Origin: Fistulifera solaris
Lineage: Eukaryota
NCBI GenBank assembly: GCA_030295235.1
Contig: AP026125.1
Coordinates: 1,426,001 to 1,490,000 of the forward strand
Direction of reading: 5' to 3'
Length of the DNA: 64,000 nt
The notes under the pieces are model-generated. The model saw nothing but the letters and a program-made list of their open reading frames with translations, was not told where the DNA came from and did not search any database. Positions within the stretch are counted from its first letter, which is position 1; every line of letters begins with the position of its first letter. The translations under genes were made by a program, and so were the position numbers. Shown here one piece after another: positions 1-64,000 of the stretch.

Positions 1-635
1 CTGCTGCTTTGCAGGGCGCTTATCGATGCGAAATCCTTTCTCAGCAAGGGAGAGTATTCTTACAGTTAGGTGCCACAAATGAGGCACGACAAATATTTGA
101 CATGGCAAGAGACGCGGCGACTCATGGCTCTGTTGCGGAAGAGACCATGCAAGTAATGCGGCACTCTCTTGTTCCGTTCGTCCCAGCGCATATGTCTCTT
201 AATGATGGCTTGCTAAAATTCTCCGAAGGTCAATACAACGAAGCCCTGGAATGCTTTCGGCATTGTGTCGACTTGATAAGGCAAAGGATTGAAATGAAGT
301 CGGCGGTTGCGTCTTCCAACAGTTTTGATATGAAAGCCTTGATACCCATGCCCACAGGAGCAGCGCCGGAAGATGCTCTTTATAGTGAGGCAATCAATAA
401 CATGTCTTTGTGTGCGCTATACACGTGTAACTTGCATGAAGCCATTTTATTGATGGAATCTTTGATTCGAGAAGACCCCATTAAATTTTTGACCGAGCGC
501 GTTTGTCTCAACCTTTGCATATTGTACGAGCTGAGTAATGAGACATCCATGGCTGCCAAGAAGAAAAAGGTTTTGCAATTGATTGCGAAACGTTTCATGC
601 TTCATGATATCGGGCCATCTAGCTTTCGACTCTAG
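1..635 (+). CDS. TRAPPC12: TPR protein, TRAPP complex subunit 12 (TTC15)-like, 3' part
   Basis: TPR-like helices. C-terminus NNMSLCALYTCNLHEAI..ESLI..NLCILYEL..KKKKVL..FRL resembles TRAPPC12. Open at the window edge. Confidence 0.7.
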   Translation, partial: AALQGAYRCEILSQQGRVFLQLGATNEARQIFDMARDAATHGSVAEETMQVMRHSLVPFVPAHMSLNDGLLKFSEGQYNEALECFRHCVDLIRQRIEMKSAVASSNSFDMKALIPMPTGAAPEDALYSEAINNMSLCALYTCNLHEAILLMESLIREDPIKFLTERVCLNLCILYELSNETSMAAKKKKVLQLIAKRFMLHDIGPSSFRL

Positions 636-737
636 GTTTTCATCTTAATTACATAGTGATATTGACACAGGTAAACAATTATTAAAATGATCTGAGCAAT
701 TAGTCTAACTTCCCCACAGCGATGATTCAACTACAAT

Positions 738-1554
738 TTATTGCACGTGGCAAGCAGCCAACGCGAGATCCGCATCCGATGCACACATCTTCATATTCGT
801 TCCATGTGAAGGCATTACCGCATCACCATGATCCAAAGCATGCTTTCGCTTTATCACTGCCTTCCACATATCCGCAGGATCGGGTCGCAAGGGACCTCCT
901 TTGTTACCCGGCTGGTCACAGGCATGCGTCCATTCAAAGACCGGGGCAGCCTCGTGGTGCCCATAGCATACAATGCCTGGCATCACAATTCCATTCGGGT
1001 ACGCGCCGGCTTCGACTAAATCGCTCACTCCCGCTTCTTCCGGAGACATGATTTTCAAGTGCTCCAGGACAACGTCGTCAATCAAGTAATTCGCCAATGC
1101 ATTGGAGCTATCGCCCACGACTTCCGAGAAACCGCATTCTTTCGTCAGGCCCCACTGTTCATCGGCTTTCTTAGCGCCAGCCTCGCCTTCGCTGGTCCAC
1201 GCAATCAACAAGCATTTCTCGTCTTCTTTTTGTTGTGCTTTGAGGAAGCTTCCGAGGCGTTGAAGATAGTATTTGTCGTACTTACACCAAGAACCACGGA
1301 AGAGGACTAAACAAAGAATATCCGGCTCGGTGGCTTTTTCAATGATCCACTGTAATTTATAGTTCGGGCGACGAATGAAAAGAGCAGCGTTAGATGATGA
1401 AATAAATAAAAATAAAGTTTCGGTAATTCTTCAGTCGTTTACGGAAAATCAACTGTGCTCTGAGCAACGGGAAACGAAGAATATCTCGAAGGGTGACGAA
1501 AAACATTAAGTTCCTTACCTTTTCCGGGTCGGATACAAACGTAGCTTCAGACAT
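738..1554 (-). CDS. AhpC/TSA (peroxiredoxin-like thioredoxin fold) protein, 2 exons
   Basis: Exon 1 1554-1519 (MSEATFVSDPEK), GT-AG intron 1518-1350, exon 2 in frame with ORF 738..1211. Motif LVLFRGSWCKYD. Confidence 0.6.
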
Positions 1555-1989
1555 GTTTTACGCGTGATTTGCAATGACAAAGCTGTCTTTCTTGTTGATT
1601 CAATTGTGTTGATTGCGTTGCAATTGCACAGCAAGGTGGCCATTAAAATCAAAGGCGGTGCGTTTTGCGGGGCTTCGATCTTTTTTATAGCATCGAGCGC
1701 GGTGATATCCGCGAGAGAAGGCCGAAATAAGCCGCAAGCCGCAAAGGACTGTGTCTTTAATGTAGTTGTTTTCTGATACAAAAAGTAAGGAGAAACGTGT
1801 TACACGGATCTTGAAAGGAAACGAAAGAATTTAAGCGATACACAGTATCCGAGCGCGACTCACCGTCGTCGGCCGGACGAGTGATGAAATCAAACACAAA
1901 AACACACGTGAACGTCTTCTTGAATGCTATTCATTCGAATTCAATGTCTCTTTAGTGAGCGTTTCTTATTAGTTTTTTAATCAATAAAA

Positions 1990-3264
1990 ATGAAAGCATA
2001 TATGACATTCCAGCATGGCAGCCAGCCGCTGGGGACATTGTACATGGAACTGGAACAAAAGGTCGTTCCCAAAACCGTGCGAAATTTTGAGGCATTTCTT
2101 CGAAAGGGTTACAAGGGAACAAATGTGCACCGACTGATCAAAGGCTTTATGCTTCAAGCGGGTGATATTACAGCAGGTGATGGAACAGGCGGGTATTCTA
2201 TTTACGGGAAAACATTTGCGGATGAAAATTTCATTCTGCGACACGATCGCCCCGGGCGGCTGAGTATGGCGAATGCGGGGCCGAATACAAATGGCAGCCA
2301 GTTTTTCATTACGTTCAAACCGACACCTCATTTAGACGGGAAGCACGTGGTGTTTGGGAGCGTTGACTTGCAGAGAAGTGGGACGTTGCTGAAAACACTG
2401 GAGCAAATTAAAACGCTATCAAACGACAAACCAAAGCAAGAATTGACGATTGTCGATTGCGGTATCATAGAGGAGGCCCCCGACAGCGCAAAAACGGCAG
2501 CGGTCGCTGAAGCTGTTGATGCGGATGCAGATGAAATCGACTTGGAAGAAGAAGAAGAAGAAGAAGATGTTGAGGCTAGAAACGATGTTGTACAAGAAGT
2601 TGTTGAATCGGAAGATGATGACTCGAAACCGTTAAGTAAATCAGAAGCTTTGAAGAGGCGATTAAGGAAGCTAAAACAAAAGGTCAACCAAGCGAGACAA
2701 CTTAATAGACAGGCAGTAAAAGACGAAGGAGAACGGTCAACTGTCGAGGGCAGTGCGTCCGCCCGGAAGAAACTAGCGGCTGCGAATAAAGAGGGCAAGA
2801 ATTCCACCTGGGCACAACAGAATGCTAAGGCTTTGTCCATTGCCAACGAATCGGGGGTAGATGCGAAGCATCTGACAGAACAGGCTGCAGATTCAGTTTA
2901 TAAAGCGCGACTAGCCGCTGAACGAGCGGAAACGCAACCTCACAAGTATCTACGAGATTTGAAATCTATTCCTCGAAATTTGCCTCAATCCTCAGAGACT
3001 GGTATTTCAACCTTCAACCCACTACAGAATGAAGTGAATCCTGACAAAGAACGAGAAGGAGCGCGACGGTTGGCCCTGGAAATGCACAAAAGAGTGGAGA
3101 AAAATACGAAACGATTACTGTCTGTCAAGCGCAAAGGTGGCGATGACGGTGACGTTTCTTACATCAACAAGCGGAATAAAATTTTCAATGAGAAAATCAG
3201 TCGCGATTATGACAAACACACGGCAGAAATTCGAGAAAGTTTAGAACGGGGCAGTGCTTTATAA
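1990..3264 (+). CDS. Cyclophilin PPIase fused to a SYF2 splicing-factor domain
   Basis: [30 protein letters not shown] and [10 protein letters not shown] (cyclophilin); acidic linker; [37 protein letters not shown] (SYF2 C-terminus). Confidence 0.9.
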
Positions 3265-3833
3265 AAAAAAATGTTTATCGATCATCGCTAGTCCGTACGG
3301 TATGATGGAAATCGTGCGGCTCGTTGCCTTCCTTTTTACTACTGTATTAACCCAAGATTTTTCGAGCCAGACTGCTACCTAAATTCCGTAACAGTACAAG
3401 ATCATTGCGATGCAACGTCCTGTGGCATTTTGGGTCGATTATTAACGACGATCGACTATACCTCCAAACTGTAGACGACTTTCACCACGACTGCATTCAG
3501 TCATGAATAACGATTCGATTCCGAGCTACAGAACCTTCGTTCACTAAGCAAGCTTGACAGGCTACATGGCATGCTTTTCATTGGGACCAGAATGCCAACA
3601 GCTTTGCGATGCACCAATATCTCGTTGGTCTCTGGTCTGTATCTGTACTTAGAATCTTTGTCAAGGTCTTTGCGCATTCAAGAGGAACGCTCGCCCGTCC
3701 ATCGTCCGTCGCATTTAGCCGCTGCGCAGCATTTTTTGCTGCCGTCGCACAACACAAAAAAGTGATTGTTGCTTGGTAAAGTCTCTTTTGATTAAGTCGC
3801 TTTGTGCATTACTCTGCATCTATTTACGAAAAT

Positions 3834-6309
3834 ATGACGGCCATGGACTGGAATGACCTCGCGGCTCGACCTCTTTCGAGTGTTGGAGGGACTCCGGGAA
3901 ATGCGAGAACTCCTCGTGACTTCCTCCCTCCTTCCGGAGATCAGAATCTAATGGGAGACCTGCCGCGCTGGATGAATCAAAGCTGGAACACAAACGAACC
4001 AGATTCTTCGTCGCATCAACAAGCGTCTGAAACACTTCATTTTGATAGCTTGGAAGAGCATCTGTTGCATCACGAACAAAGAATCATGACGAGAATCTTA
4101 CAGGAGGCGACAGAACAAGCCATTGCTAGTGCCGATGCGATGATTGAAGCGCAAATTCAGTCTGCGTGGGAGAAGGAACGCGAACGCTGGAAGAAAGAAT
4201 GGTTTGGTTCCGTTGTGCGTCGTCATCCGAACCGTCATGGTGCTCTTGTGGAAAGTAACAATGCGGAGGCGGGCCTGCTGATTGCCAAAAATGACGCTCA
4301 CTCCCCGATTGAAAGCTCTACACGCGGATCTGCGCTACTTGCGTTGCCATCCTCGTGGCAGCCCAAGCCCGCTGACGGAAGATTGCCTCCTACTCAGGCC
4401 CCATTGGACTTGGCGTCGGCATCAGCTCACCTTCAAATCTTTCAGCGGATGGAAAACTCTGACAAGGCGGTGAACGAATTCCTCAACTTGCTCACACCTC
4501 AACCAAATTTTCCAAGCTCTCCTGTCGACTTGGGATATCGGTTCGCCTGGCAAGTTACGAGAGACTTGCTTCGTCATAAGCGATCTTTGGCGCTGTCACC
4601 GGTCGCGCAAGCCACGGCTGCGCTGGAGCATCTTTGTTTGAACTTTCAATCCATGATAGCGAATCGTATTCGCATCGATCAAACAATCGCGCCACATCAT
4701 TTCCGGAATAATATAGCCAATCAATGCGTGGTTTTCTGCAAGCTGGTATTGGGTGGGGACGAGCAGTCCGTGTGGCCGCCCGTATTTTATTGCTTGCGCT
4801 GCGGTGATGCTGTGGCCGCTCTCGAAATTTACCAATCGACTCCAGAACCAGATGCCGCCGTTCTTCAGCTGCTAATGAGTCTTGCCGGTAAGCAAGGGAG
4901 CCTACCGACAGTTTGGTCGCCTCCAGACACCACTTCGTCTGGTTTGGTTGTTACGCCGTCTCCGGCAGACCGCAGATCCGTCGGTGATCTCTGGGAAAAC
5001 TGTCAGCATCGAGACAAACCTGTCGATCTTCATGAACAAGGTGTCTATGCCTTACTGTCAGGAGTCGCCTTGCTCCCCGCCTCCGAAGGCAGCAGTGTCC
5101 CTGGGCTCTCGACCATCGAGGACTACTTAGTGGGCGCCATTTGGAAGGGCCTGTCACAGCCAAACCCTGCTCAAGAATTAGAGAATCTTGCTGCTACGAT
5201 CCGCGACTTTGGTCCGGACTACTTTGGAAGCCCCGGCTCCGGAGGATGGGACTTTGCTCGTCCTCTTTTCTTGACGCAGCAATATGAGCGAGCATTGCTA
5301 CACTTGACCGAGTCGGGAGGTGTCAATGGTCTTTTGCAAGCCACGCATTTGGCTTATGTCATGATTGCTAGTGGCGTTGTGCCTCGGGAATTTCTGAGTG
5401 ATTCGATTGTTACCTCATTGTTGGTTTCGTACGCACAACAGCTTGTGGGGCGGCGAATCTGGGTGCCAAAGCATCGTTGGAATATGTTGCCCGAATTCCT
5501 GATCGACGTCAATCGCGACAAGAAGTCGCGAAATTGATTTCGAGTACGGGCAAAATCTTCGAATTGGTTGGAAGTATCAGTCCCGAAGGAACGAGGGTTC
5601 GAAGCGAATCGGTTATTGACATGTTCTTCTCGGAGTCTGAAGTTTCCATGTTACTTGCGGAAGCTGCCGAACTGATGCTTCATGGCAACTACCAACAGGG
5701 AACGTCAAAGACGCATTCGGTAGGTCTCGCGGCCATGTGCTATATGTTGGCTGGACGATACAATGATGTCGTGAGTCTGCTCAATCAAATGATTTCTCCT
5801 CCCGAGAAAACCGACGAGAACCGAACATTTTGGTTGCAGCAAGTCAAAGACTTTCGTGATACATATCTGAGCAAGAAGACTGAAGTTTCGGTAGCGTTGG
5901 AAGAGATGGCACCCAAATGTTGGAGACAAACAACATTTTGGTCGAATTGAACAAGTTCTTCATCGCGCAGCAGCAAGGACAGTTTCAAGAAGCTTGGAGT
6001 ATGATCGACCGACTCAACTTGCTACCAACTGCGCAAGCTGATTTGGGTTCGAAGGAACGCAGCTATCAGAGTCTCGATCCGCTGGTGAAACAGTCCTTCC
6101 CTGCTATCCTCGTCGCATCAATGGAAATGCTTCATGCTGACTATCGTCGATTGAAAATGCAAGTTCAACCCAATACTGAGGGAATTGTGCGTGATCGTTT
6201 GGGGCAGATTCGGGCAAGAGCCAGCTTGTTCGTCACCCTAGCTGGCTTGGTAGGAGTTGCTCCTGACGAAATGGAGAAGATTTCTCGGCTAGGATCGCTC
6301 ATGATTTAA
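3834..6309 (+). CDS. NUP93: Nucleoporin Nup93/Nic96 (two apparent frameshifts near 5460 and 5910)
   Basis: WPPVFYCLRCGD, TIEDYL, LFLTQQYERAL and ATHLA motifs across three overlapping ORFs. Confidence 0.85.
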
Positions 6310-6367
6310 AGTCTAATAGTACAAATAATAGCTAGGATATGCGTTGAATAGTTGTTTTTACAGCGCT

Positions 6368-7195
6368 TTACTTTAGTCTCTTTCTTCGCCATTTGTACTG
6401 GGCAGGTTGCCCTTGCTCGGCTTCCTTGATTTTTCGTTTGCGGCCCTTTCCTGCCACTAATTTCTCTGTGACTAAATGTGCTTCTGCTCGACTCATCGCA
6501 GCCGCGCGCTTCTCTCTTGCTTTCAATTCACGATACGAACTTTCCTTAGCTTTCGCCAGCTTCTTTGCTGCTTTCTTTGCTTCTATCATTTGAGCCACTA
6601 AATCTTCTCGAGACTGTACGAGGTCTTCATCGTCGTTCGACTCCGCACCTCCCAAAATATTTGACTGGATACTTTCGATCTTTTGACGATTGTATGCTCG
6701 TCCAACAAGCTCTGGCAATGTACCAAAGTGAGAAGCTGCATCAAAACTCTCCGCAGCCTGCTTGTCCGCAACAAAAATGGTATGTTTTCTCTTTTGTGCC
6801 GGTGCATCTAATCCGTGCAGAGTGGCTCGCAACTTCTCAGCCTTCTTTTTGTCTTTTTGTTTCTGCATGCGAATGTAACTGAGATCTTGGTCCTTCATAA
6901 TTCGTATAGTATCGGATCCGACTTCTTCCTCGAATTTTCGATGCTCCGCTTCCTTCGTTCTCCGATGCTTTCCGTCCTGAACTTGCGCGTTGTGCATCCC
7001 AAAATAGAATTCTTCAGGATTTTTCATGGATGCTTTTAGCTTCATCGCGTTAATGCGATCTTCCTTTTTGTGATAATCTTTCGCTCGAACGACATAGTCT
7101 TTCTTCTTTTGCAAAAACCCCAAGTGCGATCGGTGTTGCGGCTGCGAGCGCTCCTTGTGTGTAATGCGTTTGACCGCATTCCGAAGCGACGACAT
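6368..7195 (-). CDS. UTP11: U3 snoRNP protein UTP11
   Basis: MSSLRNAVKRITHKERSQP..LGFLQKKKDY..RAKDYHKK..NPEEFYFGM; ends YKWRRKR. Confidence 0.95.
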   Translation of the reverse strand: MSSLRNAVKRITHKERSQPQHRSHLGFLQKKKDYVVRAKDYHKKEDRINAMKLKASMKNPEEFYFGMHNAQVQDGKHRRTKEAEHRKFEEEVGSDTIRIMKDQDLSYIRMQKQKDKKKAEKLRATLHGLDAPAQKRKHTIFVADKQAAESFDAASHFGTLPELVGRAYNRQKIESIQSNILGGAESNDDEDLVQSREDLVAQMIEAKKAAKKLAKAKESSYRELKAREKRAAAMSRAEAHLVTEKLVAGKGRKRKIKEAEQGQPAQYKWRRKRLK

Positions 7196-7625
7196 GATTA
7201 TCACGCCTGTTTCGGCAATTAAAGTCGTTCCTCGAGTGGATGTTGCGCTTTGTAGCGACTGAATTGAATTAATCGGTTGTGTTTGTGTTTTTCTTTTTCT
7301 TTTTCGTGGTCGCGATTTGCGATTGATTGGTGATTGGTGATTGGTGATTGGGGACACGGAATACGGAATCCGATTGTATCTGTTTACGTAGTATTCTAAT
7401 TTATAACTTATAACCTTATCTAAAATTCCAGGTTCCTAAGGAACGGAATATCACTGACGTCACGATTGGCCTGACTTTGTATGGTGTGAAGTGTTGAAGC
7501 GCGGCTGTCCGTGCGAAAGCGTGCGAACCTGTGCGGAGAGGCTGTTTGCATCCGCAACCAGCAACCATGTCAACCTTTCGACCATCATAAAATAATTGCA
7601 ACCCCTGCAGTTGTTGATATCGAAA

Positions 7626-8339
7626 ATGAAGCTCTTCAAAGCATCCGTATTGCTTTCGGCTGTCGCACATGCGGCGGCCTTTACTTCCCGCAGCGCTTTC
7701 GGCGTGCGCTCCATGTCCGCTCTCGGAATTGCCGTCGGCGACAAGATCCCTGACGTCGGTCTTATGAAAGGCTTCCCTGATGTCAAGACGACCAGTGTTG
7801 CTGACTATGCCAAGGGCAAGAACGTTATCATTGTTGGGCTCCCCGGAGCCTTTACCCCCACCTGATCTTCAGTGCAGGTCCCGGGTTACCTCGAGAAGGC
7901 TGGTAAGTCAAGCAGAATGCTTTTCGACTTTCTGAACTTATTTCATGATAACCTAACTATTCATTTACTCTCACTTTTACCCAATAGATGCCCTCAAGAG
8001 CGCCGGGATCGACGGAGTACTTGTGTACTGCGTCAACGACCCTGCTGTCATGCAGGCCTGGAGTGAAAACCAGGGTGTCAAGGGTGACTTTGTTACCCTC
8101 ATGGGTGATCCATCGGGAGCCTTCACCAAGGCCCTCGATTTGAAATGACCCATCCCGGCCCCGTTTCGGTCGGTATCATTGGTCGCAGTAAGCGCTTTGC
8201 TTTGATCGTCAAAGACGGTACTGTGACTCATGTTGCCGTCAGTGAGGCCGAAGGTGACCCAGCCGGTGATTCCGATCCTTCTGCATCTTTGGCCGAAGCT
8301 ATGCTTGAGGCCATTGAGAAGGGTGCCCTTTCCAAATAA
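7626..8339 (+). CDS. Type II peroxiredoxin (Prx5/redoxin family), putative selenoprotein, plastid-targeted
   Basis: GLPGAFTPT-TGA(7863-7865)-SSVQVPGY. Intron 7903-7987. Exon 2 has YCVNDPAVMQAW and RSKRFALIV. One-base frameshift in the A-run near 8143. Signal peptide ends AAA/F. Confidence 0.9.
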
Positions 8340-8396
8340 ACTGTAGGCTATAGTAGGCGAGCACCATTATTGGAACGGTCACACGGAGATTGCGCA

Positions 8397-8450
8397 TCGA
8401 GCTGAATGATGTCCATGTCGTCTACGACAATGGGCTGAGCAAGCATTCGA
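8397..8450 (+). promoter_or_regulatory. SECIS-like hairpin 1
   Basis: ATGA(8406)-T-GTCCAT-GTCG-TCTA-CGAC-A-ATGGGC-TGAG, with lower stem TCGA-GCT/AGC-TCGA. Lacks an apical AA. Confidence 0.45.
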
Positions 8451-8487
8451 ACGTACTTTCTTTGTGGTTGTTGTTGTATTGGTGCTT

Positions 8488-8603
8488 GTCTGCGGTTGAT
8501 GCTATTGCCAGTATCATGGAATGACGTCGCTCTTGTGGAATCTTGAGTTCGACTCGAGAGACTGATAGTAAACGAAATTGGTCCGATGGCTTCGGTTGCA
8601 GAC
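8488..8603 (+). promoter_or_regulatory. SECIS-like hairpin 2
   Basis: ATGAC(8521)..AA(8539-8540)..GAC-TGAT core on a long lower stem: GTCTGCGGTTGA/TCGGTTGCAGAC, GCTATTG/CGATGGC, CCAGT/ATTGG. Confidence 0.6.
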
Positions 8604-8712
8604 TTTGCAGAGTTCTGTCGCCTATATACAATTAACTTAGAATACAATCAATCATATGTGGAGGCATTATAATAAAGTTTAATGTAGCTGCTCCTCCATA
8701 CGCGCTGACTGC

Positions 8713-9779
8713 TTATTCGACGGGCTCAAATTTGCTGCCGAGTTCGGAAAGCTTCTTGTGAGCTTTGGCGTACGATTCGAAAAAAGCATCCTGCGAATCG
8801 CGAAACTTTTCAGCGAATGGCTTGAAACCGTCATCGTCAAACAAAGTTTTATCCGTCGACAACTTGAGAAGTTCAGGGTCAGCCTTCGAGTCCGCCATCG
8901 TAGTGAAATACGAGTTGTCAAAAACGACTATAATTGAACAAAGGATGTGTGAGTGTATCGCACGAAGCCAAGTATAAGAATACTATTATCACTTACGCCA
9001 GCGCTCCGTCCAACTGCTGCCACCAGGATTGTACTTGGCTTCAGTCCCATCAGCTCGAACTTGCTTACTTCCGTTCGTGAACTTGGTTTCTGTTGCGCCA
9101 AGACCCGAGCGATCCTTGTACGCGCGTCCGAAGGTATGAGCTCCGCTCAAGGCGACAATTTCTTCGTCGTTAAGCCCCATGCGGTAGAAAACCTTTCGCA
9201 AGTGGCCATTAGGAGTCTTGTCTTCGGTAGATGCCGTGCCACCCGGTCCGCCGTACTTTCCCTCCGGAGAAGGTTCGGCGTCGGGAAGATTACCTTCCTT
9301 GCTGCACTGGTGCGGGCCTGTGGTATCGCAGCGACCGTACTTCATATCGATTTTGGGTCCACCCGCGAGTTCGATAGAACGCGCTGACGCCATTTGAAAG
9401 ATATCAGCGTAGCTAACATCAGGAAAGGCCGCTTTGACAGGCTCGAGGAGTTTGACGGCACCTGCCAGACCTGCGTTGGCGCCGTGATTGATTTCCGGCT
9501 CGAATCGGATAGAGCCAACAGCCCCTCCTGCAGCGGGCCACTCTTCCTTGATCGATGCATCATAGGTACCTGCATCGTGCCAAGCGAGGCGGACCATGAC
9601 AGGTCCGCAGTTTCGCTCGAGAAGGATCTTGTCAATCATTTCTTGGGCTCCTTCTAGGTCGGCGCGGGTGACTTGGAGAGGGAGACCCGCGACGAAATGG
9701 CAGGCTTGTTGTGAACAAAAGCCGCCACATCGCTGGTGGTCAGTGCAAGGACAAACAAAGTCAACGGTGAAAGCTTCAT
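8713..9779 (-). CDS. APX: Ascorbate peroxidase (class I heme peroxidase), plastid-targeted
   Basis: VRLAWHDAGTY, VSYADIFQMA and ALSGAHTFGRA; intron ~8929-8996 joins RW-LVFDNSYF. N-terminus MKLSPLTLFVLALTTSDVAA/F is joined through a frameshift near 9685. Confidence 0.9.
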
Positions 9780-10230
9780 GATTGCGCTAAAAAGCTGGGA
9801 ATGCTATCGTATCTTGTATAAGATGTAAGACAATAATGAGATTTGAGTCGCCGTCAGAGGTGCACGTTGGCAATTTTTACCTTTCACAGACATCCGTCAG
9901 CCATCACCATAATCTTGTGGTTCGGACCTACAGTCAGCACTCTACACTTTCTGTCTATACAATCCTTTCCGAGGATCTTCATTGGCGTTCCTTTGGTTCT
10001 TCCATTGGCACAAATTCTGGACCGTAAAGTTAAAGCCTCTAGAGCTAGAGTTCTGAAGTACTATACGTAGTCTATGTTCAAACACTTCAAAGAGTAGCCT
10101 TAGTCTATAATGCAATATTTCAATTGTTAACGCCTCTTGTCTAAGAAACTAGCATAGCTCCCAAGTTCGATTGACTGTTGTTGCTTGAAAGAGGACTGAA
10201 TAATTAGGCATCGATAAATCATGACATTCA

Positions 10231-11501
10231 TTACCCGATTCCAGTTTGCAAGTTTCTTCGGCAAAGCGGACATGTTGTTCGTTTGGCTCGCCTTCTTCGC
10301 CACGATGAACTCGTTTCTGGGTTACTATTACCTTGCCATCTTCCTCCAATCCACCTTGCAATGCATTGCTGATGAAATAGATGATCACACTTCGTCGCAC
10401 GCACAATTTCTTCGTCGGCATCTCCCACCTTCTCCCCGCTTTCAATATCGCACTGAAATCTTTCATCCTCGTCTTTGATCTGGAAATCACTCATACAAAT
10501 GGCGCAATCATGAACGCCCCGTGCATCACGTCCTTGTTCCATCAATTTCTCGCCCTTTGATATAATCCAGACCGAATCATTTGTATTGCCTTGACCTCCA
10601 TCTTCCTTTCGTCTTATGAGTTGCACTGTCTCAAGCTGATCGATTATATCCCCAGCTGATACGGTCGGCGCACCTGACAACAAAGTCTCTTCCTCTTCTC
10701 GAAAACGTTCTTGTAACAGATTCAGCGCTTCCTGATCTGCCGTCACTTGTCTCAGAAACCAGAGATACACACAAGGCAAACAAAGAAGAGGCAGTATCAA
10801 ACTCAACGTGAAAATCTCCAACGCGGCGACATATACTGAGAGCGCAGGGTATAAATTCGGACAAGTAGCAGTACATGTCCCCGGGCGCGCACCGCTTGAG
10901 TTGGTGACATCTTCTTTCTGTCCAGCGGGGATACTGTCTTCGTCCCCTCTACAGGTCTGTACCAACGTTATTCCAGCATAAACGTACAAAAGAGCCAAGG
11001 TGTGAAAAATCTGATCGTATCGCCGCACAATCAATGGGCGATTCGGTCCATCGCGTGATCGATCGTAGGAAAACAAATAAGCTCGGATGCTGGTGTGCGT
11101 AGGCACATACACTATCCAGAAAATTGTGGCCGCCGCAAATGATTTGAGAGGTCGCGAGCAAGGCTTGTTGATATCAAGTAATAGTGCGTATAGGAACCAC
11201 AAAGGGCAAGGAACGCGAGAGTACCTGTGGGTACGATCGGCCAGGTGATGACAGCAAACAGACAACGCAGACGTGTTGTCAGCGTAGACAGCGTTCTATT
11301 TTCGGTCTCATCATCACTTTGTACGGAATGTTGTTCATCGTCATCGACGTTATTTCCGAGTAGATGGTTATTACGGGTCAATACAGCATCAAGGTGCGTT
11401 CCGTAAGAGAATCGAGACGGTTCATCAGCGTCTGACGGGCTTGCCGGATCACGCGGTGAACCGGATCGTAAGCGAGTGCTTTCGTCCGGCATTACACTCA
11501 T
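10231..11501 (-). CDS. Membrane-anchored RING-H2 E3 ubiquitin ligase (frameshift near 11200)
   Basis: Several hydrophobic helices, then CAIC..CDHLFHQQC..W..CPLCR. Confidence 0.8.
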
Positions 11502-12076
11502 CGATGAGTATCTGGTACGATTGGGTTTCTTCGGCCAAGGTTGTAATCGTTTAACGTCGATGGTATTGTTTGACTCTGTTTCTTTTGTGTAGTCTATATT
11601 AGTCTATTTTGATCTCTTCTTTCGACGTGACGATTTTTTCTTTTTCCTTGTGAAGCGTGTGAGTACCACGAGACACTGTCGGACGTCGTACCAGTACCTC
11701 CAACTGTGAGATTCACACTCTTGCAACTTAGTTTACACTTAACTGGACACCTCACTCAGAAACTACAATAAGCACCACAGTCAAACCCCAACAGGTATCC
11801 GTTGGTTTCAACGGAAATATATCGCCTATCTGTTTCAACCGCAAATATTATACTCGTAAACGATTATTTATACAGATAGATCAGAATGTTAATGCTCTTC
11901 ATAGCCACATTTTGCGCATCGTTGCAGAACGTTGGAGGTGCGCCATATTTGTTCCGCTGTCACTGAAAAATCAAACTGTTAGTCCTTGCAAAGATCTCGC
12001 ATCTTCTCTTATTATTTTGTTGCAACTTTCAGCAACTACTTCAAGGCCTGTTCACTCGGAGAAAAGAACTGCAACT

Positions 12077-13475
12077 ATGTTCAAAATAGGAAACTTGGCT
12101 GCTGTGGTCACCTTGTTTGTTGGTCAGGCAGTCGCCGTCGATGCTGGATACAACATAATTCCCAGAGATACGCATCGTCGTCATCTGCAGCCCCCGGCTG
12201 CATCTCCACAGCCAATTAGTTTTGATGGAGACTTGGAAAGAATCATTTCCCTTGCGATGGAACGTGCTGAAGGCTTCAATCCCGATGAAGCCTCGTCGCC
12301 GACGGTAACTCCCGCGCCTACGATCACTCCCTCGCCGACGGTCACCCCCGTGCATGCTCCGAATGTCTGTGAAGGAGCTGACCTGAGTCGGTTGGAGCTG
12401 TTCAAGTGGAAGTATACGATCGAAACCGTCGCGCAGGCAGATGTGAATGCCGTGATTGGACAGGTGGAGGAAATGTTGCAAGAACGGCTGGTTCCCTTGT
12501 TGCTGTCGTGCAATGCCAAAGATGTCGCAAACGCTTCGATTGTAGCTATTGATTGCACGCTTCCTTTGGATACTATTTCTTTAGAAGGTGAGTTAATATT
12601 TTGCTCTTCATTTATTTAATCACTGCTTTTGACTAACAATTAATTTTCCAGCTGTGTGTGCCCCTGAGCTCAACGCCGATCACAATTGCACTGCAGTCGA
12701 TGGCACAATGCGTGTCTTCCTCTCCGATCCCGAAGCTGCCTCGGAAGCACTTTCTCTCACCGATCAAACGGTAAAGAAAGTTATCGAAGATCCTGCATTC
12801 GTCGATCAAGTGGGCAAAGGATTGATGAAAATCACTTTGATTGACAACAATGTTCCAGTCGACAGTATTTCTCCGGACCCAGAAAGAGCTGTCGGCGAAC
12901 AAGGGTTTAGTCCGTTCTCGTTTGTCATTGTTGCTGTGGGCAGCGCTGCCCTCATCGCTTTTGTCGGCTCTGTGTACTACTGGAGACGAGGGGGTGAAGC
13001 GGACGGTGATGCTGCAGGAGCAGCAGGCTCGTCTCTTTACACGGATACCTTTACATCAGGTGGCAATACTGAATCACCTTTCGCCGAGATGGTACCTTCA
13101 GCATATGCTTTTAACGGAAACATGAGCGTGTTGACTCCCCCCAATGGAATGAGTCCTGTTTTGGAAGACGACAATTCTTCTCATAGCCCTCTCGAAATGG
13201 ACTCGTTCGACATGCCAGCTGCATATTACGACTCAAATTCTGAATCACAAGATACATTGGGAGCTCGAAAGCGTGCAGGAGGTGCTTTGACTGCGGGACA
13301 TCACTTATCAGACAGCCTCGATGCAGGAGAGGGAACTCCGGCTGAAATTGATGATACGCATGGCCCCGCCGACAATGAAGACTTGCTTGGTCTTCAAGAC
13401 ATTGACATCTCCACCGATAACGAAAGCAAGGTCTCGGAGACGATATCTCAACAGCTCTTCAGTGACTTCGTCTAA
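12077..13475 (+). CDS. Hypothetical single-pass membrane protein, 2 exons
   Basis: Signal peptide, PTVTP repeats, intron 12588-12651, TM helix FVIVAVGSAALIAFVGSVYYWRR, acidic tail. Confidence 0.7.
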
Positions 13476-13633
13476 GTGGGTGGTGCAAAAGAGTAGATTT
13501 GCGATGTCTGGATGAAATCTGGAGAGATCATAGAAGAAGGGTCTAGAAATAAATTATAAAGTCTCTTACAACAGAGTGCTTCTAGTATTGGAATTTGCAT
13601 CTGTAATTCAGAAACATCATTCCATAGAGCGGT

Positions 13634-16600
13634 TCATTGACTCGCGTAAAAGAGGAGAAACAGCTCGTCACTCCCTGTTGTTTTCTCTCCCCATTGAGAT
13701 CGTTTGCGAATGTAGCTTTCAAGAAGCCGATAATTTCTTTTCAAATCTGCTGTCGTTCCTCCTCGACACAAAGAAAGAATCAAAGGAAGTGATCCATCCG
13801 TGTCCTTTAGTAAACATCCTTCCAAAAGACTTAACAAGACGTTGTCTGTATTTCCGTTCTCTGCGAGCAAAATTCTATCGAGTGAAACTGAAGTTCGAGA
13901 CCTAGTGCTCGATAAGAGTGATCCACACGCCGTAGAGACACTTTGACAAGATTGGAGAGCATCTAGCGGAGTGGATCGCTTCTTGACGAAGATAGTGCTA
14001 CATCTTTGGTGGTCTTTAAATCGAAGCTTCAGAGGAAAATACTCTGGCGATGCGATCTGTATCTCTTGCCGTTCACAATCAGAATTTCTCAAAAGAGCTG
14101 GAACTGTGACACAATCCGGGTCGGCACAATCGTCGGACCAAATTTCGAGCTGAATGGCAACGTCTTTACCGGAATCGACATCCACAGCCCGGACCTCTTG
14201 TCTCTTGACTGCTAATGCGTAAAGATGCCGCAGGGGTTGAAGATGACATTGGTTGTCAGAAGTCGTAGATGGGAATCTTGGGAAAAACGATACTAACAGA
14301 ACTGCGATATCCTCAGGTTCACGTCCCAGTGTACCGGTTCCACCGCCGAGAAACAGAAGACCTATCGCCATTCCACAAATCATGTGGAATCCATATCGCG
14401 CTTCTTCGTCGCACCGCCAACGGAGCATTTTAAAAACTTTTAGGCAATTGATATCGCCACTTCCGGCCATTACCATGGCAAGAGAAATCGCTGCGCATCC
14501 TAAAGCCGTCTCTAGAATTTGAAGCTCAGGCTTCGAAGCCACGGCAACTGGATCTTTTGATTCGCGGAGCGCGTAAAGCTCAAGAACAAAATATTCAATT
14601 GCTTTTTGAGCATCTTTGTTTCCAGTTCCGGCAAAACGCAACCCCATGCCAAAGCAAGCACCTGCGATAGAGTGTACATAAATTTGGCGAGTAGCTCGTC
14701 GATCAAAATTCTTCTCAACATTGTCTGTTGCGAGAGGGCCTTGCCCTCTGTTGCACGCTTGGCCATTGTGCGCATAAGCGCGTAGGCTTTGTTTACAACG
14801 GATGGTACCTGGCTCTCAATCCATTCGATAGATGGTACGACATCGTCCCAAAGAATCAAGGATCTAGCAATGATTCTGTATGTTAGAAGATCGGGTCGGA
14901 CAAATTCCAAAAGAAAATGTGTATCGGGAAGAGCAAGCGCAGATGCCAGTGTGTGATTCCCGGATTTCATGTGCATCAACCCCAAAGCGAGAGTTGCACC
15001 AGGAGAAGTCACTTCGGTGTTAATTAGATCCCCTTCATGAATCGTCGAGCACTTCTCGTTGTCGCCACCATGCACAGTACTGGGTAAACTAAAACGGTCG
15101 TTGGCTTCTCTCGTTCGTTCTCGTTCCTCCTTGTCGACGCCACCCACCACGTATTTATGAAGCCTTTCTTCGAGGTGAAGATCCGCCAGACCTGCTGCGC
15201 GATCAATTCCACCACTTTGATCGGAAAGACATAAGTTGACCATTCCCAAAGCTATGCCGCAAACCAAATTGTACGATTCCCTATCGAACGTACTCGCATC
15301 GCTGTCTGGACGCTTTCCTATTTCATTCAAGAGGAACTCGGTCATCATTCTATGTGAAGATCCCTGAAAAAGTAAGCCGGTTCCAAGAATGGCTGCTGAT
15401 TGAACGGTACTAGCCACATCTACAGCACTGAAATGTTGCGGAATCAATGACGGTATGTGAAGGCACAGCATCTTTGAAACGGCAATGTCGCAAGAGCCCC
15501 GCTTATCGGCAGCTAGGCCCAACAATATACCTACTGTTGTAGTAACGGTGCCCTGGGTCAAGTATTCATATAGATCAGACATTTCCAAAGCGGTGAGGTG
15601 CCCCCGCAAACCTAAAGCTAAGAGAACGCCTCCATGAGAATGATTCTTAAAAAGGATCTCGGTGTTTGGCTCTGCTCCTTCGGTAGTCTGTTCCTTATAG
15701 GGTGGTGGTTTGTTGTAAATTATCCACGTTCGCGAAATATGAAGATCCGATGAATCATTTTTGCTCGGTAGTCTTAAACCGGCAGCGACTCCATTGTGAA
15801 ATTCAGGCCAAACTCTCAAATCCGAAGGACTATCCGTCAAATCCAGGGTAATTCCTGCGTTTGTGGGCGGCACCCGTCCACGAAGACAAAGCTCGGGTAC
15901 AGGCAAGGGTTCAGCTGGAATTGGTTCAAGATTTCCAATAGTCAACATACCACGACCAACGGGGAGTGCAAGACTCGAAGAATCAAAGAATGAAGTCTCT
16001 TTTGTTTAAGCCGCTCAAAATCGTGGTCATTTAGTTCAACTGCCCTCGCCACTTTCAAAAACATTGGACGCGATGAACGCAGGAGTCGAGTCGCTTCGTG
16101 AATTCTATTATCTTCAGGAAACAGTAATGCCGAGCTTAACTCAAGTGGCACCAGACCGTCCATGTCGGTATCAGTGAACGTCTTCGCGTCAATCTCCTCA
16201 ATCATCTTTTCTAACAAACCTCCTTTCCATCTTTCGAATAGATCTGTTTGGGAAATCGCGTCTCTTTGCTGGGCGAGATTCATGCTAATATCCTCTCTTC
16301 CGACTAATTTCCAACTTTGTGGGGTCCATGAACGCATTTCTTCATTTGATATATCGCTCAAATCTCGAAATTTCTTGAGGACTTCTAACATCGGTAAAAC
16401 AAAACCAGGTGGAAAGCTTTCGCTTAATTCGAAAACGCTTGTATGGCCTTCAGTCAAAATGCGACTGATCACATCCTGGCCATTCCGTTTACCATTCAAA
16501 GGAAAGAGTACTTCCGCTATTCTGACGAGCGAATTTGTTTTGACGAAATGAGAACATAGTGGATAGCTTGGAAAGCCAAACGGTTTCACATCACGCAGAT

Positions 16601-18715
16601 CTCCGCTCATCCTTTTCTCGAACCAAGCAAATATTGAAGGAACTTGCTCGTTATCCGCTAACGAAGAGAGCACCGGGGAACCACTAGTGGATACGTTTGT
16701 CCCAGCTCTTGGTTGATAGCTAACATTTGCGCCGAATTCAGCTTCATAGAATCCCCGAAACTTCAGAATATTCAGACTAGTCCTGTCCGGAAAAGCATGA
16801 CATAATTTTGCAAGAAGCCGCTTCACACTTGCAGCATCTACCCCCTGTGATTTCGTCAGTTTCATATCTTCATATAGTAAGTGGAAATGATCAAAAACGC
16901 AGGGGAAAAGACCACTCTAAGCTTTCCGACTTCATAAAATGAATGGATAAACTTGCCGTTTCTGTCGAAAAATCCTGTATTCCACTAATTGACGCAACGC
17001 TTGTATGCTTACTTAACGGCGTTTCATAGCCACATTGTTCGAATTTTCGATGGCAATCGGAAGCGAGAAGTCGCTCCCATACAGACAAATCGCCTCCTGT
17101 ACTGTTCTCCGACGCAAAGGAACCATACCATTCGAATTTCGCGAGCGCAACGAGAACATGTTCCATTGCCACGAATGTCGAAGCGACTTTGGTGGCGAGC
17201 CTGTAGCAGTCGGCACGGATTTTCAATGCTAGGATTCGGTACTGGTGTTCCTTTCCCTCTTGTTTCGACGCTAACCATTCAAAAGCCGCATCCAGCGTCT
17301 TCAAGACACGATCAGTCAGTAGGTCGGTGTCTATTTTGAGCGAAAGCTTAGTACGAATCCGCCGGTCAGCATTTTGCAGAGTGAGAGTGACACGATCAAG
17401 GAAAGGGTCTTGCATACTCAAAACCCGATCCGGAACGGAACAATCACTTATTAGGTGCCATGCACGAAAGCATGACAACGTCCCGTCTACTCTGTGTATG
17501 AGAACTTCGATGCTCTCTGGTATCGTCTGCAAAGGGAGTGCTCCAAGACATGCTATACTTGGGTAGGATACTACTTTGACGACATTGCTAGCGTCCCTTT
17601 CGATGGACCAAAATTGTAAAATTTTCGCAGAACTATCCGGAGAAACACAACAAAGCACACTGTTTGATGTTGCGGATGTATTCGAAACGAGAAATGACGA
17701 CTCCACTTCGAGTTGGACTGGAGAAGAATACAGAAGCTCCAAGGCTAATCGAGCGTGCAGAGGTGCGAAAGGACTTTCACTAGTGGAGGATCCTCTCGGA
17801 CGGGGGAGACAAATAAGCCGTATCTGCTTTTCGTGGAGACCTTCTGAGCCCCAAGGCATCGGCTAATGCTTCTTGGCGAGAAGCAAACGGAGTGAGTTGC
17901 GAGGAGCCCAACAGGTCCATGTCGAACACCATCAAATCGTCGTGCGCCGGAAATCGCGCCTGTTCATAAACAGCGGGTTCCCGTGGCGGTGGAGGTGCAT
18001 CCCGAACTTCCCACAAACGGTGACGTTTTTGCAGGGTGTGGTAGGATAATACCAGGAGCAAAGGTTCCTCCCCTTGTACGGTCCCCATCCATGTCCATTT
18101 CTCGTGTACATCCGTCACAGGAGGACAATCCATGCCAGTTTTCGACATGAGACACACCGGTAACACATCTTGCAGCGGATGAGTTAGAGAAAATAGGGAA
18201 GGAACTGCCGAAATGACACGCCGCGTTGCCGTGGGCGGTGACTTCAATATGAAACCGTCGACGGCCGTTTCTTCATCTTCCGCGTACTCGAGCCGCTGCA
18301 ATAATATTCCGCGTCCTTGAATCGCCAAAATGTTCGAACACTCAAACGGCAGTGATATCGTCCATCCTTCTGCGGGTAAACTAAACGAAGCTTCCGACTG
18401 TTGCGGGTAAACATCCCAAATGCATATTTGTGTCGTGTGTAGTAAGGCACAGAGCACGGAATGATGAGGAGCATCCTCGAAAGACGTCCACACCACGGCA
18501 GAGATATCAGCATGAATAGCGAACGAAGCATGTAAAATGCGAGGCGAGGAATCAGGGCCACTGTAAACACAAATTTTCCCATTGTTCCAGGTCGTTTCGA
18601 GCGAGGCATCGGGAAAGAGGGGGTGTGCTGTGACGATACGTTGCGACGGCGGACATGTCGACGCGTCCTTCAGCTCAAGCAGTGTCTGCATAGGAATTGC
18701 GGCAGTGTCTGTCAT
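13634..18715 (-). CDS. APC1: Anaphase-promoting complex subunit 1 (several apparent frameshifts)
   Basis: WPEFHNGVAAGLR, HGGVLLALGLRGHL, LCLHIPSL, TSPGATLALGLM, GLLFLGGG and DNQCHLQPLRHLYALA across five overlapping ORFs. Confidence 0.92.
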
Positions 18716-19891
18716 TGTAGTTACGTTGCTTTGGTGAATTTACAAATCAATATTATTCTTTCTTAATATTTGACGATATTATTATTGGCAACGGCGCTTT
18801 TTTTCTTGTCATTTTTATGTGTATATAAACAACAACATCATCTTCTGTCCTCCGTTCAGTCTAAGGGCTGGTTACACGCAGAAAGGTCCTCTCGCGATAG
18901 CTCCGTATAAGTACACTCTGCGTTACAGTAATCCATAGAAACAAAAAACTCACCATGGTAAAACAACGCACAAGTCAAGCCTAAACATGATGGGGCGCCG
19001 CTCAATTAAACAATGCTTTCTTGACATTGTCTTCGTAGTTATCATATAATTAGAATTAAGCGGTTCCAATGGTTGTTTTATTTTTATCAGAGCCGATTGG
19101 GTTGTGAAGAACGGTCATCATTCGATTCTACCCGTGCTTTTTCACCGTAGAAAATTGACGTGAAACCCGAAAACTCCATCCCAGTTGCGCCATTTTCTCT
19201 CATTTTGGGCGAGATGCGTTCCTACCGTGAGAGAATCATATATATCAGGTTTGAGAGAAATGCGCAGCCTTTAGCACAAGTTATAGCAACATGAACGGCG
19301 TTTCGCCATGGTCGTCGTGCTTTTATCGCGGCGGAGGTCGATTGACCATATTGACCAAAACAAGTTTCGACTATAATAGCATAATGTACTTACGTAGAAA
19401 TATGTACTATTTGAACGAGGGAACCTTTGAAAAAGTAACCAGCCCTTACCAGAACTCAGAAGTTCTGTAAGTTGAGAAGAACCGTATCCAGAATTTCTGG
19501 AAGGCACACAGAATATGACGGGATTTCTGGAACGTACACGGCATTTAATGAGGCGAATAAAGGGTTCGAGGAACTCCAATCTTCGAAACACTGTACTGTA
19601 CCACAAAATTACTCTACTTGTTTATTTTGAGGTGACAATCTGCAGTCGCGGTCTCCGAGAACTAAAACGAGTCCTATAGAAAAAACCGAAGACAACGTTC
19701 GGAGGCTTTTCAAAGTAATCTCTAGAAATTGTTATTGACTAGTGGTATTGCATTTCAAAAACGATAAGCGGAGCTCAAGAACGGAAAAAAGGATTGAAAA
19801 TGGACAGTAATGAAAGTATTTTTTTTTATAGTAACGAGGTCCCTAGCAACAGGAAATTGGTGGGTGAGGTGACACAGGTGACACGATTTGT

Positions 19892-21057
19892 GACTGAAAT
19901 GCAGTCGTGGTCTCCCTAGTGGGTCCATAGTAAAATAAGGCAGACAACGTTTCGCAAGGCTTTTCGACGTGAATATAATGACGTATAAAATGACAACACT
20001 GTTGAAGACTGTTTTATTGCAACAATGACAAAAGAAGCTTAAGAAACTGGGCGATCGAACGACTTGTAGGTAACATCCGTCGCTCGAAAGAAAAAATGCA
20101 GTCGTGGCTCGTGGTCTCCGTAAACCAACACTTTGGATCCATAGTAAAATAAGGCAGACAACATTTCGCAAGGCTCTTCGACGTAAATATAATGACGTAT
20201 GACGACAACACTGTTGAAGACTGTTTCATTGCAACAATGACAAATAAAGTTCAAGAAACTGGCGATCGAACGAATTGTAGGTAACATCCGTCGCTCGAAG
20301 AATATTGATTCACGACTGAAATGCAGTCGTGGTCTCCGTAAACCAACACTTTGGGTCCATAGTAAAATGAGGCAGACAACATTTCGCAAGGCTTTTCGAC
20401 GTAAATTTAATGACGTACTGTATAATGACAACACTGTTGAAGACTGTTTTATTGCAGCAATGACAAATGAAGCCCAAGAAACTGGCGATCGAACGAATTG
20501 TAGGTAACATCCGTCGCTCGAAAGAATATTGATTCACGACTGAAATGCAGTCGTGGTCTCCGTAAACTAACACTTTGGGTCCATAGTAAAATAAGGCAGA
20601 CAACGTTTCGCAAGGCTCTTCGACGTAAATATAATGACGTATGACGACAACACTGTTGAAGACTGTTTCATTGCAACAATGACAAATAAAGTTCAAGAAA
20701 CTGGGCGATCGAACGACTTGTAGGTAACATCCGTCGCTCGAAAGAATATTGATTCACGGCTGAAATGCAGTCGTGGTCTCCGTAAACCATCACTTTGGGT
20801 CCATAGTAAAATAAGGCAGACAACGTTTCGCAAAACTTTTCGACGTAAATATAATGACGTACTGTATAATGACAACATTGTTGAAGACTGTTTTATTGCA
20901 ACAATGACAAATGAAGCTCAAGAAACTGGGCGATCGAACGACTTGTAGGTAAAATCCGTCGCTCGAAAGAATATTGATTCACGGCTGAAATGCAGTCGTG
21001 GTCTCCGTAAACCAACACTTTGGGTCCATAGTAAAATAAGGCAGACAACGTTTCGCA
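19892..21057. repeat. Tandem repeat, ~220-225 bp unit, ~5.3 copies
   Basis: Unit starts (G[A/G]CTGAAATGCAGTCGTGGTCTCC) at 19892, ~20095, 20314, 20538, 20758 and 20983. Confidence 0.95.
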
Positions 21058-21246
21058 ACGTCCGTCCTTCTCGGCGTTACCTGCTACCATGAACTTTGTT
21101 GTTTTACAAGTACTCCGTACCAGTACCGTATCTCTTTTTTGTTCGTTGTCATTATTAGACTAGGTCTACCCTAACATTGTTTTTAGCAGTTTACGCAACA
21201 GATCGACGTTTCTCTGTATTTCTGAACAGCTCCTTATAAGAAGAAG

Positions 21247-22725
21247 ATGTTGCGACGGTTTCTTCCATCCCCCAGAATAGCAACGAGGCGCGTTCGACTC
21301 CTGTCGACGACGGCTTCCGATCGTCTCGTGGGTTACTCACCCATGGCGCAAGGAGGACCGGTAAACACCAATAGCACGTATATTCCTACAGAAAAAGATG
21401 TCACAACTGCGGGAGGTGTTTGGGCACCGACTTCCGCCAAACGGGATGCTTTAGCCGAGTTCAAAACGGCCGCGGCGGGGAAATCACTCGACGAACAAGC
21501 TACGAAAGAAGAAAAGTTGGATTTGTATCTTGTGGATGGAATGATTCTGATTGGAAAATGTTCCGATAGTTCAGTATTACATTTATCAGAACCAGCTGAC
21601 AAAATGAATGCAGTCGAGACGTGGTGGATGAAAGAGAAGGTTACCGAAGATGCCCTATTGTATCAAGTGCAATGGAAAGAACGACTCACAGATTTGAGCA
21701 AGAAGATGGATGCACTTTTGGCTTCGATGCCGGCCGATCGATGTCTACGAGATATTCGCGACTATATGGACGCGCAAGATACGTTAAGTGACGAAGAAAA
21801 GAAACAAGGGACGCCACTCGCCGAACGCGCATTTCCCTTGATGACTGTTTTGGAAGGGGAGGAGTTAACACAGCAGAAAGTAACGGAGGAGAATCTGGAG
21901 CAAGCAATTTCACGATTTCGTTTGATCATAGCACAAGAGGCTGCCAAAATGTTGATCGAGCGATGGGATCATTTGACAACACCGTCGGATCATGATGTCG
22001 ACCGGGCGGCTGTCCAGGGGATCGATTTGACCAAACAAGACAAAGTGCTTTCGCAATTACAGATGCAATCCGTTCTAGAATCATTCATTCAGGGTGATTG
22101 CGCCAGTAGAGTAGAGTCGCTTTGGGCTTTGTTCGATAAAGAAGAGGATGGTCTACTCGATGAGGATAAAATGAATATGGTGTGCGAAATGGCTATAGAA
22201 CCAGTAGGAAAAGCTCTAGAGCGATTGCACGACGAGTCGCTAGCTGCGTCTCCCGCTCGAAAGCCACTGGAAGAGTTTTCTGCAGCTCCGCCTTCGATGG
22301 GATGGAGAGAGCGTCGCAAAGACAATTGTTTGAAAAAGAATTTGAAAAAGATGTTTCGAACAACATGTAAAAATCACTTTCGCGATGAAGTCGAAGTGAA
22401 TCATAGATTAAGGTGCATTTATGCATGGGCGAACAAGAAACACCAGGACAATAAGATAGAATCCGTTCATGTCGAAGAACAAGGCCTTGCAGGACGGAAA
22501 CGATATGTTGAGTTGAAGCCGAAAATAAGTTTGGAAGAATTTCGCGAAGTGCAACAAATCCATTTTGCACACTTGGACCGCGTAGCTCAAGAGTTTTTGA
22601 AAAGCTATCGGGAGGATATTCTTATCAAGCAGGGCAAAGGAAGACAACGCTCCGAATTTTATCGTGAGTCGGCTCTCTTTCTGACCGTGGTTGCTATTGC
22701 TGACTTCATCATTACGTCCTTATAA
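21247..22725 (+). CDS. Hypothetical protein: mitochondrial-type presequence, EF-hand-like loop, C-terminal TM
   Basis: 492 aa ORF; Arg-rich N-terminus; LFDKEEDGLLDEDKM; hydrophobic tail. Confidence 0.7.
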   Translation: MLRRFLPSPRIATRRVRLLSTTASDRLVGYSPMAQGGPVNTNSTYIPTEKDVTTAGGVWAPTSAKRDALAEFKTAAAGKSLDEQATKEEKLDLYLVDGMILIGKCSDSSVLHLSEPADKMNAVETWWMKEKVTEDALLYQVQWKERLTDLSKKMDALLASMPADRCLRDIRDYMDAQDTLSDEEKKQGTPLAERAFPLMTVLEGEELTQQKVTEENLEQAISRFRLIIAQEAAKMLIERWDHLTTPSDHDVDRAAVQGIDLTKQDKVLSQLQMQSVLESFIQGDCASRVESLWALFDKEEDGLLDEDKMNMVCEMAIEPVGKALERLHDESLAASPARKPLEEFSAAPPSMGWRERRKDNCLKKNLKKMFRTTCKNHFRDEVEVNHRLRCIYAWANKKHQDNKIESVHVEEQGLAGRKRYVELKPKISLEEFREVQQIHFAHLDRVAQEFLKSYREDILIKQGKGRQRSEFYRESALFLTVVAIADFIITSL

Positions 22726-22836
22726 CGAATAATGAATCTAACATAGTAAAATTTCAGGCAACGCATCTTTTACTATTTGGCACAATCATGCAAATAGTCT
22801 CCCAAAAATCCTTTCAATGTACTCATTGCATCGTTC

Positions 22837-25431
22837 TTACATTCGCGGACGCTTGCTTTGCGACCGATCAAAATGGAACCGGCCATAATGGTCTTGCGTC
22901 ATGGTCGGTTCGAAAGCGTTGTGCTCAAATAAGGGAGACGGATTTTCGACGTCATTCCAGCTCTTCGGCACACCCAGTGCTGTTTGACTTAGAAGAGCAC
23001 CGGCCCTCTTTTTCGTTTCCTCATCCATGTAATTGAGCATGTTGTAGCGATTCAGGGTACGATATTGGTGACAAATGAAGTCAGAATCAGGATCATCACA
23101 AAAGTCGATGGTCATTGGATCGCAGTACGATCCATCATGGTCGCTTCCATCAAATCCACCGCAGGCAAATGCAGTGCATTCCATTACTTCCAAAACAGCC
23201 ACAGCGTCTTCGAGTATTACTACAGAACGAAACATGAGTCTTGCGTGGGCTTGCGATAACCTGATCAGAGATTCGAGGAAACGAACAGTTACAGGGATCG
23301 TTGTATTTCCATTATAGGATCGACATTTCTCGTAGTGCCGCTCAAGAAGCAGCGCCGCCTCGTCACTGATTGAGGGCTGAAAACGATCCTTGACGATCGA
23401 AATGTAAGCACGAAGTTTTTCCATGTTCCAAGGTGTGCTACTGGATGGGCTTTCCTCTCCTTCAGTGGTGTTCATCTCAAAATTATCATTCTGGATAGAT
23501 TGGTTCAGCAAGTAGGTTGTCACATTGTAGTCTCGGTCGGCATCGGAGCTATCAATAAGTTTAAATATCAAATCGAACCGAGACAACAAGGGAGTTCCCA
23601 GACCCGTGTTGACGGATAGACTAACATGATCATCATACAGGCAATCACGCGGATTCATGACAGCAATGATAGTTGCACGGCAATTTAACTTGCATACGAT
23701 GCCAGCCTTAGCTACAGAAAGCGTCTGTTGCTCCATGGCCTCATGGATCGTAGTTCTGTCTTGATCACGAATGCAACCAAACTCATCGATACAACAAACC
23801 CCTTTGTCGGCCAGCACGAGCGCCCCGGCTTCTAGTGAGTACTCTTTCCCGTCACCATCGCGCACTGCTGCACAAGTGAGACCAGCTGATGTAGTCCCCA
23901 CGCCCGTCGTCAAAACAGAACGGGGAGACAAAGCAGCTGCAAAACGTAAAAATTGTGACTTTCCCGTCCCAGGATCTCCCACGAGCAGCAAATGAGACTG
24001 GTGACGACGACGAGTTTGTACTTGCTGGGGAGCACGGGGCTGTCTTGCTTTTCGTTGACCGTCATAGTAATTTGTGACGGGTTCGTCCCTCGTTTGATTC
24101 GTCATGACCTGGAAAGGTATCGGACCTTCGTCATCTTCACCAGCTCGACGTTGTGTCACATTTTCTTCCGTAGCATCGCTCGATGCACCGCCGATAATGG
24201 TCAACAATAAACCCAACTTGATCATTTTCATTCCATAGAGTTTGGGACAAACTGCCTGGCAAATAAAATCACGCGCCTTGATACCGTGATTGTTTCGCCA
24301 GTAGGTCTCAAACTCTCCCCTAAAGTGATCAGTACTCTGCAGAGCCGATGTCTCGGCTATAACTCGAACCGAGTGAGCGGATAATGCCAAGCCCACGGAA
24401 CATTCTTCGTCGGGAAATACCGATTGCCACTGCGCGAGTAGACTGCCAACGATTACCACTTCGTCACCTGGCTGACACGTATCCACCAGATCATGATGCA
24501 ACTTGACTAATAAAGACCTAGGTAGCTTTTCATCGGATGCTGACTCTTGCAACTTGATTTCTTGGTAGTCGGTGTGAACGGACCCTTCGGGAACAATTTG
24601 AAACTTGCATTTTCCTTTGCACTGATGAGGACAACTTGTGGGCGTGGGCAAAGCATTGTGTCGTTCCTCCAGATCCGCGTGAACAATAAATGGACGCTTG
24701 CAGTTGGAACACGTGTACGCTCGAGCGGACTCGTACATTTGAACGGGTCGAGTGCGAACAACCGTCCCGGACACTTGAAGAATTTTGCCGACACTCGCTG
24801 CCGACCAGGTGGTTTGACAGCAAGAGGGCGGTAAGTGTACGAGTCGCGCATGCACGCGGGTAACGCTGGGTCCTTGTTTGAGGCCTTTAATAGAGAGTGC
24901 TTCGATGTCAACACTGTCTTGAGGGTACTCTTGTAGGAGGGCTTTCTGACCGCGAACGATCGCGTTTTCGAGTAATGGTAGCAAGGTAGCAGGAAAACGG
25001 AGAAGCATTTGCCCTAATATCGGATCATTGTCGAGCAAATCGAAAGCATCGATTGTGACGGAGTAATCTCGGGTCGTTGTACTATTCTCCGCCAAAAGGT
25101 TCCGCATCGATTGCACACACGACGGGTCACCCATTAAATGCCGGTAAAAACGTTCTTCCACCACCGCAGGACTTGCCAGCTCTTTGTAGGAAGCTTGAAC
25201 TAATTTTTCGGCGCTCCATACTTGTTGAGTTGTATCGTCCTGGACGAAAGAATCATTTTCGTCGTCATAGTCGTCGCTGTCCATGGTCGATGGAGAAAAA
25301 TGAAAAAAGGACGAGCTTTCGTCGTCGTTCATCAATGACATCCTCGTACCGGTACTCAACCCCCCAGAAACTAACTCGAGACTCGGATCAGCAGTCCCGG
25401 AAGCTGAGGCAAAGCATTCGGACAATCTCAT
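22837..25431 (-). CDS. MCM9: MCM family helicase, MCM9-like
   Basis: GDPGTGKSQFL, TTGVGTTSAGLT, EAGALVLADKGVCCIDEF, IHEAMEQQTLSVAKAG and LLSRFDL. Start codon uncertain. Confidence 0.88.
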   Translation of the reverse strand: MRLSECFASASGTADPSLELVSGGLSTGTRMSLMNDDESSSFFHFSPSTMDSDDYDDENDSFVQDDTTQQVWSAEKLVQASYKELASPAVVEERFYRHLMGDPSCVQSMRNLLAENSTTTRDYSVTIDAFDLLDNDPILGQMLLRFPATLLPLLENAIVRGQKALLQEYPQDSVDIEALSIKGLKQGPSVTRVHARLVHLPPSCCQTTWSAASVGKILQVSGTVVRTRPVQMYESARAYTCSNCKRPFIVHADLEERHNALPTPTSCPHQCKGKCKFQIVPEGSVHTDYQEIKLQESASDEKLPRSLLVKLHHDLVDTCQPGDEVVIVGSLLAQWQSVFPDEECSVGLALSAHSVRVIAETSALQSTDHFRGEFETYWRNNHGIKARDFICQAVCPKLYGMKMIKLGLLLTIIGGASSDATEENVTQRRAGEDDEGPIPFQVMTNQTRDEPVTNYYDGQRKARQPRAPQQVQTRRRHQSHLLLVGDPGTGKSQFLRFAAALSPRSVLTTGVGTTSAGLTCAAVRDGDGKEYSLEAGALVLADKGVCCIDEFGCIRDQDRTTIHEAMEQQTLSVAKAGIVCKLNCRATIIAVMNPRDCLYDDHVSLSVNTGLGTPLLSRFDLIFKLIDSSDADRDYNVTTYLLNQSIQNDNFEMNTTEGEESPSSSTPWNMEKLRAYISIVKDRFQPSISDEAALLLERHYEKCRSYNGNTTIPVTVRFLESLIRLSQAHARLMFRSVVILEDAVAVLEVMECTAFACGGFDGSDHDGSYCDPMTIDFCDDPDSDFICHQYRTLNRYNMLNYMDEETKKRAGALLSQTALGVPKSWNDVENPSPLFEHNAFEPTMTQDHYGRFHFDRSQSKRPRM

Positions 25432-25605
25432 GATTAACTATGAGACAAATAGTAACAAACGCGATTCTCCGATGCCGTATCGGTACTGGCAGGGAGGATG
25501 AAAGATCCGCCAACAAAAGATCTTTTTGCCTGCTTTTTGCCACAAGATCTTTTTTATTTCTTCCACTTTTCACCATTGAAGCGGCGCTTTGCAACGAATC
25601 TCGCC

Positions 25606-27144
25606 ATGAACACCCAAGCCACTCAATTCTACCGCGAGTTCTTTTCCGATCTATCCATCGATCGATCCGAAGCCGGCGAATTAGCGGCATTTTTGAGCAA
25701 ACTGCAACCGCCTCCAGGGAAACTTGTTTGGTTGCGCTCACAGGCCTTCCGCGTTGGTAATGAGTTCTTGACGGACGACAAAGAGAAGAACAAATCCTTG
25801 TTGCGTGCTATCAACTATATCGTGCATGCTATCGAAACAAACTGCTTGCAGTAAGTAACGGATGCTACCGCATCTTTTGTGTGTTTACTCTCCCTCAACG
25901 CTCATACTACTCAGACCCAAGAACGTGGATCGCGTCGATGTAGAAATGGATACACTCAAAGAGTTTTATGCGAATCTGTATCAAGACTTGACCGTGAATG
26001 CGGCAGAGAATCAAGATATTCTCCGTTTCTTCCAGAAACATCCTCCCAGTGATCTGATCACGGCTCGAGCCACGGCATTTCAAGTGGCTTGTGATTTTCT
26101 CAGTGAGGACCGAACCACGAATGTTGCTTTGTTGGGCTGCATCAATGCGGCTGTTAACAGTCTGGAGTCAGCTTTGTATGAGCCACGAGACTATCATTTA
26201 GAGGCGCCACAAGAAGACTTGTCCGGTCTTTCGTTGGAACAAGCTGTGCAGAAACTTTGGGAGCTCGACGCGAACCGATTGGAGTCCGGCGATGATTACG
26301 TTATTAACGTTCAGGGAGGCAAGAAACCTTACTGGAAAGAAGACACGGCGACGGATCCTTTGTTCCAGTCGGTGGATAACGAGGTTTGGCAACGACCCAC
26401 TTACAAAGCCTTTCACACGCTGTTAGATAATTACTCCAGCGAACTAGGTGTTTCGGAAAGCGTTTCGGGAGTTGAAAGTCGTGAAGTTCTCGCATTCTTG
26501 GACGCTATTTGCCAGACTGCACCCATGCAGTTCTGTCATTATTATTGTCGGGCAAAAGATCCGGACCGTATTCCAGAAGATTTGGTTGAGTTCAAGACCC
26601 TTGTCCACAAGATATGGTTTGAGTTGTATCATCGTGGCGATACCGATGAGAAGGACAGTTCTGGATTTGAGCACGTTTTCCTGGGTGAAGTTCGCGACGG
26701 TGAGGTCACTGGCTTTCACAACTGGATTCAATTCTACTTCGAAGAAAAGAAAGGCGAGCTAGACTACCGCGGCTACCTTAAGCCTAGGTCGAAGAATGAT
26801 GCCGAATCCGACGGCAATGATCACTTGTTGACCTTGCAGTTTCATTGGAAGGGTGTCGAGAAATTTGCCGGTACTTTCTTTGTTGGCGTTAGTCCCGAAT
26901 TCGAAATGGCCTTGTATACTATGTGCTTTTTGATTGGCGAGGGAAGAGAATAACGTCGAGCTCGATACCGGTGTCGACGTGTTTGGCCTGTGGTAAGATT
27001 GTACATGCTTTTGTTGATCTTCTTATTTCGTGCACCTCTAATGGAACTTTTCAAATGAAATCGTTTAGTATCAAATGCTACCGGATGGCTCGAGATAAAA
27101 TTGGTACAGCTTTTCCGGAAGTAACCTCTCAATCGGAAGAGTAG
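25606..27144 (+). CDS. EndoU/XendoU poly(U)-specific endoribonuclease, multi-exon
   Basis: KLWELDANR, SSGFEHVFLGE, GFHNWIQFY and GVSPEFEMALYT. Introns near 25851-25914 and ~26992-27068. Confidence 0.9.
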
Positions 27145-27224
27145 AATTTCTTATTCATGATATTCGAAGACGTTTTTTTATGAAACAAATCATTAAAACG
27201 AAAGATAAAAAAAGTTATCAAAAT

Positions 27225-28457
27225 TCAGTCCTCGTCTACCAATGCAGGATTGAGCAACGGTGCTTCTCTCTTCCAATCCGGCCTCCTTTTAGGTTGCTTT
27301 CCCATTATCCAATCACAAACTTCTTGAACAAGTTCATTCAATTCGTCTTCGTCACCGTAGCTTGCTTTTTCGAATCCTCCCATGGCGTCTTTCACCATAT
27401 TCCGCGCGTCAATATCCGGAATGGTATCCAAGCCAAGCTCAAAAAAGACCGGTGTCAAATGCGTCCCGTCCAGACCAGACACATCAATCAAAGAGCACGC
27501 CTCGGATAATTGAGCACTGTTGTGAAGCGTATCCCGATCCATGGCAAACAATCGCGTTTTTCTCTGTATATTCTCGTCAAACCTACTGGCTATCAATTGA
27601 TAAGTTTGAGAAGACGTAGGACTGAAATCAATACCCATGGCTGACACGGCTGTTTCCGCAAAGCCAAAGAGTTGATTGAACAGGGCATCACTTTGTGGCG
27701 GCATGTTTCCACCCGGTCCGCCGATATTGCTCTGCAGCTGCTGCGCAAACTCACGCGCCATACGGACCGTTTCTCCGAAACCAAAGTTGTTGAACCCGAT
27801 GATCCCCATCCCGGCATATTCGGGCTTCATGGCACAATAGTGTATGATACTCAATTTGCCTCCTAAACTGTGTGACAAGGAGTATACGGAAAGTCCTTCA
27901 GGATACTGGAATTTGTCTTGACAGTACGAAACTGCCTGCAAAGCCCGTTCTCCTGTTTCTTTCGCCAAAGCAAAATGGTCCAAGGCAATCGTGTAAGGCA
28001 CCGCCAAAACTGCGGCATTGAGTCGATTCGACAAACGCAATAGCAATTCATTATAGGCAATTTGCGGGTATGTACCCAAACCTGCTCCTCCCACAAACAG
28101 AATCATACAGCTCGGTGTCGATCCGTACGGTGGTTCCAGTAAATATACTTTGTCTTTACTAGTACTATCAGCAAAAAGAGCCCCCAAAGGATCGCTTGAT
28201 GTAGGTCCGGAGGAGGTTGCGGACGATTCGGAATCTAACCGCAAAGTCTTCCAGCGCGATGCACCCGCTTTCGTCCTTTGCTGAATCTTCCATTGTTGAT
28301 CGAGTCTGGCTAAAGTGTTGGTAAGTTCCGAGAAATTATCGCTGTACAATCGTGTCCTTGAAATTATTCGATGTTCACGATTCAAGACCGAAAAAGCAAG
28401 AGCGTGCCCGAGACAAAAGAACAACAGGATCGAAGCAATGCGAGAAGCCGCAACCAT
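27225..28457 (-). CDS. DUF1350-like alpha/beta-hydrolase, plastid-type signal
   Basis: FVGGAGLGTYPQIAY, HSLGGKL, FNNF and GTHLTP; signal peptide ends ALA/F. Confidence 0.75.
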   Translation of the reverse strand: MVAASRIASILLFFCLGHALAFSVLNREHRIISRTRLYSDNFSELTNTLARLDQQWKIQQRTKAGASRWKTLRLDSESSATSSGPTSSDPLGALFADSTSKDKVYLLEPPYGSTPSCMILFVGGAGLGTYPQIAYNELLLRLSNRLNAAVLAVPYTIALDHFALAKETGERALQAVSYCQDKFQYPEGLSVYSLSHSLGGKLSIIHYCAMKPEYAGMGIIGFNNFGFGETVRMAREFAQQLQSNIGGPGGNMPPQSDALFNQLFGFAETAVSAMGIDFSPTSSQTYQLIASRFDENIQRKTRLFAMDRDTLHNSAQLSEACSLIDVSGLDGTHLTPVFFELGLDTIPDIDARNMVKDAMGGFEKASYGDEDELNELVQEVCDWIMGKQPKRRPDWKREAPLLNPALVDED

Positions 28458-28573
28458 TTCTAGATATCGATATCTTTTGCGAAACCGTGCTGTATTATAT
28501 CCTTGATAAGAGGCATGCAATGTTGGAAGACGAATGCATGAGTCAACCTAGAGCGCTGGCGGGGCAAAAGGAT

Positions 28574-29130
28574 TTTTACATTGTTGTCCAGATTCCAGAT
28601 GACTCCGAAAAATGGCGGGTTATCGAAATTGAACAAAATCCGGGTTCGCCCCTGTCGATAAATTTCCCTACGAGTACGAGAGCTACGTGGCGTGAAATCA
28701 CGTGGACATTCGAAGGGCTGCGTCATTCGTTTGATCAGCGTTTTGTTTTCAAATCAATGGCGGTTATTGTTTCCTGGATACAAAGGAAATACGGTGGACA
28801 AGGGAACGTTGACATCTGGGCACTGTAGGTCGAAGAATTGGATGATGGCGAAAAACACAATAACCGGGTGCCCCTGCAGAGATAAATTTCCTACGGCGGC
28901 TACGTAGATTACGCGTAGACATTGGAAGCGTCGTATCTTTCTGCTGTTTCATGATTCACTATCGTTTCACTATCAAACAAAAGTCGAATATTATTTCATG
29001 GCTTGCATAAGCGATGTTGGGCAACGTTTTGTTGACATTGGTGTCCAAAAGACGCGAAAAATGGTGTGTTCAAAATTGAACCATATCCGGGTTTCCCTCT
29101 GTCGATAAATTTCCCTACGAAAGCTACGTG
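28574..29130. repeat. Degenerate three-copy tandem repeat, ~223 bp period
   Basis: Anchor CCGGGT..GATAAATTT(C)CCTACG..GCTACGT at 28657, 28881 and 29104. Confidence 0.75.
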
Positions 29131-29256
29131 AAGGCTACGTACCAGGTAGATACTTTGAAGAAAGCCCACACCCCGTTACTTCAAACGAGGCGTCGGCGAC
29201 AACCATTGATCATACTACGGTACAAGCAAGCAAATTTTTATTAACCAAATTCATCA

Positions 29257-30200
29257 ATGTCATCCGATTCATCAAATGCAGAAGAAGCCTTGCGAGAGAG
29301 CCTGCGAGCTGCGCTGCAAACGCTGAGTCGCCGAGAGCCTTTTGATCCGACGTACAAGCGCCTCCTCGTCAACAACACTCGTCTGGCAAACCCTCCACTT
29401 TTATCGAGGGATAAATTCTATCGAAAGGTTGGATCGGATTTACGAGCGCGTGTTGAACTCTTTCTTGCGCAAACAGCTGGAAAGGAGCCTTTGGATCGCA
29501 TCGCACAGCGCCAGCCACTGGAAGACTCGGCTATGCGAGCATCCTTTACGTTGCGCGAAGCGAAAGAACACGAGCAACAAGCCTTTTGGATGCTACGCTA
29601 GCTTTATTTCCGAAACGAAATGGGATGGATGCTCAACAAAGGAAGCGTTATTTTCATGAAATGGTGCTCGGATTACAAAATCAGAAGAAAAAGATTAAAA
29701 CCAAAGCTTCGTCCGGAGTATCCGAATGGGAGCGTCAACGAGATCAAGCCAGAGCCAGGGAAGAAGCGAGGAGACTAAAAGAACAGGAAGAAAACAGACA
29801 GAATGATGATATGAGAAAGGCGCATACGCCTCAACAAGCGTTATACAAGCATTATTTTCCTATTTTCAAAAAACTATGGGAAATGGAATTCGCGCATTTG
29901 GGAGGTATCAACCCATTCCGCGTGGTGATTGATCGAGAAAACTGTGCTTCGGTGGGAGCACCAGACTACTTTGATATCATTGAAAAACCGATGAATTTGA
30001 CCTACATTCAACAGAAAGTAGAGGGCCGGAAGTATGAATCATTGCGGCCCTTCTTCGAAGACGTCGAGCTGATGCTCCGGAACGCAATTACTTACAATAG
30101 CGACGTCTCCAATCCTTACCGAATTGCAGCAGAGGAAATGAAGAAGATGTACATCAAACTAAAGAAAAGGCTACGTGATGCCATTCAAAAGAAAAGTTAG
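29257..30200 (+). CDS. Bromodomain protein (frameshift near 29585)
   Basis: PF..APDYFDIIEKPMNL..F.EDVELMLRNAITYN. Confidence 0.85.
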
Positions 30201-30300
30201 TGTGTCAATGAATAGTTTTTAAGGCAAGATGTGCTTGTTTTCGACTACTAAGCTAATCATTACTCCGTACTTTCTGGTTTAATTTTTTAGTCAAGGGGAC

Positions 30301-33300
30301 TTAAGCCAGAGTTCGAGCACTAACTAGTCCACTTTCGCTTATGTTGAGCAGTTCAAAATGCTTTTCAAGAGCTCTTTCCATCTTACTGCGAGCTGCTAGC
30401 AGGTCTGCCAGAAAGACGCTTTCAGCGTTAGCGTTAGCTTTCACTTCCAATTCGATGGCATTCCACAAAAGGTCTATTTTGCGATAAGGGACGTAATCGA
30501 TGTCGCCCTTTTCTGGAAGGCGGGAGGATGCTTTCGTCTGACGACCCCAGGATCCAGAGCCGCTTAGTACGGAGCTGACAAGCTTGCACGCTTCAATAAA
30601 CATACCACGTTTCATGTACAAACTCAATAAGGCATTTGGATCCCCCGAGTAAAGCGAATCGTCACTGTTTGATCGCTTTGCGAAAAGACCTGGTCGTTCA
30701 ATATCAGCATTACCGTAAGTCAAGAAATATTCGAGCCATGATGGTAACTGCGCGGCGCCGCTTTCTGAGAAAAGAAAAGCTTCAGCAACTTCCTTTGCAA
30801 TATTGTTTTCAGGAGTTGTATATATAGTGGTCAGGCTGTGACACAGAGCATTGGCACCACATTTTACAGCATCCGCGTATAACCCCGGCAAGAAGATGCC
30901 TGATCGTAGCGCCAAGACTGGAGGGCGCATAATAACTAAACCAGTTGTATCATGGGCTGATTGGAGTTGCGAAAGGGTCGGTCGTGTGGTAGGCACTAGT
31001 TCACCGGATGTCAGCGGTATTAAATAAGTGCACAAAAGATGACCAAGGGCATCGGCAAGGACGTCTCGACCACGAGGCTTGCTTTGGAGCATCTTCTTTT
31101 GCTGGTAGGTAACAATTAGTCCGTCGTGATAGTATCCGCAAGCAAAAAGGGTGTCGACGCATGTCTTTAGAGTGTCCCTTGTAATTGTTTGTTGTTGAAG
31201 AGCGGAAGTCGCAAAAGCTTTCCCAACAGGTGTTAAATCTTCATACAAATTCTTCAAGGCGATTGTCCAGACCGCTCTGGTCGCAAGCTCATCTTTGTGT
31301 GAAACGCGACATCATTGCCAATTCCATCCACTAATGCTTGAGAGCCCATGTTGGGTGCTAGAAAATCGCCTTGTGTACCTGGTACTTGATTCAAGGCAAG
31401 ACGACACCCAGATGAACCCAAAACAAGATCCTCAATGATCAGCTGTTCTCTGCGATCTAACGCTTGAAGGGATAACTCCAAAATATCCGTGGTATTTTGG
31501 TAAGCGATTGAGCTCTTTTGTATCTGACGTACATCGAGTGAGCCGCGTTCTTCCATTTACCCTGCGACACATGGAGGGAGTAAAGAGCACCAAAGTAGTC
31601 TGACAAAGGCTCGGGTTCAATTGCAAGGTGTGAGTAATGGTCGCGACAGCTATTCTCCTGGAGCGTTTCGACGGCTATAGAATACAACTCATTGTTTTTA
31701 TGAAGTGCTTCAATAAGGCCTTCTTCTTCGACACTATTGTCTAAAAGGAGACTCATCTCGCAAAGACTAGCCAAAGCACCACTGTCAACCATGGCTCTGA
31801 CGAGCCTCTCCACACGTTCACGCCGTGCTTGGACGTCGGAACAGCTTATTGATGCCTTCATCGCTGTTTTCCAATCCCTTACCGAAATTGGAAACAGAAA
31901 AAAGGGACAACCATAGCTTTTCCACACCTTCTTCGCCGTCGACAAGCGTGCAATGAATTGCTTCCATGATATAATCCTGCAAGACACTCGCATGTCGCTC
32001 TTGTCCTGCAAGGTGGTGGCATAACGTTTGCAGATTTTGCATCGACAAGCCCATATCTGAGGTATCAAATGCCAGCAGAACCACTGCCCGTTCAACCATG
32101 TAGCCGGCTTCCGCGTCGTTCGCCGTACGAGACGCAGTCAACAAGCACATAGCGAAAATGTGTTTCCGTTTAATTTCTACGATTCGACTGTCAACCGGCT
32201 TAGGCAATGACATACTGACTGCCAAAAGTCTCAATGCGAGCTTAGGTTCATCAGTTACGTTCCCAGTTGAAGGAGGAATAGGTGCCAGCTCCGGAAGTTT
32301 GACGTCGTTAAATGTTGAGCCATCTGCGTACGAGTCGCACATGTAGCGGTGGATGGCATCGACAGCAAGCTGAGTTACCGACGTGGTAAAGGCTGGCAAT
32401 GTTGGCGAGATTTTATTGTCGGAAAGATAAATCAGTAACGAGTCGATTGAGACCGTTTTCTCACGCATACCGTGAACCTCTAGGACACTGCTCAATCCCG
32501 CAGTGGGCACACGTAATGGTGTCTGTGATCCAGACGCTAGCGCCTGCAAAGGACCAGGCCTGGAGAAGACAAAGCGCATATTTACACGCTGAGCCGATAC
32601 ATACAAACCCGTCACAGCTTTTAGATAGGCCCTCAAAGAGGCAACGGCAAAATCGCCTGTCACTGTTTTCAGAACAACCAATTGACCCAAGAATACACGA
32701 CGGAGAATATCAATTGTTCGAATGGTCAGACCTGCAGCAGCAAGTCTTTGTTGTGTGGACATAATCCCTTTCCCACTAGAAGCACCAGGAGTTGAGACAT
32801 CCTTTGAAGACAGCAATTGAATGAGCGGAAGATGGTCAATTCTTTGAGCATCTTCATGTGCGTAATCAATATTTTCAATATCTGAAACTTCGTTCGCGGT
32901 CAAAAGGGTTTCAAAAAGCGGCGAAGCTTTCTTGCATACTTCAGTAAGGCATATTTCGAGACGGCCAATACTGTCAAGGTCAATCCCAAGTTTACCTCGA
33001 CGAACACAATCACGGGCGATACACTCAAATTTCGCAAGCGTCGAATACTCGTTTGAACATTCCACAGCGTTGAAAGCTTTCCAACTGACTTCGTCAAGAA
33101 GACTTTTACTCTCTGGAAGTCCTAAGCATCGTATAATAGAAATAGAACCCGCACGGACTACAACAGCTTTGTCGGTACCGGCACTGATCGCAGAAAAACA
33201 TAGCTGTACTCGCTCGAGACGCTCTTGCTCCCAAATTTCAGTTAAGAAAGATTTCCACCTGCTCTCATGATCTTGGCATGCAATGCGCCAATCCCCATCT

Positions 33301-35089
33301 ACTTGTGTTTGTTCGAGCTCAACTACGTCTTGAGCTTCCTGCGCACTTTCTCGACGAGATAATTTTTTGATTGAATCATAGATGGAAGTGCTGCCACTGT
33401 TCCCCGGAATGAAGCTGAGCTTCATAGATGTATTGGGTTGCATGCGCGACGCGTCTTTTCGACGCCAAGCTTGCACAGCCTGCAAAGTCTCAAGCTCGAT
33501 TGAAATGCTGTTATTAGACGGATAGCCTTGGTGAGTTCGATTCAGTTTCATCAAACCACGTCGAATGTAGAAGGGCAACGGTGGGAGAACTGTCCCTGTC
33601 CCTCGAGGATGCGAGGGCCGAAACAAGAAATTTAAGAAGTGTTGATCAATAAGCTGGATTCGGTCTTCAACTGATACAGGGCCGTCGGAGTCCATCGCGA
33701 ACGTAGTTTCGCTCATAAAAGTTAGCTTTTCTATTCGCTGTCTTTCTCTCGTTGCTAGATCTTCGAGAAAGAGAAATTCCGAACGAGCATACGGTTTACT
33801 TTTCATCATTGAATTTCCGTCTTTCTTGAATTCGGCATGGATGGAGCACTCGGATAAAGTGCTCTGAAAGACGACACTGAGCAAAACAATTCCGTCGTCT
33901 CGGAATGACATTGCAAACACAGAAGTCGCATCAGCTGGCGCCTGTAGTCGCATCTCGAGTTCCTTTCCTGTAGAATCACCATCTAGGGGTCCTTCCAAAA
34001 CAAATAAATTCGAATATCCCCTTGACATCAAGGAATCATTAGATTCGAGCACCTCTAGATCGGTGTCTTCCTCCATTTCAGTATCGAGAATGCGCGTTCG
34101 AATATGAATAGCCAAAGCATAATTGTCATGATAGCGTTTTGCTGTCATGGAAATAGCAAAACTATCATTCCCATCCCAAAGTTCTCCTCGTGGAATGCCC
34201 TGAACCGAAGGTTCTGTTACAGCCCACGGTAGCATTGATGGCAGCGGCTCATTTGAGTCTTCGAGTGTCCAGTGTCGCACTTTCCCATCAGTGTGCAAGG
34301 AGAACACGTGACGCGGATCATTATCCGCAACAGCCAGAGCAGAGACGGGCTGCATGTCAAAAAGGTCTCATTGATTGCAGAAGCAGAAGCGCGAAAAACG
34401 CTAGTGTATCGGAAAAGAACAGATGCGCGTTCTTTCATTCGTTCCTCGCATTTGACTTTGCTCCATTGCAACGTCTCCCTCGTCTCCAAATCACCGGCTA
34501 ACAAGAACGGATTCAAAGCAAGCAATACTCGAGCATGTGAGAGAACGGCTACCATCGAAGAATTTAGGTGAGCACGCGTCACGGATTCAAGCTTCTCCGC
34601 CAACTCTTCACCAGCTTTCCATAGAACAATATCTTCGTGCGGTTCGAAAAATTGGAGATCCAGTTTGATTCGGAGAATGGTTGCCTCTTCCGTTACAACG
34701 ATCAGGCCCACTGCATCGGACTGATCCCAAGGCACAGCTTGTACTTTAATAGGATTACTAAAGCATGAAGCTTCTGAACCGAGGTCAATTTGGATCATAG
34801 ATGGTGCGGAGCCATCATCCGGTAATAATGTGACAACCAACACAGACGGGTTTTCCGCAAGCGGCGATGTCACAACCTTGCAGTTCGCCAATGACGAAAC
34901 GCTGGCCATGCCTCTCAAGCGAGACAAGTCATCCTCTAGAAAATTATTAAGGGGCGAGTTGTACAACGTCAAGGACGAATCATCGCTAACCAATCGGAGA
35001 GTATGGCTGATATCATTGACAGCATATCGCCGTATGCCGACTTCCAAGGAGGGGAATACGACAGGAATTTCAATAGCAATTTCCCTCAT
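30301..35089 (-). CDS. NUP160: Nucleoporin Nup160/Nup120-like (several apparent frameshifts)
   Basis: N-terminal MREIAIEIP; FSLHTDGKVRHW; LYSLHVSQGKWKNAA; C-terminal ALLSLYMKRG..EA..VPY; ~1600 aa in total. Confidence 0.7.
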
Positions 35090-35310
35090 GAAACGGACGT
35101 TTCGTATACGTAGTAAGACAATGAAGATTTAGTTGACAGCTTTACCTGGTATCGCAATGTCATCAACAATGCGGTTCATGAGGTCGACGCATACCTCGTG
35201 ATATAGATACGCGCGCTGCACACTACATGCTGGCGAGCCAAGGCCAGACGGCCATGATGATATCCGTGAGGAGTCATGAGTGAAATTCAGTCTTGGTTAC
35301 GAAGACTTAA

Positions 35311-36690
35311 GTTTGGGATCATAACGAAAGTACTTGCGCGATCCAGAAATTCTGGAAACTGTGTTTGGGATTATAGTTACAGAAGTTGCGCAATATAGAA
35401 ATTCTGGATACTGTGTTTGGGAAAATAATTGAAGAAGTTGAGCGTTCCAGAAATTCTGGAATCGTTAATTATGATCATACAGAAATTCTGTGGTGGTCCA
35501 GAAATTCTGGACCAGTATTTTCGATTCGACCGCAATGCTGTGCCCTTTCGAGAAATTCCGGAGACGGTGTTTGGGATCATAACGAAAGAAACTGAGCGTT
35601 CCAGCAATTCTAGAAACTTTGTTTGGGATCATAAATGAAAAAGTTGCGCGTTCCAGAAATTCTGGAATCGTTAATTATGATCATACAAAAATTCTGTGGT
35701 GGTCCAGAAATTTTGGACCAGTGTTTTCGATCTGACCGCAATGCTGTGCCCGATCCAGAAATTCTGGAAACTGTGTTTGGGATCATAACGAAAGAAACTG
35801 AGCGTTCCAGCAATTCTAGAAACTTTGTTTGGGATCATAAATGAAAAAGTTGCGCGTTCCAGAAATTCTGGAATCGTTAATTATGATCATACAGAAATTC
35901 TGTGGTGGTCCAGAAATTCTGGACCAGTGTTTTCGATCTGACCGCAATGCTGTGCCCGATCCAGAAATTCTCGAGAGGGTGTTTGGGATCATAACGAAAG
36001 AAACTGAGCGTTCCAGCAATTCTAGAAACTGTGTTTGGGATCATAAATGAAAAAGTTGCGCGTTCCAGAAATTCTGGAATCGTTAATTATGATCATACAG
36101 AAATTCTGTGGTGGTCCAGAAATTTTGGACCAGTGTTTTCGATCTGACCGCAATGCTGTGCCCGATCCAGAAATTCTGGAAACTGTGTTTGGGATCATAA
36201 CGAAAGAAACTGAGCGTTCCAGCAATTCTAGAAACTTTGTTTGGGATCATAAATGAAAAAGTTGCGCGTTCCAGAAATTCTGGAATCGTTAATTATGATC
36301 ATACAGAAATTCTGTGGTGGTCCAGAAATTCTGGACCAGTGTTTTCGATCTGACCGCAATGCTGTGCCCGATCCAGAAATTCTCGAGAGGGTGTTTGGGA
36401 TCATAACGAAAGAAACTGAGCGTTCCAGCAATTCTAGAAACTTTGTTTGGGATCATAAATGAAAAAGTTGCGCGTTCCAGAAATTCTGGAATCGTTAATT
36501 ATGATCTTACAGAAATTCTGTGGTGGTCCAGAAATTCTGGACCAGTGTTTTCGATCCGACCGCAATGCTGTGCCCGTTCTAGTAATTCTGAAGAGGGTGT
36601 TTGGGGTTATTACTCATTGTTTGGGATCATAACGAAAGAAAATGAGCGTCTCAAGCATTCTGGAAACTGTGTTTGGGATCATAACGACAG
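35311..36690. repeat. Satellite, 206 bp unit, ~6 copies, rich in CCAGAAATTCTGG palindromes
   Basis: Equivalent positions at 35429, 35635, 35841, 36047 and 36253. Confidence 0.97.
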
Positions 36691-37053
36691 GGGTTGCACA
36701 TTTCCCTGGAAAAAAGACGAACGAGCAGGTTACTGGTAGACGCACACATAAAGACTGTGCCGATGGTAACTGCATTGCGATAACTACACAGTATGCTTAC
36801 CAAGCTAGCATAACTTCCACTATAAACAAGTCAAACAGCTAAAAATTGTGATTATCAGTCATGAATGAATCATCACGGTGATTTCTCTAGTTTTCGACGC
36901 AAGCTTTTGTTCCATCGAACAGATTGATAGAGCAAGAGACTAAATATTCTTAAAATTTAAACTTAGTAACATCCACCGATAAATACAGGGGTAAGCACAA
37001 TGAGAAGTATAATAGGTGTAGTTTGAATCCTGCAGCACGAAATCTAGAATTTA

Positions 37054-39534
37054 CTATCGCATCATTTCACGTTCGAATAGAACGGCGACCAGTCTTTTGA
37101 TCTCATTCATTTCATTCACAATTTCGTGCTTTTTCTCCGCGACGAGAGACTTCATTTGCATAACTTGCGTGCGGTCCAATGCGAGTTCTTGGAGGAGTTC
37201 GTACTTGAGACCGTTTACTTCCTCTTCAAGCTTTTTGACCTGAGTTTTCCGGAGCTCATCCTCCATCTCAATATCCGAAGAATGCTTTGAAATCACGCTA
37301 GTAAACACAGCCTCACGGATCTGGGGCGGCCAGAACCAACCCATCGTTAAAAGACCCAACAAAATCCATAGCGGAATAATGAATACAGCTGCCACCACCC
37401 GTAGCAGAGTGTAAGCGAGAAAATCGAAGGAAAAGTAGCCTTCTTCGACCTCGTCCTCAAAAAGTTCTGTTATCTGCTTCCACAAATCTTTCCCGAAAGG
37501 CCGACTTTTAGTTTGCGAAACGCCCGGCGAGCCCAAGTAATTTGCGATGGCGTCCATCTCAGACACGAAATCAAGGCGATTGGTCCAGAAGACAATAGCC
37601 GCGCGTTGATCTTGAATAACCTTGTATGAATCTGATACGATCGCAATGAGCACATTGGCCAAGAGAATGACAACTAAAAACATAAACAAAACAAAAAGCG
37701 TGGTGGCTACCCCAGAGTCCGCAAAGCTGCTCTCATCGACTTCTCCCAACAACATGGTATAGACACTAAGGAACGAATCCCATAAATTGCAATATGACTG
37801 AATCTGGCTGACTTCGCACCGAGTCTCATGCAAGGTTAATTCAGGATCCTGTTCAGGCCTGATCAAGCAGTAGGGCGTTTGTTGAAATGTCGTGTGAAAC
37901 ATTTGCGCAAAGGCAATCAATATAACAATCAATGCTGTCAAGAAGGCAACAAGCCGACGGACAACGTAGAATACACCACCGACAAAGACAGCAAAGTCAA
38001 TCATCATGTTTCGTAAGTAGGAAAGCAACTTCAACCACATGATCGAAGCGCTTACAGCGGCTGCTACCCGAAAGTAGTCTCTGTCACCCGTGCCAGTGTT
38101 CATCCTTATGGTCCAAAAGAAAACCAAGAAGACCAGCGATAAATTGACGGAGTTACTTGAATCATACAAGTACAAGTTCAGTGACTTGAGAGACAGCAAA
38201 CTGATTACTTGAACAATCTCACGGAGAGTGAAGTAAGCCCCACCGACATACAACGGCAAGAGTTCGATCAAGCCTAGAGCATCATCATTAGGGTCGTCAT
38301 TGAATCGTAGCTTGATCGACTTTTCGACAGATCTGAAGTAAAAGACAATAATCATGACGAGCACGTAAAAGTCGAGCATAAGAACTGCCGTAGGAAAGCG
38401 CTGTGAAATCTTTTCGTTCAATAGATTTTGCACGATAGGCATGACAACAGCTCTTTCTGACAACCAAACCGGGAGAGACTGGAGAGCCGTCAGAAAGTCA
38501 GCACTGGGTTCTGGATTTGCGTTTAGCAAATGTTCTAAGCAGCGAAATACAGATTCTTGTTTTTCTTCCCGCTTGTCGTCTTCGGTTCGAATCGTCGATG
38601 CGTACTCGGCCAAGACACGTAGCGGGAGGGGCCCGTTGTCAACCGAGTTGACAATCTCTCGATTCAGACTCAATAACAATCGGACCGCGGAAGGCACAGA
38701 CTTTCGTCCTGCATTCGATAGTGCGAAGTGAAGAGGCGTGCGATCACGCTTATCTTTTGTTTGAATCGCTTCAGGGTAAGCGTCCGTGAGCACATAAAGA
38801 ACCTCTTCCGACGCACCAAACGCACACGCGTAATGCAAGGGCTGTTAAGTTTTATGAGAGATTGTGAGATGTAGAGCACAGCAAATCGAAACATAGCACA
38901 AAGGAAAACGTACCAACATTCCAATTTCGTCAGGAAGTTTCGCTGCTCCCGATGAGCTCAACAGAAAGATAACATCCGGAGAGGCAGGCTTGTCACCCAA
39001 TGCAAAGTGTAGCGGCGTACGTCCGCGTCGATCGACGGCTGTCTTACTTTCCGGATAAGCGTCCGCCAACGCCTTGATGACCTCGGCCGAAGACCCGGAA
39101 GCGCATAGATAATGAATGGGCAGCCAGCCGAACGAATCCGGCCATCGAACAGTATCAGCCGCGATAGACAAGAGAACATCAATTACGTCCAGAGGAGGTA
39201 CGTGTCGACACGCAAAGTGCAAGGCCGTCAAACCGGACTCTCCTCGTTGTTCGGCCGCAGCTCGAACTTCAATGGCGTTGCGAGATGAGAGCCACTCTCT
39301 CACAGGATGCCAAGATTCTTCTGCTTCAATGTGTGATTCCGGGGTGTCTTTTGGAGCTTTGGCTCTTGCACAGAGAAAGTTGAGCAGCATCACATCGGGG
39401 ACGCTGTCATCACCTGTTGTAAAGGTGTCATTCGCGTCGCTGAGGAAGGAAGCCTCTTCACGCATGTTGTGCATTCCAGCGTCCTCTTGGCGTGCCGGGC
39501 CCATTTCGTACGATTCATCGTCATCTTGCGACAT
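37054..39534 (-). CDS. Ankyrin-repeat TRP-like cation channel, 2 exons
   Basis: Ankyrin repeats (GLTALHFAC, GRTPLHFAL); intron 38842-38913; TM helices, pore YTMLLGE, LLANVLIAIVSDSY. Confidence 0.85.
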
Positions 39535-39862
39535 GGTTATGTTCTTTTTATCAAGAAAATGAGGTAATTATTGTTTTTCCGAATGCCGTTCCTTTGCTTT
39601 AAACAACAATAACTCATTCAATCGTCGAGAGACATTTTCTGCGCTTTTTTGTCCCGCCTCATCTCGATGACTTTTTCTTTTCTAAATGAAAGGTATCCTA
39701 GCGGTATAAAGCTCAAATAACTCGAAACTCTATGGTAGCAGATGAAGCCCGCAGCAATGCGAACAGAGACGACAAAAACAGCCTTTTTTCGCGGACGCTT
39801 TTTTTCATTCAAAAAGAAATGGGAAATAAAAAGAAAGGCAAAGCATTTGTAATAATACAAAC

Positions 39863-41418
39863 ATGACTACCGCGTCAATTTCGTGTGCCATAGACCGTAA
39901 CGATGCAAGCTTTCCGACGGACACTCATTGTTCACGAAAGGATGAACAAAGTCTACAAACAACGGCGGATGAACATGACGCAACCGAATATCGCAATCCA
40001 CTCATGAATTTGTTCGGAAGCAATAGCACGAAGCGTTTTGATCAAAATGAAACAGAGTTGGATGATATTCGTGTTCTTTCTTTCGTCAGCCGAGAGCGCG
40101 AACCCGGCTTTGACGATTGCCCCGAATACAGCTATGATTCTGACAATGAAAATACTTCACAGAACGATTGTCATGAGACACATGGTTCCGACGACGCACA
40201 CGGATCCTTGCAAGCTTACATTCTTGGAAAGAAATATCATCCCGTTCATGACTACACGCTTCGGAGAGAGGACGAAATATCACTATTTTGGTTCACCTAT
40301 CGCTGCGATTTTCCCGAAATAAAGCCATATCGAATTCAAAGTGATGCTGGCTGGGGTTGTATGTTGCGATCCGCTCAGATGATGCTCTGTCAAGTCTTAC
40401 GACTACATTACAAATCACGTACATGGAGACCTCCCAAGTCGTTAGCGGCACGGCGACAAGACCCATTCGTCAGTAGATTGATGACTTGGTTTGCCGATTT
40501 TCCATCGACCACAGAATGTTTTTATTCCTTTCAGAATATGGTAGCGGCTGGACTGAACTATGATAAATTACCTGGCGAATGGTACGGACCTGGCACGGTG
40601 AGCTTTGTCATTCGCGATTTAGTAGCTATACATGACCAACAAAGGCAAGAGCTCGACAAGACTCTATTTCGAGTGCACGTTGCAAGTCAAGGCACGGTGT
40701 ATCGTGACGAGGTACGCCGATTAATGATACAAGGCGCAAATACCGCTGCAGCTCTTACAAAAGGAGGAACCGCATCGAGGCCAGGTGCTGCGCATCCGCT
40801 AGACCACGCTGCTTGGGAAGAAGATCATCTTGAAAAAGTACCCGACTGGGACACTGCCTTGCTGCTATTGATCCCTTTGCGTTTGGGTCTGAAAACATTT
40901 AATTTGGACTACGTCCGAGCACTTGCACATACCTTTTCGTTGCCTCAGTCTGTCGGCGTGTTGGGGGTCGCCCACGTGGAGCGCGGTATTTTTACGGCGC
41001 ATTTTCCGATGGATCAAAAATTTTTGGTCTCGATCCGCATACTGTTCAAGCTGCACCACAGCGTGCTTCTGTGAGCATCAACGGAGAGTTGTCGTCAATG
41101 ATAGATTTATCAGACGAAAATCTTCGGTCCATACATACAGCCTACCCCGAATCTATTTCGCTCGAGAAAATGGATCCGAGCATCACCCTTGGGTTTTACT
41201 GTGAAAACGAACGTGATTTACAATTTATTTTTGAAAGCGTACAACAGTGGAAGACCGAAAATCCTGGGTCGCCGGAGCTGTTTACGACGGCAAATTATTC
41301 GCCGGACTACGCAGCAAATATTTCGTCAACCATGAAGAAAATCATGCTATCCAGTTCCTCGCTCCTTGACACGGAGGAAGATCAAATAAGCGACGAAGAT
41401 GACTATGTCATGCTGTGA
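39863..41418 (+). CDS. ATG4: Autophagy cysteine protease ATG4 (frameshifts ~40965-41070)
   Basis: WFTYR..SDAGWGCMLRSAQM, PGEWYGP, LIPLRLG, LDPHTVQ (alternate frame) and MDPSITLGFY. Confidence 0.93.
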
Positions 41419-41684
41419 GGTATCCGAAGGTATAACGTTGACAAAATTTCATCTATTTTTATAATAATTTAATTTAACCCAAATTTGTTATCGAGTGCTG
41501 CGCGTTGCTGCGCGATGCATAGATTGAATACCGCACCCGTAAAGAAAGTCCATCCACAATCGCACTGGTATCCAATTGTATGCTGCAACATGTGAGCGGT
41601 TTTAAAAGCACCAGAACAAAAAAAACTTCACCATGGCGCGCAAAATTTTTATTGCAAGCATCACATGATAACCAAAAGAACGCT

Positions 41685-41766
41685 CATAAGACCGGCACTC
41701 TAACCACTGAGTTACTAAGGCATTTAGCAATACCTTAGGCGAGGTTTGAACTCACGACCTCCGGCT
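41685..41766 (-). tRNA. trnI-UAU: Circularly permuted tRNA-Ile(UAU): 3' half 41766-41731, 9-nt spacer, 5' half 41721-41685
   Basis: The halves reassemble into a 73-nt cloverleaf: GCCUUAGUAACUCAGUGGUUAGAGUGCCGGUCUUAUG|AGCCGGAGGUCGUGAGUUCAAACCUCGCCUAAGGUA. Confidence 0.88.
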
Positions 41767-41848
41767 CACTAGCGTTGGGGTTAAGCCATTTTATCCTCAA
41801 CACCCGCGTGTTGACACTATGGTTCGAACAGCGCAACTGACGAATTTC

Positions 41849-42496
41849 ATGCTATACAAAGTTGTTTCTTTTGTAGACACTAGTATTAGCTGTACCGTAT
41901 CTGGAATTAAGATTAAGGATATCTCCGCTGCAGCAAGCAGTAAAAGCAAAAGCCATCGAAAAAAAACGACCATGATGACGACCACCAGCGATGCATATAA
42001 AAAGTGCGGCCGCTGCTGTCCCCTTGCAATCAAACACTCTCTCTTCCGGCCTTACCGATAGACTAACACAAATGGTTACTTTCGAGCACATGACGAAGCT
42101 CGTAACCGCATTAGAAGCATCGCAATCTAAACTTTTGACCTATGGCACCAATTGATACGTTAGTTGACTTGATGATTGAAATGCAATACGAATTATATGA
42201 GAAGTTACTACGGTGCCTTAGGGTGTCTCGAATAGAGACTTCTCATTTGAACAGAGAGATTCTCATTGAATCATCCGAACCTAGAGCGTACCAGTCCCGG
42301 TTGATTCGTGAATCAACCATACACTGTAGTTTTTTATAAAATAGAAAAAATATCCTCAATAAACAAAAAGTCAGCGAGCGCGACCGTCTCAATAAAGAAA
42401 ACCCAGCCTACGTGACTCTCTCTATCAGCACAGCCATTTCCAGTTCAACTTTATCCTTTTGCAGATCTTCCTATCCTTTCCTTCTTCAAAAACGCT
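41849..42496 (+). pseudogene. Decayed duplicate of the LSM2 upstream region, ATG, intron and first codons of exon 2
   Basis: Colinear similarity to 49397-50326. It has an extra ~310 bp in the intron and a 5-nt duplication in exon 2, and stops after AAAACGCT. Confidence 0.85.
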
Positions 42497-42832
42497 ATAT
42501 GTCGTATCAAGATTATGTCTAATGTTTATCACTATTTCGTGTTGTGCCGCGATCGTGCTCGCACGGAACATTGGATCACATACAAGTCCACCGACTCAGA
42601 GCGAAGGCCCGATTCACTAAATCGGAAAAGCAATCAACCAATACTCTGTTTACAATGAAAAATTGACCAAATCGCTTTGCCGAAAGCGTGCATCAAAGTG
42701 TCAACTTGCGATAAGATGGCAACCCAAAACTTACTGTCCGCACGAACGCGTCTCGTGGCTTTTCTACGCTCATGCGTCTACGCCACCCCAATTATTTTCT
42801 TTTAGATGCAATATAATTAGTTTTCTTACTTC

Positions 42833-45800
42833 TTAGTCTTCCCCAGAATCGTCGTTGAATGCATTGTCATTTTCGTCAACCGGCGCTTCATCCGAGGGCT
42901 GGACGTTTGTCACTTCCAACAAGTCAGAAGGATCGTCGAGCATCACTTGCGAAAGTTCGGAAAGCTCAGACGATACCGCAACAATTTCTTCCAAAGGTTC
43001 TAGAACGACACAGGGGGGTGGTCCCTCCGACCCTTCTGTCCTCTTGGCATTACGCAACAACCTCGCCGCTCGCTGAATTTTCTTTGTCTCATTGTAGCAA
43101 TCATTGCACTTTGACTGCTATTGCTTCCAACAATCCCACGCATCATAGAACTTATCAAGGTCCTTTGCTTCAAAGCACTTAGAACATATTTTCTGGTGAG
43201 GTAGTTCATTCGTACGGTCAACTTTGCTTCTTGCAATTTTCCCCGTCTTCGGCTTTTTGCAAGCAGCTGGCTTTCTCTTGGGCGCGAGCTTAATGGTCTT
43301 TGTGACTTTGGTCTTTGATTTACCCATCCCCATATTATCATCCATTCCCTCATCATCGGAGTCGTCAGAATCATCACCCTGAAACGGATCCTGGCGACCC
43401 AAGTCACTTTCGAGTCCCTTCTGCCGGTGCGTGGCTAGCTTTTTCAACCGTTCCACCTCAAAATTCTCACCCTGGTCACTATCAGCGTCGTCGTCGTAGT
43501 CAAAACAGGTTTGCGGAATCGTCGGAGGCACTATCTGCACGTCAAAGTTTATGCGGTTTCGATACGAGTGATTCTTTCGATGCTCTATTGCTTTTTCCCT
43601 TGCTCCTTCTTCCCCCCAATCTCGAGTAGAAAAATATGCTGGCCTTGGAATTGAACCAGTGGGTCCGCTTGATGTGTATTCACGACCCAATGCCACCCAC
43701 TGTGATGGTTTATCAACGTTCTTACTGCTCCTGAAAACACCAAGTACTGTTCCGTCTTCGCGTCGTTGCCCTTCTGTTCGGTCTTTCTTTTGGTTGTTGG
43801 CTTGATGGATAACCCCTCGTGGCAGCAGATTTCCACAGCTATTGTTTGTACGGTCTATGTCGGCATGGTCACATGTTTGGCCTCTCTTCAATTTCTTTCC
43901 GGTATGGCATTCAACGGCAAATCGAGAGAAATTTACAGTCCTTTAACACGCGCAATCGTAAAAGTGATCCGAAATGAAATCCTCCCATCCACTCTGCTGA
44001 CCCTCATTTGAATGGGGACGTGTCTTTTGGTTCGAGAGTTATAGACATACGTCCCTTCGTCGTTGACGTAAAGATACGGAAAACGAGGGCTTTTCCGCCA
44101 ATTATCTATGCCCTTGTGAAAGCGATTCTTGTCGCGAAACAGTGTATATGTATCGTACGTTTTCTCCTTCTCACTAACATAGCAAATCCAGAAAAAGATT
44201 TTGATGAGTCGTCTCGATGGTTTTCTAGTACGCAAGAGGAAAGTGGAAAATACCTTTTGTTTTGCTTCAGATTGTGTTTCTTGCTGTTATCTGACCGCGA
44301 TACCCAAGCTAGCTTTGTAATTCGATTGTCCCAAATGGGGCCATGGTGGTGTCCGACATGCCCACGTGGTCGTCTACCACGGAATGTAACCAACATAAGG
44401 TTGTGCAGATGGAAAGTTTTGTGAGCACCATTGCAAAGATTGCAAAAGATAGTCATCATCCGGTAACCGTCACTATCCAGTCGATAACTAAGAAGGTAGT
44501 AGGTTCTGGTGAAAACATGCCCCCGGAATAGCCCAAAAATTCCATATACACACTGTCTGCGCCTCGTTTCTTGTACGTTTGCCCCCAACTGACATGGCAA
44601 CTCACGACGAAGCCATCAACATGGCAGAAATACACGACGGGATAGTGGTTGCATACTGCTCCGCAGATATTCTTTGCAGCGACAATTGTCACTTGTCCTC
44701 TATCATCACTGTCATTCATTCTCTCTCCTATATTGGTTGGCTTCAAAGTAGGGTAAGGAATGCGTTCGGTATTGTGTCCTAAAAGAAAATGCGCACGGTT
44801 GAAATCGGCCGCTTCGTCTGGGTCGGCATCAATGTCCACAGGCTGTTCGGTGTCTGCTAATTGGGGGTCCATGTCATCCTCCTCGGGCTCTGAGTCCGAA
44901 TCCGTGTCCAATTCTGCATCTGAATCAACTTCAGTGGAGCCAAAACATTTGTTCAGTTGAGCTGCATCAAATGGGATCTGTTTCAGTTTGCCAGCATTCA
45001 TCCATTCTTTGATTAGTTTTAGTGGGACTTTTACTTCTTTATGCGCATTCCCCTGGCTGGCGTTAGGAGGATTGGGGGAATTGGAAATGATTCTTGAAGA
45101 AAAAATACGCTCGTGAGTGCAGCGATCCAGATTTCATTGAAGCCCGTCCACTTACTCGTTCATGTAGTAATTATTTGTCAAAATTCTCAACAAATCACTA
45201 TTTTCGGGATTCGTTTTCCCCGTAAAAGCCCCCGGTTCTAATTGTTGGACGCCCAAGTGTCTGCTTTCGCTCTCATCGCCTTCGCTTGAACGACTTTCGC
45301 TCTCATTGCTTACACTTGCAAGTGAATCTTCTAAATCTTCCGTTTCAAAAGCATGCTCGACGCCCCTTTTTGCTTCGTAAACAAAACCCTGAATGTCTAA
45401 GTCTTTGGCGCCGTACGTATCTAGAATGAACGACGTCAGCGACGCCTGTCCCCTGCAGCGAGTGCGCGTAGCACACTTCGTAGTAGGGTTCTGATGAGAA
45501 TCGACAAAGTCGAAAATGATGTCGCCATCGTCACTGGCGTACTTCAACACGCAGAAAACATGATCGCCGATGAGGATTGTGCCCGCTGCTTCCTGGCTTG
45601 CGGTCGCCAGTGCGCTCAAGAACTCATGTAGTGTCCTATCGTCTTTAATCGTCCCTTCATACCCCGGAGATCCGTCAGGTGAGTCAATCCGTTGCAGGTC
45701 GGACAAGAGTTCCGCATTCACATGCAAATGGTCGAGAAAACCATAGCGTGTCGGATTTTGTTTCCGTTTCTTTTGTCCTTGATTTTGCACCGGTCGGGGA

Positions 45801-48370
45801 TATTTGGGTCGAAGTCTTTCAAGTATTGAAAGGCAGTCAAGATCGATAATATTGAGGATTTGAAAATTATCTGGCACAGCAGCAACAGCCGACCCCAGAA
45901 ACAAACGAGCAACAAGTGCCGAAATGACTGGACATCCATTTTCCGACGTATAAGGATTTCCGTCCTTTCCCAAAAAGGGCGGATTTAATTTTCGGCCTTG
46001 AAATGTATTGATGTGGACTTGTATAGGTCGAGAGTCCTCAGCGACCCTTTGGGACTCGGCTCTAAAAATGACAAGAAACAACCACACCGTGAGCGTAGCG
46101 GCACAGAATATCTTCGACGTTCCCGTAACTTACTCTTTTGTATCATTCTTGGCGTGCCCGGTCCGTTTCGTTCTGTTAGCCTTTTTCCAGAAGGGCCGCT
46201 TTTCAATTGTGACGATGCGGGCTCGAAATCGAGTACACGCTTGATTGAATTGAGCCCCGTGTCCTCAAGATCAAACCAGAGTGGTCCCCTTGAGGACATT
46301 CCGGTCGCTGTGTCATTCTCTTCAGCACAAATATTCTCGGAGAATGCGAAAGGTTGCTTCAGCGAGTCCATTGTAACCGGATGCTGGAAAGCCGAGCCGG
46401 CATCTGCGTGTTGTCGAGTTGCAGGCTTTGATTAAGGGAGTAAAAAAGTAAGCTTCTGGTTTGTACTGCAAGAGGCAACTGGAAATTTCGAGCTACTTAC
46501 CGAGATTTCGTTCGCAACTCCCTCCTCCGGTTCATAGACGTAGCCCAGAAACATCTCTCCTGCGCAGCCATACGTCTCCAAAATGTAGGACTCCAGAGCC
46601 TTCTGTTCTTTGAAAAGAGTACGCGTGGCGCATGAATAACGATATTTCTCAATGTTTAAAGAATCGACAAGATGGAAATCGACGTCACCATCGCCAATGT
46701 GATGCTTCAAAATGCAGACAGAATGACCGCTGATGAGCAGTGTGGCCGCTGCATTGTTGCGCGTATTCGCAAGTGCACTCAAAAATTCCCCTAGCGCTTT
46801 AGAATCATCAGCAGGTCCTCCATACGCCGGATAATCCTCGCCTCTTTCAACCGCTTTCACTTTGCCTTCGCCTAATTGCCCGAGTATGTAATTATTAACG
46901 TCCATGGCCTCTAGATAATCACCGTAACTGAGATTCGACATATCCCGAAGAAACTTGAGCAATGGAACACATTCCTCATCAATAATTTCAATGAGCCTGG
47001 CTTCAGAGGGCACGGGATCTGTGGATGCATCAGCGCTCTCTACTTTCAGAAAATCAAGTGCGACGAGTGCCGAAATGACTGTACAACCGTTCAACGACGT
47101 ATAGGGGCTTCCATTGTTATTTAAAATGGGATTCCGGTAACGATCCTTGACCGGCTGTAGAAGTTTTCGTCCTTGAACGGTATGGATGAAGAATACTTGA
47201 CTTGACCGAGAAGACCCGGTGCCTCCCATTAGTCGCGCTGACAAATGCAGTGTCGAGTCCTTTCGAATGTTATAGTCACGCAAAGTACGACCATCCTCGA
47301 GCACTTTAGTGGAAAAGCTCAAACATTGTGCATCAGGAGGAATACCTTCCTTCTCCTGAATCAACGACTTGATTTTGCTTATCGAGTAAAGAGCGTCGGC
47401 GTCCAGGACAAGAGTCTTTCCCGCAAGACCCTTCATAAAGATTTGCAAACAGGGGGCGTTGGGTGCAGGCGTTTGCTCAGCGTTACTCGGAACGGGTTTC
47501 GACGGATAAAATCGAGCGTTTCGAAGACGAATTGGAAACGAACGATGAACCAAACCACGATATGACAAAAATCGACGACTTCGGTGCTTCTGCTGTTTCT
47601 TTTCCCAACGTTCACGGGCACGACGAGCACGTCTAGGCGACAAATCGTCGACAGCAAGTCTGTAAAATAACAAAAAAGCAGAATTTACAGTGAGTGCAGA
47701 TGCTCGCTCTTTTGTAAAGCAATTGTGGCTACTTACGGCATTGCTACTTCCGGAGTTCTCCAAGGCCCCGGTGGCTCACGGTTCTTCCAAAAGAGTCCCT
47801 TCTTTTGTAGTAATTCTTCTTCCTCTTGTAGTTCTTCTTCTTCTTCGACTTCTTCTTCTTGTTCTTCTTTTTCTTCCGGCTCTTCTTCTTTTGCGGAAAG
47901 TGCGTATGAGAAGAAGAGGTCGCACCAACTGGGACAGGGGTCGTGGTGGTTCGTTCAGCAGCGAGGAAACCAAACACCGTCGAGAAATTTAAAGCAACAA
48001 AGGCGAAATTCTTTACTATCGACCAAGAATTTACAGCTCCAACGACGAGCTGCCGTAGACTAGTCATTCGAGCCCAAATTCCAAAGAGAAAAGCTGCCCA
48101 GTCGCTCTTCTTCGGGTCGCGGTTGAACGGGGTATCTTTCTTGTCACACAGTAGATGCTGCCCTTTTTCAAAAGACATGAAACTATCCACCGGTTCATCT
48201 TGAGCATCATCATCTTCAAGACAAGCAAACCGGTTGTTATGAACAACGACAAAAGAGAGTTTTTTGTTTCCGGCAGTAAAAGAACTGCTTTTTCCCGAGT
48301 CGAAAATAAAGCCATTCGAATCCAGGCCAGGCGGGTCTACGATCAAATTGCGATGTCGTTCCGACTTCAT
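42833..48370 (-). CDS. Putative spliced polyprotein: ubiquitin, 2x tegument-like deubiquitinase, 2x HNH endonuclease, AP2, zinc finger
   Basis: Four GTAAGT..AG introns (47736-47660, 46500-46426, 46133-46062, 45155-45093). Two of them join neighbouring ORFs exactly in frame. Several frameshifts and one in-frame TAG (43118-43120). Confidence 0.6.
47221..47448 (-). other. Ubiquitin-like domain (76 aa, ends GG) within the polyprotein
   Basis: [58 protein letters not shown]. Confidence 0.92.
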
Positions 48371-49526
48371 AGCTTCTTTCGATTCGAGGGAAAGCTTTTG
48401 TGTGATAATGAGACAAGACGAGACCGCGTTGTGCCGTTTGCGGCTCCGTTTGCGGCTGGTCGGAAAAAGATCATGATGTTTTCCACAGTTCGAGGAATTG
48501 ACGAGGAATGCATTTTGTATAAAAGGAAAAAGTAAGTTCTATGGAACGAACTGTGCTCGATCGTCTGCTTACGGGATACGGGACCAACCGACCATCGACA
48601 ACGCCACAATGTGACGCACTAATAGGTTTTCGAATTCATAGTGACTTAACTCAAAAGTCCAACTTGCGACATACAGGCGACGATTGCAAAGACCAAACTC
48701 TTCCACAACTGATTGCCCGATGGACAAACGATAGTCACCACTTAACACCACAGCCATGCAGTGCAAAATACGCTGGGTCAATATGATTGTCAATAAAGAC
48801 CGACAACATCTCGACGTGACGATTTTGTGGCTCTCCAAGACCGATTTCATTTGGCCTCTTTTCAATAATCCGAGAGGGTTCCCTCTAATTTCGTTGCAAG
48901 ATATCAACAACCCTCGCTATCAGCGAATGGGAGAGAGACATATTTGGTGAGTTGTTAAAAGCGTGGCGGAGAACCAAGGAGAATTTTCCAAATTTCCGGC
49001 CTTTGTCATCCATGTTAGCCCGGCTTCGTCGCTTTATGTTCGCTCTGCGCTGGCTCCGTAAAGCCTTTGTAAGAAAGCATCATTTCGACAGAAATTAAAA
49101 GGAGAAGCGACGCCCGAAGGTAAATGAATGGTTGTTGTGATGTTGTGATGCAAAAAGATGTGACGAAACTTCCACGTTCTTCGAGGTGTGAGGGATAGGA
49201 GTGCGTCGAGCTTTTCGGTATGTCGAGGTTGGTGTGCGGACGGCGGACGAACGAGGAGGGGGATGCGGGATCGGATCGGATCCGGGATGGCTTACAAAGT
49301 ACTCCGTAATAAGCAACGCGAGATGAAAAACCCTAATCGAAAAGATCTTTCCCGACAACTACGAGCAGCAGAAATAATGGAAAATTTTACTACGGTATGC
49401 TATACAAAGCTCTTGTATGTTGACCGTAGTATTACTGTATCCGGAACTAAGATTTAAGGAATTTCTCCACTCCAGCAAGCAGCAAATACAAGTAAAGCAG
49501 CAAAAGCAGAAGCGATGGAAAAATAA

Positions 49527-49980
49527 CCACACGCCCACATTTTCTGGACACGTAAAAATACCACACACCCACATTTTCTGGACACGTGAAAAGTAGTCTA
49601 CTTTCCCACATTTTCTGGACACGTAAAAATACCACACCCCCACATTTTCTGGACACGTAAAAATACCACTCGCCCACATTTTCTGGAGACGTGAAAAGTA
49701 ATCTACTTTCCCACATTTTCTGGAGACGTGAAAAACCACACCCCGACATATTCTGGTAACGTAAAAAACCACAATCCCATATTTTCTGGGAACGTGAAAA
49801 AACCACTCGCCTGCATTTTCTGGACACGTAAAAATACCACACCACAATATTTTCTGGAGACGTGAAATTACCACACCTACATATTTTCTGGACACTTGAA
49901 ACTCTTGCATGAAAAAAAACCTCCCAAATTTTCTGGAAATGTGAAATTACTACACACCCAATTTTTTCGGGACAGGAAAC
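49527..49980. repeat. Minisatellite, ~34 bp unit, ~13 copies
   Basis: Consensus ACCACACnCCCACATTTTCTGGACACGTAAAAAT. Confidence 0.92.
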
Positions 49981-50049
49981 GACGTTAAAATTCTGCCTCG
50001 CCGTAGGCGCTACGTAGAAATTTGTACTGAGAGGCAGAATTTTAACGTC
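49981..50049. repeat. Perfect 19-bp inverted repeat, 31-nt spacer
   Basis: GACGTTAAAATTCTGCCTC (49981-49999) / GAGGCAGAATTTTAACGTC (50031-50049). Confidence 0.95.
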
Positions 50050-50220
50050 CGTTCCTACGTGAAAAAATGAACGACCATGATGACCGCACCAGCAATGCAT
50101 TCTAAAAATTAAGTGCGCCCGCTGCTACGCCCGCTGCTGCTGCGTCCACTTTGCAATCAATTATTAAACACTCTCTCCCATCAAAACAATCTTTCCGGGC
50201 TTACCGATAGACTACTACAA

Positions 50221-50600
50221 ATGGTAAATTGAACATCGAGCTCATCACGGAACCCGTAACCGAAATAGAATCATCGCAATCTAACTTAATCCTTTTGCAG
50301 ATCTTCCTATCCTTCTTCAAAACGCTGGTGGGCAAAGAGGTGGCTGTGGAATTAAAAAATGATGTGGTAATGATGGGGACTCTTCACAGTGTAGACCAGT
50401 ATTTGAATGTCAAATTGTTAAACGTTCAAGTCGTTCAGCCAGAAAAATATCCGCAACTCACGGCGTTACAGAGTTGCTTTATTCGAGGAAGCGTCGTGCG
50501 GTATATCCAAATTCCACCGGAACACGTTGACACCGAATTGTTGCAAGACGCAGCGCGCAAAGAAAATGCACCCGCTTCTGCCAAAGCAGTGAAATCGTGA
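50221..50600 (+). CDS. LSM2: U6 snRNA-associated Sm-like protein LSm2
   Basis: ATG 50221-50223; intron 50224-50300 (branch CTAAC); IFLSFFKTLVGKEVAVELKND..GTLHSVDQYLN..CFIRGSVVRY..LLQDAAR. Confidence 0.95.
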
Positions 50601-50639
50601 GCATAAACGACGTCGTTTAAACATATGGAATAAGTTATA

Positions 50640-53199
50640 TTATTGGGACGATTTAAGAACTTCTACAGTGAGGACCCAAAATTTAGTACCAACATGCAGC
50701 CCATAAGGATTCGCATCAGTCCCTATTTCTCCAGCAACAAGTTCTTCTTGGTAGATAATGCGGCCAAGAACAAAGTCGGGTGACCCCTTGATACAATCGG
50801 TCGACAGGTATCGATGCGGACAATTCGTATGAAACGCCAAATACATTCGCTTGCCCCCTGTTCCGCGACCGGTAGGCATGAATAGACCAACATCCCCTAT
50901 GCGGAAGCTGCTATGACTAATTTTGTCATTGAGGTTATTCGATGCCTCCAATTGATGCGTCGCTTTTTCCAAAAGAATTTTTGTCTTCTCTAGTTCTTTC
51001 CGAACAGCCACAACTTCCTCTCCAGCAACATCAGCAGCACCATCCTTAGCGCGTGCTTCTTCAATGTAGGCTCGAGGTGGCTTTGCGCCTAGGCGTTCTA
51101 ACGTTTGTCGCAAAATAAAGTTCTCGTAAGCAAGAGTCTTGGCTTCAGCTTCAATGGCAGTGTTTGAAGCAGGATCGAGAATAATCTCATCTCCACTTTG
51201 TTCATCCGCACTAACAATCAAGTGCTCCAGCTGTCGAGCTGGTTCTTGTCCTGCAGCTGCTGCACTTGTCATCATATTCGAACTTTGCTGTGGGTGCTGA
51301 CTCTCGGCGGTAAGTGTTGATGCACTGCCCCCTCCTTGCTCGGCAACAGTGGCGCTCTGATGCATCAAGGCATCTGCGGCTGAATCCGCAGCGGAAGACA
51401 TCCCAACGTTCGGCAGTGTGTCCAACTCCACTAGCGCCGGAAGCTGCGGCGTAAACAATGGAGGAGGTGTAGCCAAAGTAGGTACAAAAATGTCATAAAA
51501 CGCCGGCATTAAATGTCTCCCAGCACCCCTCAAAACTTTTCTCTCGCTCGGACCTCGTCATCTCTCATTGCCGCCACGCGATCCATCATCGCTGTTGCGG
51601 ACGCCATGACCGCCTGACCATAGGCTCGGCGACGGCGTAGCTCCAACAAGAAGACTCGATACGATTCGGGAAGTTCAGCAACATGTTCCAAGTGAACCAT
51701 ATTTTCGGCTTGCTGTACAAGCGCTTCACGAAGAACGCCAACGCTAGACAAAACCTTCTGTATCGACGACTGAGCCACACTGACTTCCCGCAGCCTGGCT
51801 TTCATACGTCTCATCATACGATTCTTTGCACCAGCCACACTCGCCATCAATTCTTTTAATTGTTCATCATCTTTCAGCATTTGCGAAACCAAATCCTTTG
51901 TCGAATTCGACATTTCGCGAAGAGGAGTAAAAACATTCTGTATCTCGTCATCGCTCTGAGAGTTCATAGCATGTGTTATCCTTTGAACAGCATCCCGGTG
52001 AGCAATTGTGAGCTTTTCTAGTCGCTGCGCTTGCGCTTCATTTATATTTTGGACTGCGTCTTCAACTTTTGACCAAAGGTTGTTGATTTCGTTTTCAGCA
52101 TCGTGATCTCTTTGTGCAATGTCTTCACGCGAAGAAGGAGAAGCAAGCTGATTGAATGTGATTTCAAGCTCTCCAAAGAGAGACAGGAGCCTCTGGTGAG
52201 AATGTAGGCATTGCGTAGCCCATGCTCGCTCACGTTCTACAGGAACCGTGTCAAGGAGGTTCTCCATGTTGCGCCCAGCAGCGCGTGCAATCGACACTAG
52301 TGATGGATGCAAAGGAATTGTAGCCAAGTTCGAAAGAATAGCATCAAAGCGCTGCAAAAGAGCTCCATGTGCGGATGTTTTTGCTTGAAAGTTTGCCGTA
52401 AATTCTGCACGTGTTCGTGCCGCCCCATGATAGTGATCTGAAAGATTCGAGACTGCGGCACGCAGAGACCTAGCCATAACCGCCTGCTCCTGCACGCATG
52501 TTCGACAAGCTGCCATACGAAGATCTGCACCGTCGGCTAGAACACGTCCTTGAGACATGTGAAGCATGAACTGTCGTTCAAAAGCAAACAGGGGAAGATG
52601 CAAAGGCGGCGCCCCGCTAGGATCAAGCGACAAAGGACTCGGACCAGGTGCTTCCGTTGGTAATGTCAAAGTAGTAGGTTCTAAATGACAAATGGGAGGG
52701 TCGGGTGCGTTTTCGGACAGATCAAGCTTCGAGAATAGAAAAAGGCGTTTCGCACCCGAACGCTCAGATCTCGTTAAAAGAGTTCGCGGTTTGGTGACAT
52801 CTTCCTGGATAGGGTCATCTTCCATATCCCCTAGACGCAATGCATTCAATATTTCCTCCGATTGTAAAGTTGTATTTTTGGGGACTTTGTACGGTGGTCC
52901 TAAGAGAAGAATTTGATTTTGTGGAGGGACAGCAGCGGCCAAATGACTGCGAAGATTTGTCACCCTGCAAAGCATGACGTTGTCAGAAGAAATCGATACA
53001 CAACGATAGCAATACTAGATGAATAGACTTCGGAATCAAAGAGAGATTTGAACAAAGCAACCACCAACAAAAGTCTTCCGCAGTCACAGAAAATGCTGAC
53101 TTACGTGAGTTCTGAAAGCAGCAGCTTTATCTTATAGGTCATCCCTGTACTCGCAGCGAGCACGCGTATCGTCACCGACTGCGAATGATTGCTTGCCAT
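50640..53199 (-). CDS. ATG11: Autophagy protein ATG11/RB1CC1-like
   Basis: Short exon 1 from 53199, then an intron; ARSLRAAVSNL; LPESYRVFLLELRRRRAY; C-terminal SFRIGDVGLFMP..NPYGL..FW. Frameshift near 51530. Confidence 0.85.
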
Positions 53200-53455
53200 G
53201 ATTATTTGTGCATTCTATTGAAAACAAGATTAGATGTCAAGGAGTAGGAACTGCATCAACGCCTCAAGAAGTCAAACATGTTTTTTTTCACTCTCCTGTC
53301 GAGCAGTCGAAATAGAACACGACAAAAACGAGGCGCGAGAGGACGAAGACCTATGCGAAGAGCGAAGAGCACAGTGAAGTTACCGCTACGACTTTTTACA
53401 ATTATAGTGATGTCGCTTTGCTTATTTACAAAACATGAATAAGCAGGCCTGCTCA

Positions 53456-53550
53456 TGACTGAAATGCATTCGTGGTCTCGTTGAACCTTCACTTTGGTCC
53501 ATAGTAAATACGGAGGACAACGTTTCGCAAGGCTCTTCGACGTAAAATAT
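53456..53550. repeat. Dispersed degenerate fragment of the 19.9-21.1 kb repeat unit
   Basis: GACTGAAATGCATTCGTGGTCTC..GGTCCATAGTAAA..GACAACGTTTCGCAAGGCTCTTCGACGTAAA. Confidence 0.85.
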
Positions 53551-53626
53551 CTGCTGCAATTGATTTTTTTATTATGCCATTGCAAAAACCGTAGCGAGGA
53601 GTCGTATTCAAACATAAATATTCTCG

Positions 53627-54274
53627 ATGTTTGTGTCGCGTCCCAATAAATTGCACCACCAACCCGCAGCACGAACCGCGGTTGAGGCGCCGTGTGACAA
53701 TGATCTTCGTGTACCTTATTTTTGCGAAGAAAACGTCTGGCGCCTTTGCTACCGCAAAATGCTTGAGCAGCCAGACAGTCACTTCTTTGCTGTGTTTATC
53801 TCCAATAGCAAGCAGTGCGTACCGATGTTTCATCAACATGCCGCTTCGAATCCTCGTAAGCCTTGCTGTTGGGACTATCATGTTATTTTACTTTGCGCAT
53901 CGCGGAACGGTGAAGTTTTTGTGCACGACATCGATAGTACCTTGCCGTACCCAACTCCGTTGCGAACCTATCTCGAACTTTCTTTTTTGCAAGATGAGAC
54001 CTCGCAGTTTGCTCCTTTGTTTCGAGTAATTCCTGGACAAGTCTACGTCCGAGAATTTGCCAGTGATCGGAGTCACATGTACAATGCCGAAACGGATAGC
54101 TGGAATGCCGCTCCGCCTACCTATGATTGCATCAATATGAGCCACGGCAGACAAAGTACTTTCAAACAGTTTAACGATTTTGCTCACGATAATGTGCGAA
54201 AGCAAGATCCCATTATTTACGGAGCCATTATTACGAAAAAAAGAATTGGAGGAGTATGTTTGCATTGGAGTTGA
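53627..54274 (+). CDS. NTAQ1: Protein N-terminal glutamine amidohydrolase
   Basis: FCEENVW, VFISN, WDYHV and FASDRSHM. Confidence 0.93.
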   Translation: MFVSRPNKLHHQPAARTAVEAPCDNDLRVPYFCEENVWRLCYRKMLEQPDSHFFAVFISNSKQCVPMFHQHAASNPRKPCCWDYHVILLCASRNGEVFVHDIDSTLPYPTPLRTYLELSFLQDETSQFAPLFRVIPGQVYVREFASDRSHMYNAETDSWNAAPPTYDCINMSHGRQSTFKQFNDFAHDNVRKQDPIIYGAIITKKRIGGVCLHWS

Positions 54275-54342
54275 AGACAAGAAATGATAGGTATTCGCGA
54301 CAATGATCTTTCTGTCATTTTCCGTTCAAAGTTTACGTTTGA

Positions 54343-55306
54343 CTATGTACACGCCATCTTAATTCCTGCTTTGGTGCTTAAATGGTTGGCAAGGACTTCG
54401 CATGCGACAGCCATGGAATGAGGATTTTCATTGTTGACAATCACATCCGCTTTGTATTTGGAGGGTTCGACGAACTGTAAATAGAATGTGAGAAACCGTC
54501 GGGTTGTTGCGACGTCCCTACTAGCTTTCAAGACGTACCATCTCGTGCATGGGACGAACCGTTTCATTGTATTGACGAAGAACATCATCGACTGTGCGTC
54601 CTCTTTCTCGTAAGTCTCTCGAAAGGCGACGAACTAATCGAATATCCGCCGCAGCATCCTGCAATTGTAAACAAAAGAATTAGTCGGTAATTCATACGAC
54701 TCGACATATCCTTTACTTCATGTAACGCACCACATAGACCATGACATCCAATTCTCGCCTTAGATTTTCATCGCTTAGAATAAGAATACCCTCGACCAGG
54801 ATGATTTTCTGCGGTGTCACACTCTGTGTTCCTTTGGCTCGCGTGTGTGACGCAAAATCCCATTGCGGTACATCCACAGCTTCGCCTCGCTTGAGACTTT
54901 GAATGTGTTCGATCAGTAGCGATGTTTCCAGCGAATCCGGATGATCAAAGTTGTTTTGAGCCCGGGCTGCGGGTGTTAGATGCGAAAGATCCCGATAGTA
55001 CGAGTCGTGGTGCAAATAGGATACATTCTCACTCTCGTCGAGTTTCTGGAAAAGACGATGGGCTAAGGTTGTCTAATGATGGCGAGAGGCAACATTGAAC
55101 TGTAAGAAACGCTCCTTCCTAAAAAGGAGTCTGACCCAAACTCTTAATCATACCTTGCCAGCACCTGTGCCTCCCGCGATGCCTTGATGTTTGCAAATGG
55201 TTGTTAGCAATTGAAAGTATTGTAAAGGAGGTGAGTAATAGGGACTGTGACGACTTTTTTCCGTGGATCATTCCATCGTACCAATGGTTACAACCGGAAT
55301 CGGCAT
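54343..55306 (-). CDS. Uridine kinase, multi-exon
   Basis: [31 protein letters not shown] and [13 protein letters not shown], split by short introns. Confidence 0.88.
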
Positions 55307-55499
55307 TTTCTGTAATAATCTTCTTCTTCTTCCTAAAAATACGTTTCCTGTAGCTTTCGTTTTGTAAGCTACGAAAGTGTAATCTGATTGCTTCGTTGCA
55401 AATTTGTTATTCTCATTGGCGTTGCTGCTCTGCTCGAGCTTTTATTTGGCTTTTTGTTGAGTGGAATGCGAGGCAGAATAAGGTCACGTTGCGTACGTG

Positions 55500-56295
55500 C
55501 CAGAAATTCTGGACCAGTGTATTACTCCGTATTTCTTATTTCATTCATACAGAAAATCTGGTCTGTTCCAGAAATTCTGGACTAGTGTATTTTTCATTCC
55601 TACAGAAAATCTGGTCTGGTCCAGAAATTCTGGACTAGTGTATTTTTCATTCATACAGAAAATCTGGGGTGGTCCAGAAATTCTGGACCAGTTGTATTTC
55701 ATTCATTTAGAAAATCTGGAGTGGTCCAAAAATTCTGGACTTGTTGCATTTCATTCATGCAGAAAATCTGTGCCGCTCCAGAAATTCTGGACCAGTTGTA
55801 TTTCATTCATACAGAAAATCTGGAGTGGTCCAGAAATTCTGGACCAGGTTTACCTGGTAGTTTCATTCATAGACAAATTCTGGAGAGGTTCAGAAATTCT
55901 GGACCAGTTGTAGTTTCATTCATAGAGAAATTCTGGGGAGGTCCACAGAAATTCTGGACCAGTTGTATTTCATTCATACAGAAAATCTGGGTTGCTCATT
56001 CTGGACCATTTGTATTTCTTTCATACAGAAAATCTGGGGCGGTCCAAAAATTTTGGACCAGTTGTATTTCATTTGTACAGAAAATCTTGGCCGCTCCAGA
56101 AATTCTGGACCAGTTGTGAGTTGTGAGTGTATTTCCAAGGGTATTTCATTCATACAGAAAATCTCTGCCGGTCCAGAAATAATTATGGACCAGTTGAATT
56201 TCATTCACACAGAAAATCTGGGCTGGTCCAGAAATACTGGACCAGATGTATTTCATTCATACAGAAAATCTGGGGCGTTCCAGAAATTCTGGACC
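55500..56295. repeat. Minisatellite, ~52 bp unit with a GGTCCAGAAATTCTGGACC palindrome
   Basis: About 14 degenerate copies of GGTCCAGAAATTCTGGACCAGTTGTATTTCATTCATACAGAAAATCTGG. Confidence 0.93.
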
Positions 56296-56516
56296 TTGTA
56301 CTCTCGTGACTGTGACCTTATTCGTTTGCGAAAGAGGTGCGATATACCAGGTAGCAGTGCACGCAATGATGATTCTTCATTCATTCTAATTCATTTCATT
56401 CTTTCAGGCGACTCTGATTCAATTACCTGTTTGCCCCTTTCACTTTTTTTAATCAAATAAAATTGCGGTTTTCGAAGGTTTTTGTGGTCGATGAACCTTA
56501 GAATTGGAGATTTGTA

Positions 56517-58979
56517 ATGCCAGCCATTTTACTTTTTTCGAGAAGGACCGCGTTGGGGGGAGACGACCTTCAGCCTGCGGCATTTGTGTCTATTATTCTC
56601 CGCATCGGGCAATTCTTGGTGCTACTGATCCCCATATTTGCACGAATGCGTCGAGATGTAATACGGGCCGGCGGTTTTATCGAATATCTCCTTTACGATC
56701 CCAATGATCAAGATCCTACCTGTCGCAATTCACATTTCTACTGCTTATTGACATTGATATATGCTCTTTTGACAACAATATACATTATTGCTGCTATCAT
56801 TCTTGACCAGAGAATAGCTTATTGGTCCAGTCAAGGTTCACCGACCGAGCGTGAACCTCGATCATCCAAAGTTGCCTATCTCCTTGAATTGAAGCTGCTA
56901 CCTTTTACCATTGTGCTCCTTCTCGTCTGGGCAACTGGCTTGAGCACAATATCAACCGGAAAGCGGTACTACCGTTGTGCATACGAAAACGAATCGGCAA
57001 AAGATCCAACTTCTACGCCAGTTCTTTACTGGTGGGTCCCGTTGGTTATACTGCTATCCTTGCAATTCACCGAGATGCTGTTTTCTTGGAGATTCCTTTT
57101 CGGGCTGTGTCGACAACCCAGAGTAATAAATTCCTCATCATGGATTGGAGACGAAGAAGCCTATTTACCGGATCCAGTCAATCACGAACTGATCGAGGAA
57201 ATGTGGGCGGAACGATGTGCTTCGTTTTGCCAGTGTTTGTCGTGGATGAGCTGCTTTCTTTTCGGAGGAAGCGAGTTAGCGGGGCAAGCAGAATTTGGAG
57301 ACGTGGCTAGAGCGCTAGCAGATTACCTTGAGTATCGCGGAGTGCTAGATGTAGTGCCATCGGATATTGTCACCGGGCTGATCCTTGTCCGAAATATTCA
57401 GCAAGAAAGGATCATGAGTTATCGACGAGAACTTCGATCAAAAGCCACTAGCACGTTGAGCACAGAATCGACGCCTGCGCAACGAACTCAGACGAAGAAA
57501 ACTGGCGAAGACAGCGGGTTACTGGGCAGTGAGACTGTGTCACCTGTCAATCTACCAGCTGCGAACAGCCCTACTCAACCACTGATGGATGAAATAGACC
57601 CACTCGATCCAGCCGATCGAAATGGAAGGCTACTGGACAGAAACAGCTTTTCGGATATGCAATGTCTAGAAGAAGGCGCCCGCTACGCTAGCTACGCGCT
57701 GGCAATATATACTTGGGTTTTGTATGTGTATGAGCGCCCAATCACCGGTCCGCTCGAACTCCTAGGTCGCGGTTGTATAGCATGCTGTCGAGGAAAATAC
57801 AGAAGAGCGGATTCTTCGGAAGGACTGAGCATATCAGGGGAGAGTGAGCTTCTTGAAATTGGAGAAGCTGAATTTTATGGCGATAATATGTGCCATACAC
57901 ACCGAAATGCATTGCTCCTCAGTGCGAATCTATCCGACGCTGATTTGGTGTATGCTCAGTTGCGCAGCGGCTTTCGCGATAACCCATACTGTATAATTTT
58001 GGACCACGCATGGAAAACGGTTGTCGTCTCCATTCGAGGGACTTTCAGTTTGGAAGATTGTGTGACCGACGTTTTAATTCAACCGGAGTCACTTGAGAAA
58101 CTTGGTGAAGAGTTTGGCTTTGATGGACACGGGCAATTCTGCCATGGTGGAGTGATGAATTGCGTACGGAATGTTTACAGAGACTTGGAAAGGCATCACC
58201 TTCTAGAAAGACTTCTACTTGGACCAAATGCTGCATACCCTGACTACTCGCTGCGAATAGTTGGTCACAGTTTAGGTGCGGCAACTGGAACGCTTCTTTC
58301 TTACATGTTACGGCATAAGTACCCGAACTTGAGGTGCTTGAATTATTCCCCAGTTGGCTGCGCATTCACATGGGATCTCGCCACTGGCTGCTCTGAATGG
58401 TGCGACTCTTTTTTTGTTGACTCGGATATTGTACCCAGACTTTCACTTGAATCAATGGACAAGCTGCGCGATGATATGCTTGAAGGAATTGGAAGGCTGA
58501 AGGTGCCGAAGATTCACGTCGCCCGCCGCGCCGTTGGCCACTACGGTTTACTCGCGTGTGGGAACTTTTGCTACACACTTTTTTCAGATGAACACGCCTT
58601 ACAAGATACGGCGGAGCTTCTTCACGAACCTGAGAGTGTGCCTGATTCTGCGTTCCAAGATCAATTATCTCGATTTAGGCAGATGCAAGCTGAACGAAAG
58701 CGTTCTCGAGGTGTGATTCGGTCCACTAGGCTCTATCCTCCTGGTCGCATGATCCACTTGGCAAAAATAGGAGAAAAGCGATCTTGTCTTCATGGATGCG
58801 CGAGATGCTTGACGTGTTTCTCGACCAGTTTCGGCTCCGAATACGTTCCTGTATGGGTTAGAAATGATGAGCTTCTTGAAATTGTGGTAAGCCCAACAAT
58901 GGGCACGGACCACTTTCCGAATCGTTTGCGCAAAATCCTTGTTGATGTTGCATCGAGTCATGGATTAAATGCTTTTTGA
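56517..58979 (+). CDS. sn1-diacylglycerol lipase-like (class 3 lipase with N-terminal TM helices)
   Basis: Four TM segments; DVVPSDIVTGL, VVSIRGT, VGHSLGA, DIVPRLS and LYPPGR. Confidence 0.9.
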   Translation: MPAILLFSRRTALGGDDLQPAAFVSIILRIGQFLVLLIPIFARMRRDVIRAGGFIEYLLYDPNDQDPTCRNSHFYCLLTLIYALLTTIYIIAAIILDQRIAYWSSQGSPTEREPRSSKVAYLLELKLLPFTIVLLLVWATGLSTISTGKRYYRCAYENESAKDPTSTPVLYWWVPLVILLSLQFTEMLFSWRFLFGLCRQPRVINSSSWIGDEEAYLPDPVNHELIEEMWAERCASFCQCLSWMSCFLFGGSELAGQAEFGDVARALADYLEYRGVLDVVPSDIVTGLILVRNIQQERIMSYRRELRSKATSTLSTESTPAQRTQTKKTGEDSGLLGSETVSPVNLPAANSPTQPLMDEIDPLDPADRNGRLLDRNSFSDMQCLEEGARYASYALAIYTWVLYVYERPITGPLELLGRGCIACCRGKYRRADSSEGLSISGESELLEIGEAEFYGDNMCHTHRNALLLSANLSDADLVYAQLRSGFRDNPYCIILDHAWKTVVVSIRGTFSLEDCVTDVLIQPESLEKLGEEFGFDGHGQFCHGGVMNCVRNVYRDLERHHLLERLLLGPNAAYPDYSLRIVGHSLGAATGTLLSYMLRHKYPNLRCLNYSPVGCAFTWDLATGCSEWCDSFFVDSDIVPRLSLESMDKLRDDMLEGIGRLKVPKIHVARRAVGHYGLLACGNFCYTLFSDEHALQDTAELLHEPESVPDSAFQDQLSRFRQMQAERKRSRGVIRSTRLYPPGRMIHLAKIGEKRSCLHGCARCLTCFSTSFGSEYVPVWVRNDELLEIVVSPTMGTDHFPNRLRKILVDVASSHGLNAF

Positions 58980-60183
58980 ATTCACTGAGCTGACATGTGC
59001 GATAAGTGAACTTTCTTGCTTACCACTTTACTTGTGTCCTTAGTTAGCTGAGTCTTTTCGAGGGTACCCAATTGAGTTGGCACTTAGCAGTCATTAGCAT
59101 CAGCTATCTCCATGCATACTCAAGAGACAAGCTGAAAGTGCGGAAGGTGAGGCCGAAGCTCGAAGCGTTATCTCAGATCTCAAGAGAAAGCGAAAGACTT
59201 TTTGTGACGATAGTGACCGATGAAGGAAGTTTTTGGCTCCCGTATCCCCTACATAGCAATTCAAATTTCAGATAGAGGTGATAGGTGACACAGTATGTGA
59301 TCGGGGACACATGATAGATGGTAGATGGTAGCATCACGATTTAGAAATGTTCTTGTTTCTAGAGTTTCTAGTTTAGTTTAGTAGAGTTCTCTAGGTTTCC
59401 CTCACGGAACACCTAGTCGTAATAATAATTGTTGTTCCAGGCTCCAAAGTCCTGCGACAACAAACTAAGGAGTCAGAAGTCAGAAGCAAGAAGTAGCCAG
59501 CGAGCAGCAGCAGCGGGGCGCGGGCGTAAGCAAGAGTTGCACGATGCACGATATTAGATGATGATTCGGACTTGGGAATGAATGGTACAAATGTACAAAT
59601 TCCTACAGCAAATGATCGTCAATTTGGTCAATGGGTCAATGGTCAATGGTCTTGTGTCCATCAGGCCCTAAAGACTACGCATAGTACTTTTCTGAATCAA
59701 CTCACACCTCACACCCTCACACCCTCACACCTCACACCATCAGTAGCAAGTAGCCAGTAGACCGTACTGGTTTGGGAATTCGTTGAGATACTGTCGGCCA
59801 AGGGGGGCCGTTAAGACTTAAAAAACCCATAAATCTCACACCTTCAAACACAAGAGTCCGATGTCCGAAACCCGATAGGTCATTGTGGACTTTTTACGCT
59901 CAAACTGTTACACGTTACACATACCACATACCTCACTCATACCACACACCACATACCTTCCGTTGAACATCGAAAATGACTGTGATAGCTGAGAGCATTC
60001 TGCCCTTTGCCAAGGTCGTGAAGTCGTCAAGTGACCGTTTTATTTGATGGCACGAACAAAACGCATGCCGATCGCTCACAACTCCATCGCTTCTTTCATA
60101 GAAATGGGACCAGTACTTGTACAAGTCACATAAAAGCAAACTCTTTCACCACCCGACCAAATTTCCTCCCTTAGAAGCTAGCT

Positions 60184-60538
60184 ATGTGCATGTCGACCTC
60201 AAATAATAATTGCGAAGTGGAACCTACTTCACGAACTTTCTCTGAGCATATCCCGAAAAAAACCGGAGGTGCAATTTGCGATCGGCACCGTTGGATCCAT
60301 TCATGACGTGGAATTGCAGTCGCACAACAATCGGCGGAAGTATGCTCGAAGAGGTTCTAAAACTCCCTTCATGTTGATGCTGAATGTGAAGCAGCTATCG
60401 CCAGTCAGTGATCGCGACATTTCCATGAGCGACAGCACCCCCAGCCGCAAACGACGCATGTCAGTCGTCTCGTCTCTCATACTGCAGTTTGAAGATTCAA
60501 TATGCATTGAAACCAAGTGTGCAAAGAGAGACCGCTAG
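60184..60538 (+). CDS. Small hypothetical protein (probable frameshift in the A7 run near 60256)
   Basis: Basic motifs RRKYARRGSKTPFML and RKRRMS; ATG at 60184. Confidence 0.4.
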
Positions 60539-60807
60539 CAATTGTCTATACCTTTCATAAGCCGAATGTATCGTAAAGCTTATAAATCGCTATTCTTTCA
60601 CCTCTCTGGTCTTTGTACTTCAGCCTTTTCGTCAGACTCGTACCAGATACTCGCGTGTTGTCGACATGACATACTCAAAACATACTAGAGAGAGAGCCAA
60701 GACCCACCGCTGCCAGGTGCGGCGTTAAAATTCAAAGGATGCAGCTGAGTTGAAAAGCAAACTTAGGATGTTTTACGGTTCTTTTATACATCTCGCCTCT
60801 CATACTC

Positions 60808-61497
60808 TTACTCCGAGTCATCTTCCGCGTCCTCTTCTCTTGCGTAGATGACATTATCAATGACTCCAAACGCGAGCGCTTGCTCGACATTCATAAAGTA
60901 ATCACGATCCATACGACGCTCAATTTCTTCCAAAGACTGACCCGTGTGATGAACAAATAGATTGTTCAAATTGGCCCTCGTGCGCAGAATTTCCTTGGCT
61001 TGAATATCAATGTCAGCAGCCATTCCTTGTGCACCTCCACTGGGTTGATGAATCATGATGCGCGCATTTGGCAAAGCCTTGCGACAACCTTTGGCACCTC
61101 CCGCCAACAAAAGGGAGCCCATAGATGCCGCCTGACCCATACACATGGTGTGTATTTCCGGACGAATGTATTGCATGGTATCGTAAATCGCCATACCCGC
61201 CGTGACTAATCCACCGGGGCTGTTAATGTACATGTGCACGGGCGAGCGGGGGTCTTCGGCTTCTAAAAATAAAAGCTGAGCTGTCACAAGAGATGCCATC
61301 TGATCGGTGACTTCTCCATGCACACAAATAATCCGTTCTCTCAAAAGGCGCGAGTAGATATCGAACGATCGTTCACCCATCGCCCCACTTTCTAAAACAA
61401 TCGGGACAGTATAAGATCGAGTCGTTGCAATGGCGGATCTGGTGCACGGCGCTCGTGCTGCTTGTGCAAGGTGTTTTATCAGCAATAAGTGCGTCAT
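60808..61497 (-). CDS. clpP: ATP-dependent Clp protease proteolytic subunit, probably mitochondrial
   Basis: [35 protein letters not shown] and MDRDYFM. Confidence 0.95.
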
Positions 61498-61994
61498 AAT
61501 AGGGTTAATATGACGGTGTTGGGAATGAGTGAGATTACAATAGTTAACAGAGACAAAACCTGAATGATTTATTCCATCGTCACGGCGGATGATAGCAAAT
61601 CGAAAAAGGTCGAGAGGTGTCAAAAAGAAAAAGACATCGTCGTCGCAATGACGACTGACTCATGACCGAAATCCAGTCAAAATAAAAAGTAATCTACTTA
61701 TCGAGATATAGTAATACTTTTACTATAGTTTGAGAAGTCACGGTACGATATGAGTGCCGTCCATCATGCGTCCGTCTAAAGCGATTTTCGAACAACAAAG
61801 AATTCAACGCGACGACGAGCACAGACGCAACAACCGAAAGAACAGTCAAGAATGCAAATAAATCAAAGCATTTTGATCACAACAAAGCCACTATCATTCT
61901 TCTTTGAGTTACATACTCATAATTTTGGAGAGTGTTGACCGAACGCGCACAATAAAGCATTACACGTGTCATTTGCAAATTGACAAATTTGAAT

Positions 61995-62990
61995 ATGTAC
62001 GCTTTCCGTTTACTTTTTGTCGCTCTCCTCTCGGGGCCCTGGTCCTTTACCTCCAGCACTATAGTACAACCTGTCCTTGGTTTTACACCAGCGTCTTCGC
62101 CAGGGCACAGCCGGACCGGAATAGCTTCGCCAGAAACGGAAACTTGTCAAGCCGTTTCTTCGTCTCAATCAGATGCAACGAACCGTCCGCCCACATGGCG
62201 ACAAAAAACTTAAAAAGGGGGTCGAATCTTCTCAGTTGAATACGTATCATTTGATTTGGTCGAAAGGGGCGTGGAAGAAGTTTACGGTGGGATCCATATC
62301 TTTATTTGCGGTAAATACTCTGTTTTCTTTTTTACCCTCAAGCAAATATCTTTCAGACAACTTTGGATTACTTGAGCAAATCGCAATTCGAACCGCTCTC
62401 TACCTTGGCTACGGACATTGTTTTGCCTTTTTTGGCCAGTGCATGCTGTCTTCTACAGCTCTGGATCAACTTACTGGCGGGCGGCTGTGCGGGATTCAAC
62501 ACGACCTTGGGGCCCGTGCGTCCTTACTTTCTCTCTATTTTATTTTTACATCACGCTGACCACTGGGCGATGGAACTCCGGAAAATGGTATTTGGTGACA
62601 ATAACTCGTTGGCTGGTGGCGCTTTCGCCTGAGTTGCTGCATATCTGGAATGTTTGGAGTGAAAACAATCGTCAGCACGTCTCTTCTGACGTTTCAGCGA
62701 TGCCATTCCAGGCCACTTTGAAGTTGGATATACCCACCATGGGATGTGTGGCATGTATCAACAAAATCAATTCGGCACTAAACACAGATGGTCGCATTTT
62801 GGAGGCGAATTCCGAACTAAATCCGTTGGGCGCGAAAGGAGGATATGCGACTGTTCGTGTCGCGTCGCAGACACGAGAAGAGTTGGATCAGTTATGTGAG
62901 AAGATTGTTCAGTCGATTGAAAAGGCGGGCTTTGAACCGTGCCGTATAGAATCGATGGACCTGGTCAAGATAGCCGATCTTCTGCAGTGA
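61995..62990 (+). CDS. Membrane protein with a CC motif and a C-terminal heavy-metal-associated domain (frameshifted)
   Basis: LASACCLLQL in a hydrophobic helix; MGCVAC HMA motif. Confidence 0.7.
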
Positions 62991-64000
62991 CGTTAAGCTA
63001 GTTTGAAGCCAATGTAGAAACATCATTTGACTAGACATGAAAATGTAAACGTCTTTGGCGGAAATCTGGAAAATCGACGATAAATGGTAAATGCCTGACA
63101 AAGTTATCTAACCGTGGTGCTTACAAAACATCAAAAGTTGTCCGTTTAGTCTTATTCATCTCACTCCCTGAGCGTATTACTTCCGAAATTTTTTAACGGT
63201 AAAGCTTCAGTCGATGGAGTAACTAAAAATTAGATTGAATCAAACACAAACTGACCGAAGAAAGACGCGAAAGGCGACTTACTTAACTCATAGAAACGCG
63301 AACCCGGCTGCTGGAAATCTTAAGTTTGTATCGAGCCGCAGCTTTAGTTTGCATCAATCATTGCAAGTATAGGTCAGCGATTCCTATGATGCCGCTTCTT
63401 TCCTAAACGCAGTTTCAGCAGTTAATGTTGCAAGTTAAGAGCACATTTTGTTGACGTTTGGTATCATTTTCTTATCTTCATATTTGACGTGAACGTGAGC
63501 ATCCATTTGTGCCGATAGTCAACAAATACCAGGTACTGAGGATGACATTGCTTGCCGGTCAAAGGGGCTAGCAAGTCGAGATGCTTTGTTTGTAGCGATA
63601 AATCAACGACCAGAAACAATGTTCGCCTCTATGTGACTCCGCCATTGTGTTAGACGCTCTTCCAGTGAGGTTAACGACCGTTTCAGTCGACTATGAAGAA
63701 GTAAATGAGGATATCTAGTGCCTCAATCATCATCTTCGTCGCGATAAAGAAAGGCAGTCGATGCCCAAGAGCTGTTATCATCCTACCATAAAAGTAATTG
63801 TACAAATTTCCTCAAGCATATGTAGGCTGCATCAAGCTGGATAAAGCAGGGCAACTTGGCAAAAATAATCATTTCTCGAAAAATGATTTTAGCAAACGAC
63901 CGCCGCATCCACGATCTTATGATTGTAAAGTAGAAAACACTTCGAACAACATCAGCCCAGGAATAGATGGTTTTAGCTGAAATTGATCAGTGTGACCATT

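Follow-up and report, generated by a model that had tools for sequence, protein, structure and literature searches.

A probable circularly permuted tRNA-Ile(UAU) gene in the nucleus of a pennate diatom of the Fistulifera type

The arrangement and comparative conservation of a locus in diatom nuclear DNA lead us to regard it, with good confidence, as a working tRNA-Ile(UAU) gene that is circularly permuted (type II, junction at 37/38) and belongs to a pennate diatom of the Fistulifera type. The locus lies on the minus strand of a 64-kb window (the whole stretch of DNA that was analysed), and its parts are given in Table 1. In long open frames, the window encodes MCM, Nup93, ATG4, ATG17-like, cyclophilin-SYF2 and other eukaryotic proteins, and its MCM9 ORF is identical (100%) to one public entry and shares 96% identity with the MCM9 that is named for Fistulifera solaris and belongs to the same 90% cluster. 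This gene content confirms, at the level of encoded proteins, that the window comes from the nucleus of a pennate diatom of the F. solaris type. An earlier note made from the letters of this DNA had proposed a permuted tRNA-Ile(UAU) gene in a diatom nucleus, with the halves split at 37/38 and a 9-nt spacer between them; the host assignment stands, and every detail of the layout holds in the minus-strand reading and the script parse, including the perfect complementarity of the leader and trailer strands.

Table 1. Parts of the permuted locus in the order of the minus strand; positions are those of the window, the halves were parsed by script, and the roles of signals and cleavage sites are predictions.
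Feature	Position	Strand	Remarks
TATA-like ATAAAAT	41788..41794	-	A38 lies 22-28 nt downstream; candidate upstream Pol III promoter element
Leader strand AACGCU	41771..41776	-	leader-trailer helix; discarded 5' leader; perfect 6-bp complement of trailer
A(-4), G(-3), U(-2), G(-1)	41767..41770	-	A(-4):U33 and G(-3):C32 anticodon-intron pairs; U(-2), G(-1) and A38 form 3-nt bulge
Predicted 3' cleavage site	between 41767 and 41766	-	
3' half A38-A73, 36 nt	41731..41766	-	anticodon-stem 3' strand, variable loop, T arm, acceptor 3' strand, discriminator A73
Spacer TTGCTAAAT, 9 nt	41722..41730	-	joins A73 to G1; inferred target of RNase P and RNase Z
5' half G1-G37, 37 nt	41685..41721	-	acceptor 5' strand, D arm, anticodon-stem 5' strand, loop C32-G37, anticodon UAU
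Predicted 5' cleavage site	between 41685 and 41684	-	
Trailer strand AGCGUU	41679..41684	-	pairs with leader in leader-trailer helix
T-run	41674..41677	-	TTTT in window, TTTTT in sequencing runs; candidate Pol III terminator

Once the halves are exchanged and joined by script, ARAGORN calls a tRNA-Ile(tat) of 73 nt with a regular cloverleaf, in line with the proposal that the swapped halves make a tRNA. The 3' half supplies the T arm GTGAG/TTCAAAC/CTCGC and the acceptor strand CTAAGGT followed by A73, and direct reading of the rejoined molecule finds U8, A14, G15:C48, G18G19, U33, G53:C61, U54U55C56 and A58. In genomic order, ARAGORN, run with or without introns, detects no tRNA gene in the 64-kb window, Rfam at gathering scores yields no match over the window, and the Rfam tRNA family RF00005 has no match in the 341 nt around the locus (41560-41900) even at E up to 10. 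An Rfam search of positions 41900-42700 likewise found nothing.

The published tRNA set of F. solaris, compiled with tRNAscan-SE and ARAGORN (Table S3, PMC5935921), comprises 76 genes with 34 anticodons. Isoleucine is represented there by AAU only, in two copies per subgenome, and Ile(UAU) is absent from both subgenomes; AUA codons are used at 7.36 per 1000 (PMC5935921). Together with the null scans of the window, this table bears out the expectation that standard scanners miss the gene. Because tRNAs for Cys, His and Tyr are absent from the same table altogether, and because it was built on a draft assembly that, in the accessible part of the paper, its own authors suspected of being incomplete (PMC5935921), the lack of Ile(UAU) lends weak support to the permuted gene.

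At the junction, G41769, three bases ahead of A38, is able to pair with C32, and A41770 with U33, leaving U41768, G41767 and A38 as a 3-nt bulge. The anticodon-intron pair and bulge that the earlier note had described are thus present, here and in all five permuted copies described below, but the bulge-helix-bulge motif of the splicing endonuclease is only a relaxed one, in which the central helix measures 2 bp (C32:G-3, U33:A-4) and the outer helix 6 bp, and the bulges are 3 nt at the 3' site and 4 nt on the 5' side; the strict hBHBh' form with a 4-bp central helix does not form at the window junction. Since GAGC is present at both junctions, the cut may move by up to 4 nt with the product unchanged. 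As for sequence signals, ATAAAAT lies at -28 and TTTT(T) at +8, and a run of four T is absent inside the unit. The T-run that had been noticed behind the trailer is there (AGCGTT, then CTTTTGG downstream), but the sequencing runs carry one more T than the window (an insertion behind 41673), so the true terminator run is probably TTTTT. In the free minimum-energy fold of the 112-nt unit (-39.2 kcal/mol, z = -3.3), the leader-trailer helix forms together with the T arm and a capped acceptor stem. An upstream GTTCGAACC (41821-41829) was considered as a B-box remnant and dropped, the flanking stem being absent and the motif loose.

Relatives of the locus were sought in metagenomes. A pattern that fixed the acceptor stem of the window had no match in the metagenome scan. 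A second scan used a 5'-half pattern that fixes only U8-U25 and C32-R37 and gave at least 118 matches in at least 117 loci, in which the numbers of permuted and conventional genes are samples, not frequencies. Among the 118 matches listed, 109 lie inside ARAGORN tRNAs, 108 of these Ile-tat; A37 without an intron accounts for 86 of the listed matches inside ARAGORN tRNAs, A37 with an intron for 2, and G37 for 21. The remaining 9 listed matches are outside any ARAGORN tRNA, and three of them (loci L018, L044 and L088) are permuted in the same manner as the window locus, with the 3' half directly upstream, a spacer of 7-9 nt, G37, a trailer and a T-run. As to the other six, L036 and L084 are cut by the end of the locus, L011 and L037 are genes with apparent interruptions of the T loop, and L066 and L099 are odd half-genes adjoining another tRNA.

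Judging by their neighbours, at least two of the three permuted metagenome loci come from diatoms. The neighbour of L044 encodes a CCA-adding enzyme, and the best relatives that carry a name are those from Cylindrotheca, Bacillariaceae, Nitzschia and Fistulifera. The organism-named relatives of the L018 neighbour are all diatoms (3 of 3), namely Pseudictyota dubia and Cyclotella; since these are the only names and pennate ones are absent, L018 may belong to a centric diatom. L088 is 630 nt long.

Position 37 is G in all five permuted copies (the window, two units of L018, L044 and L088), an unusual feature that goes beyond the description in the earlier note. Transfer RNAs for codons that start with A (ANN) almost always carry A37, which is modified to t6A. 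Given that conventional Ile-tat genes among the listed metagenome matches carry G37 too (the 21 mentioned above), this residue looks like a trait of the lineage rather than a sign of decay.

The five copies were aligned on a cloverleaf in permuted order together with the two anticodon-intron pairs. In this alignment, 94.8% of the 115 stem cells pair, both-sided changes occur in 8 of 23 pairs (2 in the anticodon stem, 2 in the T stem and 4 in the acceptor stem), and the covariation score is 0.387 compared with 0.182 in shuffles. Not one of 500 shuffles reaches any of the five measures, and controls with slid partners pair in only 26-52% of the cells. The D stem is invariant, and the search pattern fixed it; conservation of positions 8-25 and 32-37, including the anticodon, proves nothing because the pattern fixed these positions. 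U6.U67 is unpaired in 4 of the 5 copies, and C3.A70 in both L018 units. G(-3):C32 is present in all five copies, as is R(-4):U33 (A-U in 4, G-U in 1), and the 3-nt bulge is found throughout, with variable positions -2 and -1. With the cloverleaf enforced, every copy also forms the leader-trailer helix within its own unit, from unrelated sequences (AACGCU/AGCGUU, AACC/GGUU twice, CUCCGG/CCGGAG and AUUUGCAA/UUGCAAAU), as expected for a discarded helix that is kept only for its shape. The spacers measure 7-9 nt and their sequence is not conserved. In each of the five copies, a run of at least 4 T follows G37 at a distance of 7-20 nt, with none inside the unit, and a TATA-like word, a loosely defined motif, is located 27-58 nt upstream of A38.

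These observations bear directly on the alternative that survives best, namely, that the locus encodes a tRNA-like non-coding RNA, Y-RNA-like or a tRNA mimic, that keeps its genomic order and does not mature to a tRNA. It would imitate tRNA by means of its T arm, D arm and capped acceptor stem, with the terminal helix as a protein-binding stem. Searched in genomic order, the locus indeed has YrlA as its best Rfam match (RF02553; 25.5 bits, E 0.002), the L018 units score 27-28 bits against the same family, and G37 as well as the acceptor mismatches would be odd for a decoding tRNA. However, the YrlA scores are far under the gathering score of 69, and the match reflects only the arm order that the two RNAs share (stem, T arm, capped acceptor-like stem, D arm, stem). 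YrlA is bacterial and its stem binds Ro60, whereas the helix of the locus is unconserved and an anticodon is encoded by the loop halves. Conservation would be expected of a protein-binding stem, but the terminal helix changes its sequence across the five copies. Moreover, the loop halves rejoin to an exact 7-nt anticodon loop, G(-3):C32 and the 3-nt bulge recur in every copy, and the permuted gene would supply the Ile(UAU) that is missing from the published tRNA set. A mimic thus appears an unlikely explanation of the locus.

Further comparison is afforded by a diverged second version of the region in run X1, which has equal depth and flanks that differ at about 20 of 134 listed positions (about 15%). 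According to the accessible parts of PMC5935921 and of a preprint (10.1101/2021.11.10.468027), F. solaris is an allopolyploid with two subgenomes, which fits a second version of equal depth with such flank divergence. The list of differences, which leaves out positions within 31 nt of contig ends (41688-41717 and 41755-41784), contains six within 41718-41754, and all six keep stem pairing: U-A becomes C-G at pair 4-69, A-U becomes G-C at pair 52-62, U.G becomes C-G at pair 50-64 and G-C becomes G.U at pair 49-65. Two of the changed pairs are double compensatory changes, none of the six listed differences falls in a loop or in the spacer, and the T-run is kept or lengthened.

Such a record is difficult to reconcile with the possibility that the locus is now a pseudogene without function, formed from the inner part of a tandem array that arose when an intron-containing tRNA-Ile(UAU) gene was duplicated long ago. 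The tandem units of L018 fit the tandem-duplication origin that has been discussed for permuted genes. However, all of the listed differences in the second copy preserve pairing next to flanks that have diverged by about 15%, the five copies combine both-sided changes in 8 pairs with almost complete pairing (94.8% of cells), and a promoter-like word and a T-run accompany each of them. We consider decay improbable. The claim that the permuted gene is functional is, in our assessment, strongly supported by these comparisons, that is, by the four copies in three metagenome loci and the second copy with its compensatory stem changes, and this part of the earlier note is upheld at the level of sequence comparison.

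L018, which consists of two permuted units in tandem, an arrangement proposed as the source of permuted genes, also admits a different reading. When the 5' half of one unit is taken together with the 3' half of its successor, the Rfam tRNA model recognizes a single gene interrupted by an 81-nt insert (41.9 bits, with a gathering score of 29), so that L018 is ambiguous and may just as well be a conventional gene that carries an intron of 81 nt. This observation favors the view that the halves described here have their partners elsewhere, separated by a very long intron in a conventional gene or joined by trans-splicing. However, neither half recurs in the window when up to 9 substitutions are allowed, which excludes a conventional long-intron gene within the window, and an ARAGORN search that allows introns yields no gene in the window, in L044 or in L088. 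In L018 itself, the would-be intron starts with a TTTTT run located 7 nt after G37, and the leader and trailer that pair in every copy are those of the same unit. Partner halves elsewhere are therefore a highly improbable account of the locus.

The uniqueness of the signal in the window was assessed in several ways. In a doubling scan, every 160-nt tile of the window (1597 tiles) was doubled so that a gene permuted at 37/38 reads as an intron-containing one; calls that cross the junction arose at the permuted locus only, in 2 overlapping tiles of the 1597, and 5 block-shuffled windows gave no call. Applied to the 117 metagenome loci listed, the same scan of 4773 tiles gave 29 calls across a junction, of which many were false and located in tRNA arrays; because such arrays yield false calls, the doubling procedure is specific only where other tRNAs are not nearby, as in the window. 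A junction pattern matched once in the window and never in 100 shuffles. A covariance model built from the 4 permuted copies of other loci has a sole match in the window, at 41685-41770 on the minus strand (81.8 bits, rough E 1e-21). A junction pattern without an anticodon constraint matches all five permuted copies and has no match in 185,579 prokaryote genomes or in viral contigs. Two further metagenome loci, L065 and L098, match the junction pattern, yet they are ordinary tandem Lys-Ile genes.

The permuted order is not a misassembly. The runs X1 and X2 are contigs from two studies; a single metagenome contig in X2 (record 13) spans 41335-42183 without any other letter, and records 5 and 7 of X1 cover the locus from both sides, so that independent data now bridge the locus. 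In these contigs no joint at the tRNA junction is reported, an outcome without bearing on expression. An assembly artefact with a conventional true order of the halves, to which one might attribute at least 2 homopolymer lengths in which the window differs from all runs, has negligible probability in view of this independent contig and of the recurrence of the order in three unrelated metagenome loci.

From the permuted order and by analogy to Cyanidioschyzon merolae, we infer the following pathway of expression. Pol III would start downstream of the TATA-like element, to which we assign a promoter role following Soma 2014 (PMC3978253), and would stop in the T-run, yielding a transcript in the order leader, 3' half, 9-nt spacer, 5' half and trailer. 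This transcript is predicted to fold into a cloverleaf in which the spacer closes the acceptor stem, and the open anticodon loop would be held by the 6-bp leader-trailer helix, the pairs C32:G-3 and U33:A-4 and the 3-nt bulge. The tRNA splicing endonuclease would cut after G37 and before A38, and tRNA ligase would join G37 to A38, producing an 82-nt circle; homologues of Trl1-type ligase are said to occur in diatoms in the accessible part of PMC4090602. RNase P and RNase Z would then remove the spacer, and CCA would be added last. Charging of the resulting tRNA and decoding by it are expected on the same analogy.

A further possible role of the leader-trailer helix is suggested by yeast, in which, according to the accessible text of PMC9602550, Pus1 needs an intron-like structure for pseudouridine 34 and 36 in tRNA-Ile(UAU). 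By keeping an intron-like structure beside the anticodon, the leader-trailer helix might, we speculate, be the reason that this isotype tolerates permutation, and the permuted precursor could still serve intron-dependent pseudouridylation of U34 and U36.

Before 2007, the tRNA genes that appeared to be missing in Cyanidioschyzon merolae were disrupted ones that standard scanners had overlooked. A broader proposal in the same vein, which we advance tentatively and consider rather doubtful, is that diatoms, pennate as well as centric, inherited the tRNA-Ile(UAU) gene in the reversed layout from their ancestor, have no other form of it and have kept it for well over 100 million years. The gene would then be one of several disrupted tRNA genes, and the missing Cys, His and Tyr genes might likewise be permuted or broken and invisible to standard scanners.

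Several implications follow from the narrower reading of the locus as a working permuted gene. In the accessible literature, permuted tRNA genes are otherwise known from one red alga, a few prasinophytes, a green-derived nucleomorph and one archaeon, and the diatom case would widen this range to a stramenopile nucleus and to a new isotype. One permuted gene that is apparently kept across diverged lineages with compensatory evolution argues against permuted genes being short-lived accidents. The gene would also provide a concrete explanation for the missing Ile(UAU) in diatom annotation, and other isoacceptors may hide likewise. As diatoms can be cultured and edited, circularization, the need for the intron-like helix (for instance in modifying the anticodon) and the effect of the layout on fitness are directly testable. 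For F. solaris, editing with CRISPR ribonucleoprotein is reported in PMC13276009. Should the broader proposal be true, diatoms would become the first genetically tractable and ecologically dominant group in which the persistence of permuted genes can be tested.

Among the papers listed by full-text literature searches, none describes a permuted tRNA gene from a diatom or another stramenopile, in agreement with the earlier note as regards diatoms. A 2014 review, the accessible part of which is the source for the comparisons with algae below, lists 34 permuted genes from six algae and one archaeon, among which Ile(UAU) and stramenopiles do not appear (Soma 2014, PMC3978253), and a 2026 review names, in its accessible part, only red algae, green algae and the nucleomorph as hosts. 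The intervening sequences of known permuted genes range from 1 to 74 bp, so that the 9 nt of the window are within the range (PMC3978253).

With respect to the junction, a close conventional counterpart is the yeast-type intron-containing tRNA-Ile(UAU) gene, in which the 37/38 exon-intron structure is the one that the helix, the anticodon-intron pair and the 3-nt bulge of the locus reproduce. Unlike in that gene, the halves of the locus are reversed, the "intron" is open-ended, consisting of the leader and the trailer, and position 37 is G.

The permuted genes of C. merolae (Soma et al. 2007, via the accessible part of PMC3978253) resemble the locus in having a TATA-like word within 50 bp upstream, a T-stretch downstream and an intervening part without signals. 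Six of the eleven permuted genes in this alga are of type II, and one has a 9-bp spacer like that of the locus (PMC3978253). In contrast to the 37/38 junction of the diatom locus, junctions in C. merolae are found also at 20/21, 50/51 and 59/60, and a circular intermediate and aminoacylation, which are predicted for the diatom gene, have been shown in that alga (PMC3978253). The tRNA-Ile(UAU) gene of C. merolae itself is described, in the accessible text of PMC9602550, as not permuted and as containing three introns.

Among the closest known genes are the type II genes of Ostreococcus, Micromonas and the nucleomorph of Bigelowiella natans (Maruyama et al. 2010, via the accessible part of PMC3978253), in which, as in the locus, both halves occupy the same strand, the 3' half comes first and the junction is at 37/38. 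These genes share with the locus the relaxed hBH junction, a motif that suits the eukaryotic endonuclease, which can measure from the mature domain, and the AT-rich upstream region; their intervening sequences are 5-64 bp long compared with 7-9 nt in the diatom-like copies (PMC3978253). The locus differs from them in its host, a stramenopile nucleus rather than a green-lineage genome, in its isotype, Ile(UAU), which is missing from the table of 34 genes in the accessible part of PMC3978253, and in that a single isotype appears permuted in several diverged diatom-like lineages. In our reading of these sequences, the locus would be a type II permuted tRNA gene of an isotype and a major lineage that are both new for such genes, and comparison supports this assignment unusually well.

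The guanine at tRNA position 37 (G37), which all five permuted copies carry, is widespread in the Ile(UAU) tRNA sequence family among the matches listed, since conventional tRNA-Ile(UAU) genes with this base were found in many metagenome loci (L006, L010, L015, L034, L057, L063, L069, L077 and others). These loci are of low GC content and contain 4-6 tRNA genes each, and in one of them (L057), the tRNA-Ile(UAU) gene adjoins a helicase-like frame. They look like tRNA clusters of giant viruses or phages.

In the predicted nuclear tRNA set of Fistulifera solaris, only 34 anticodons are represented; tRNAs for Cys, His and Tyr are absent from both subgenomes, and those for Phe, Leu(AAG) and Leu(UAG) are found in one subgenome only (PMC5935921, supplementary Table S3). 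Additional tRNA genes of this diatom may be hidden from standard scanners.

In L044, a diatom contig and one of the three metagenome loci with the same permuted layout, some 650 nt separate the permuted tRNA gene from that of the CCA-adding enzyme, which would complete the maturation of this tRNA. The proximity of the two genes is probably a coincidence.

Comparison of the window with contigs from public sequencing runs exposed several local peculiarities (coordinates of the features are collected in the table below). An extra G is present behind position 40962 in all four runs compared, probably reflecting a homopolymer-length error in the window that shifts the end of the ATG4-like frame, and a comparable one-base difference between the window and the runs occurs in the terminator run of the permuted tRNA gene, behind 41673. 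At 42318-42418 lies a stretch that looks like a dispersed genomic repeat, given that word depth rises about 20-fold, to 322 in run X1 and 100 in run X2 vs 15-30 nearby, and that the runs contain numerous alternative joints and loose ends; Rfam yielded no match for this stretch. A contig from run X3 terminates in a run of 20 T immediately before 42795, which fits a poly(A) tail of the minus-strand gene at 43118-43891, so X3 is probably cDNA; this run provides no coverage over 41409-42720.

Coordinates of features in the window and in metagenome loci
Sequence	Positions	Strand	Feature
Window	39863-41074		ATG4-like (Peptidase C54) frame, contains 40962
Window	42318-42418		Repeat-like stretch
Window	43118-43891	minus	Gene
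L044	3-860	minus	Permuted tRNA gene, CCA-adding enzyme gene
L011	1-700 (around 350-379)	minus	tRNA-Ile(UAU), adjoining class II tRNA
L066	1494-1594		Solitary tRNA(UAU) 5' half, second tRNA 5' end
L099	294-400		Solitary tRNA(UAU) 5' half, second tRNA 5' end

Other metagenome loci contain unusual tRNA genes. In L066 and L099, the lone tRNA(UAU) 5' half ends in CTTATG, with no 3' half upstream; another tRNA 5' end, which looks complete, comes no more than about 15 nt after it. In L011, an AT-rich 35-kb contig, a short AT-rich insert apparently interrupts the T loop of both the tRNA-Ile(UAU) and the class II tRNA next to it, reminiscent of the non-canonical introns in tRNA genes of nucleomorphs or red algae.

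Follow-up and report, generated by a model that had tools for sequence, protein, structure and literature searches.

A spliced diatom gene for a ubiquitin-like domain followed by two peptidase domains of predicted VTD-type fold and an upstream conserved histidine

The minus strand of the window, the 64,000-nucleotide stretch of Fistulifera solaris DNA analysed here, carries one expressed, spliced gene for a 1357-residue multi-domain protein, in which a ubiquitin-like (Ubl) domain ending in Gly-Gly stands before two tandem peptidase domains. Both are members of an unnamed family that has a VTD-type fold and shares the Gln, Cys and Asp-Ser motifs of VTDs. What appears to be new, judged from the aligned sequences, is a VTD-type fold in which the conserved His lies upstream of the Asp and Leu or Met stands in for the His of the D-x-H motif. 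We hold, with somewhat better than even confidence, that the locus is best explained as a spliced multi-domain protein in which both peptidase copies would be active thiol peptidases, the Ubl-GG would be their ligand, and cleavage would occur after Gly358.

Gene structure and layout of the protein

Without correction, the window does not hold the three parts (Ubl, copy 1 and copy 2 of the peptidase domain) in a single open frame; a stop at 46432 closes copy 1, and copy 2 lies in a different frame. We compared the contigs of four public runs: X1, which gave an unspliced, DNA-like contig, and X2 to X4, the type of which is presumed. An extra single base at each of 44519, 46181 and 47802, all in homopolymer runs, was found in contigs of all four, and five GT..AG segments were skipped in contigs of three (X2, X3 and X4). 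When the introns were taken out and the three bases put in, the reading frame ran from 48370 to 43933 over 1357 codons with no internal stop; 51 stops appear if the bases are omitted and 57 if the introns are left in. The first 1277 residues of the corrected ORF are identical to F. solaris GAX28433.1 (FisN_4Hu376; database model P0049), and the 3' end differs. The gene and its introns are as follows.

43933..48370, minus strand: full coding region of the spliced gene, 6 exons, 1357 codons after removal of 5 introns and addition of 3 read-supported bases
47660..47736, minus strand: intron 1, 77 nt, GTAAGT..TTACAG; skipped in X2, X3 and X4 contigs, not in X1
46426..46500, minus strand: intron 2, 75 nt, GTAAGT..TCAAAG; skipped in X2 and X4 contigs
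46062..46133, minus strand: intron 3, 72 nt, GTAAGT..TTTTAG; X2, X3 and X4 contigs
45093..45155, minus strand: intron 4, 63 nt, GTAAGT..TTCAAG; X2 and X3 contigs
44174..44253, minus strand: intron 5, 80 nt, GTATTT..TGTTAG; X2, X3 and X4 contigs

Removal of intron 2 eliminates the stop codon at 46432 and brings copy 1 into frame with a linker, removal of intron 3 joins this linker to copy 2 in a frame that requires the extra base at 46181, and removal of intron 4 eliminates the stop after copy 2, the frame then running on into an acidic region. Intron 5 is unused in database model P0049; with it spliced, the stop codon of the ORF is at 43933-43935. Because of these corrections, the arrangement reported in the earlier note, a Ubl-GG with two paralogous domains immediately after it, holds for the mature message, although it does not form one frame in the raw window.

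The protein begins with a hydrophobic and Lys/Arg-rich part, which is followed by the internal Ubl-GG, the two peptidase domains, an acidic spacer and an HNH endonuclease-like domain.

47960..48097, minus strand: hydrophobic segment, residues about 92-137 (19-residue Kyte-Doolittle window of 1.55 at residue 118, and composition)
47221..47448, minus strand: ubiquitin-like domain, 76 residues (protein 283-358), ending RLMGG (Pfam and gapless ubiquitin alignment)
46501..47220, minus strand: VTD-fold peptidase domain copy 1, protein 359-598 (paralogy, conservation, AlphaFold2, Foldseek, VIA, hhalign); codons of Gln374 47175-47173, Cys404 47085-47083, His524 46725-46723, Asp544 46665-46663, Leu546 46659-46657
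45353..46033, minus strand: VTD-fold peptidase domain copy 2, protein about 706-932 (paralogy, conservation); codons of Gln717 46000-45998, Cys739 45934-45932, His863 45562-45560, Asp883 45502-45500, His885 45496-45494
44268..44527, minus strand: HNH endonuclease-like domain near the C-terminus (PHROG and Pfam profile matches)

The hydrophobic segment, a possible membrane anchor, precedes a Lys-rich run (141-210; 37% K+R) and then an Arg-rich run (211-282). The HNH-like domain matched phrog_959 (6.2e-10) and three other HNH PHROGs, as well as Pfam HNH_3 at 0.0018 and at 3.4e-4 (20.6 bits), under the curated cut-off of 24.8.

Fold and active-site residues of the peptidase domains

The two domains are paralogous, as the earlier note had proposed (BLASTP, 39% identity over 247 columns, E 2e-41), and the protein strings that it quoted are all present in the minus-strand translation. 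An AlphaFold2 model of copy 1 (mean pLDDT 81.9) shows the fold of VTD deubiquitinases (peptidase C76). In VIA its top solved matches were four VTD/M48 entries, 8add (Z 18.4; 186 aligned, rmsd 3.0), 8adc_B (16.6), 2j7q_C (16.3) and 8adb_A (15.4), and the next fold reached 9.6; the papain-like VTD fold claimed earlier thus stands for the predicted model. The Foldseek comparison that had been proposed gave the same answer, since all six PDB matches at E <= 0.001 were VTD/M48 chains (E 1.5e-6 to 4.9e-5), and 18 of the 24 BFVD structures matched at E <= 0.001 were herpesvirus large tegument proteins.

The sequence link of the family to VTDs appears moderate. Pfam PF04843 matched 0/46 family members at E <= 1, a sequence search of the PDB found no VTD chain, and the family profile gave no match at E <= 1 in any of five Chlamydiota genomes. 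A profile of 14 family members did align by hhalign with nine Chlamydiota PF04843 candidates over 159 columns (Prob 75, E 2.5e-5), and an Atlas feature search, taken as a lead only, scored 0.95 to a cluster with PF04843 in 17% of its members. The register of the hhalign alignment places the Cys on the invariant Cys and VDSL/VDSH on the FDSH of the candidates, which have D-S-H or D-P-H in 9/9, and so backs the earlier equation of this motif with the VTD D-x-H; the family His falls on a K/Q/S/L/M column of the candidates.

The residue two positions after the Asp is Leu in 30, Met in 12, His in 2 and Ala in 1 of the 46 aligned family members, with one gap, so that the VTD Asp-x-His motif is missing from copy 1 (D-S-L) and from 43 of the 45 members with a residue there. 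The Cys and the Gln are each present in 45/45 members and in both copies, the Asp in 42/45 (the remainder being 2 Asn and 1 Glu), and a His in a GH or DH pair, 20 residues before the Asp and placed at the start of the beta-strand that precedes the Asp strand, in 46/46. Copy 2 has the only D-S-H in the window and carries the family His as well. Since both copies have the Gln/Cys/His/Asp set, copy 1 is no special pseudo-enzyme, and the earlier assignment of activity to copy 2 only did not survive. Its fallback, that copy 1 uses the upstream His, fared better: with this His in every member, its use would be the rule for the whole family rather than a peculiarity of copy 1. The resulting order, Cys-His-Asp, is by alignment the classical papain/YopT order, and spacing together with the hhalign register suggests that the family His corresponds in position to the auxiliary His141 of mouse cytomegalovirus M48.

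Putative self-cleavage and alternative explanations

The Ubl scored E 3.5e-17 and 62.4 bits against Pfam ubiquitin (PF00240; cut-off 25.4), as expected from the earlier description of an exactly 76-residue domain ending RLMGG, which is present in the minus-strand translation. It has the length and the C-terminal Gly-Gly of a beta-grasp ubiquitin domain and aligns without gaps, 1-76 to 1-76, with ubiquitin chains, 45 of 76 residues (59%) being identical when its first codon, TTG, is counted as an internal Leu rather than Met. L8, H68, R72, L73, G75, G76 and six of the seven lysines are kept, and the changes include I44S, V70S, R74M and K29L; by this comparison it is not a bona fide ubiquitin. 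Its position is internal, not N-terminal, with 282 residues before it, and its Gly-Gly stands seven residues upstream of the first strand of copy 1. Pfam found no ubiquitin domain in the other 45 family members, and a search for an orthologue with the Ubl and twin-peptidase architecture found none.

We infer that both copies are thiol peptidases acting on ubiquitin or on a ubiquitin-like tail and that the Ubl-GG upstream of copy 1 may serve as their built-in ligand. The putative scissile bond would most likely be Gly358|Thr359, and the cut would split the protein into a basic, possibly membrane-bound N-terminal fragment that ends in Ubl-GG and a fragment with the peptidase and HNH domains. Such self-cleavage is plausible: R72, L73, G75, G76 and the exact 76-residue length are kept. 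Counting against it are the loss of the Ile44 patch (I44S, V70S) and of Arg74, and an identity of 59% does not point to a cleaved precursor held to the constraint that is usual for ubiquitin.

It is possible, if rather doubtful, that the Ubl stays uncleaved as a permanent docking or regulatory module beside the catalytic domains, its Gly-Gly being a relic of an origin from a ubiquitin gene. N-terminal UBL domains occur as such modules in some deubiquitinases of the USP14/Ubp6 type. The divergence of the Ubl (45/76), with I44, V70 and R74 lost, and its internal position would fit this explanation, as would the N-terminal, C-terminal and internal ubiquitin fusions that PMC6332867 describes as common in algae. 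It accounts less well for the R72-L73-x-G75-G76 tail and exact length, which were kept despite 31 other changed positions, and for a peptidase of a ubiquitin-cleaving fold within seven residues.

We consider it unlikely that both domains, along with the rest of the Leu/Met family, are VTD relatives without catalytic activity that serve only to bind ubiquitin or some other ligand, in the manner of the inactive insect iVTD domains. In favour of this, Leu or Met occupies the position of the VTD general base in 42/45 members, and VTD copies without active-site residues have been described by Erven et al. (PMC9741609). However, the Cys and the oxyanion Gln (each 45/45) and the new His (46/46) are invariant. 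Dead enzymes usually lose their nucleophile. In addition, a His on that side of the M48 active site is able to support catalysis (PMC9741609).

Slightly less likely again is the explanation that the domains are active but cleave something other than ubiquitin, as YopT/AvrPphB do, and that the adjoining Ubl is unrelated to specificity. They share the His-before-Asp order with YopT-like enzymes, whose substrates do not include ubiquitin (PMC9741609), and YopT-type and Mcf/PaTox-type domains were among the weaker matches (VIA Z 9.6 and 9.4; Atlas score 0.87, the YopT-type feature match being a lead only). The VTD fold match is far stronger (Z 15.4-18.4 versus at most 9.6), and the fusion partners of the family come from the ubiquitin system, namely the Ubl here, an N-terminal domain of USP8/AMSH type (USP8_dimer-type; Pfam) in 14/46 members and an OTU domain in 1/46. 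The family profile also matched the AMSH N-terminal domain at 7e-7, and the usual family architecture therefore copies that of endosomal deubiquitinases.

Finally, it is very improbable that the gene model and overlapping transcript contigs have merged two or three neighbouring genes, or a pseudogene in decay, because, although stops and frame changes separate the parts in the raw window and no single RNA contig among those of the four runs covers the whole gene (gaps at 46741-46790 and 47185-47216 among the pieces listed), the three extra bases occur even in the unspliced X1 contig, the five introns take out exactly the intervening stops with phase kept, and the corrected ORF is stop-free.

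Comparison with known systems

The VTD deubiquitinases include herpesvirus M48 and UL36, Helitron DrT1-VTD2 and Waddlia Wc-VTD1; all characterised VTDs cleave ubiquitin, and their Asp-x-His catalytic motif has been called 'invariable' (PMC9741609). The diatom domains share with them, in the predicted model, the alpha-beta-alpha papain-like fold, the N-terminal Gln, a Cys that opens a helix and an Asp-Ser in the corresponding strand; adjoining ubiquitin-system domains and tandem copies (DrT1 has two VTDs) are further likenesses. Unlike the VTDs, copy 1 and most relatives have Leu or Met for the D-x-H His and an invariant His 20 residues before the Asp, and the family, which lacks a PF04843 match, is known here from its sequence and predicted fold. 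In M48, His141 lies 15 residues before Asp156, close to the active site, and can take over in part from His158 (PMC9741609). Copy 2 is similar in having a second His besides that of D-x-H; however, M48 relies mainly on the D-x-H His as its base, whereas the upstream His is the sole conserved His in the diatom-domain family.

The Cys-His-Asp order, with the His about 15-20 residues before the Asp, is also found in YopT/AvrPphB (peptidase C58), and it is the likely ancestral state of VTDs according to Erven et al. (PMC9741609). These enzymes differ in their substrates and give a much weaker fold match (Z 9.6 for the related PaTox); no YopT or AvrPphB chain was among the 50 VIA matches listed, and Pfam C58 (PF03543) matched neither the domains in the window nor the 46 family members. 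As a speculation to which we give low credence, the family could be an 'unflipped' sister or ancestor-like form of VTDs that applies the canonical Cys-His-Asp to ubiquitin-like tails and, in this protein, cuts itself after the Ubl-GG. If so, copy 2, which like M48 has a His both before and after the Asp, would represent a surviving intermediate in the flip of the active site, and the self-cut would leave a basic, possibly membrane-bound fragment with a conjugatable Ubl end and free a twin-peptidase-HNH nuclease module. A displaced conserved His on a VTD-type fold bears on the origin of the herpesvirus-type deubiquitinase class.

Precedent for both triad topologies within one fold family is provided by ZUFSP/ZUP1 and UFSP2/ATG4, which include canonical and D-x-H 'flipped' triads (PMC9741609). 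That fold family is a different one (UfSP Z 8.6, ATG4A Z 7.5, Mug105 Z 7.2), and its two topologies are associated with different UBL specificities. USP8 and AMSH/STAMBP resemble the 14 relatives with a USP8_dimer-type N-terminus in combining an N-terminal MIT-type domain with a deubiquitinase domain, but their catalytic domains (USP and JAMM) are unrelated, and the protein in the window lacks that N-terminal domain. Lastly, PMC6332867, whose main text has zero occurrences of 'protease' and 'deubiquitin', describes in-frame fusions between ubiquitin units and other proteins in algae, stramenopiles among them, with the ubiquitin unit in an N-terminal, C-terminal or internal position. The diatom protein is likewise an in-frame fusion of a ubiquitin-type unit to another protein, but here the fold of the partner resembles that of a ubiquitin peptidase, and the ubiquitin unit has diverged strongly.

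A single spliced gene for the ubiquitin-like and peptidase domains

Raw translation of the window places the ubiquitin-like domain (Ubl) and the first of two paralogous peptidase domains (copy 1) in a minus-strand ORF at 46432-47763, and the second peptidase domain (copy 2) in another minus-strand ORF, at 45152-46087, in a different frame from copy 1. A cluster look-up showed that both copies are contained in P0049 (GAX28433.1), a Fistulifera solaris database protein of 1326 residues, which requires one A more than the window at each of two A-runs. We compared contigs from four public sequencing runs (X1 to X4) with window positions 44000-48600, and one extra base was present at 44519, 46181 and 47802 in all four runs. 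The window lacks one base in each of the plus-strand runs C5 (44519), T5 (46181) and T4 (47802), and each gap breaks the frame of the gene; the missing bases are probably errors of the assembly consensus. The X1 contig carries the whole stretch in one unspliced piece. The run kind on record is a guess, and X2 to X4 were read as cDNA since GT..AG segments kept in X1 are missing from their contigs.

Introns of the gene
47660-47736, minus strand: intron 1, GT..AG, skipped in three runs
46426-46500, minus strand: intron 2, GT..AG, skipped in two runs
46062-46133, minus strand: intron 3, GT..AG, skipped in three runs
45093-45155, minus strand: intron 4, GT..AG, skipped in two runs
44174-44253, minus strand: intron 5, GT..AG, 80 nt, skipped in three runs

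When the three bases were added and the five introns removed by script, one ORF of 1357 codons was obtained, running from 48370 to 43933 with no internal stop; 51 stops appeared without the three added bases, and 57 with the introns kept. The stop codons that close both raw-window ORFs are exactly those deleted by introns 2 and 4. The spliced ORF is identical to P0049 over the first 1277 residues; the P0049 model reads through intron 5, and its last 49 residues, which differ from those of the spliced ORF, are therefore probably wrong. Each RNA contig covers only part of the gene; its continuity rests on the ORF. We conclude that the Ubl, copy 1 and copy 2 belong to one gene, not three, expressed as a single ORF. 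No second copy of the gene was found within the window.

The window is eukaryotic and compact, and the neighbours include MCM, Nup93, ATG4, ATG11/17-like, cyclophilin-SYF2 and ion channel genes. The gene is flanked by a gene for an ATG4-type peptidase (Peptidase_C54, 1e-51) on one side and by ORFs with ATG11 and ATG17-like domains on the other (39863-41074, plus strand, and 50640-52975, minus strand). ATG4 acts as a UBL protease through a D-x-H triad, and its occurrence beside a Ubl-peptidase gene may be a coincidence. Elsewhere, a plus-strand ORF at 1990-3264 joins a cyclophilin domain (3e-40) to a SYF2 splicing-factor domain (4.5e-14).

Domain architecture and relatives of the peptidase domains

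Domain architecture of the protein (P0049 residue numbers)
1-91: no match
92-137: hydrophobic (within window 47800-48370, minus strand)
141-210: Lys-rich, 37% Lys+Arg, mostly Lys (within window 47800-48370, minus strand)
211-282: Arg-rich
283-358: Ubl with GG end (76 residues; window 47448-47221, minus strand)
359-598: peptidase copy 1, with Q374, C404, H524, D544 and L546
599-707: linker
about 706-932: peptidase copy 2, with Q717, C739, H863, D883 and H885
after copy 2: acidic spacer
near the C-terminus: HNH endonuclease-like domain (window 44268-44527, minus strand; phrog_959, 6.2e-10; Pfam HNH_3, below its cut-off)

Together, the hydrophobic segment at 92-137 and the basic run may serve as a membrane anchor and a positively charged juxtamembrane stretch. 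The earlier note had described a 76-residue Ubl ending in RLMGG followed by two paralogous domains, and this description held: the strings are present, the Ubl matched Pfam ubiquitin at 3.5e-17, and copies 1 and 2 share 39% identity across 247 columns (E 2e-41). As judged from sequence comparison, both the Ubl match and the paralogy are far beyond chance. The Ubl aligned with PDB ubiquitin chains without gaps, position for position; because its first codon encodes an internal Leu that is printed as Met in the alignment, the identity was counted as 45/76. L8, H68, R72, L73, G75, G76 and lysines 6, 11, 27, 33, 48 and 63 are retained, and I44S, V70S, L71A, R74M and K29L are substituted. The loss of the Ile44 patch and of Arg74 counts against an ordinary ubiquitin precursor.

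A HMMER search with copy 1 against 1.84 billion representatives returned 45 proteins at E <= 0.001. The only match below 1e-10 was the window's own copy 2 region, and the remaining 44 proteins are mostly of 500-700 residues, with the peptidase domain C-terminal. Among the 46 aligned members of this family (the Leu/Met family), a USP8_dimer-type N-terminus was present in 14 and an OTU domain in one; Pfam found no ubiquitin domain in members other than the window protein, and no match on the peptidase domain of either the window copies or the other members. The family profile also matched the AMSH/STAMBP N-terminal domain at about 7e-7, and, given this match and the USP8_dimer-type N-termini, the usual architecture of the family imitates that of USP8 and AMSH, two endosomal deubiquitinases. 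Within the family, the window gene is a divergent, duplicated paralogue with other partner domains. The family member P0027 (683 aa) has an N-terminal domain resembling the viral-tegument-like deubiquitinases (VTDs; peptidase C76, PF04843) and a C-terminal OTU domain (3.4e-15), and so combines two ubiquitin-peptidase folds, like some VTD proteins of Helitrons.

In a word-indexed protein search, copy 1 alone gave no match at E <= 0.001 among 1062 candidates, and a 14-member profile gave nine matches, all of them family members. Residues 283-600 of P0049 gave 13 matches against long proteins, covering 22-36% of the query, the ubiquitin part only; because polyubiquitins dominated the 7981 scored candidates, the lack of orthologue matches is no evidence of absence. 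Sequence searches found no VTD chains in the PDB, and one of them gave only spurious alphaRep repeats. The family profile matched none of five Chlamydiota genomes.

Fold and catalytic residues

Copy 1 was modelled by AlphaFold2 with the 46-row alignment (mean pLDDT 81.9, pTM 0.82). A Foldseek comparison with structures of VTDs and of M48, the mouse cytomegalovirus member, had been proposed in the earlier note; the model gave six PDB matches at E <= 0.001, all to chains of 8ADC, 8ADD and 8ADB (VTD) and 2J7Q (M48). The VIA Z scores were 18.4 (8add, 186 aligned, rmsd 3.0), 16.6, 16.3 and 15.4, and dropped after the VTD entries to 9.6 (PaTox), 9.5 (Josephin-2) and 9.4 (Mcf). Herpesvirus large tegument proteins made up 18 of the 24 BFVD matches at E <= 0.001, and giant-virus proteins three more. 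An Atlas feature search agreed with the VTD fold at a recognition value below the usual mark, and is taken as a lead only. The VTD fold claimed for these domains is thus well supported for the predicted copy 1 structure by Foldseek, VIA and BFVD. Kinship with Josephin or MINDY was considered for a likeness of the Cys and His motifs; the Josephin kinship was rejected on a Z of 9.5 versus 18.4 for VTD, and MINDY was not among the 50 VIA rows listed for the model, which is no evidence against it.

Residues at the catalytic positions (46-row alignment)
Gln: 45 of 45
Cys: 45 of 45
His in GH/DH/EH: 46 of 46
Asp in VDS: 42 of 45 (two Asn, one Glu)
Ser following Asp: 44 of 45
Asp+2, the His of the earlier note: Leu 30, Met 12, His 2, Ala 1

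The Gln/Cys/His/Asp set is fully conserved in both copies, and both histidines occur together only in copy 2 and in the family member P0036. In the copy 1 model, the His is the first residue of strand 166-176 and the Asp the last residue of strand 179-186.

Bacterial sequences, from Chlamydiota recognised by a 16S pattern, served to set the register against true VTDs. The 2022 VTD paper has only two Chlamydiales and one myxobacterium as bacterial sources (Erven et al., PMC9741609). PF04843 was sought in 301 Chlamydiota genomes, of which 28 matched at E <= 0.1, one over the cut-off; weak matches alone mean little, because a control also matched weakly in 1 of 14 genomes. Nine of ten loci were aligned; L114, which has stops and lacks a long ORF containing D-x-H, was left out. 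In all nine ORFs (L111-L113 and L115-L120, from nine genomes, with weak to moderate PF04843 matches), Gln, Cys and D-[S/P]-H were invariant. When the family profile was compared with these ORFs by hhalign (Prob 75, E 2.5e-5, 159 columns), Cys was paired with Cys and DLIDS[L/M] with LFDSH. The invariant His of the family fell 19 residues ahead of the Asp, on a column occupied by K/Q/S/L/M.

The DSH of copy 2 had been read as the VTD D-x-H motif, and the hhalign register bears this out; but the His of that motif is normally absent in the family, and another His, on the preceding strand, is invariant. A register in which the invariant His is the VTD D-x-H His and the Asp has moved was rejected on the hhalign register and the shared D-S motif; the spacing from published residue numbers is ambiguous on which register holds. 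The invariant His would occupy the same structural position as the auxiliary His141 of M48. Because the D-x-H motif, one of the defining features, was tested and is normally lacking here, we do not count the family among the VTDs proper.

Proposed working of the protein and comparison with known systems

Both copies are probably active thiol peptidases for ubiquitin-type tails, with the Ubl-GG as a putative ligand of both. A complex prediction for the Ubl and copy 1 scored 0.31 against a mark of 0.34, with controls at 0.00, and carries no weight on binding either way; when the two were predicted as one chain by AlphaFold2, the Ubl, whose alignment rows were empty, had a pLDDT under 50, which makes that model uninformative on docking in cis. 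The protein has three GG dipeptides, of which only 357-358 is in the position of a ubiquitin tail, and this end lies seven residues ahead of the first strand of copy 1. We tentatively prefer a reading in which the Ubl is cut after Gly358. Such a cut would free a module of twin peptidases and HNH domain from a basic part that ends in Ubl-GG and may be bound to a membrane. Nearly as likely, the Ubl is instead held uncut, as a docking or regulatory module.

Algal ubiquitin fusions are known, some of them internal, and the main text of the survey is without proteases (PMC6332867). VTDs were described in 2022, and that paper mentions a stramenopile lineage in its discussion (PMC9741609). Literature searches gave no account of a Ubl-GG joined to a VTD-type peptidase fold; on VTDs in stramenopiles they yielded the 2022 paper alone, and beside it the algal ubiquitin-fusion survey. 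Within the literature found, partly in excerpt, three features appear to be new: a VTD-fold family that lacks the "invariable" D-x-H and would use the canonical-side His, a natural domain with both histidines, and a Ubl-GG directly fused to tandem VTD-fold domains and an HNH nuclease. The presence of nuclease and ubiquitin-peptidase-like domains in one ORF is reminiscent of the transposon context of many VTDs.

Erven et al. proposed that VTD deubiquitinases derive from YopT-like proteases, and that the "flipped" Asp-x-His active site may have brought about the shift to ubiquitin (PMC9741609). This VTD-fold family has neighbours from the ubiquitin system, namely the Ubl-GG in the window gene and USP8/AMSH-type and OTU domains in its relatives. 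The conserved His of the family nevertheless lies on the canonical side, which makes the flip proposal directly testable; copy 2, with both histidines, would allow a clean single- and double-mutant test in one natural protein. Cleavage of ubiquitin by the Leu/Met-family domains would mean that ubiquitin specificity does not require the flip. The His-then-Asp order of the family is the one that Erven et al. call typical of other deubiquitinases as well as of YopT (PMC9741609).
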